A stretch of DNA of 37,024 nucleotides, taken from assembly GCA_016839945.1 (NCBI GenBank), contig JAEOTE010000005.1, positions 1 through 37,024 of the forward strand, in the 5' to 3' direction. Shown here one piece after another: positions 1 to 37,024 of this stretch. A model generated the notes under the pieces. It saw nothing but the letters and a program-made list of their open reading frames with translations, made no database searches and was not told where the DNA came from. Position 1 is the first letter of the stretch. Each line of letters begins with the position of its first letter. The position numbers and the translations under genes are program-made. The stretch comes from Candidatus Heimdallarchaeota archaeon. Its GTDB lineage: Archaea; Asgardarchaeota; Heimdallarchaeia; Heimdallarchaeales; Heimdallarchaeaceae.

Positions 1-1
1 A

Positions 2-544
2 ACTCTTTTACATCCTCATGGGCAAATCTATGCCTTTCCATTCCTTCCTAACAGAATCAGACAAGAAGTCAATACGATTCTTGAATACAAAGAAGAAAAA
101 AATCAATGTATGGTTTGTGACTATGTTGTAAGTGAAAAAGAACAGGATGAAAGGATAATTTATCAAGATGAAAGCATTGTAGCTTTAGTTCCGTATTTTG
201 CAACCCATGCATATGATATACATGTCTATCCAAGTCGTCATATCAGTTTCTTACATCAATGTACAAGAAGTGAAATGACTTCAATAATCAAGTTTCTTCA
301 ATCTTCGATTAAAGCATTGAATACAATATTTGAAAAAGAAGTAAGTTACTCTCTCTCACTTCACCAAGGACCAGTTAATGTTGAAGGAACAACAGCTTTC
401 CATCTATACTTTAAATTACATACTCCACAAAGAAGTATGAAATCGAAAAAACTTCTTGGGGCTGTTGAAACAAGTAGTGCAACATACATCAATGGTACTT
501 TACCTGAAACAGCTACTGCTAAATTACGAGCTCTGATAATGTAA
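2..544 (+). CDS. galT: Galactose-1-phosphate uridylyltransferase, 5' part outside the window
   Basis: The frame of ORF 110..544 is open back to base 2 and reads TLLHPHGQIYAFPFLP (HxHxQ catalytic motif), followed by CMVC, ALVPYFA and LHQGP as in the GalT C-terminal half. Confidence 0.85.
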   Translation, partial: TLLHPHGQIYAFPFLPNRIRQEVNTILEYKEEKNQCMVCDYVVSEKEQDERIIYQDESIVALVPYFATHAYDIHVYPSRHISFLHQCTRSEMTSIIKFLQSSIKALNTIFEKEVSYSLSLHQGPVNVEGTTAFHLYFKLHTPQRSMKSKKLLGAVETSSATYINGTLPETATAKLRALIM

Positions 545-734
545 TAGAAACAGACTAAGTGCATTTCTAGTATATTTATACGCCATAAAAATGTAAAACT
601 TCGCAGACATTCTTCTCCTTCGTTCTTAAAGGATTTTCTATTTTTCTCGAAGTTTATGTTTTGGTTGGAATCTAAAATAATCTTTATATTATTTCTAAGT
701 AAATTGTATACTTAGATAAAATTGGAGGTCTAAA

Positions 735-3700
735 ATGAAACAAAAAGCAATTTTGGGTTCAGTTTTGTTGGGTTTAACATTTATACTTCTTACTATGAGT
801 GGTTCTTTCACTCAAGCACAAATGGCTTCTTCTCAGATAAACCAAACAACAACACTTGATCCCGATATATTCATAGAAGACATGAAAGTTGTTGCAGGTA
901 TTGATGCTGCAGCACTGGTTGAAATGATTTTGATAGGAAATCCTCTTCCTGCAATTGCATCAGATCCACTTTTCAATAATGTTGTAAGTTGGTTATTTGT
1001 TGCATCAGATCAAGATAATTATGCTCCATATATGCTTAGAAGACCCTTAAAAGCTCCTGAAAACGCAACACTAGTGTTGGAGATGAAAGCAGCCTTAGGT
1101 CCTGATCTAAGCTTGGAAAGAGCCGTCCAAATAGCTATTTTATTCATTGGCGCATATGATGTTGGTCTAAGATGGGCAAGAGCTGAAATCCTACCAAATG
1201 GAAACTATCTATACTACTTTACAGGTGGTATGGAAACTACACTATTTAATACATTAATCACAGAGATTAAAGGAGATGTTACATCCGGATTTGCATCTTT
1301 ACTAGATGCTGCCACAGTGAGTGCATCACCTGTCAAAGCGGTTGTAATTGGTGAAACAACTTTTGAGGGATTTATAGTCCCAGTAAGAGGTGTTTACTTT
1401 ATTGATCCAGCTGCTATTACAGGTACAACAGATTTTACACTATCCACAAGCAATATATTTGGGGCAGCTGTTTCTCCAATGATAGGATTAAAGAAATTCT
1501 CGTCATTAAGATTCAGATTCCCATACACAATTAATCCAACATCAATAATTCCAAGACCTAATAACTTTGCTCCTCAAATATCAGGAAAAATGGATTGGGT
1601 ATTGAAATCTCCATGGTCACCTACAAGAGCTGCAGGTAACTATGAAGTTGTTTACAATATTGATCACGCTTCATTAGCTTCTACTCCTAGAGTATCAGTT
1701 AATATGGCTTATAATCAAACAATGCTTAATGAAGATGGAAGACTACAAATGGATTATTTTGTAGAAAACACTGGAACTGAGGACGCAAAAAATATTGATA
1801 TTACTTTTCCAGTAAGTGCTGATTTCCTTAATTTCATTAACAATCTACCTTTAATGCCAGTTCTGAAACCAGATATAGTAGTTGATGATACATTCTATGC
1901 TGAAATTAATGCGACAATAATATTAAATTTCTCCGGACTTTTATTTGATAGCGTAGATCCTATAATTTATACACAAACAGTATTAGTTCTTGATGGATGG
2001 TATCTAAATACATCTGATGGAACTTATGTAGATTGGGATCCATTGTTAACTGATGTTATTGTTAAAACAGATTCAGAACCATTTTCAGCTTTAGGTATTC
2101 CTGGAACAGTAGATATTGAAGCACGAGTCACACACAATGCAGGTGAAGTGGGTTTATCCAACATTCTGATAAATGAAGTATCAAACTTCTTAGCACCGAT
2201 AGATCTTTCTGACTATACAATAAACCTTCCAACTGATGTTATACCCGCTATTACAGCAATGTACGATGATTATACAAATGAAGCCTGGGCAGCAGTTGAT
2301 GCAGCAGGTCTAGCTTTGTATGATTTACTATACGATGAAATTGAAATATTCCAAATCGATTGGATGGATTTCTATTATGTTGAAGATGAATTAGGTGAAT
2401 TTGGTGACACAACCATTAGAGATCAAATATTGATAAATACAACAATTCCATACCTAGCAGCAGGTGATAACACAACAGTAAGTTGGGCAATGTATAACAT
2501 ACCCTCACTAGCTCATACTTATGGTATGATGGGTATAGGATTAGTAGATGTAGGTACTGGTTTTCCAGCAGTGCAACTAACAACAACTGAACAAAATGGT
2601 TACAACTTGATGAGATTATTGTTCGGTATATTTGATGATATGGTTCATCCATTATTCACATTCAGTCGACCATTGAGTTATTATGACCTATGGTCCAACA
2701 CATGGCTTTCTACTGGTATAAGATTCAGATATGAAGACTTACAAAACTTTGAATACTTTGGCTTCAGTAATGGTATAAATCTACAAGTAGCCGATGATGA
2801 AGCAGTTTTGAATGTTAATGTAGCTTTGGACGCTACAGGATATCAAGTAGGAGATCCAGTTGAAATTACATATACAGTCGAAAATACTGGTGATATTGCA
2901 GCTGAAAACGTAAAAGTTCATCTAGTTCATGGAAGAATTGGAAATGACTGGCAAATCGTCGATCCAGAGATATTTTGGTATGATGATGTTGGTCAAGTAC
3001 TTCCAGGAGAAATAAACAAATATGTTGGAACTGCAAACGTTTATGCTGATTCCTTCTTAGGTATTCATCCTGTGTATGCCATTGTAGAATTTGACAGTGA
3101 TTATGGGCAAACAGATTTAGCAGACGTAGAAGTTGATTTTGGATCTGGATTAATCTCGATATTTGAAGGTGCAGCTCAGACACACCAAGTAGTTCTTTCA
3201 AACATGGCTTGGGCTATCTTGAAACCAGCTACAGAAAACAGAGTACCAGCATTCCCACAACCTGTCTTACAAATCGATGTTGAAGCACAAATAATCATCC
3301 CTGATGATGCTCCTTGGGAACTAGAAATTACCATCACTATCACAAATGTTGGTGATGAAACAACCCACATAACAGCATTCCAATACTACAACGCAACTGA
3401 AATGGAATTATTAAGCAAAGAACGTACTAAAGGAATTGTAGAAGAGAGATTAATCGGAGATATGGGTATAGTTATATTCAAAGGTATAACCCTCGCACCT
3501 CAAGAATCTGTCACCATTACTATGAGATGGAAATTCCTCTTTAGTCAAGGTTGCTACATTCCAGGAATAAGAGTCGTATATGACAGCAGATTTGAGAACG
3601 AACTCGGTGGAGACGAACTCGAAGGAGATGTTGAACCAGCTAATGCTATTGTAATGGCAATGAATGGTCAATCTCAAGAAGAAGAAAATGATTGGGAAGA

Positions 3701-3863
3701 CTATGGAGAGTCTACACAAACAAGCTCTTCAGCTGGAGCTGATGTCTTTACTGGTGGAGATCACACTCGAAGAATGGGTACAACCGAAGCTGTTCTATGG
3801 TCAATCAGTGCAATATTTGTAACTGCAGTTGCTGTAACAATTAAGAAAAAAATCAAACACTAA
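735..3863 (+). CDS. Large acidic membrane-anchored surface protein (S-layer-like) with CARDB/DUF11-like Ig-type domains
   Basis: N-terminal signal peptide; three Ig-like strand motifs (DYFVENTGTEDAKNI, TYTVENTGDIAAENV, ITITNVGDETT); C-terminal hydrophobic helix plus KKKIKH tail; GGAGG RBS upstream. Confidence 0.65.
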   Translation: MKQKAILGSVLLGLTFILLTMSGSFTQAQMASSQINQTTTLDPDIFIEDMKVVAGIDAAALVEMILIGNPLPAIASDPLFNNVVSWLFVASDQDNYAPYMLRRPLKAPENATLVLEMKAALGPDLSLERAVQIAILFIGAYDVGLRWARAEILPNGNYLYYFTGGMETTLFNTLITEIKGDVTSGFASLLDAATVSASPVKAVVIGETTFEGFIVPVRGVYFIDPAAITGTTDFTLSTSNIFGAAVSPMIGLKKFSSLRFRFPYTINPTSIIPRPNNFAPQISGKMDWVLKSPWSPTRAAGNYEVVYNIDHASLASTPRVSVNMAYNQTMLNEDGRLQMDYFVENTGTEDAKNIDITFPVSADFLNFINNLPLMPVLKPDIVVDDTFYAEINATIILNFSGLLFDSVDPIIYTQTVLVLDGWYLNTSDGTYVDWDPLLTDVIVKTDSEPFSALGIPGTVDIEARVTHNAGEVGLSNILINEVSNFLAPIDLSDYTINLPTDVIPAITAMYDDYTNEAWAAVDAAGLALYDLLYDEIEIFQIDWMDFYYVEDELGEFGDTTIRDQILINTTIPYLAAGDNTTVSWAMYNIPSLAHTYGMMGIGLVDVGTGFPAVQLTTTEQNGYNLMRLLFGIFDDMVHPLFTFSRPLSYYDLWSNTWLSTGIRFRYEDLQNFEYFGFSNGINLQVADDEAVLNVNVALDATGYQVGDPVEITYTVENTGDIAAENVKVHLVHGRIGNDWQIVDPEIFWYDDVGQVLPGEINKYVGTANVYADSFLGIHPVYAIVEFDSDYGQTDLADVEVDFGSGLISIFEGAAQTHQVVLSNMAWAILKPATENRVPAFPQPVLQIDVEAQIIIPDDAPWELEITITITNVGDETTHITAFQYYNATEMELLSKERTKGIVEERLIGDMGIVIFKGITLAPQESVTITMRWKFLFSQGCYIPGIRVVYDSRFENELGGDELEGDVEPANAIVMAMNGQSQEEENDWEDYGESTQTSSSAGADVFTGGDHTRRMGTTEAVLWSISAIFVTAVAVTIKKKIKH

Positions 3864-3865
3864 AC

Positions 3866-3896
3866 TTTTTTCTTTTTTCTTTTCTTTTTTATTTTT
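3866..3896 (+). terminator. Oligo-T archaeal terminator
   Basis: Nearly pure T/C tract immediately after the stop at 3863. Confidence 0.7.
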
Positions 3897-3958
3897 GAAC
3901 TTACATAATAGCTTGTTTTAAATATGATTTTACCGCTAGATTTATTGAGCGAAACATA

Positions 3959-6946
3959 ATGACTAGTCAAAGCTCTTCGATACAAGAAAATTTTGTCTTC
4001 TCAAGCCTTTCGCTTTACAATTTCAAGATGCACAGAAATACTCAATTGAACCTCTCTGAGGTGCCAATTACAATTATTTCAGGTGCTAATGGAAGTGGGA
4101 AGACTCAACTGTTGGAAGCATTAATACTTGCAATAGGGAACACTCCAAATCGTGTATCATTGAGCACATTCAAAGAATTAATTGGACCTTTTGATAATTA
4201 TTGTAACATTAAGCTTTTTCTCAATAATCCAAAATTTTCTGAACAAAGAGTAATTCATAGCACAGATCCAGATATTGCATCTATAGTGAATAATGATTCC
4301 TTTTATTCCGAGCTAGAAATAAAACAAGATGGAGGAATCAAGAGGTATATAGGAACAGGAAGTAAGAAAAGGAAAGAAATCACACGTAAACAAATCAAGA
4401 GAACTATGAAGATCATTGGTATATTTGAAGATACAATGCTTAACTTTACTGAAGAAGGATATTTGGGAACCTTCGCAGATGGCTCTCCTCATAAAAAACT
4501 CGATAATCTGTTAGTAGCTACAGGTATGAAAGAGATATTCACAAGCTATATAGATTCAAGAAAAAGAGTAGAAGACAAAGAAAGAGAATTCTCCCCACTA
4601 GCCTTACAATTGGAAAAAGAACAAAATAAATTAGATAAACTTAAGGAAAATTATGAAAGATTACTGAAGAAAAAAGAATTAATTCAAAGATTTGATGAGG
4701 TTGAAAAAGAACTTTTCTGGTTTAATGCAATTGAAAGTCAAAAGAATTTAGAGGAAGCACAACAAGAACTTGAGATGAAAAAAAAGAAACTAGAAGAGCT
4801 TAAAAAAACAGAATCGGAAACAAAAAAAGAAGTAAAAACAACTAAAGAATCACTAGATATAGAAAACGAACAGATAATTGATTCAAAATCAAAAATCAGA
4901 GAGATGTCAGATAATCTCAATAGATTCAAAGGACAAAAAGATGAAAAAAATAAACAAATCCAAGAGATTAGTTCTAACTTATTAACACTAGAAAATCAGA
5001 TTAAAGAATACAAATTGGTTAACTCTAGCGAAGGATTTGAGAAAAAAGTTGTTTTACAAGATCAAATAAATAGGATAAAGAAAGACCAAAAAAACATAGA
5101 AAAAAGAATGGATGAAATTTCTAAAGAGATAAGAAAATTATCACAAGAGGAAGATTCAATAAAAGAAAGAATAAATGAAAGATCTCAGCTTTATGGAGAA
5201 TTAAATGATTATGAAAGAAGATTAATCAAAGATGTGATATGTTTCAAAGAAAAAATAAGTAAATCGAAATATAAAGAAGAAATAGTTGGTCCCATTCATG
5301 AAATAATTAACATCTTACCAGAACATCATGATTATGAAAAAGTTATAAAAACAGTTATTGGAAAACATCTCTACAGTTTTATCGCAACTTCCCAAAAAGC
5401 TTATGAAGATGCGAAAAAGATTTATGATGAATTATTCGTTTTATATAAACCTAATTTTATTGTAGGAAGAGTGATTTTTCAAAAAGGATCAAAATCTAAA
5501 CATCTAACTAGTTATGAGTTTGAGAACAAACCTGAAGGATTAATTGATCATATTGTAAATCTCATTGAAGGACCAGATGCTGCAAAGATATACCTGAGGA
5601 AGTTTATTAGAATCATGTTAGCAAAACCTTCTCTTTCTGCAGTTTTATTAACCGATTATGCTAAGAAACTAAGAACAAATATTTTGACAAGTGATGGTAA
5701 AAGTTTCTTTCTATCTCAAGAAGCGTTCACTCGACCACCTAGATCTCAAAATGTGAAGCTAGGTGTCGAACTCTCGAAATATCAATCTATCGAGAGAATA
5801 AGAGAACAACTCAACCAACTTTATTCTAAGGTAGAAGATCTGAACATAGAGAAAGGGGAGTGCATTAGAAAGATTTCAGATTTCGATAGGGAAAGAAGAG
5901 ATTTGGAAGAAAAACTTAAACCTTGGGAGATGAATAAGGGTGAGATCGAAAGAGAATTTCTGAGATTTGAAGATACAAGAAGTAGTCTAGAACAACAACA
6001 AAAATCGGAATTAAGCAATCTCGAAAGTTTAAGTGAACAAATAGATGATTTATCACGAGAACTTATTAGTTTTGAAAAGGAATTTGAATCAGTTCAAGAG
6101 ACTCAGAAGGAGAAAAGAGAAAAATACGATAATCTCCAACATTCATTACAAGAAATAATATCTAAAAGAGAGAAGAAAAAACAATACCTAAACCTTCTAT
6201 CATTAGATATTAGTGAATTAGAAGGGAGATATAAAGAATTAATAGAAATTGCAAAAGAAAAAGGTTCCAAGTCTGAATCAATCCGTGAGAATAAAGAAGA
6301 AATATTAGTCGAGTACAATAAAATAAAAGGTCAACTTGAATTTTTGGAGATTACACCTGAATTAAGTGAAGAAACAATAGATGAACAGGAAAAAAGAGTA
6401 GAACTATTGAATCAAGAAGTTAGCGAAAATGAGATTCACTTAAAGCATTTGAAAGATGATTTAGAGAAAAGAATACAAGAATGGGAAGGTGGATTGAATA
6501 ATATAGTAAACCATCTAAACAGGATGTTAAACCTACTTCTAAAAGATATCTTTAAGAATATATCAGTTAAAATAACAAATTATAATGACGAGAGATCTGC
6601 AGGACTAGTAATAGAAGCAGAAACAAAAGGTGATAGCAGAATATATAGACAACTCTCTGGAGGGGAAAAGACTCTTATTGCTCAAGCAATTATACTCGCA
6701 TTACATATGATAAATCAATCTCCAATTCATGCGATAGATGAGTTTACTCAAAAACTAGATAAAAAGAATAAAGCTTTAGCTTTTTCTATGGCGCTAGCTA
6801 CTTATAATCTAGCAAAGGAAAATAGGATGATTACTCCTCAATTTGTTTTGATAACTCCGATGTTGGACGATGTTGAATTATCTGATGAATTCACACACAA
6901 AGTTCTAATTGAAAGCAAGGTAGAAAAAGAGAAGGTGAAGACATGA
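3959..6946 (+). CDS. SMC-family ATPase, SMC5/6-like
   Basis: Walker A GANGSGKT; two long coiled coils around a hinge (IVGPIHEII...VIGKHLYSFIA); signature LSGGEK; Walker B/D-loop SPIHAIDEFTQKLD; terminal QFVLITP. No Rad50 CxxC hook. Confidence 0.88.
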   Translation: MTSQSSSIQENFVFSSLSLYNFKMHRNTQLNLSEVPITIISGANGSGKTQLLEALILAIGNTPNRVSLSTFKELIGPFDNYCNIKLFLNNPKFSEQRVIHSTDPDIASIVNNDSFYSELEIKQDGGIKRYIGTGSKKRKEITRKQIKRTMKIIGIFEDTMLNFTEEGYLGTFADGSPHKKLDNLLVATGMKEIFTSYIDSRKRVEDKEREFSPLALQLEKEQNKLDKLKENYERLLKKKELIQRFDEVEKELFWFNAIESQKNLEEAQQELEMKKKKLEELKKTESETKKEVKTTKESLDIENEQIIDSKSKIREMSDNLNRFKGQKDEKNKQIQEISSNLLTLENQIKEYKLVNSSEGFEKKVVLQDQINRIKKDQKNIEKRMDEISKEIRKLSQEEDSIKERINERSQLYGELNDYERRLIKDVICFKEKISKSKYKEEIVGPIHEIINILPEHHDYEKVIKTVIGKHLYSFIATSQKAYEDAKKIYDELFVLYKPNFIVGRVIFQKGSKSKHLTSYEFENKPEGLIDHIVNLIEGPDAAKIYLRKFIRIMLAKPSLSAVLLTDYAKKLRTNILTSDGKSFFLSQEAFTRPPRSQNVKLGVELSKYQSIERIREQLNQLYSKVEDLNIEKGECIRKISDFDRERRDLEEKLKPWEMNKGEIEREFLRFEDTRSSLEQQQKSELSNLESLSEQIDDLSRELISFEKEFESVQETQKEKREKYDNLQHSLQEIISKREKKKQYLNLLSLDISELEGRYKELIEIAKEKGSKSESIRENKEEILVEYNKIKGQLEFLEITPELSEETIDEQEKRVELLNQEVSENEIHLKHLKDDLEKRIQEWEGGLNNIVNHLNRMLNLLLKDIFKNISVKITNYNDERSAGLVIEAETKGDSRIYRQLSGGEKTLIAQAIILALHMINQSPIHAIDEFTQKLDKKNKALAFSMALATYNLAKENRMITPQFVLITPMLDDVELSDEFTHKVLIESKVEKEKVKT

Positions 6947-7713
6947 CAGATCACGAAATATCAGAGGAAGAACATTCAATAGCTACTGAGATGTTAGATG
7001 AAACTATTCATTGGTCAGAAGTAGTTTTTCATACTCTTTTTGAATTGCAAAAGAAGTACTCTCGTTTCATTAGACGTAAGGAAGTTGTTGGAGTTAGAGA
7101 ATCTGAGGGAGATAGAGAAAGAGTGTCAGATGCATATCTCTATTTGAAAAATCAGAAAGAAAACTTAGTAGATTCTGCTTTGTATAAAGACTTCATTGAT
7201 ATGAGTGAATTAAGAGAATTAAGTTATCTAGAAAAATTATTACATCCTAAAAGAAGATTGGATAAATTTGCACTAACTGTAGCTAAATTATGTCAAGCTA
7301 TTGTTTTTACTAAAGGTGAAATTAAAATTGATTCAAGAGATTTAATATCTCTTCTTAATAATGAAGCTAAGGATATAGAATTTAACGAAGATATAGAACA
7401 GTTTATACAACATTATCAAGATTATTTTGTACCATTAAAAAATGTGTTATTGACTAAAAGTGAGATTATGAATATTGAAGATAGAATTTACAATAAGCTT
7501 ATTGATAAGAAAATAAAGAAAAATGAACTTAATGTGATACTGACAAGTGTTGAAGCTGAGATTCTGTCTAAAATGATTAGTGAAAAGAAAATCTTTGTAA
7601 CAATGAGTGATGATGAACTCTTTTTCTCTTCTGATGAAAATAATGATTCTGAAACAATATCTAGTTCTGTGTTAATATCACCTAAAAAAAATCACAATAA
7701 TGGTGATGAATGA
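6943..7713 (+). CDS. Hypothetical protein, candidate kleisin-like subunit
   Basis: ATGA overlap with the SMC stop; helical, with a C-terminal helix-strand-strand pattern (EILSKMISEKKIFVTMSDDELFF) compatible with a winged helix. The kleisin identity rests mainly on context. Confidence 0.4.
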   Translation: MTDHEISEEEHSIATEMLDETIHWSEVVFHTLFELQKKYSRFIRRKEVVGVRESEGDRERVSDAYLYLKNQKENLVDSALYKDFIDMSELRELSYLEKLLHPKRRLDKFALTVAKLCQAIVFTKGEIKIDSRDLISLLNNEAKDIEFNEDIEQFIQHYQDYFVPLKNVLLTKSEIMNIEDRIYNKLIDKKIKKNELNVILTSVEAEILSKMISEKKIFVTMSDDELFFSSDENNDSETISSSVLISPKKNHNNGDE

Positions 7714-8312
7714 TGGAAGAAGCCCATCAGGAAGAATTAGAGGAAGAAGAAGATCAAACAGAGCCGTTACTGCTTCCTGCTGTTGTTACTGATGAAGAAA
7801 AAGGTGAGTTATTCCGAGAATTAACTACTATTTTTTCTAGAAAATGGATAAAAGATAAAACTACAGTTTTTGGGAGTTCAGAGATGGATTTATTACTCGC
7901 AACAAAATTCGATATAAGCACTCTACGAAGCACTTTGGAGGAGTATAAGCGTTTTGTTGAGATAATTGGTTTAGAACTTATAGAATATGATTTTGAGAAT
8001 GATAGATGGTATTGTTTGAAAACCGACTACTATGCACCTTCTGAATTGGAAAAAAACGATCTAATTATTTTAGGTACAATTATAAGTTTAGTTGAAGCAA
8101 ATACTGGTCCTGTTTTAACCGAAAAAATAAAAGAGAAATTAGTTTTAACTGGAAAGATAAAAGAATATATTCTTGAAAGCAGTCTAAGAAAACTTGTAAA
8201 GTATGGATATCTAAACAGAAAACAGAGTGAATGGTCATATAATTACAGAACACTGATTGAATTTGGGGAAGAAGAAAGAAAAACAATTTCTGAGGAGTTT
8301 GGAAAAATTTGA
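7710..8312 (+). CDS. Tandem winged-helix KITE-like protein (Nse1/Nse3-MAGE/ScpB/MukE class)
   Basis: ATGA overlap; acidic N-tail; IIGLELIEYD..RWYCL ends the first WH; ILGTIISLV...SLRKLVKYGYL..WSYNYRTLIEF resembles the second WH of Nse1/MAGE. Confidence 0.62.
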   Translation: MMEEAHQEELEEEEDQTEPLLLPAVVTDEEKGELFRELTTIFSRKWIKDKTTVFGSSEMDLLLATKFDISTLRSTLEEYKRFVEIIGLELIEYDFENDRWYCLKTDYYAPSELEKNDLIILGTIISLVEANTGPVLTEKIKEKLVLTGKIKEYILESSLRKLVKYGYLNRKQSEWSYNYRTLIEFGEEERKTISEEFGKI

Positions 8313-8761
8313 GTGAGCTTGAAATTATAGAATATTATATTCGCTGTGCATTTTGCAATAGTACAAAAATGTTAAAAGAAGCAGCTTTGGAAGGTTGGGA
8401 AATATGCAGTGGGTGTCAACTTGTTTTCTGTTTAGAGTGCAAAAAAAACGTAGAAGAAGAGATTTGTCCAGGATCTGTTTATACCGCAAAGCATAATGTT
8501 ATCTTTGGACTTCTTCCATTAGAACAGATTATTGATTTAGCTGATGAGATACAAAAAAAACCTAAAGAAGGAAAATATATCTCAAAAATATTTTTTGAAG
8601 ATGAAAAGAAGAAAATTGAATTATTAAAGAAGAAAAAAGACAAAACAAAAATCAATGAATATGAAATCATTAGATTTCGAGAAGAGCAGTGGAGAAAATT
8701 TGGTACTGTTCTAGTTAAAAGAAAAGACGGAAAATTCCTTACTTGGGGACAAATAGAATAG
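8309..8761 (+). CDS. RING-like zinc-finger protein
   Basis: TTGA overlap; CAFC...CSGC-QLVF-CLEC...CPGS..H gives 7 Cys + His, enough for two Zn sites; basic C-terminal half. Confidence 0.65.
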   Translation: MSELEIIEYYIRCAFCNSTKMLKEAALEGWEICSGCQLVFCLECKKNVEEEICPGSVYTAKHNVIFGLLPLEQIIDLADEIQKKPKEGKYISKIFFEDEKKKIELLKKKKDKTKINEYEIIRFREEQWRKFGTVLVKRKDGKFLTWGQIE

Positions 8762-9009
8762 ATCCACAGAAAAAACAATTACTGAATATTAGTATTTTAA
8801 GCACTGTTTTTAATAAAAAACCAATATTTTTCATCTACTCTATTTGAAGAATAAACTTATTATTCTAAAATTAACACTTTTTAGCTTATTTGTTTAAGCT
8901 TTTCTTTGATTGAATCAATCTCTTTTTCAGTTCTGCAAAAAGTTTATAGTCTATCTATTTGAATATTATTTGATATTTATAAATATCGTCTAAGAAGGAT
9001 GAAGAAAAA

Positions 9010-10494
9010 ATGAAAATAAAAAAAATAGCACTTTTAATATTGTTAGTTTCAACTTTGACATTTGGATCAACAATCTTCATGACAGAAGCTAAAGTAAAAC
9101 CAATAGATCCTCCAGAATTGAAACCTGATAGTGGCACACTGCATATAGTAACTAGACATGCAAGCAATATTCAAACTCTGTTTAGAGATAGATTCCTTGC
9201 ACATCCACTAGCAATAAACAATGGAATAACAGCACTAGAATTTAGTGCAGCAGGATCAGCTGAGGGAGCTAAGAAACTTATGGAAAATCCAGCAAAAGGA
9301 ATAGACATTGCATGGGGAGGTGGCCCAGCAGTATTCAATACTCTTAATGACTGGGGCTTATTACTGCCCATCGACAATATAACTCTAATAAACTACATTA
9401 ACTCAAAAGTTCCTGATCAAATTGCTGGAGCTGATACTAAACTTAATGACTCTTCTGGAAATCTCATATGGGTTGCTAATGCCATTTCTTCTTTTGGATT
9501 TACCGTCAATCATGATTTCTTAACTACTCATGGATTACCAGTACCTCATACATGGGAAGAACTAGCTTCTCCAGTATATTACATTGGAGCAGGTGCACGA
9601 GCAGTAAGTATGGGTGATCCACCAGGAACAACCTCAAACACCAGAATTTATCAAATCATTCTACAAGCGTTTGGATGGGAAGAAGGATGGTCCATTTTAA
9701 CAAGAATGGGAGCTAATTCAGGTATCTATCCAGGATCTGTAGCTACAAGACAAGCAGTAGTTGATGGTAACGTAGGTATCGCAATGACAATAGATTTTTA
9801 TGGTACAATCGCAGGTAGTGAAAATCCAGATTGTGAATATATCATTCCTGAAGGACAATCTATAGTTAATGGTGATCCAATAGCAATCTCAGCAAATACA
9901 GATAATAAAGCTAAAGCAGAGATTTTTCTCCAATATCTGTTTGATGAAAATGCTGGACAAACTGATTGGATGCGACCAGGTTTAGAACGTCTTCCTGTTA
10001 ATGAGTTGGCTTTTAATTCTACCTATGGTAAAACAAGAACTGACATATATGCACTATATAACGATACTCTAGTAAATGAAGGAATAGATTTTAATGAAAC
10101 TGAAGCAACTGCACACTTACGCGCATGCATATACTACTTCCATAACACTATCTCAGAATCTCATACTCAATTAAGAGAGACTTGGGGTGAAATGATAACT
10201 CAATTAGGTGATGGTACAATTACTCAAGCTCGTTTTGATGAGTTGGTAGATATGTTGGGTGCTGTAGGTATGACTCACGAAGAATCTTTTACAGTAACTA
10301 CTGAAATGCAAGATACTCTAAAAGCATCTGAATATGAAGAACAGTGGCTAGCTTTTGCTCTACAGAAGTATAGTAATTTAATATGTGAACTGGGCGGAGT
10401 ATGTGAGAAAACTGCTTTTCAATTAACACCGATATTAATATCTACAATTTTCATTGGAATACTAACAATAATCTTCCGAAAGAGAAGGAAATGA
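9010..10494 (+). CDS. ABC transporter substrate-binding protein, Fe3+/thiamine (AfuA/FbpA-like) class
   Basis: Signal peptide, DIAWGGG, PHTWEELA, GDPPGTTSNTR, IAMTIDFYG, NGDPIAI; C-terminal TM helix plus RKRRK. Confidence 0.85.
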   Translation: MKIKKIALLILLVSTLTFGSTIFMTEAKVKPIDPPELKPDSGTLHIVTRHASNIQTLFRDRFLAHPLAINNGITALEFSAAGSAEGAKKLMENPAKGIDIAWGGGPAVFNTLNDWGLLLPIDNITLINYINSKVPDQIAGADTKLNDSSGNLIWVANAISSFGFTVNHDFLTTHGLPVPHTWEELASPVYYIGAGARAVSMGDPPGTTSNTRIYQIILQAFGWEEGWSILTRMGANSGIYPGSVATRQAVVDGNVGIAMTIDFYGTIAGSENPDCEYIIPEGQSIVNGDPIAISANTDNKAKAEIFLQYLFDENAGQTDWMRPGLERLPVNELAFNSTYGKTRTDIYALYNDTLVNEGIDFNETEATAHLRACIYYFHNTISESHTQLRETWGEMITQLGDGTITQARFDELVDMLGAVGMTHEESFTVTTEMQDTLKASEYEEQWLAFALQKYSNLICELGGVCEKTAFQLTPILISTIFIGILTIIFRKRRK

Positions 10495-10504
10495 AACCTT
10501 AACA

Positions 10505-10524
10505 TTTCTTTCTTCTTATTTTTT
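10505..10524 (+). terminator. Oligo-T terminator-like tract between binding-protein and permease genes
   Basis: T-rich tract shortly after the stop at 10494. Confidence 0.5.
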
Positions 10525-10694
10525 TAAATCAAATTTCTTGAAAATACTTCACTTAATGTTTAATTTTTGGAAAAATTTTTTTTAATAACGTTAAAAGATT
10601 ACTTGAAAATCATAAAAAGCATCAATTTTAGGAGTAAAATTCAAAAAGCATAAAGAAATAAATATCCAGAAGGAGAAAAAATAGGAAGATTCCA

Positions 10695-13586
10695 ATGGCA
10701 AAAACAAAGAAAAGTCAGAATAAAAAAAATAATGCTAAAGGGCAAAAAAAAGAAAGAAAATCTATTATAGACTTTCTATATGTGAAGTTACTACGTGATC
10801 GTTCTACAAACTTCATAATTGTTGTAACTGTTTTTGTTTTTATCGTTTGGATGGTAATTCCATTATTTTTAGTTTTGTCAGCAGGAGTATATTTCGATGG
10901 AAGTTGGTCAGGACAACCCATTGTAAATGTATTTGCAGGTAATTCAAGTAAAAAATTCTTTAATTTTGCAGGAGAACCAAATACACAACTCGTGACAAAA
11001 ACTACAGAGGAACTTGGAGGACCTTCTGATTCAATTAAGGTTGTTGATGATGTCGCTTATGTTGCGGAGCGGGAGGGTGGTATAGAGGTTCTGAATGTAA
11101 GTGATACATCTGAAATAATAGAAATAACAACATATGATGATAATATAAGTTCGTTTCAGGATATAGAAATAAAGGATAATTATTTATTTAGCGCAGCTGG
11201 AAAAAGCGGTCTAGTTGTATTCAACATTTCTAATGTAAATGATGGCATCTATCCAATCGCATTTTTACCAGGACTAGCTAATACTACTAATTTTCTAACT
11301 TTGTCAAACAACTTGGTTATTTTAGAAACTAATAGAGATGGATTTTCCATTATAGATGTATCTAATGTTGTTCAACCTGTAATTCAGGCTAATGTGTCAG
11401 TTGATTATGAACTAAAAAACATTGTAGTAAAAGATACCATTGCTTATGCAGTAGGTTATTCTCTTGGAATAATTGTTTTTAACATAAGCGATCCTACTGT
11501 TCCTCAAATTATTCGAACTTATAGTGATTTCCCAGGTCTTGGTACATTAAGAGTTCAAGATATCAGCGTTGTTAACGATATCGCTTATGTTGCTTTAGGT
11601 TCAAAAATGGCTCTATTTAATGTTAGCAATCCTGCTGATATTTCCTTAATTTCAGAGATGGACAATATAGAAGCAAATGGTGTGGAAGTTTCTGGTGATT
11701 ATGCTTATGTTACCGTATTTGATACTGTTAATCTGATATATGGAGTGGTTGTTGTTGATATTAGCAACACTACAAATTTAATTGAACTTGGAAGTTTCAC
11801 AACTTCACTTTATTTTAATCAAGATGTCTTTATAGATGAGTCAAGGAATCTTATCTTCTTAGCTCAAGGAAAAGGAGGAACTCAGATTGTTGATATAACT
11901 GATAAAAACAACCTTGTGCTCTTAAGTAGTTTTGTTGACACGCAAACAATTACTGTTTATATTTTTAGTGGAAAAAATAGGGGTATAGTATTAAATACAT
12001 TGATATTGGGAGTCTGTACAACCATCGGTTCAATACTTTTAGGTACAGCATTAGCGTTTATTTTGGCAAGATATGAATTTCCAGGAAAAAAACTAATAAG
12101 CTTATTAGCTTTAGCTCCTTTAATTATACCACCATTCATTTCAGGAATGGGTTTTAACTTACTTATAGGACCTAGTGGTTTACTTAATAACTTATTTCTA
12201 ATACCTGTTTTTCAAATAAAGGTAATTTTTACGGGATTTCTTGCTATTTGTTATGTACAAACTTCTCATTTCTATGCATTAGTTTACCTAAATGCTTATT
12301 CTTCATTTCTTAATATAGATCCAAGCATGGAAGAATCAGCTGAAAATCTTGGTGCAGGTAGTTTTCGTTTGTTTTACAGTGTTACTCTCCCCTTAGCACT
12401 GCCTGGAATAGGTGCAGGTTCTATACTAGTACTAATTCTTTCAATGGAAGATGTTGGGACACCAATAATCTTTGCAAGACTGGGTGATACTCTTGCAACT
12501 AATTATTTAACATATTATGTGTTTGATAACTTTCATAGACAGGGAGCTGCAGTGATTACGCCTGAAGTGTGTATCCTAGGGGCCCTACTGTTAATAATAG
12601 CACTAATTGGCTTCTTTATGATTCGAAAGTATGTTTCTCTTAGAAAATATGCAATGGTAAGTAAAGGGAGAGCAGGTGAATACAGACTGACAAAGGCTAG
12701 ATGGAAATTGTTGTTCATCTATCCTTTTCTAATTATACTTTTTGCATTATCATTATTAATCCATGTTGGAGTGTTTTTGATGTCTATTCTGAAAACTCTT
12801 GGCCCTACGAAAGCCTCTGATGTTAAATTCACGTTTGATAATTATCGTTTAATATTTGATAGAACATCATTAGAAGGACAACTATACAATATCCCTCCAT
12901 ATATGTTGAATACGATTGTTTATAGTGTTGTAGCAACTATGTTGATTATTATACTTGGTTCTTTAGCTGCATATGTTATAAGCAGAAAAGAATTCAAAGG
13001 AAAAAATCTATTAGATGCTTTAGTTACACTTCCTATTGCTATCCCAGGTATTGTTCTAGCTCTTGGATACTATAGAACTTTTGATTGGAGTAGCATAGCT
13101 GCGAAAAATCCCACGTGGATAAACAATATGATGGCAAATGTAACGTCTACTCTTCGGTTAGATCCGTTTATAGGAGTAGCAGTAACTCTACTAATATTGA
13201 GTTATACGGTTAGAAAATTTCCATTCACTGTGAGGTCAGCATTTGCAGGATTACAACAAACTGATGTGGTTCTTGAGGAAGCTTCATTTAATCTAGGAGC
13301 AAGTAGAATGCAAACCTTTTCAAAAGTGACTCTTCCTTTGATTTCACTTAATGTTTTTGCAGGATCTTTGGTATCCTTCCTCTATTGTCTTTCAGAGGTA
13401 TCTACTACAATATTTTTGATATTCCAATCAGAAGCAGGAACATTAACATGGTATATGGCTTGGATGCCTCTTAAATTTCAGATTTTCTGTGCTTTAGGTG
13501 TATTACTAATGTTACTTCAAGTCTTTAGCCTATTTGTAACAAATGTAATATTAGGTTCAAGGGCAGAAGCAATAACAGGAATCTAA
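10695..13586 (+). CDS. Fe3+/thiamine-type ABC permease (FbpB/ThiP-like, two fused TM domains) with inserted LVIVD beta-propeller
   Basis: Two EAA loops (MEESAENLGA, LEEASFNLGA), PLIIPPF and LPIAIPGIV motifs; seven LVIVD-type repeats after the first TM helix. Confidence 0.88.
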   Translation: MAKTKKSQNKKNNAKGQKKERKSIIDFLYVKLLRDRSTNFIIVVTVFVFIVWMVIPLFLVLSAGVYFDGSWSGQPIVNVFAGNSSKKFFNFAGEPNTQLVTKTTEELGGPSDSIKVVDDVAYVAEREGGIEVLNVSDTSEIIEITTYDDNISSFQDIEIKDNYLFSAAGKSGLVVFNISNVNDGIYPIAFLPGLANTTNFLTLSNNLVILETNRDGFSIIDVSNVVQPVIQANVSVDYELKNIVVKDTIAYAVGYSLGIIVFNISDPTVPQIIRTYSDFPGLGTLRVQDISVVNDIAYVALGSKMALFNVSNPADISLISEMDNIEANGVEVSGDYAYVTVFDTVNLIYGVVVVDISNTTNLIELGSFTTSLYFNQDVFIDESRNLIFLAQGKGGTQIVDITDKNNLVLLSSFVDTQTITVYIFSGKNRGIVLNTLILGVCTTIGSILLGTALAFILARYEFPGKKLISLLALAPLIIPPFISGMGFNLLIGPSGLLNNLFLIPVFQIKVIFTGFLAICYVQTSHFYALVYLNAYSSFLNIDPSMEESAENLGAGSFRLFYSVTLPLALPGIGAGSILVLILSMEDVGTPIIFARLGDTLATNYLTYYVFDNFHRQGAAVITPEVCILGALLLIIALIGFFMIRKYVSLRKYAMVSKGRAGEYRLTKARWKLLFIYPFLIILFALSLLIHVGVFLMSILKTLGPTKASDVKFTFDNYRLIFDRTSLEGQLYNIPPYMLNTIVYSVVATMLIIILGSLAAYVISRKEFKGKNLLDALVTLPIAIPGIVLALGYYRTFDWSSIAAKNPTWINNMMANVTSTLRLDPFIGVAVTLLILSYTVRKFPFTVRSAFAGLQQTDVVLEEASFNLGASRMQTFSKVTLPLISLNVFAGSLVSFLYCLSEVSTTIFLIFQSEAGTLTWYMAWMPLKFQIFCALGVLLMLLQVFSLFVTNVILGSRAEAITGI

Positions 13587-13613
13587 TTTCTTTTTTCTTT
13601 TTTTTCTTTTTTT
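13587..13613 (+). terminator. Oligo-T terminator
   Basis: 27-nt T-rich tract directly after the permease stop, between convergent genes. Confidence 0.7.
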
Positions 13614-13617
13614 CAAA

Positions 13618-15297
13618 TCATTGAAAGTGGATTTTTTTCTGTTCGTACCCTATTTTCCCTCCATTCTCATCTTGAAAAATAAACTCAATCAATGTCTTTC
13701 CAAGAAAATTAGTGGCTGGTATTTCAATCATTTTTGTTTCGTGAGAATTGTCCTCTAACCTTAATGGGTATAAATGACTTGTAAAAATACCACCTCTTAC
13801 GAATGATATTCTCAGTGTTCCTACAATTTCTTCATTATTTCTATTATAGAGATGAACAGGGATGCTAAATGGTTTATATATCGGTGCTGTCTCAGGGGCT
13901 ATTGCTTTGATTTCAATGTTTTTAGTTTGTTGTTCCAAATCTAGACTTGGCATAGAAAAACTCCAAGATATATTCTCAAACAACGTTCCTTTTGTTTTTA
14001 ACATCTCTTCAGAATGGGTTTCAGAAATCTTCCCTACTATTTTACTTTTCATATAAACTGCATCTTTGTGAGATTTTACAGATATTTGATACTTATCCAT
14101 GTCATCATAGCTATATCTAATTTCTCGAATTGCTGTATCTCCAAGTGTATTACCTCGTTGCAGTATAATACATGAAGGATCTCGATGAAGATATCTAACA
14201 TCATGAATTAATGTTGGATCAATAGGAAACCATATGCCATTAATGAAGAATTCTGCTTGGGAATGATACAACCACCCTTCTATATCACTATGAATAATAC
14301 TTGTTGTCATTCTTGCTGGTATGTTAGCAGCTCTGCACAAACTTACAAAAAGGGATGCAAATTCTGTGCAATCCCCATAACGATTTTCTATCGCGAATAT
14401 AGGTCCATAATCCCCATCAAGTGGAATATAATCAATGTTATTCTTGATGAATTTGAGAAAAGCAAAAACTTTCCCTAAAGGAGAATATTCTTGAAACTTT
14501 CTTGCAACCTTCCTTATCGACTGGTGAGTTGATTCAATGAATGGTTCGGGTTGTGTATACTTTCTAAAAGTTTCTAAGTAAAGGTCTTCTAAAGATTCTT
14601 CATGACCTTTAATTCTTGTAATATCATATGCGACTAATCTTGTTATAATATATGCTCTATAAGCTAAAGTGATTTTTTCTTTTGGGTTAATTTGATGAAA
14701 ATAGAATCTTAACCATCGATTTCCTTCATCATCATATATTAATTTAGAGGGTTGATAGTTGCAAACAACATTAGTGACATGTTGTATTGGAGTAATATTT
14801 GGAGGGATCATAACGTCCATTACAAAATTATTCAAGGGAATATTGTTTGGATTCTCAAAGTGAACTCCATAAGAAAGAACCCAACGATATAATAGTTGTT
14901 TATTAGTTTTAATATTTAGTTTTTCTCGTAATCTAAAATCTCCGTCAATTTGTAAAAGGTAAGTACCAGAATAAAGATCAGGAACAACTGGAAAGGTGTA
15001 TATTCTTCGAAGACCAGTTTCATCTAAACGAACTTGATTAGAATCAATTATTGTCCCTATTGGAGAAACTAAAAGTATGTGTAAATTAACGTCTTTTTTG
15101 GTACGAACAAAAGGAATTGACTGTTCTTTACCAGCAACTAAAATACTATCCCCTACCTCTATGAGATTTTGTAAGGACACTTGTTTAGCCTTATTGCCTT
15201 TAACATGAAACACTTCTATCATGTTTGAATCACAAGGATGTTGTAATATTCTACAAATATTTAGAGGAATATGTTGTTCTAATTCCTCTGTAATCAA
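13618..15297 (-). CDS. Transglutaminase-like domain protein
   Basis: Cys-His-Asp triad motifs GDCTEFASLFVSLCRAANIPAR, YHSQAE and WFPIDPT; no signal peptide; start uncertain (TTG). Confidence 0.85.
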   Translation of the reverse strand: MITEELEQHIPLNICRILQHPCDSNMIEVFHVKGNKAKQVSLQNLIEVGDSILVAGKEQSIPFVRTKKDVNLHILLVSPIGTIIDSNQVRLDETGLRRIYTFPVVPDLYSGTYLLQIDGDFRLREKLNIKTNKQLLYRWVLSYGVHFENPNNIPLNNFVMDVMIPPNITPIQHVTNVVCNYQPSKLIYDDEGNRWLRFYFHQINPKEKITLAYRAYIITRLVAYDITRIKGHEESLEDLYLETFRKYTQPEPFIESTHQSIRKVARKFQEYSPLGKVFAFLKFIKNNIDYIPLDGDYGPIFAIENRYGDCTEFASLFVSLCRAANIPARMTTSIIHSDIEGWLYHSQAEFFINGIWFPIDPTLIHDVRYLHRDPSCIILQRGNTLGDTAIREIRYSYDDMDKYQISVKSHKDAVYMKSKIVGKISETHSEEMLKTKGTLFENISWSFSMPSLDLEQQTKNIEIKAIAPETAPIYKPFSIPVHLYNRNNEEIVGTLRISFVRGGIFTSHLYPLRLEDNSHETKMIEIPATNFLGKTLIEFIFQDENGGKIGYEQKKIHFQ

Positions 15298-15701
15298 ATT
15301 AGAAGAGAAATCGATTATAAATATACGTAATATTGTCGGAACTTGAATTACTCAACAGATAGGGAAATGAAAACATAAGCTAGAGCTTTGAATAAATTAT
15401 TTCTGTGAAAACTGAATATAGCTTAAACGTTAATGAAATTTTTGTAGATTCATAAATTATAGATTAGCTTGAATTCATGTTATCTGACTGTAATGAATTG
15501 AATTTGGAATAATGTCATTATGTGAATGGAATATTTAACAGTTTAAAAAATTCATTCCAATTATTAAAATGTTTAATTAATTAATCATACGTTTCATAGA
15601 AATGTTTTTTGTTTTTCTTGTTAGTATCGAAATTTCTTTGGGAAACATTTATTATATAGTAGATTCTTTGTTACTTGCACATTAATGTGCGGTGAAAATG
15701 A

Positions 15702-16898
15702 ATGAAAAGAAAATACATTCTAGCATCAATTCTAATTGTGGGAATGATTGCCGGCATGACCGCTCAAGGTGTTCACCCACCACCTAGTTACATCCTAGTT
15801 TCTAATGGTGTTGTAGCTATTGATTTAGCTCATGGTGGATTTACTGATAATCGAGGACATGAAACACTCGATCCATTAGTATCAAACCTTACATATGCAG
15901 GCAATGAAGTAGTTTTCCTAGAAGACGATGGAACAAAGAAATGGAAATACGAAATACCAGATGAAGCTTCAATACTCATCTTGACTCAGTGTGATATAAA
16001 CTACACTATTGAAGAAAGAGAAGAAGTCAAAAGATGGCTAATGTTGGAAAACAAGCTTATACTCGTAGCAGGAGATAGTGATTATGTTCCAAGTGGAGAA
16101 ACTGCACCAGCCTTTAATATGGTTTATCTCAATGAATTATTCCATTCTATTGGTGCCATAAGTAGGTTTGCTTCAGTCTCTATAGAAGATGATTATTACA
16201 AGGATGGTTCATCTTATCGTCCTGCAGCTCCTAGAGAAGGCCACGGAGACAGACCTGGAACTGGAATTATCTCTGACATCTTAACAGCAGGTATTCCAGA
16301 ATTCGTTAGTTATGCAGATCAGCAAGCCTCAAACGTTTCATTATGGGACGATTGGCACAAAAATGAAACAGGAATTATGGTTCACTCACCAACTTCTATT
16401 GTTGCTTGGGTAGAAGCTGTAAGTGATGATAATCCATTGGATGAATATAGTCACATAAGAGACATCAGAGAAGGAAGTATATCCTTCCCAAGATACCTAG
16501 AAGTAGTTTATTGGTTCAGTGAACATGCAGTAGCCTTTGACAGTGATGTAACTGATGGTCACTATGATTTCTATGCTATGGATAACGTTACTGCTGGAGA
16601 AAATGGTGACTATCCTGCTGTTGTATGGGAAGACCTATACCTATCCTTAGGAGTACACAGTTATATGATTCTTGCTGGTGAAGGAATCTTTACCTTCTAC
16701 AAGAGTATGTATAACACATATACTGAAAAAGGAGACTATGGTGACGGAATACACTACGGCAAAATGTTTGTAGATAACATATTCAATCACTACCTAGTTC
16801 CAATAATAGCAGTAGACGAAGGATCATTTGCATTTGCATTTGCTATAATCCCACTAGCCTTCATTGGCGTAATATATGTATTAATGAGAAAAAGATAA
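15702..16898 (+). CDS. Secreted, C-terminally anchored protein with DUF4350/GldG-like (GATase-like fold) domain
   Basis: Signal peptide; VAIDLAHG, YTIEEREEVKRWL and ILVAGDSDY motifs; TM helix plus RKR tail. Confidence 0.6.
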   Translation: MKRKYILASILIVGMIAGMTAQGVHPPPSYILVSNGVVAIDLAHGGFTDNRGHETLDPLVSNLTYAGNEVVFLEDDGTKKWKYEIPDEASILILTQCDINYTIEEREEVKRWLMLENKLILVAGDSDYVPSGETAPAFNMVYLNELFHSIGAISRFASVSIEDDYYKDGSSYRPAAPREGHGDRPGTGIISDILTAGIPEFVSYADQQASNVSLWDDWHKNETGIMVHSPTSIVAWVEAVSDDNPLDEYSHIRDIREGSISFPRYLEVVYWFSEHAVAFDSDVTDGHYDFYAMDNVTAGENGDYPAVVWEDLYLSLGVHSYMILAGEGIFTFYKSMYNTYTEKGDYGDGIHYGKMFVDNIFNHYLVPIIAVDEGSFAFAFAIIPLAFIGVIYVLMRKR

Positions 16899-16936
16899 TT
16901 CTTTTTCTTTTTCCTTTATTTTTTTGTTTATTTTTT
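16899..16936 (+). terminator. Oligo-T terminator
   Basis: Long T tract after the stop at 16898. Confidence 0.7.
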
Positions 16937-17035
16937 AAAAATCAGAAAGTTTGTAAACACTTGAAATTCCTAGAAAGGTTATTTATAGCTAGTAAATCAA
17001 TGTTGTATTGTTCTATCTGTGTTGGTGATATATAA

Positions 17036-17449
17036 TTGACAATCATATGGGGTTATACACCTACTGATACTCTTCCTAAAATGAAGAAAATAGGAGGAAA
17101 AATGAAAGAAGCAAAGCAAATTTTTTCTGCAATTCTCTTTGAGAAAGGAATAAATGGGATTGCAATAAACATAAACAAAATCGAAGAAAAACCGCAGATT
17201 AAACTAAGCTTGGTAATAGATGAAGTAATTGCTTTTGAGCAATATCTTTCTCCTCCAAACATAGGAGAATGCACTTTTATGATGGAGAAAGAAATAATTC
17301 CAAAAACAAAGATAGAAATATGTGTTGTTGTTAAAGAAGGGATAATTCATCTCCCAATATCAGCTATTGGTACTGGTATGGGTTTTCACAAGATGAGTGA
17401 TGAGTTCGTACCTACAAATCACCTTCCTTTAGGAATAATTATCTCATAA
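17036..17449 (+). CDS. Hypothetical protein (beta-rich)
   Basis: 137-aa ORF filling the gap, TTTATA box upstream; start uncertain (TTG or a later ATG). Confidence 0.55.
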   Translation: MTIIWGYTPTDTLPKMKKIGGKMKEAKQIFSAILFEKGINGIAININKIEEKPQIKLSLVIDEVIAFEQYLSPPNIGECTFMMEKEIIPKTKIEICVVVKEGIIHLPISAIGTGMGFHKMSDEFVPTNHLPLGIIIS

Positions 17450-17450
17450 A

Positions 17451-17957
17451 CTAAAGATCTTTTTTCATTGAGATAAGGTTTCTAGTAAAACCAAGGTTAT
17501 CATAAAAATCCAACCCACTAGAATTCTTCACATGAACGTTGAGTGACATACAGTTAGCATTATTGTTCTTAGCAAACTCATGTTCAAATTTTTCCATCAA
17601 TTCTGTTCCAATTCCTTTTCTTCTAAACTCTTCCAGAATCGTAATATCGGAGATATGAGCTATTATTCTCTTTCTAAAAAAACCTGAATACATACGTATG
17701 TAACCATATAGAAAACCCACTACTTCTTTCTCAAATTTAACAACATAAACAACTTGTGTTATATCATTCATTGCAGTCTCTATAACGAATTTGAAGTTTG
17801 CCTTTCCTTCTGAATCAAAAATAAAATCTTTATCAAATTCAGCATGCCAATTTATTGTTTGTGTCCATAAATCAATAATTTCTTCAATGTCTTCTTTTGA
17901 ACCTTTAATTATTTCAAAGTGAAATTTATTATTAGATTCAGTATGCATAGTGAACAA
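17451..17957 (-). CDS. GNAT family N-acetyltransferase
   Basis: Acetyl-CoA motif EFRRKGIGTELM and N..GLDFYDNLGF. Confidence 0.9.
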   Translation of the reverse strand: MFTMHTESNNKFHFEIIKGSKEDIEEIIDLWTQTINWHAEFDKDFIFDSEGKANFKFVIETAMNDITQVVYVVKFEKEVVGFLYGYIRMYSGFFRKRIIAHISDITILEEFRRKGIGTELMEKFEHEFAKNNNANCMSLNVHVKNSSGLDFYDNLGFTRNLISMKKDL

Positions 17958-18019
17958 GAATTTTACTAATTCTAATACTTAACGCATTTTTTTCATTCAT
18001 TATTCTATTACTCACGTTA

Positions 18020-18100
18020 TGAAACTTGGTTAAACTTGCCAAAGGCTATTTAACCGTCGTTTAAGTGGGTCCCCTACACGTGCGATGAGGGGAAAGGATC
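18020..18100 (-). ncRNA. Putative 3' part of TnpB omega/reRNA and element right end
   Basis: Minus-strand stems TCCCCT/AGGGGA (18070-18093, spanning the tnpB stop) and GGTTAAA-TA-GCC-TTT-GGC-AAG-TTTAACC (18028-18055), located where TnpB guide scaffolds normally lie. Confidence 0.5.
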
Positions 18101-20002
18101 GAGAGGAAGAAGAGTACCTTTGAGGGAAGCGATATTTTGTGCAGCATTGAAGTGTGTGTTAACTTGTTGACCACATTTGGTGCAAGGAGCAACATCATAC
18201 TGACCTTTGTGACGAACAAGCGAACCACCACAGTTATGATGATTGCTACTAGTATGAAAGGGATTGACTGATTCTAAATGTACTTTATAACCTAACTCTA
18301 GTGAAGCTAACCACACAGCTTTTTTGTAGATAAACAAACTGTCTGGCATGGTGTAGATAGCTTTAGCTAAGGCTCCTTTAGTACCAGTTGCGTCAGCTGT
18401 TAAGCGCTCAATCCTCAACACTTTACATTTCTTTTTCACCAACACTGCGGCAAGAAAGTGGGGGAGGAGACGGGTGATCTCTCGGAGGATTCTACTGCGA
18501 CGAGTATAGACGCGTTTGAGTTCACCTTTGAGCTTACAACTCCCATGAACATCATACTCTTTTCGTTTACGGAGGAACCCTCGGTTAAGTTCATCCAACA
18601 CTTTCTTACTAAGATGATCATAATGATTTGCTAAATCTAGTAAATCTGGAGGGAGAGGAACAGCTGAGTTAAACACTAACATGTATTGACCTAAGCGGTT
18701 GATGTCTACTCCAAGAGTAGAGATTTTCTTTCCAGGAATCTGGGAAAGATAGCGGTGAAGAAGAGTCGAGGAGTGGAAACAACCATGCGCTCCTTCTAGC
18801 ACCACATCCACTCGAGGTTTGTAGCTAGGTGCATGCCCACTACTTACTTGAAAGACTTTAATGTTAGCACCATTATTTAGATACTCTAACAATTTTGATG
18901 AAAAGTGTACTTGAGCTGCTAGTCGCTGTTTTCCCTTCTTGGGAAAACCTAGTTCTGTCCATCCTTGCTTTCTTATTTGGTCAGTTAATTCTTGTGCATT
19001 CCCTTGACGGGTGATAACATAGTTTTTCTTCATTAACAATTTGATTGGTAATCTTCCTTTCTTTTTACGTTTAAATGGAATGGGAACAACATTCTCTACA
19101 GGTAATCCTTTTACTAACTGAGGGACACTCTGCATATAATGGTCAAAGAGTGTGAAAATGACAATCTGCCTGACAGCAGAAAAGAGTTTTCGGTTAGGTT
19201 TACCTATAATTATTGCTAGTTGTTCAGCGAGAGCTTTGAGACTTTTCCAACGAGAAGATTGAGGACTGTTGATCCACGAGGTGAGAAAAGGGACAACGAT
19301 ATTTTGTTCTTTTTTCAACAGTTGCAGTTTCTTCATAAATGCTTGTTGATTCTTTGTCAAATGTGGGAGGAGGGAAAGTTCGTGTTTTTGGTAGAACAAC
19401 GTATCATCTATCGCTTGGAGTACTTCAGTTTGTATTCTAGTTGGTAGAGTGGAGTTTAGTTGAAGGAATTCAGAAATAACAATTGGTCTATACTTCTTTC
19501 TCCAATATGAATCAGTTTGCGCTCTAGTACTTGTCAGGAGGTTGATTATGTATCTTCTTTTCAGTTTCCAATATTTCTCCAAGCTTCGCTCAGTATAAGG
19601 AGAGCGACCGAAAACTATCCATTCTATCAACTGTTGAGGATTCTTCAGTAAAAAATTAAGTATTCCTTGCGCTTTCCGTTCTTTCTCTACTTTGCCCTTG
19701 ATGGCCATATATAACCAATGGAAAGCACTTTCAGCTATATTGGGACTCTTTCTCACTTTTTTACATAGTTGGCGTGTGAAGAATCCTTCTTTAGGATTGG
19801 TGCTGTATAATTCCACTGCTTGTTTAATCACTTGAGGGGTGAGAATCTGATGTTGTCGTTCTTCGAGAGCTCTTATCCTGTTATTTATCTCTTCTCGTTG
19901 GGATTGGTCTGCACACTTCAGCACTACTTGATAGCTTCTCATCACTCCCTTAGACGTAGGGGGTAGGAGTGGTTGTAGGTTACTTGCTGTTTGTGTGACC
20001 AC
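18074..20002 (-). CDS. tnpB: Large TnpB-like (Cas12-related) RNA-guided RuvC protein
   Basis: RuvC-I LGVDIN, RuvC-II LRIERL, VNPFHTSS-NHHNCG and CTKCG zinc ribbon, RuvC-III NTHFNAAQNIA; very basic. Confidence 0.85.
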   Translation of the reverse strand: MVTQTASNLQPLLPPTSKGVMRSYQVVLKCADQSQREEINNRIRALEERQHQILTPQVIKQAVELYSTNPKEGFFTRQLCKKVRKSPNIAESAFHWLYMAIKGKVEKERKAQGILNFLLKNPQQLIEWIVFGRSPYTERSLEKYWKLKRRYIINLLTSTRAQTDSYWRKKYRPIVISEFLQLNSTLPTRIQTEVLQAIDDTLFYQKHELSLLPHLTKNQQAFMKKLQLLKKEQNIVVPFLTSWINSPQSSRWKSLKALAEQLAIIIGKPNRKLFSAVRQIVIFTLFDHYMQSVPQLVKGLPVENVVPIPFKRKKKGRLPIKLLMKKNYVITRQGNAQELTDQIRKQGWTELGFPKKGKQRLAAQVHFSSKLLEYLNNGANIKVFQVSSGHAPSYKPRVDVVLEGAHGCFHSSTLLHRYLSQIPGKKISTLGVDINRLGQYMLVFNSAVPLPPDLLDLANHYDHLSKKVLDELNRGFLRKRKEYDVHGSCKLKGELKRVYTRRSRILREITRLLPHFLAAVLVKKKCKVLRIERLTADATGTKGALAKAIYTMPDSLFIYKKAVWLASLELGYKVHLESVNPFHTSSNHHNCGGSLVRHKGQYDVAPCTKCGQQVNTHFNAAQNIASLKGTLLPLDPFPSSHV

Positions 20003-20049
20003 TTTACTCGCTATCTAATCCACAAAATGATATTTAAGGGTAAGAAAAA

Positions 20050-20241
20050 CTAGCTTGTGGGAGGTGCTTTTCCTCTTCGTTGTCTATGTAATCTTCCTGC
20101 AAAGGAGGTAACCAGTGCGATCATATCTTCTACAAGTTTAGTTTCCTGTGAACTCTGTATTTGTTGATGGATGGAGATAATTTGTGTTTCAAACGTTTGA
20201 CAATACTGTTCTATCATTTTCTTTCCAAATCTTGCTAGTCT
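20050..20241 (-). pseudogene. tnpA: 5'-truncated IS607 serine recombinase TnpA
   Basis: Manual translation: RLARFGKKMIEQYCQTFETQIISIHQQIQSSQETKLVEDMIALVTSFAGRLHRQRRGKAPPTS*, matching the IS607 DRLxRFG...ELVEDLxxIITSFxxRLY pattern; in-frame stop at 20254-20256, so the HTH and catalytic Ser are lost. Confidence 0.85.
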
Positions 20242-20265
20242 CTTGCAGTTATTCTATTGCGGTTG

Positions 20266-20328
20266 AAAAACCTTTAAATTAGGCTTGTGTATTATAGGAT
20301 GTCGCAATACGTATTAACAATACGTATT
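20266..20328 (+). promoter_or_regulatory. TATA-like box plus two tandem palindromic operator-like sites upstream of pgk
   Basis: AAAAACCTTTAAAT (20266-20279); palindrome AATACGTATT at 20306-20315 and 20319-20328. Confidence 0.5.
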
Positions 20329-20349
20329 TACTGACTCGGTGAAAAAATA

Positions 20350-21612
20350 ATGCTAATATCTAAACCACCAGACACTACGACAAGAGAGATACAGAGAGAT
20401 CTCTCTACTATGTTGAAATTCAGAGAAAAAAAATCTATAACTGACCTTGATTTAAGAAACAAGAAAGTTTTAGTTCGAGTAGATTTCAATGTTCCTTTAG
20501 ACAAATATGGTTATATAACTGATTCGCGAAGAATAAGACATACTCTACCTACAATCCATTATTTACTAAATGAAAATTGCAGAATCATTCTAATTTCTCA
20601 CATTGGAAGACCAGAGGGGAAGATAGTAGAATCATTAAAAATAGATCCTGTTTATAGAAGACTTAAAGAGTATTTACCATTTGTCAATGTCTATAAAGCT
20701 GAAGACTGCATAGGGGAAGAAGTTGAGATACAAATATCTGAACTCAAAAAAGGTGAAATACTTGTATTAGAGAATCCCCGTTTTCATCCGGAAGAGAAAC
20801 AAAACGATCCTGAATTTTCTCGAAAGCTAGCATCTTTAGCTGATACATATGTAAATGATGCTTTTGCTACAGCACATAGAAAACATGCTTCAACTTATGG
20901 AGTATGTTCGTACTTCAAAGAAAAAGGATTTGGTTTCTTGATGGAAAAGGAATTAAAATTCCTTACTCAATGCATCGAAAAACCAGTAAGACCTCTTACA
21001 GTACTTCTGGGGGGAAAGAAGGTTGAGGATAAAGCAATTGTCGTAAAATATCTTTTAGGCTTAGCTGATGCAATTCTTATTGGTGGTGGAATGGCATATA
21101 CTTTTCTCCTAGCTAATGGATATTCAATTGGTAAATCAATCAAAGATTTAGATCAATTGGATAGTGTTAAAGATTATCTTGATGATTCAAATTATTATGA
21201 TACCAAAATCTATCTTCCAAGAGATGTTGTTGTTTGTGATGAACTGGAATATCCTACAAATATCGAAACAATTCCAGTAACCGAAATACGAGAAAATCAT
21301 GTGGGTGTTGACATAGGATTCGAGACAACAGAGATGTATAAGAAAGTACTTAGTAAATCTAGTACAGTTATATGGAATGGTCCTATGGGAGTATTCGAGA
21401 AGGAAGAATTTGAAAAGGGGACAAAAGAAATTGCTAGACATTTGATAAAAGAAAAGACTTACACAATAATAGGGGGTGGGGATTCTGCTGCAGCTTTTGA
21501 GAAGTTTGGTTTTCAAGATGATGTTTCATTCATCTCTACTGGAGGGGGAGCAAGTCTTGAAGTAATGAAAGGAGCCATGCTTCCAGCTGTTGAATGCTTA
21601 TCAGATAAATAA
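20350..21612 (+). CDS. pgk: Phosphoglycerate kinase
   Basis: VRVDFNVP, SHIGRP, YVNDAFATAHR, WNGPMGVFE, GGGDS, STGGGASLE; true start may be ATG 20410. Confidence 0.97.
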   Translation: MLISKPPDTTTREIQRDLSTMLKFREKKSITDLDLRNKKVLVRVDFNVPLDKYGYITDSRRIRHTLPTIHYLLNENCRIILISHIGRPEGKIVESLKIDPVYRRLKEYLPFVNVYKAEDCIGEEVEIQISELKKGEILVLENPRFHPEEKQNDPEFSRKLASLADTYVNDAFATAHRKHASTYGVCSYFKEKGFGFLMEKELKFLTQCIEKPVRPLTVLLGGKKVEDKAIVVKYLLGLADAILIGGGMAYTFLLANGYSIGKSIKDLDQLDSVKDYLDDSNYYDTKIYLPRDVVVCDELEYPTNIETIPVTEIRENHVGVDIGFETTEMYKKVLSKSSTVIWNGPMGVFEKEEFEKGTKEIARHLIKEKTYTIIGGGDSAAAFEKFGFQDDVSFISTGGGASLEVMKGAMLPAVECLSDK

Positions 21613-21619
21613 TTATATC

Positions 21620-23212
21620 TCAAATAAGGGTTCCAATGAGATAAGCTACTAAAGCAAAACAAGATCCAATTACAATACTGAATAAGTTCACTAAATCATT
21701 TCTCATCCACTTCTTTCCAGAATGATATTCAGTTATCTTATTGCAATGAACCTTTCTTTCTGTGATTTTTCCACACACGCTGCATTTGTTCATTTTTTGT
21801 ATTGTACATGCTGATATGCTATCAATATATGCTCCTACAACTCCTCCTACAATAACAGGTATGATAAACAACCAGATTGAGGAAGGAAGTACTATATAGT
21901 TATCAATTTGACCAACACCTATCCCAATTCCTGCAATAATAACTGCTCCTAAAACCGATGCTAACACTCCAGCAGTTGAAATTGCCCCCGGAGTTCCTCT
22001 TTCAACCCTTATCCAAGGTTTAATGGATAACCTAGGTTTAAACCTAGAAAGAGCCCCTAATTCTGTACCTAAGGTGTCAGCTAAACTAACAGCTAATGCT
22101 CCTGCAGCCATTACAGTAAGTATTGGATTTCTTATAAGTACAATAAGAAAAGACAGAATCGCAGGAACTAAACTATTAACCATAGCTTGTATGCTATCTC
22201 TAGCTGTCTCTCCCTTCTCAAACTCCTGACTGATAGTTTTCTTCTTACTTCTTCCTATGAATGTAAAGAGAGTTCCAAGTAAAAAGAAAGCAATATACAT
22301 AGAACCCCATGTCCAAGAACCTAAACCCAGAATTATTACGCCTAAATAAAAACCTGCAATAGCTCCATCCCATGTTAATGCTTTGAAGATAATTCCAAAA
22401 ACTGCTAGAAATAAACCAACACAAAGACCAGCAATTATTGCATTTAATGAGAGGAAGGAATTTAATTCTGAAATATCATTGTGAAAAATCTTGTATAGAA
22501 GAAATAAACCTCCTGCATTTACAGCTGGAACAGCTATATTATCAAATCCTTTTGGAGTAATAGCTTCTATTATAGCAGTTATGAATCCAGTAAAAAGACC
22601 AATATAGATTGAAACAACTAATGATTGTTGCAAGATTAAACAACTAATGGTTACAGCGCCAAAAGTTGCAAAAGCAGCGGCCCAACTTCCAAGTAAAGTC
22701 TTTGTTCCACCAAATATTGTATAAGGTTTGTCATTTCCATATTTTGAACCTACAACAGCGCTGATTCCATCACCCCATACTAAGGGCATAAAAGAGCCTA
22801 AGAAAATGACGTTAAACTGATCTGTGGGACTAGGACGAAAGAAAATAGCTGTAAGAGCAGTTAATGATAATGCATAAAACACTGTACCATACGTGTGTCC
22901 TTCTTCAACTCCTTTTAATCTGAATTTCTTAATAGGAGAACCTGGACAAGTAAAATATGTGAAAAATATGAAGAAAAATGGTCCGATTAAAGCTATCCAT
23001 ACACTAGAAAAAACAAAGGGAAAAAGTATAGCAACATTACCAACTGAAAGATGAATAATTTTCCTTGTTGAGCTTCCTGATACTTTCTCTTTTCTTCGTA
23101 GAACTTCAGCAAGTACTAGCACAGAAAGAACAAATACGAATAGAGCACCTATACCAACAAAATCCAAAGTTGTAAAGGTAGGAGGAAATTCATAGCTCAA
23201 GTTAAGATCCAC
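21620..23212 (-). CDS. Phytol/dolichol kinase-like CTP-dependent kinase fused to DUF92 (TMEM19-like) domain
   Basis: RKIIH, WGDGISAVVG, KTLLGS and DNIAVP in the N-half; ADTLGTELG, GTPGAIS, DSI, CSVCG and NDLVN in the C-half; GTG start. Confidence 0.85.
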   Translation of the reverse strand: MDLNLSYEFPPTFTTLDFVGIGALFVFVLSVLVLAEVLRRKEKVSGSSTRKIIHLSVGNVAILFPFVFSSVWIALIGPFFFIFFTYFTCPGSPIKKFRLKGVEEGHTYGTVFYALSLTALTAIFFRPSPTDQFNVIFLGSFMPLVWGDGISAVVGSKYGNDKPYTIFGGTKTLLGSWAAAFATFGAVTISCLILQQSLVVSIYIGLFTGFITAIIEAITPKGFDNIAVPAVNAGGLFLLYKIFHNDISELNSFLSLNAIIAGLCVGLFLAVFGIIFKALTWDGAIAGFYLGVIILGLGSWTWGSMYIAFFLLGTLFTFIGRSKKKTISQEFEKGETARDSIQAMVNSLVPAILSFLIVLIRNPILTVMAAGALAVSLADTLGTELGALSRFKPRLSIKPWIRVERGTPGAISTAGVLASVLGAVIIAGIGIGVGQIDNYIVLPSSIWLFIIPVIVGGVVGAYIDSISACTIQKMNKCSVCGKITERKVHCNKITEYHSGKKWMRNDLVNLFSIVIGSCFALVAYLIGTLI

Positions 23213-23280
23213 CTCAGTTTCTTTTCAATTAACTGATATTCAATTTATACGAACATAGAGAATCTATGGAGAATAAAAAT

Positions 23281-23880
23281 TTACTGCTCACTAAATGCAT
23301 CTCCTTTCTCATGACTCTCAAGTGCAATAGCTCTATCAATTCCACCAACTAAACCTTCGCATCTAGGGTGATAGAATTGTTCACATTTTCTACAAACCTG
23401 TTCATTTTTTCTATCCCTTAACTTAGAAAAATATCTTCTACTGGTAACATAAATTGCTATTGTGAGAAAAATAACAGCTAATGCCCAACCATTAAAACCT
23501 CTTACCAACTCAACAATGCTAAGTATAATTGTTGCAAGGCAAGTAACCATTGCTATCCCAAGTAAGAATCTAGCAAAATCCTTTATTACTCGCGGAGGAT
23601 GAAGAAATACACTTAAGGGTGTAAAAATGAATAGAACATTTGTCGCAACAAAAGCAATCCAAAAATTTACGTTAAGAAATACTGCTAATATTGGAACAAT
23701 GATAAGGCCTGCTAAAAAACCACTATATAGATTTACACAACCTCGACAAACCTTGTAACCTTTAATCGTATAAACATGATCTTCGAACTTACTACATAAG
23801 GGATGATGAGCTAAACGATAAGGGTAAACAAGCCATCTTTCTTGTTTTTTTTGTTTACTTCTATTTTCTTTTTGACTCAT
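23281..23880 (-). CDS. Membrane protein with Cys/His metal-binding motifs (DUF2085-like)
   Basis: HHPLC...VCRGC before four TM helices; C-terminal CRKC...C; overlaps the TPR gene stop. Confidence 0.55.
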   Translation of the reverse strand: MSQKENRSKQKKQERWLVYPYRLAHHPLCSKFEDHVYTIKGYKVCRGCVNLYSGFLAGLIIVPILAVFLNVNFWIAFVATNVLFIFTPLSVFLHPPRVIKDFARFLLGIAMVTCLATIILSIVELVRGFNGWALAVIFLTIAIYVTSRRYFSKLRDRKNEQVCRKCEQFYHPRCEGLVGGIDRAIALESHEKGDAFSEQ

Positions 23881-25943
23881 TTTTCATCAACCAATGCTGA
23901 AGTTCTAATTATCAAATCTAAAAGTAATACAATCATAAATTTATGCTTCTGAATTTGAAAATTATCATTTATTTTTAGCCTGGAAATCAGTTTATCTACC
24001 ATGCTTTGAAACATATGCATGTTTTCAGAATATATTAGATTCATTCCTTTAAGTGATTCCTGAGTTAAAATTTGTTTATATGCTTCTTGCTTTATTCTAA
24101 TGATTTTCCTTTCACTTTGTTCTGAATAAACAGACCAATCAATATCCGTAAGTACTTCAATTGAATGAAGGTTGAATATAACACTAAAGAAACAAATATC
24201 TAAAATCATGAGCAATTCATTAAACTCAAAATTCTCCTCCTTTCTGAATCCCTCTATTTTTTTTCTAATCTCTTCTGGTAATACTTGTTTAGACAAAATG
24301 CGAGAATAAAGAGATGGTAATTCATATGTAAGATTTTTTTTCTTTTCTAGTTCATGAATCTCTTTTTCATCGATATTAGACAGAATCATTGTAATTAAGA
24401 AATAAGGAAAGAAGTATTGGAAGTTATTATCTAAATCCCTCTCAATTTCTTCATATTGCTCTTTTAATTTTGTAAAAGAGAGTGAGTCTTTAGTAATAAG
24501 TTCAATAAGATATTGTTGTACATACAGAATTTGACTTTCTTTATTCATTTGAGCAAAAGTTTCATCGAATCTTGAAACTATTTTCTTATTTATAATTAGC
24601 TCAAGAGATCTTTTCAGAATATTATATGGATTTTTTATTCCTAACAACTTCTCTAATTTGTTCAGGATTTTAATGCTAGCATCATAATTTCCAGAATATA
24701 AGTTCAAACCAACAAGTCTATCTAATAGAAATGGTAGAGATGCATCTTTGTATTTTTCTGCTAAATTTATTGCTTTATTTGTAGATATTAAGGCGTTATC
24801 AATGAGCCTTTCATCTGTATAAATCTTAGCTTTTGAGAAATATATTGATATTAAACTCTGTTCATCATCTAATTCAACTGATGTTTTTTCCAGCTCATTT
24901 AGAATTGCTAGAGCTTCTTCAGAAAAACCTTGTTTAAACTTTATTTGACTAAGTAATTGCTTCATCCTACCTGAAATTGAATGAAGATTAGTATATACAG
25001 AAAAATCAAACTCACTTATTTTATTTAATCCCTTTTTAACAATCTTTTCAGCTCTATTTAGTTGGTTTTCAAGAATTAGTGATTCAGTAAATAAATTGAC
25101 TAACTCACATTGTGATTGTGTAAGTTCAGATTCATCTATACTTTCTATGTATTCTAGATTTTCTATCACCTCTTTGTAATTTTTCAGAAAATAGAACATT
25201 CTAGCTCTTGTGTTTTTAACAGTAGAAAGACCTTTGATGTGTCCAAGCTTCTGGAATTCTTCCTCAGCTACTTTTAGATGTTTTACTGCTTCTTTCTCTT
25301 TGATTTGGTTAGCATATATTGAACCTAGATTAAGAGAAATTGTTGCTATTCCCAATGCATCTTTAGATCTTACTCTTATGTCTAAACTTTTAGAGTAGTA
25401 ATCAATTGCTTCTTCGAAATTACCAGTATAGAAATTTAAACTTGCTAATCCAGAGTATGTTAAAGCCAATCCTTTCTCATCATTATTTAGTTTGTCAATT
25501 TCTAAAATTTTCTGAAAATACATTTCGCTTTCAGAAAAATTTCCTAATTCCAGATAGATGTTAGCTAAATTGTGAAGTATTGAAGTGAGCAATCTCGTAT
25601 CAATATGATCTTGATAATCTTCTAGGGTTTTGAGATAAATTTGTAAAGCTGTCTCTTTCTTACCCATCCGTCTAAGAATCTTCCCATAATCTGTTTGAAT
25701 TTCGATTATTTCTTTTGGTAAGAATTCTTCTTCTTGTAGCAGTTCTAAAATAATAAGTATATCTTGGTGAGCTTTAACATTATTGCCAAGAGAATAATTA
25801 GATTTTGAAGAATACAACAGAAATTCTTTGCGAATTTTAACATCATTGATTTTTCTTAAATTAGTTTTTACTAGCCTTAAAACCTCTTTAAAATTACCTT
25901 CCTTGTAAAATTCTCGAATTTGTTTTACTAAATCTTGAGACAT
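23877..25943 (-). CDS. Tetratricopeptide repeat protein
   Basis: Long TPR repeats (LHNLANIYLELGNFSES, YSGLASLNFYTGNFEEAIDYY, LNLGSIY). Confidence 0.9.
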   Translation of the reverse strand: MSQDLVKQIREFYKEGNFKEVLRLVKTNLRKINDVKIRKEFLLYSSKSNYSLGNNVKAHQDILIILELLQEEEFLPKEIIEIQTDYGKILRRMGKKETALQIYLKTLEDYQDHIDTRLLTSILHNLANIYLELGNFSESEMYFQKILEIDKLNNDEKGLALTYSGLASLNFYTGNFEEAIDYYSKSLDIRVRSKDALGIATISLNLGSIYANQIKEKEAVKHLKVAEEEFQKLGHIKGLSTVKNTRARMFYFLKNYKEVIENLEYIESIDESELTQSQCELVNLFTESLILENQLNRAEKIVKKGLNKISEFDFSVYTNLHSISGRMKQLLSQIKFKQGFSEEALAILNELEKTSVELDDEQSLISIYFSKAKIYTDERLIDNALISTNKAINLAEKYKDASLPFLLDRLVGLNLYSGNYDASIKILNKLEKLLGIKNPYNILKRSLELIINKKIVSRFDETFAQMNKESQILYVQQYLIELITKDSLSFTKLKEQYEEIERDLDNNFQYFFPYFLITMILSNIDEKEIHELEKKKNLTYELPSLYSRILSKQVLPEEIRKKIEGFRKEENFEFNELLMILDICFFSVIFNLHSIEVLTDIDWSVYSEQSERKIIRIKQEAYKQILTQESLKGMNLIYSENMHMFQSMVDKLISRLKINDNFQIQKHKFMIVLLLDLIIRTSALVDEK

Positions 25944-25978
25944 TTTTTCATCTACATAAAAAAAGAAGAAGAGTATTA

Positions 25979-26509
25979 TTATTCTCTGTCTTCCAGAACA
26001 ATAGTACCAGCTATATAATCCCCTATCCTTCTTCCTTCGTCGTTAAATAATGGCCATATATAGTCAAATCCGACACAGACCCCTAAGCATATAGTACGAA
26101 TACAAGATTGTCCAACTGATATAGGTAATCCTGTATCATAATCTACAACTCTCAGTTTAAGCATTGACTTACCAAATGATTTTCCTTTTTCAGGTATTAC
26201 GTCTCTAAAACACCATAGAGGAGGACAGAAATTGTAGATGAGGTTATCAATTAATAGAGCAACACATCTAGAGGTTAGTGGGGCTTTCATTTGCACATAA
26301 GAACCACGAGGTACACCTGCTGTAGCTGGCATAGCTTGGGCTGGTGCATAAGGTCCTGCCTGTTGAGTCGGAGGTTGTTGAGTAACAGGTTGCGCTGGAG
26401 GTGTAGGAACTCCTGTACCTTCTTTCAAGTTTGTTCCACAATTTAAGCAAAACTTATCTTCAGGTGCAGCTGCTGCACCACAATTTGGGCAGAAAAACTT
26501 CTTACTCAT
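25979..26509 (-). CDS. Zinc-ribbon + RDD family membrane protein
   Basis: FCPNCG..FCLNCG, Pro/Gln linker, RCVALLID, SFGKSMLKLRVVD, RRIGDYIAGTIV. Confidence 0.9.
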   Translation of the reverse strand: MSKKFFCPNCGAAAAPEDKFCLNCGTNLKEGTGVPTPPAQPVTQQPPTQQAGPYAPAQAMPATAGVPRGSYVQMKAPLTSRCVALLIDNLIYNFCPPLWCFRDVIPEKGKSFGKSMLKLRVVDYDTGLPISVGQSCIRTICLGVCVGFDYIWPLFNDEGRRIGDYIAGTIVLEDRE

Positions 26510-26609
26510 TGTGTTTTCACCTTATTTTTTCAATTAAAGTATTATTCTTTCATATATTTAAGAGTATGTTATTAGATTTGTAAGTAAGTTCTAGCTACTT
26601 TTAGTTCTT

Positions 26610-27827
26610 TTATTCTTCCAAAGTATCTTTATAAATTTTCATTAACTTCTTACCAACAATCTGATGATCATAATTTTTCAAAGCGTATTTTTGAGTTTCA
26701 AAAACGATTTGCTGACTCGCCTCTTTGTTACTAATTAGCTCGTTCACTATATCTACTATTTTTGCCATATCATTCTGTGGGTATAACCAGCCACAATCTG
26801 GAGGTAACATTTCATTCATTGGAGGTTTATCAGCAGCTACAATAGGCAAACCTGAAGCCATTGCTTCTATCAAAGGAGTACCAAAACCTCCTTCCTTCGC
26901 AGGATAAAGAAGTACATCACTTATATGATAAGCTAGTAGAAGTTCATCATCATTGATATAGCCTGTAATTCTGACTGAATCCTCAATTTGTAGGTTTACA
27001 ATATTTTCTTTTATATTCTGTAATAAGGGTCCTTCACCCACTATTAGAAAAGTAGTGTTGGGAAATTCTCGCATTATGCTTGGAAAGAATTCTATTACTT
27101 CATGTTGTGATTTTCGAGATATAAATGGTCCTTGCATCAATACGATTGCTTTTCCTAAATTTAGATCATATTTGTCTCTAAAATCTTCAACATCCTCAAG
27201 TTTTGGGATTTGAGAGAATTTTTTACAGTTCAAAGAATGTGGAACAGTTTCTACTCTCTCTTTGATTTTCTTAGTTAGACGTTTGATTTTATCTAAGAGT
27301 GAAGGTGTATTAGTGATTATAACATTGCAATGGCCAACTGTTCTTCTAAGAATTCTTGAGTAAGGTCTTTTCACAAACAACCTAGATTTTAAATTTCCAG
27401 TAGTCACTGCTCCATGAACAGATAAGATTAATGGAATTTCTATATGTTTTTTTCTTTTGGCTTTTGCAAAAGCATATCCTGAAGCTTCAGTTGAATGTAT
27501 TAACGAAAACTGTTTTTCTTTGTTTATTTGCTGAAATATACTTAACGCTTGTTTTGAAAAACGTCTATGATTTTTAGCATAAAAATGTGTTTGAGTACTG
27601 TAAGCTCCCCTTGCAGATATTTGGGGGGGAAGCTTGTAGAAATGAATATTTTCTCTATTTAGTAACTCGTCATCTGAAGGCAGTTCTGTTGTTGATGCAA
27701 TATGAATATCAATATCATGATTAACTAATGATTTAACTAAAGAATAGGAGTATCGTCGAAGACCTGCCATGGGTCCTATATAAGGTGGTCCAATCTCTAT
27801 CGTAGGAATAAAGATAGAGAAACTCAT
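26610..27827 (-). CDS. Glycosyltransferase family 4
   Basis: LSVHG, LIVGEGP, EGGFGTPLIEAMASGLPIVA. Confidence 0.92.
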   Translation of the reverse strand: MSFSIFIPTIEIGPPYIGPMAGLRRYSYSLVKSLVNHDIDIHIASTTELPSDDELLNRENIHFYKLPPQISARGAYSTQTHFYAKNHRRFSKQALSIFQQINKEKQFSLIHSTEASGYAFAKAKRKKHIEIPLILSVHGAVTTGNLKSRLFVKRPYSRILRRTVGHCNVIITNTPSLLDKIKRLTKKIKERVETVPHSLNCKKFSQIPKLEDVEDFRDKYDLNLGKAIVLMQGPFISRKSQHEVIEFFPSIMREFPNTTFLIVGEGPLLQNIKENIVNLQIEDSVRITGYINDDELLLAYHISDVLLYPAKEGGFGTPLIEAMASGLPIVAADKPPMNEMLPPDCGWLYPQNDMAKIVDIVNELISNKEASQQIVFETQKYALKNYDHQIVGKKLMKIYKDTLEE

Positions 27828-27930
27828 GTGTTAAAATCTGTATAAACTACAAAAGCGTTGTGGTGGAAATTTTACTATTATTGTTAAACCAAAATAGAAA
27901 TAAGTATTATATTAAGAAAATAGTATAACC

Positions 27931-36463: not shown

Positions 36464-37024
36464 TTGGAAGAAGAATTTGAATCGAAATTAAAGGAGAAAA
36501 TCCGAATGAAGCTTGAAAATAAAATGGATGATATAACTGAAGAAGCAATTAAGAGATATACAGAAGAAGAGGAAGAAGATATTGTCGACGAAGATGTAGA
36601 GGAAGACGAAGAGGAAGAAGACGAAGACGAAGAGGAAATAACAGACGAAGAAATCGAAGAAGAATTAAAGGAAATGGAGGAGGATATCGAGGAAGAAGTC
36701 GAAGAAGATATCGAAGAAGAAATCGAAGAAGAAATCGAAGAAGAAGTCGAAGAAGAAATCGAGGAAGAAATCGAAGAGGATATCGAAGAAGAAGTCGAAG
36801 AAGAAATCGAGGAAGAAATCGAAGAAGAAGTCGAAGAAGAAGTCGAAGAAGAAGTCGAGGAAGAAATCGAAGAAGAAGTCGAAGAAGAAGTCGAAGAAGA
36901 TATCGAGGAAGAAATCGAGGAAGAAATCGAGGAAGAAGTCGAAGAAGAAATCGAGGAAGAAATCGAAGAAGAAATCGAGGAAGAAATCGAAGAAGAAGTC
37001 GAAGAAGAAATCGAGGAAGAAGTC
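36464..37024 (+). CDS. Extremely acidic repeat protein, runs off the window end (not in ORF track)
   Basis: AGGAGTG RBS then TTG; translates MEEEFESKLKEKIRMKLENKMDDITEEAIKRYTEEEEEDIVD...(EE[E/D][I/V])n with no stop. Confidence 0.75.
   Translation, partial: MEEEFESKLKEKIRMKLENKMDDITEEAIKRYTEEEEEDIVDEDVEEDEEEEDEDEEEITDEEIEEELKEMEEDIEEEVEEDIEEEIEEEIEEEVEEEIEEEIEEDIEEEVEEEIEEEIEEEVEEEVEEEVEEEIEEEVEEEVEEDIEEEIEEEIEEEVEEEIEEEIEEEIEEEIEEEVEEEIEEEV
36677..37024 (+). repeat. Intragenic 12-bp tandem repeat, at least 29 units
   Basis: GARGARGAWRTC units, 348 bp = 29 x 12, in frame, truncated by the window end. Confidence 0.95.

What the first reader, a model, noticed from the sequence alone, without database searches (positions are those of the whole stretch)
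3959..8761. Four-gene operon resembling a minimal prokaryotic Smc5/6-Nse complex (SMC + kleisin-like + KITE + RING)
Seen: four genes chained by 4-nt start/stop overlaps (ATGA 6943, ATGA 7710, TTGA 8309). The SMC hinge (VGPI...IGKHLYSFI), D-loop (SP...DEFTQKLD) and tail (QFVLITP) look like Smc5 (DEINQGMD, QYFLITP) and Smc6 (DEFDVFMD, QFIFITP) rather than condensin Smc or Rad50. Known: eukaryotic Smc5/6 uses the kleisin Nse4, KITEs Nse1/Nse3 and RING-type ligase domains (Nse1 RING, Nse2 SP-RING); archaeal SMC5/6-related ATPases are known, but their partner subunits are poorly defined. Inference: this operon encodes a complete ancestral-type complex including a ubiquitin-ligase-like subunit, acting in chromosome maintenance or restriction of extrachromosomal DNA.
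Basis: partly seen in the sequence, partly recalled or inferred. Interest (0 to 1): 0.9.

Follow-up and report, generated by a model that had tools for sequence, protein, structure and literature searches.

The report
Archaeal Smc5/6-like operon with RING-like subunit
A Heimdall-group Asgard archaeon encodes, as its only SMC machine, an Smc5/6-type chromosome complex (SMC, kleisin candidate, KITE) plus a dedicated RING-like zinc protein that in related lineages sits beside a private ubiquitin-like tagging kit, so the eukaryotic tie between Smc5/6 and ubiquitin/SUMO ligases may predate eukaryotes.

Summary
Four co-directional ORFs (3959-6946, 6943-7713, 7710-8312, 8309-8761) are chained by ATGA/ATGA/TTGA overlaps.

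- **Gene 1:** a true SMC. Its family profile hits Smc6 first in the PDB, whereas a control profile of canonical Asgard SMC hits archaeal Smc and Smc1-4.
- **Gene 3:** folds as a KITE. Nse3, ScpB and Nse1 are tied as best matches.
- **Gene 4:** has eight conserved zinc ligands. Its model matches almost only RING/U-box/ZZ domains, with modest Z scores (5.4 or less).
- **Gene 2:** a kleisin by position only.

The block is conserved in 27 of 30 genomes of the family. Closed genomes of that family lack canonical Smc, ScpA and ScpB.

In other Asgard families the same four genes are tied to JAB, E1, and Ubl-like and E2-like genes. That kit is absent here.

The three-gene Smc5/6-related operon is already described in a preprint (van Hooff et al.). 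The RING-like fourth subunit is not; that preprint calls the Nse1 RING a eukaryotic innovation.

This scan has already noted the SMC-Ubl link on other Asgard DNA. New in this window are the minimal form without the kit and its status as the sole SMC complex.

Ligase activity and subunit contacts remain untested.

The parts
3919..3926 (+). TATA-box-like TTTAAATA, 33 nt upstream of the SMC start codon; candidate archaeal promoter of the operon
   Evidence: Read directly from the sequence. It lies after the T-rich end of the upstream gene. Promoter function is inferred, not tested.
3959..6946 (+). SMC ATPase, 995 aa, Smc5/6-type. Features: Walker A GANGSGKT, signature LSGGE, Walker B/D-loop IDEFTQKLD, short coiled-coil arms, and a hinge that Pfam SMC_hinge does not recognise.
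   Evidence: The family profile (A5) hits Smc6 first in the PDB; the control is. There is one copy per genome.
6943..7713 (+). Kleisin candidate, 256 aa. Conserved ESE.DR..VSDAY motif near the N-terminus and a conserved C-terminal L..E...LS.M block.
   Evidence: It always lies between the SMC and KITE genes, with start/stop overlaps. Family alignment is A4. No homology to ScpA or Nse4 was detected, so the identity is positional only.
7710..8312 (+). KITE subunit, 200 aa: acidic disordered N-terminus (residues 1-24) followed by two winged-helix domains.
   Evidence: AlphaFold2 model with pLDDT 83.5. Foldseek hits ScpB, Nse1/Nse3, MukE, JetB and MAGE. VIA-align gives Nse3 Z 10.4 over 165 aa, ScpB Z 9.9 over 141 aa, Nse1 Z 9.3 over 156 aa. 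Weak Pfam MAGE hit, E 0.014.
8309..8761 (+). RING-like zinc protein, 150 aa, TTG start.
   Evidence: Family alignments A1 and A3. The model and fold searches are. It always directly follows the KITE gene.
8336..8518 (+). Zinc-binding domain (residues 10-70). Ligands are C14, C17 (H/D/N in other lineages), C33, C36, C41, C44, C53 and H62 (replaced by C57 in variants).
   Evidence: Ligand conservation and the compensating C57/H62 alternation are seen. pLDDT is about 81. The best structural match is the RNF4 RING: Z 5.4, rmsd 2.4 A over 57 of 64 residues.
8660..8758 (+). C-terminal motif (residues 118-150, R.REEQWRKFGTVLVKRKDGKF.TWGQ), the most conserved part of the protein. It is preceded by a Lys-rich, low-confidence linker and is the proposed anchor to the SMC complex.
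   Evidence: Invariant columns are listed. The second Zn-only paralogue in other families lacks this motif (one search matches cover only positions about 9-70). The anchoring role is inferred.
8803..8832 (+). T-runs downstream of the last gene; candidate transcription end.
   Evidence: Read directly from the sequence; inferred function.

Best explanation
The four genes form one operon for an archaeal Smc5/6-type complex.

Composition: an SMC homodimer (one gene), a kleisin candidate that would bridge the two ATPase heads, a KITE homodimer on the kleisin, and a fourth, dedicated RING-like zinc subunit. Like other SMC complexes, it should clamp and move DNA under ATP control.

Role in this lineage: no canonical Smc, ScpA or ScpB is found in this family, even in closed genomes. 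The complex therefore most likely does the general chromosome-maintenance work here rather than a side job.

The RING-like subunit: it is read as an E3-like adaptor held on the complex by its highly conserved C-terminal motif. In other Asgard families the same four genes are tied to a private JAB-E1-Ubl-like-E2-like kit, so the ancestral system probably tagged proteins at the SMC complex. This lineage lacks that kit. Its RING-like subunit either works with the cell's general ubiquitin system (four UQ_con E2 genes lie elsewhere in the genome) or has only a structural role.

Shown: the genes and their overlaps, SMC type, KITE fold, zinc-ligand conservation, RING-like model, synteny, co-distribution, and absence of the kit and of canonical Smc-ScpAB.

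Inferred: kleisin identity, subunit contacts, stoichiometry, any ligase activity, and the direction of evolution.
For: - **SMC type.** Profile A5 against the PDB gives Smc6 at 162 and 149 bits, ahead of Smc4 109, archaeal Smc 105 and Smc5 100. The control profile of the second, canonical SMC of family f7 gives archaeal Smc 446 bits, then Smc2/4/3/1, and no Smc5/6 at E<=1e-20. In a tree the family is a 100/100 clade, separated from canonical Asgard SMC by long branches.
- **Literature.** The preprint's Supplementary Table 3 lists Heimdallarchaeia UBA460 with 1 SMC5/6-related SMC, 1 Nse1/3-related kite, no Nse4-related kleisin and no canonical parts.
- **KITE.**
- **RING-like.** Eight ligands are conserved in 19 close and 29 distant homologues, with H62 and C57 alternating. 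Nearly all of the 50 best rows in an unbiased scan of 48,161 chains are RING, U-box, ZZ or SP-RING domains; searches agree.
- **Synteny.** The gene always follows KITE. JAB-ThiF follows it in f7 (10/10), f8 and f29. In f12 JAB-ThiF lies upstream of the SMC gene with a Ubl-like gene, an E2-like gene (UQ_con E 0.004), a second Zn paralogue and a transglutaminase-like gene.
- **Co-distribution.** The family tallies for the Zn protein and this SMC type are nearly identical across 83 class genomes.
- **Sole SMC complex.**
- **Kit absent here.**. General E2 genes are present.
Against: - The kleisin candidate shows no detectable similarity to Nse4, ScpA or any Pfam or PDB entry.
- The KITE fold does not separate Nse1/3 from ScpB. 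Z scores are tied within 1, and Foldseek's best E-value is an archaeal ScpB.
- RING-like matches are weak in absolute terms (Z 5.4 or less, Foldseek E 0.2 or more). They rest on a model of pLDDT about 81 built from a shallow alignment. Sequence-level hits of paralogues include non-cross-brace zinc domains such as double zinc ribbon and IBR.
- The hydrophobic residue between the first two ligands (F16 here; by my recollection the position of the E2-contacting Ile in c-Cbl-type RINGs) is Gly or Ala in the lineages that keep the Ubl kit.
- This organism lacks the cognate kit, so ligase function here is doubtful.
- I built no phylogeny with eukaryotic Smc5/6 sequences.
Confidence: 0.62

Rival explanations
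1. The complex is the same, but the fourth protein is not a ligase. Its zinc domain and Lys-rich linker would serve as a structural or DNA/chromatin-binding subunit, as much of the Nse1 RING's role in complex stability is thought to be. The neighbouring Ubl genes in other lineages would then modify or regulate it rather than use it as an E3.
For: The private Ubl kit is absent in this family while the protein is kept under strong constraint. The most conserved part is the C-terminal motif, not the zinc domain. The linker is Lys-rich. The position that would hold the E2-contacting hydrophobic residue is not conserved. Weak sequence hits include zinc ribbons, FYVE and IBR.
Against: Structural neighbours are overwhelmingly E3-type RING/U-box domains. 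Linkage to E1, E2-like, Ubl-like and JAB genes survives gene reshuffling in several families. The genome keeps four genuine E2 genes that it could use.
Confidence: 0.25
2. This is a fast-evolving canonical Smc-ScpA-ScpB (condensin-like) operon, followed by an unrelated small zinc-ribbon gene. The Smc5/6 resemblance would be an artefact of divergence.
For: It is the only SMC in the genome. Gene order and sizes mimic Smc-ScpA-ScpB. The best Foldseek E-value for the KITE is Pyrococcus ScpB at 1.8e-5.
Against: The profile ranks Smc6 about 50 bits above every other SMC, whereas the canonical Asgard SMC control ranks archaeal Smc first and does not reach Smc5/6. Genomes of family f7 hold both types side by side, the canonical one with a Pfam-recognisable ScpA. 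There are no PF02616 or PF04079 matches. hhalign against Asgard ScpA gives probability 0.2%. A published phylogeny places the UBA460 SMC and kite in the SMC5/6 and Nse1/3 clades. The zinc gene is fixed to the KITE gene in 8 families.
Confidence: 0.07
3. This is a Wadjet/MksBEF-like defence module against plasmids or viruses that happens to be conserved.
For: SMC + kleisin + KITE is also the JetABC layout. JetB appears among the KITE fold hits (8dk1_E). Eukaryotic Smc5/6 restricts viral DNA (abstract of PMC9458440).
Against: No nuclease partner lies next to the block; the neighbours are a CARDB surface protein and an ABC transporter. The block is single-copy at a fixed syntenic place in 27 of 30 family genomes, with groups following taxonomy. 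It is the only SMC in closed genomes. JetC and MukB do not rank among the best 60 PDB matches of the SMC profile.
Confidence: 0.04

Closest known systems
Archaeal SMC5/6-related operons (SMC + Nse4-related kleisin + Nse1/3-related kite) of TACK and Asgard archaea; van Hooff, Raas, Tromer & Eme, bioRxiv 10.1101/2024.01.07.573240; SMC part first in Yoshinaga & Inagaki, PMC8665677
   Same: The SMC type, the KITE and the gene order are the same. Their Supplementary Table 3 lists Heimdallarchaeia UBA460 with one SMC5/6-related SMC and one Nse1/3-related kite and no canonical parts. This matches what I find.
   Different: They found no Nse4-related kleisin in that lineage; here a positional candidate sits between the two genes. 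They describe no zinc or RING protein in the archaeal operons and call the Nse1 RING 'absent in archaeal kites' and a 'eukaryotic innovation'. Here a RING-like gene is fixed directly after the kite gene.
Eukaryotic Smc5/6 holocomplex (Smc5-Smc6, kleisin Nse4, KITEs Nse1/Nse3, Nse1 variant RING, Nse2 SP-RING SUMO ligase)
   Same: Both have an Smc6-like ATPase, a tandem-winged-helix KITE and a RING-type zinc module belonging to the complex. In sister lineages there is also a physical tie to a ubiquitin-like conjugation pathway.
   Different: This complex has one SMC gene and one KITE gene, so it is presumably built from homodimers. The RING-like module is a separate 150-aa protein with its own C-terminal motif. 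It is neither fused to a KITE (as in Nse1) nor attached to an arm-binding helical domain (as in Nse2). No Nse5/6 is present. The ligand pattern is C4-C3-H with an unusual last pair.
Prokaryotic Smc-ScpAB
   Same: Both have an SMC homodimer, a kleisin-sized and a KITE-sized partner in one operon, a KITE fold close to ScpB (Z 9.9), and a probable housekeeping role.
   Different: The SMC profile prefers Smc6. The hinge is not seen by Pfam SMC_hinge and the arms are shorter (995 aa against about 1200 aa). No ScpA or ScpB family match is found. There is an extra RING-like subunit.
Archaeal eukaryote-like E1/E2/small-RING ubiquitylation operons (Caldiarchaeum subterraneum, Asgard; PMC5654768, PMC3082918)
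   Same: The modules in related Asgard lineages share a small stand-alone RING-like protein, an E1 (ThiF), an E2-like protein, a Ubl-like protein and a JAB peptidase.
   Different: In these lineages the module is wired to an SMC operon, and its E2-like and Ubl-like proteins are barely recognisable (UQ_con E 0.004; YukD E 0.08). In this window only the RING-like gene remains.

Membership tests
SMC superfamily ATPase | Walker A, ABC signature (LSGGE), Walker B/D-loop, two long coiled-coil stretches and a central hinge | tested here: met
   GANGSGKT, LSGGE and IDEFTQKLD are in the translation. Pfam AAA_23 and SMC_N and TIGR02168 match partially. These positions are invariant in the family.
Smc5/6 subfamily | Closer to Smc5/Smc6 than to Smc1-4 or prokaryotic Smc | tested here: met
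   The profile against the PDB gives Smc6 162 and 149 bits versus Smc4 109, archaeal Smc 105 and Smc5 100. The canonical Asgard SMC control shows the reverse. This is a ranking of profile scores, not a phylogeny.
Smc5/6 subfamily | Placement in the SMC5/6-related clade of a tree that includes eukaryotic sequences | not testable with these tools
   No eukaryotic SMC sequences could be obtained. The preprint's table lists the UBA460 SMC as SMC5_SMC6_related.
Smc5/6 subfamily | Heterodimer of two paralogous SMCs (kappa and nu) | tested here: not met
   There is one gene of this type per genome, as expected for a pre-duplication form.
Kleisin (Nse4 / ScpA) | N-terminal helical domain that binds the SMC neck and C-terminal winged helix that binds the SMC cap | tested here: inconclusive
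   No Pfam family for P0002 at E 0.1 or less, and only scattered unrelated single-member hits across the 15 family members. No significant PDB match by sequence or profile (best E 0.63). hhalign against Asgard ScpA gives probability 0.2%.
Kleisin (Nse4 / ScpA) | Gene placed between the SMC and KITE genes, size about 250 aa, co-inherited with both | tested here: met
KITE (ScpB, MukE, Nse1/Nse3, JetB) | Tandem winged-helix fold | tested here: met
   Model pLDDT 83.5. Full-length alignments to Nse3 (Z 10.4), ScpB (Z 9.9) and Nse1 (Z 9.3). The Foldseek list is dominated by KITEs.
Nse1/Nse3-type KITE versus ScpB-type | Closer to Nse1/Nse3/MAGE than to ScpB | tested here: inconclusive
   Z scores are tied within 1. 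Pfam MAGE is weakly hit in 5 of 22 members and MksE in 2 of 22, and ScpB is not among the 22 families listed. PF04079 is absent from the genome.
RING-type E3 domain | Eight Cys/His zinc ligands conserved | tested here: met
   C14, C/H/D17, C33, C36, C41, C44, C53 and H62 or C57.
RING-type E3 domain | Cross-brace fold | tested here: inconclusive
   The model's neighbours are RING, U-box and ZZ domains, but Z is 5.4 or less and coordinates could not be inspected. This is a model, not a structure.
RING-type E3 domain | Canonical C3HC4/C3H2C3 spacing | tested here: not met
   The pattern is C-x2-C-x15-C-x2-C-x4-C-x2-C-x8-C-x8-H. The 4-residue gap before the fifth ligand recalls C4HC3 (PHD/variant RING) types, from my own recollection. 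The last pair is atypical.
RING-type E3 domain | Binds an E2 and stimulates Ub/Ubl transfer | not testable with these tools
   Only genomic association with E1, E2-like, Ubl-like and JAB genes in other lineages is available.
Nse1 | KITE and RING in one polypeptide | tested here: not met
   They are separate overlapping genes. No KITE-sized fusion appears among 44 profile hits in 1.84 billion representatives.
Smc-ScpAB | ScpA (PF02616) and ScpB (PF04079) partners | tested here: not met
   Neither is found in the own genome, the closed genome or 82 of 83 class genomes. The method does detect ScpA next to the canonical SMC of f7.
Wadjet / JetABCD | [quoted passage not shown] | tested here: not met
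   The flanking genes are a CARDB protein and ABC-transporter parts. Nothing else is conserved inside the block.

The most novel reading that the evidence does not exclude
The adjacent, overlapping KITE and RING-like genes are the unfused forerunner of Nse1 (KITE + RING). The SMC-anchored RING-like subunit, together with the private Ubl kit of sister lineages, shows that Smc5/6 was already a ligase-bearing, protein-tagging machine in the archaeal ancestors of eukaryotes. The Heimdallarchaeaceae form would be a natural 'minimal' version that runs the whole chromosome with this complex alone.
Probability: 0.3. Interest if true: 0.85.

Novelty: new variant of a known kind. Interest (0 to 1): 0.68.

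Why it matters
Why eukaryotic Smc5/6, alone among SMC complexes, carries built-in ubiquitin and SUMO ligases is an open question. The current evolutionary account treats the Nse1 RING as a eukaryotic invention.

A RING-like subunit fixed to the KITE gene of the archaeal Smc5/6-type operon, and tied in several Asgard lineages to an E1/E2-like/Ubl-like/JAB kit, makes an earlier origin directly testable with four to eight small recombinant proteins.

This window adds two points:
- A lineage closely related to eukaryotes in which the Smc5/6-type complex is the only SMC complex. This bears on what the ancestral job of Smc5/6 was.
- A natural form in which the RING-like subunit is kept without its kit. 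This separates its structural role from its enzymatic role.

Tried and rejected
- **Complex prediction** (kleisin candidate + 2 KITE + RING-like protein as partner): 'no answer', score 0.28 against a mark of 0.32, controls not run. This counts neither for nor against binding.
- **Kleisin identity.** None of these gave a usable hit: Pfam and NCBIfam, PDB by sequence and by profile, ESM Atlas features for P0002 and a close homologue, a profile search of 5.8 billion proteins (only unnamed Asgard proteins without Pfam domains), and hhalign against Asgard ScpA.
- **KITE by sequence against the PDB:** nothing significant.
- **RING-like protein by sequence:** only chance-level hits, TFIIH p44 at E 1.6 and Rubicon homology domain at E 0.054.
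- **Fused KITE-RING proteins:** none among the 44 profile hits.
- **SMC tree:** the family is monophyletic, but the deep order of the lineages is unresolved. Loss of the Ubl kit in this order is therefore inferred only from taxonomy, not from the tree.
- **Single-sequence PDB search of the SMC:** not decisive, Smc1 at 1e-9 versus Smc5 at 7e-8. Only the family profile separated the types.
- **Defence-island reading:** rejected for lack of a nuclease partner and because of the fixed synteny.

Full report
**1. The observation**

The window holds four co-directional ORFs on the + strand (translations):
- 3959-6946 (995 aa)
- 6943-7713 (256 aa)
- 7710-8312 (200 aa)
- 8309-8761 (150 aa, TTG start)

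The junctions read ATGA, ATGA and TTGA, exactly as reported. A TATA-like TTTAAATA lies 33 nt before the first ATG, after the T-rich end of the upstream gene. T-runs follow the last gene. The unit therefore looks like one transcript with translational coupling.

**2. Whose genome**

Named homologues of the small proteins come from Candidatus Heimdallarchaeaceae or Heimdallarchaeota MAGs. The window is contig C39 of a 3.0-Mb, 88%-complete assembly.

**3. The SMC**

It has Walker A, LSGGE and Walker B/D-loop motifs and matches generic SMC models, but falls far below the cut-offs of the canonical archaeal or bacterial Smc equivalogs. A single-sequence search of the PDB did not separate SMC types.

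A profile of 14 family members did:

| PDB target | Score (bits) |
|---|---|
| Smc6, chain 9lwi_A | 162 |
| Smc6, chain 7ylm_B | 149 |
| Smc4 | 109 |
| Archaeal Smc | 105 |
| Smc5 | 100 |
| Smc2 | 83 |

As a control I built a profile of the second, roughly 1200-aa SMC found in a sister family (f7). It hits archaeal Smc at 446 bits, then Smc2/4/3/1, and no Smc5/6 chain at E<=1e-20. That control protein has a clear Pfam SMC_hinge and a Pfam-recognisable ScpA next to it. The window's SMC has no SMC_hinge hit.

In a maximum-likelihood tree the window's family is a 100/100 clade, far from the canonical Asgard SMC. I could not add eukaryotic sequences, so clade membership rests on the profile ranking and on the literature.

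**4. The KITE**

The 200-aa protein was modelled with 22 homologues at pLDDT 83.5. It has a disordered acidic N-terminus and two winged helices. Foldseek returns ScpB, Nse1/Nse3, MukE, JetB and MAGE.

VIA-align gives full-length alignments:

| Target | Z | Aligned residues |
|---|---|---|
| Nse3 | 10.4 | 165 |
| ScpB | 9.9 | 141 |
| Nse1 | 9.3 | 156 |

It is a KITE. Which KITE class it belongs to is not resolved by structure. Weak Pfam MAGE hits (5 of 22 members) and no listed ScpB hit lean towards Nse1/3.

**5. The kleisin candidate**

The 256-aa protein is conserved (A4) and always lies between the SMC and KITE genes. Its identity is positional.

The preprint below also failed to find an Nse4-related kleisin in this lineage, so this ORF is the obvious candidate.

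**6. The fourth protein**

Close homologues (19) conserve C14, C17, C33, C36, C41, C44, C53 and H62. They conserve even more strongly a C-terminal motif, R.REEQWRKFGTVLVKRKDGKF.TWGQ.

A profile search of 1.84 billion representatives found 44 relatives. In these:
- The second ligand varies among C, H, D and N.
- H62 is replaced, in exactly the sequences that lack it, by a Cys four residues after C53. This is the pattern expected of a real eight-ligand site.

The model has pLDDT about 81 for residues 10-70 and is poor elsewhere. An exhaustive scan of 48,161 chains matches almost only RING, U-box, ZZ and SP-RING domains. Foldseek, a second-look alignment and the ESM Atlas agree. The best match is the RNF4 RING: Z 5.4, rmsd 2.4 A over 57 of 64 residues.

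Absolute scores are modest, as is usual for 60-residue domains, and this is a model. I therefore call the protein RING-like, not a RING.

**7. Conservation and context**

The four-gene block is intact in seven independent Heimdallarchaeaceae loci, while the genes downstream are inverted or interrupted.

Among 400 Asgard genomes the zinc protein occurs in 69, by anonymous family label:
- Present: f1 27/30 (the window's family), f2 1/1, f3 3/3, f6 2/2, f7 11/12, f8 1/1, f12 19/19, f29 1/1.
- Essentially absent: f4, f5 and the large f20.

The SMC type has nearly identical family tallies across the 83 genomes of the class. In 30 loci the zinc gene directly follows the KITE gene wherever the DNA is present.

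**8. The link to ubiquitin-like tagging**

In distant members the block continues with a Prok-JAB peptidase and a ThiF-type E1. My own HMM scan shows the following:
- JAB-E1 lies directly after the zinc gene in f7 (10/10), f8 and f29.
- In f12, JAB-E1 lies a few kb upstream of the SMC gene.

Next to JAB-E1 in these families are:
- a conserved ~105-aa protein (weak YukD/ubiquitin-like hit, E 0.08);
- a ~255-aa protein (weak UQ_con hit over the catalytic region, E 0.004).

Nearby lie:
- a second zinc-only paralogue that lacks the C-terminal motif;
- a transglutaminase-like protein.

The RING-like subunit is thus the piece that stays glued to the SMC genes while the rest of the kit moves. Earlier notes of this scan report the same SMC-Ubl linkage on other Asgard genomes. 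I reached it independently, and I treat those notes as agreement, not as evidence.

**9. What is special in this window**

- **The kit is absent.** No orthologue of the JAB, Ubl-like or E2-like genes is found in this genome. The E2-like and JAB queries also found no orthologue in four further f1 genomes (two of them closed) or in an f2 genome; only weak JAB paralogues appeared. The genome does carry four genuine UQ_con E2 genes, some next to ThiF and JAB genes, so a general ubiquitin system exists.
- **This is the only SMC complex.** No canonical Smc, ScpA or ScpB is found in the own genome or in the closed 3.3-Mb genome CP084167.1. ScpA is missing from 82 of 83 class genomes. Family f7, by contrast, keeps a canonical SMC-ScpA pair as well.

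Other notes in this scan describe the complex as a 'second' SMC complex. Here it is the sole one, so a general chromosome-maintenance role is the economical reading. A defence reading is unlikely: the locus is fixed, and no nuclease is present.

**10. Literature**

van Hooff et al. (bioRxiv 10.1101/2024.01.07.573240) already describe SMC5/6-related SMC + Nse4-related kleisin + Nse1/3-related kite operons in TACK and Asgard archaea. Their table lists Heimdallarchaeia UBA460 with one SMC5/6-related SMC, one Nse1/3-related kite, no kleisin and no canonical parts.

They state that the Nse1 RING is absent in archaeal kites and is a eukaryotic innovation. Their supplements mention no zinc or RING protein in the archaeal operons. 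Five full-text searches found no paper describing an archaeal SMC-associated RING-like subunit or Ubl kit.

The three-gene core is therefore known. The fourth subunit and its Ubl link appear to be unpublished in the library I could search.

**11. Mechanism, with status**

Shown: gene structure, SMC type, KITE fold, zinc ligands, RING-like model, synteny and distribution.

Inferred:
- An SMC homodimer closed by the kleisin candidate and a KITE dimer.
- The RING-like subunit docked through its invariant C-terminal motif, which the free paralogue lacks.
- An ancestral role as E3-like adaptor that brings the E2-like~Ubl-like conjugate to the DNA-bound complex.
- In this family, either use of the general E2s or a purely structural role.

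The one complex prediction I could run gave no verdict.

**12. Verdict**

This is a real and well-conserved operon. The core is already in a preprint. It is best classed as a new variant of a known kind, of good interest because it makes the origin of the Smc5/6 ligase link testable.

Noticed in passing
window 13618-15297 (-): A 559-aa transglutaminase-like protein whose sequence motifs suggest an intact Cys-His-Asp triad (GDCTEFA, YHSQ, IDPT). It is 31% identical (E 3e-35 over 244 aa) to the transglutaminase-like gene that follows the second zinc paralogue inside the Ubl module of family f12. A Transglut_core gene of about 534 aa lies within a few kb of the SMC block in all Heimdallarchaeaceae loci examined. 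It may be a surviving part of the tagging module.
   Followed up: partly
loci L059 18605-18982, L061 16380-16766, L063 3895-4281, L070 16141-16536: Families f7 and f12 carry a second, roughly 125-130-aa paralogue of the zinc domain. It lacks the conserved C-terminal motif and always lies next to a transglutaminase-like gene, 6-10 kb from the first copy.
   Followed up: partly
window 10695-13586 (+): A 963-aa ABC permease with two BPD_transp_1 membrane domains and LVIVD repeats inserted near the N-terminus. It is conserved near the operon in relatives but in varying orientation.
   Followed up: no
window 735-3863 (+): A 1042-aa CARDB/DUF11-repeat protein directly upstream of the SMC gene. It is conserved at that place in all family loci but is separated from the operon by a T-rich stretch and a promoter-like box. 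It is probably a surface protein and not part of the operon.
   Followed up: no
G016:C1:1354659-1355279 (closed relative's genome): A 223-aa open frame matches the first 208 positions of the SMC profile (E 1.8e-86), about 2 kb from the full-length SMC gene. It looks like a duplicated N-terminal head fragment. Similar fragments occur in f3 (G042:C75, G044:C126).
   Followed up: no
G017, G023, G031, G036, G038 SMC matches: The six-frame matches to the SMC profile in several relatives are reported with one in-frame TGA, although the gene called in the closed genome is uninterrupted. The stop probably lies just upstream of the true start; this was not checked.
   Followed up: no
G000 contigs C69 (24268-29998) and C129 (362-1810): Elsewhere the genome holds eukaryote-like ubiquitin gene clusters: UQ_con E2 with a JAB-like and a ThiF gene on C69, and ThiF next to a 470-aa UQ_con protein on C129. 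These are possible partners for the RING-like subunit.
   Followed up: partly

What the first reader, a model, noticed from the sequence alone, without database searches (positions are those of the whole stretch)
18074..20002. Oversized IS607-linked TnpB with a D-E-H RuvC triad
Seen: 642 aa with a long basic helical N-terminal region; RuvC-I D and RuvC-II E present; aligning CTKCGQQVNTHFNAAQNI with the usual CxxCGxxxxRDxNAAxNI puts His at the third Asp; the first Zn pair is HxxC. Known: typical TnpB is about 400 aa; IS607 TnpBs are the relatives of Fanzor2; nuclease-dead TnpBs (TldR) act as RNA-guided repressors; RNase H-fold PIWI domains tolerate a terminal His. Inference: either an active variant with altered metal use or a domesticated RNA-guided binder. 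The ORF is intact although tnpA has decayed.
Basis: partly seen in the sequence, partly recalled or inferred. Interest (0 to 1): 0.7.

Follow-up and report, generated by a model that had tools for sequence, protein, structure and literature searches.

The report
Stranded Asgard IS607 TnpB, histidine type
This is an intact gene for a large TnpB-type RNA-guided nuclease, with its guide-RNA scaffold, left in a Heimdall (Asgard) archaeon by a jumping element that has lost its transposase; its active-site histidine is a conserved family trait that is already catalogued but has never been tested at the bench.

Summary
The ORF at 18074-20002 (-) encodes 642 aa (622 from the conserved Met21). It carries RuvC-I D433, RuvC-II E532, His617 where Cas12f/TnpB have the third Asp, and an H588-x2-C591 / C607-x2-C610 zinc ribbon. 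The His is not a private mutation. It is present in 121 of 122 full-length relatives. Among 121 cluster representatives that cover the column, 116 have His, 5 Gln and none Asp. D433 and E532 are invariant.

The gene belongs to a multicopy IS607-type element of Heimdall- and Hodarchaeota. Intact copies are 2.70-2.74 kb and carry a serine-recombinase TnpA. The window copy (about 18011-20241) has lost the left end and about two thirds of tnpA. It keeps an 83-nt omegaRNA-like scaffold (18093-18011) with a covariation-supported pseudoknot and a sharp scaffold/flank boundary.

The insertion is absent from the same GNAT-PGK spacer in 12 of 12 same-genus relatives, so nothing points to domestication. 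dN/dS is 0.12-0.18.

Most likely this is an immobilised but functional RNA-guided nuclease of a known kind. Asp-to-His at RuvC-III was described by Altae-Tran et al. 2023. Activity is inferred, not shown. This scan has met the same family many times on other DNA.

The parts
18074..20002 (-). tnpB-like ORF, 642 aa from GTG. The conserved Met21 (ATG at 19942) would give 622 aa. The stop codon TAG is at 18074-18076.
   Evidence: Pfam PF07282 TNB domain scores 31.9 bits against a cut-off of 26.3. AF2 model pLDDT 89. TnpB/Cas12f fold, Z 14.2 to 8iaz.
18704..18706 (-). Codon of D433 (RuvC-I, motif GVDINR)
   Evidence: 122/122 in alignment A1 and 95/95 in distant representatives. Aligns to the GIDLG motif of 8iaz.
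18407..18409 (-). Codon of E532 (RuvC-II, motif RIERL)
   Evidence: 122/122 in A1. In representatives, 111 Glu, 8 Asp and 1 His. Aligns to the TIEDL motif of 8iaz.
18152..18154 (-). Codon of H617 (RuvC-III position, motif NTHxNAA)
   Evidence: Aligns to the catalytic Asp in the NADYNAA motif of CnCas12f1, Un1Cas12f1 and OsCas12f. His in 121/122 of A1. In representatives, 116 His, 5 Gln, 0 Asp.
18173..18241 (-). Zinc ribbon (TNB domain) with ligands H588, C591, C607 and C610
   Evidence: Position 588 is His in 112 and Cys in 11 distant representatives.
18011..18093 (-). omegaRNA-like scaffold, the part supported by covariation. P1 hairpin 18093-18070. Pseudoknot 18084-18079 with 18016-18011. 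P2-P4 stem-loop 18062-18022. It overlaps the last 6 codons and the stop codon.
   Evidence: Block conserved in 62 loci with an abrupt loss of conservation after ...CGTGCG. 98.4% of cells paired. The pseudoknot is 99.2% paired, with 4 of 6 pairs showing compensatory changes, and 0/500 shuffles reach the observed values. The window copy has one G.A mismatch, at A18012.
17991..18010 (-). Guide-position flank: host DNA directly 3' of the scaffold, 53 nt upstream of the GNAT start codon
   Evidence: Inferred from the conservation boundary. The sequence differs in every locus. No significant second match in the genome.
20050..20244 (-). Remnant of IS607 tnpA, aa 133-196 of about 196. The left end and the first two thirds of the gene are missing.
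   Evidence: NCBIfam IS607 transposase model, positions 137-185, E 4e-8. 91% identical to the intact TnpA of L007 over aa 133-196. Homology to intact elements stops at 20241.
18011..20241 (-). The whole truncated element, about 2.23 kb, inserted in the GNAT-PGK divergent intergenic spacer. GC is 39-42% against 30-34% in the flanks.
   Evidence: Intact relatives are 2.70-2.74 kb. The empty spacer is seen in 12 same-genus relatives.

Best explanation
The locus is an immobilised copy of an IS607-type insertion sequence that is multicopy in Heimdall-group Asgard archaea.

Intact elements run: left end, tnpA (MerR-like HTH plus serine recombinase), tnpB, right end. The window copy has lost the left end and about 130 codons of tnpA. 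It keeps a fully conserved 622/642-aa TnpB-family protein and the RNA scaffold that overlaps the 3' end of the gene.

By analogy with characterised TnpB/OMEGA systems, the 3' part of the tnpB transcript would be processed into an omegaRNA. The scaffold (P1 hairpin, pseudoknot, P2-P4) binds the protein, and the roughly 16-20 nt that follow come from the flanking host DNA and act as the guide. The complex would cut the 'empty' donor joint next to a TAM, so that the element is restored by recombination.

The RuvC centre is D433-E532-H617. His at the third position is the ancestral state of this whole lineage. Most likely it still takes part in metal-dependent catalysis, as a His does in other RNase H-fold nucleases. 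The extra 250 or so residues are an enlarged helical REC lobe.

Shown here: the gene anatomy, family-wide conservation, the link to TnpA, RNA covariation, the lineage-specific insertion and purifying selection. Inferred: RNA guidance, TAM dependence and nuclease activity.
For: Fold and motifs:
- TnpB/Cas12f fold, with a Pfam TNB domain above threshold.
- RuvC-I, -II and -III equivalences come from profile alignments to solved TnpB and Cas12f.

Conservation:
- In 122 full-length relatives down to 21% identity: D433 122/122, E532 122/122, H617 121/122.
- In 121 50%-cluster representatives: 116 His, 5 Gln, 0 Asp.
- dN/dS is 0.12-0.18 against 15 relatives.
- The window protein keeps 131 of 132 conserved columns.

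Transposon context:
- An intact IS607 TnpA (NCBIfam 170 bits, cut-off 110) lies directly upstream in L007, L019, L028, L031, L035, L042 and others.
- Intact elements are 2.70-2.74 kb and have no target duplication.
- The family is multicopy: 71 loci in public MAGs, 5 paralogues in this genome, 22/22 genomes of the genus.

RNA scaffold:
- The 3' scaffold has a sharp boundary and compensatory changes, including in the pseudoknot.
- More distant clades keep the same architecture with different letters, for example GCATAC/GTATGC.

Literature: conserved Asp-to-His clades were interpreted as probably active in PMC10691335.
Against: - No biochemical test of any D-E-H TnpB was found in the literature searched.
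- Model coordinates could not be read, so the geometry of H617 relative to D433 and E532 is unchecked, as is the position of the other conserved acidic residues (E494, D554, D603).
- No clear TAM emerges from the 10 left flanks examined.
- The window copy has one mismatch in the pseudoknot, the only such case at that pair among 62 sequences. This could reflect relaxed constraint.
- No near-identical copies occur within any genome (73-92% nucleotide identity), so recent mobility is not shown. MAG assemblies do tend to collapse repeats.
- The curated TnpB HMMs of NCBIfam are not reached (19.8 against 100 bits).
Confidence: 0.7

Rival explanations
1. Nuclease-dead RNA-guided DNA binder. His617 abolishes cleavage across the family, and the protein works as a programmable binder. 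It might repress transcription as TldR does. It might instead help the transposon without cutting, by marking or tethering the donor joint or target for TnpA.
For: The canonical third Asp is absent in every relative. Five representatives carry Gln, which is a poor metal ligand. In this genome all five paralogues lack a cognate TnpA yet stay open. TldR-type domestication of TnpB is documented in PMC10705468 (abstract seen).
Against: D433 and E532 are invariant even at 21-30% identity, which is hard to explain without catalysis. The family remains transposon-borne with intact TnpA in many loci. The guide-position sequences are simply the local flanks and differ at every locus. The window insertion is not shared by 12 syntenic relatives. 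No second genomic target exists for the guide-position sequence. RNase H-fold nucleases with a His ligand are active (Argonaute DEDH, Cas9 RuvC H983; general knowledge, not tested here).
Confidence: 0.2
2. A decaying pseudogene-like relic. This particular copy is stranded, has no function any more, and its ORF is open only because too little time has passed.
For: The left end and most of tnpA are gone. The pseudoknot has one mismatch. No empty-site allele exists for it to target. Other copies in related genomes carry stops or truncations.
Against: The tnpA next to it has lost two thirds of its length, while the 1.9-kb tnpB has no stop or frameshift and deviates at only 1 of 132 conserved columns, with a conservative I/V change. 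The nearest relative is at dS 0.63 with dN/dS 0.14. That figure averages over both lineages, so it cannot date the loss of constraint.
Confidence: 0.1

Closest known systems
IS607-family elements with serine-recombinase TnpA, TnpB and omegaRNA/reRNA. Structural references: ISFba1 TnpB (PDB 8iaz) and ISDra2 TnpB (8h1j, 8exa).
   Same: Gene order tnpA-tnpB. No target duplication. An RNA scaffold overlaps the 3' end of tnpB and ends at the right end of the element. WED-REC-RuvC-TNB fold (Z 14.2 to 8iaz, 11.7 to 8h1j).
   Different: 622-642 aa against about 380-410. The REC lobe is enlarged to about 270 aa. RuvC-III has His instead of Asp. The zinc ribbon is H-C-C-C. The sequence is so divergent that the NCBIfam TnpB and IS607_TnpB models score far below their cut-offs.
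TnpB clades with a rearranged RuvC-III in Altae-Tran et al. 2023 (PMC10691335): major clade RIIIr-4, including the archaeal MazE/RHH-TnpB, and the archaeal branches Ser-6 and RIIIr-6.
   Same: The catalytic Asp of RuvC-III is replaced by His and this is conserved across a clade. The authors read this as retained activity. The family here is archaeal and linked to a serine recombinase, as 'Ser-6' is described. Two long relatives show weak MazE-like hits.
   Different: RIIIr-4 is described as lacking the C4 zinc finger, whereas this family has a conserved H-C-C-C ribbon. No MazE/RHH gene sits next to the window copy. Which named branch the family belongs to could not be determined, because no supplementary data are held.
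Cas12f (type V-F), e.g. CnCas12f1 8hr5, AsCas12f 8dzj/8j3r, OsCas12f 9nzq
   Same: These are the best sequence-level matches in the PDB. They share the N-x-[D/H]-x-N-A-A-x-N-I motif and the TNB ribbon. Foldseek E-values are 6e-10 to 1e-7.
   Different: No CRISPR array or cas genes. The gene is transposon-borne, with the guide taken from the flank. His replaces Asp.
Fanzor2 (ApmFz2, PDB 9b0l) and the IS607 TnpB-to-Fanzor lineage (PMC11832414, PMC10711439)
   Same: IS607-type ancestry and the same core fold (Z 12.2).
   Different: It is not closer to Fanzor2 than to ordinary TnpB or Cas12f. Nothing found here links this Asgard family specifically to eukaryotic Fanzors.
TldR, nuclease-dead domesticated TnpB repressors (PMC10705468)
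   Same: A TnpB relative that lacks the canonical third Asp and, in this genome, has no TnpA.
   Different: RuvC-I and RuvC-II residues are fully conserved. There is no conserved host-gene partnership. The insertion is lineage-specific. The guide position holds local flank, not a promoter match elsewhere.

Membership tests
TnpB / OMEGA RNA-guided nuclease superfamily | WED-REC-RuvC-TNB fold | tested here: met
   AF2 model pLDDT 89. VIA Z 14.2 to ISFba1 TnpB, with 336 residues aligned over model residues 20-632. Z 11.7 to ISDra2 TnpB. Foldseek probability 1.0 to many Cas12f and TnpB chains.
TnpB / OMEGA RNA-guided nuclease superfamily | Zinc-ribbon TNB domain between RuvC-II and RuvC-III | tested here: met
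   Pfam PF07282 scores 31.9 bits against a cut-off of 26.3. Ligands are H588, C591, C607 and C610, conserved in at least 98% of sequences.
TnpB / OMEGA RNA-guided nuclease superfamily | Canonical D-E-D RuvC triad | tested here: not met
   D433 and E532 are present, but the third position is His617. No relative has Asp there. Published surveys still place such variants inside the TnpB tree.
TnpB / OMEGA RNA-guided nuclease superfamily | Structured RNA scaffold overlapping the 3' end of the gene, with a sharp scaffold/guide boundary at the transposon end | tested here: met
   62 loci. 98.4% of cells paired. 9 pairs show compensatory changes, and 0/500 shuffles reach the observed values. Expression and processing were not tested.
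TnpB / OMEGA RNA-guided nuclease superfamily | Curated sequence models (NCBIfam guided_TnpB NF040570, IS607_TnpB NF038280) | tested here: not met
   19.8 bits against a cut-off of 100, and 11.1 against 350. Only the C-terminal 55 residues match.
IS607 family insertion sequence | Serine-recombinase TnpA with an N-terminal MerR-like HTH, upstream of tnpB | tested here: met
   The relatives' TnpA (P0272) scores 170 bits against a cut-off of 110 on NF033518. The window holds only aa 133-196.
IS607 family insertion sequence | Defined ends and no target-site duplication | tested here: met
   Intact relatives are 2.70-2.74 kb, running from AC[CT]GT... to ...CGTG[CT]G, and their flanks share no repeat. 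The window copy lacks the left end.
TldR-type domesticated TnpB | Loss of RuvC catalytic residues or C-terminal truncation | tested here: not met
   D433 and E532 are invariant, and the full C-terminus with the ribbon is present.
TldR-type domesticated TnpB | Conserved host locus or partner gene across species | tested here: not met
   The GNAT-PGK spacer is empty in 12/12 same-genus syntenic loci.
RIIIr-4 clade of Altae-Tran et al. 2023 | RuvC-III Asp replaced by His | tested here: met
RIIIr-4 clade of Altae-Tran et al. 2023 | Absence of the C4 zinc finger | tested here: inconclusive
   The family has an H-C-C-C ribbon, and 11 distant representatives have C-C-C-C. Whether the paper would score H-C-C-C as 'lacking C4' is unknown.
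RIIIr-4 clade of Altae-Tran et al. 2023 | Phylogenetic placement within that clade | not testable with these tools
   The paper's sequences and supplement are not held.

The most novel reading that the evidence does not exclude
The His-type TnpB does not make double-strand breaks at all. Instead it would be retained by these IS607 elements as an RNA-guided DNA binder or nickase that cooperates with the serine recombinase, for example by marking the donor joint or target. That would be a break-free form of RNA-guided transposon maintenance, in the closest prokaryotic relatives of eukaryotes. The evidence does not exclude this, because no D-E-H TnpB has been assayed and the model geometry could not be inspected.
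Probability: 0.08. Interest if true: 0.8.

Novelty: new member of a known kind. Interest (0 to 1): 0.3.

Why it matters
The window copy itself is an ordinary stranded insertion sequence. The family behind it has three features of some interest:

- It is a compact, well-defined test case for an open biochemical question. Can a RuvC centre with D-E-H instead of D-E-D still cut DNA, and with which metal?
- It shows a TnpB that has grown a Cas12-sized REC lobe while staying inside a transposon.
- It is abundant in Heimdall-group Asgard archaea.

If the enzyme is active, the short 83-nt scaffold supported here and the clear scaffold/guide boundary would make it easy to reprogram.

Tried and rejected
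**Private inactivating mutation.** Rejected, because the His is family-wide.

**Domestication by conserved synteny.** Rejected, because the spacer is empty in 12/12 relatives.

**Guide aimed at a second genomic site.** The genome holds 6 hits with up to 3 mismatches. The reversed-pattern control gives 3 and 4, so this is not significant.

**Target-site duplication or RNA-mediated insertion of the truncated copy.**
- A 10-bp direct repeat, TTATTCTATT, flanks the element at 18000-18009 and 20249-20258.
- 81 of 5000 shuffles give a repeat at least as long.
- None of about 46 other copies shows one; their longest shared word is 8 nt or less.
- It is therefore treated as chance.

**Surviving left-end tip at about 20244-20267.** The local alignment score is 16, reached by 230 of 1000 shuffles, so this is not supported.

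**Further RNA helices inside the ORF, up to 330 nt upstream.** None has compensatory support.

**Known RNA families.** Rfam gives no match.

**Active-site geometry.** Model coordinates are not exposed, so distances from H617, D554, D603 and E494 to D433 and E532 could not be measured.

**Placement in the named branches of PMC10691335.** No supplement is held.

**Recent mobility.** No pair of copies above 92% nucleotide identity occurs within any assembly.

**TAM.** No conserved motif appears in the 10 left flanks.
Full report
**Observation.** The ORF at 18074-20002 on the minus strand is real and open.
- It has 642 codons from a GTG. A conserved ATG at 19942 (Met21) would give 622 aa. That is the length of the protein on record for this contig.
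- The first 20 residues are poorly conserved and modelled at low confidence.
- The protein is basic (pI about 10).
- Residues 33-298 are almost entirely helical.
- Pfam recognises only the C-terminal Cas12f1-like TNB zinc ribbon, at 31.9 bits against a cut-off of 26.3.
- The curated NCBIfam TnpB models score far below their cut-offs.

**Active-site motifs.** Sequence and profile alignments to solved structures place three motifs:
- GVDINR (D433) falls on RuvC-I of ISFba1 TnpB.
- RIERL (E532) falls on RuvC-II of ISFba1 TnpB.
- VNTHFNAAQNIA falls on VNADYNAARNIA of Cas12f, so His617 sits exactly where the third catalytic Asp is expected.

The zinc ribbon is H588-x2-C591 ... C607-x2-C610.

**Is the His a private lesion?** No.
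- A word-indexed search found more than 120 relatives at 39-87% identity. Nearly all named ones are Candidatus Heimdallarchaeota MAGs.
- An exhaustive HMMER scan of 1.84 billion cluster representatives found only 162 relatives at E <= 0.001. The family is therefore small and far from mainstream TnpBs.
- In an alignment of 122 full-length members reaching down to 21% identity, D433, E532, C591 and C607 are invariant. H617 and H588 are each present in 121 of 122.
- Among the 50%-identity representatives that cover the column, the RuvC-III position is His in 116, Gln in 5 and Asp in none. D433 is 95/95. Position 532 is Glu in 111, Asp in 8 and His in 1.
- The first zinc ligand is Cys in 11 distant members. 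H-C-C-C therefore looks derived from C4.
- The local motif N-T-H-x-N-A-A parallels the N-A-D-x-N motif of the 'derived' TnpB clade and Cas12f.

**Fold.** An AlphaFold2 model built on this alignment is confident (pLDDT 89, pTM 0.81).
- Foldseek and the VIA second look return only TnpB, Cas12 and Fanzor structures.
- The best match is ISFba1 TnpB 8iaz, at Z 14.2 with 336 residues aligned across model residues 20-632.
- Other matches are AsCas12f at Z 13.1, Fanzor2 9b0l at Z 12.2 and ISDra2 TnpB 8h1j at Z 11.7.
- About 340 residues form the usual core. The excess is mainly an enlarged helical REC lobe (about residues 30-305).
- Coordinates are not exposed. The distances between H617, D433 and E532 could not be measured. 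Neither could the positions of the other conserved acids (E494, D554, D603).

**Genomic context.**
- The 55-aa ORF upstream (20050-20217) is the C-terminus of an IS607 transposase.
- In related loci the same position holds a complete TnpA with a MerR-like HTH and a serine-recombinase domain. Examples are L007, L019, L028, L031, L035 and L042. It scores 170 bits against a cut-off of 110 on the IS607 equivalog model.
- Intact elements measure 2.70-2.74 kb, run from AC[CT]GT... to ...CGTG[CT]G, and have no target duplication, as expected for a serine recombinase.
- Homology between the window and intact elements runs from 18010 to 20241 only. The left end and about 130 codons of tnpA are gone.
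- The window's genome (88% complete) holds five paralogues at 35-71% identity and no intact cognate TnpA.
- Many other copies in public MAGs are likewise tnpA-deleted.

**RNA scaffold.**
- Across 62 loci an approximately 83-nt block is conserved. It spans the last codons, the stop codon and the downstream sequence. Conservation collapses immediately after ...CATAACGTGCG.
- The block folds into a hairpin (P1) and a three-part stem-loop (P2-P4).
- The P1 loop (CGCACG) pairs with the extreme 3' end (CGTGCG) to form a pseudoknot.
- On the alignment 98.4% of cells are paired and 9 pairs show double compensatory changes. No shuffle of 500 reaches the observed values, and sliding the partners destroys the pairing.
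- The pseudoknot alone is 99.2% paired, with compensatory changes at 4 of 6 pairs.
- More distant clades keep the same layout with different letters.
- In the window the scaffold is 18093-18011 (-). The flank at the guide position is 18010 to about 17991.
- The window copy carries a single G.A mismatch in the pseudoknot, at A18012.
- No extra supported helices were found further into the ORF, and Rfam has no matching family.
- This is the anatomy of an omegaRNA.

**Mobile element or domesticated gene?**
- In 12 same-genus relatives the GNAT and PGK genes are direct divergent neighbours, separated by roughly 105-150 nt (estimated). None of them has an insertion there.
- In the window the two host flank pieces (53 + 108 nt) add up to a normal spacer. 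The conserved PGK upstream motif (ATACGTATT twice) is intact.
- The guide-position sequence differs at every locus. In this genome it has no match beyond the level of the control.
- The family is present in 22/22 sampled genomes of the genus, in 26/28 of the family, and patchily across the phylum (51/301). It is usually present in several copies.
- Copies within a genome are 73-92% identical. The family is old and diversified, with no recent burst. MAG assembly may hide near-identical repeats.
- dN/dS between the window gene and 15 relatives is 0.12-0.18. The window protein deviates at 1 of 132 conserved columns.

**Interpretation.** The best reading is a stranded but intact TnpB-omegaRNA module of an IS607-type element.
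- The invariance of D433 and E532, the retention of His rather than random residues, and the continued pairing with TnpA argue for a working metal-dependent nuclease rather than a dead binder.
- RNase H-fold nucleases that use a His ligand, such as Argonaute DEDH and Cas9 RuvC H983, are precedents. That point is general knowledge and was not tested here.
- The dead-binder reading keeps about 0.2 probability, because no D-E-H TnpB has been assayed.
- The 'relic' reading for this particular copy keeps about 0.1.

**Comparison with the literature.**
- Altae-Tran et al. 2023 (PMC10691335) describe six large TnpB branches with an altered RuvC-III.
- The largest, RIIIr-4, includes archaeal MazE/RHH-linked TnpBs. 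In it the catalytic Asp is replaced by His, and the authors argue that conservation implies retained activity.
- They also list archaeal branches (Ser-6, RIIIr-6) and Asgard-linked TnpB groups.
- The present family fits this known kind. Which named branch it belongs to cannot be decided here. RIIIr-4 is said to lack the C4 finger, this family has H-C-C-C, and no supplement is held.
- No paper testing such an enzyme was found.

**Earlier notes in this scan.** The scan's notes record the same family in at least eight other genomes, with the same verdict. My tests agree with them independently.

**Verdict.** This is a new member of a known kind, of modest interest (0.3).

Noticed in passing
window 18000-18009 and 20249-20258: A 10-bp direct repeat, TTATTCTATT, lies 1 nt outside the right end and 7 nt outside the truncated left border of the element. 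81 of 5000 shuffles give a repeat at least as long, and about 46 other copies show nothing similar, so it is probably chance.
   Followed up: yes
window 20290-20335 (PGK upstream region); also L085, L087-L090: A tandem motif, ATACGTATT-n4-ATACGTATT, about 20-60 nt upstream of the PGK start is conserved in several same-genus relatives. It is a candidate regulator-binding site of the pgk promoter.
   Followed up: partly
P0188, P0199 (L092:2301-7655), P0151, P0163, P0184: Distant relatives of 1200-1800 aa carry the His-type TnpB module at the C-terminus of a much longer protein. Two have weak MazE/AbrB-like hits and proline-rich tails. They are fused forms of unknown function.
   Followed up: partly
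L004:118-1362 (own genome, contig C47): Directly upstream of a 43%-identical paralogue lies a 414-aa protein with a C-terminal RING finger (PF13639, 35 bits), not a transposase.
   Followed up: no
L008 (DAOVET010000049.1), 4956-6881 (+) and 8787-10880 (-): Two diverged copies of the element (about 80% identity to the window) sit tail-to-tail within 2 kb of each other.
   Followed up: no
L002, L006, L016, L041, L044 (left flanks): Many 2.04-2.2-kb copies seem to keep a short left-end motif (ACTGA...CAATCTTACCA) directly before tnpB, with tnpA cleanly deleted. These may be non-autonomous derivatives that TnpA could mobilise in trans.
   Followed up: partly
P0141, P0171, P0200, P0225, P0239: Five distant representatives have Gln instead of His at the RuvC-III position while keeping the RuvC-I Asp and RuvC-II Glu. 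They could be natural inactive variants, useful as comparators.
   Followed up: no
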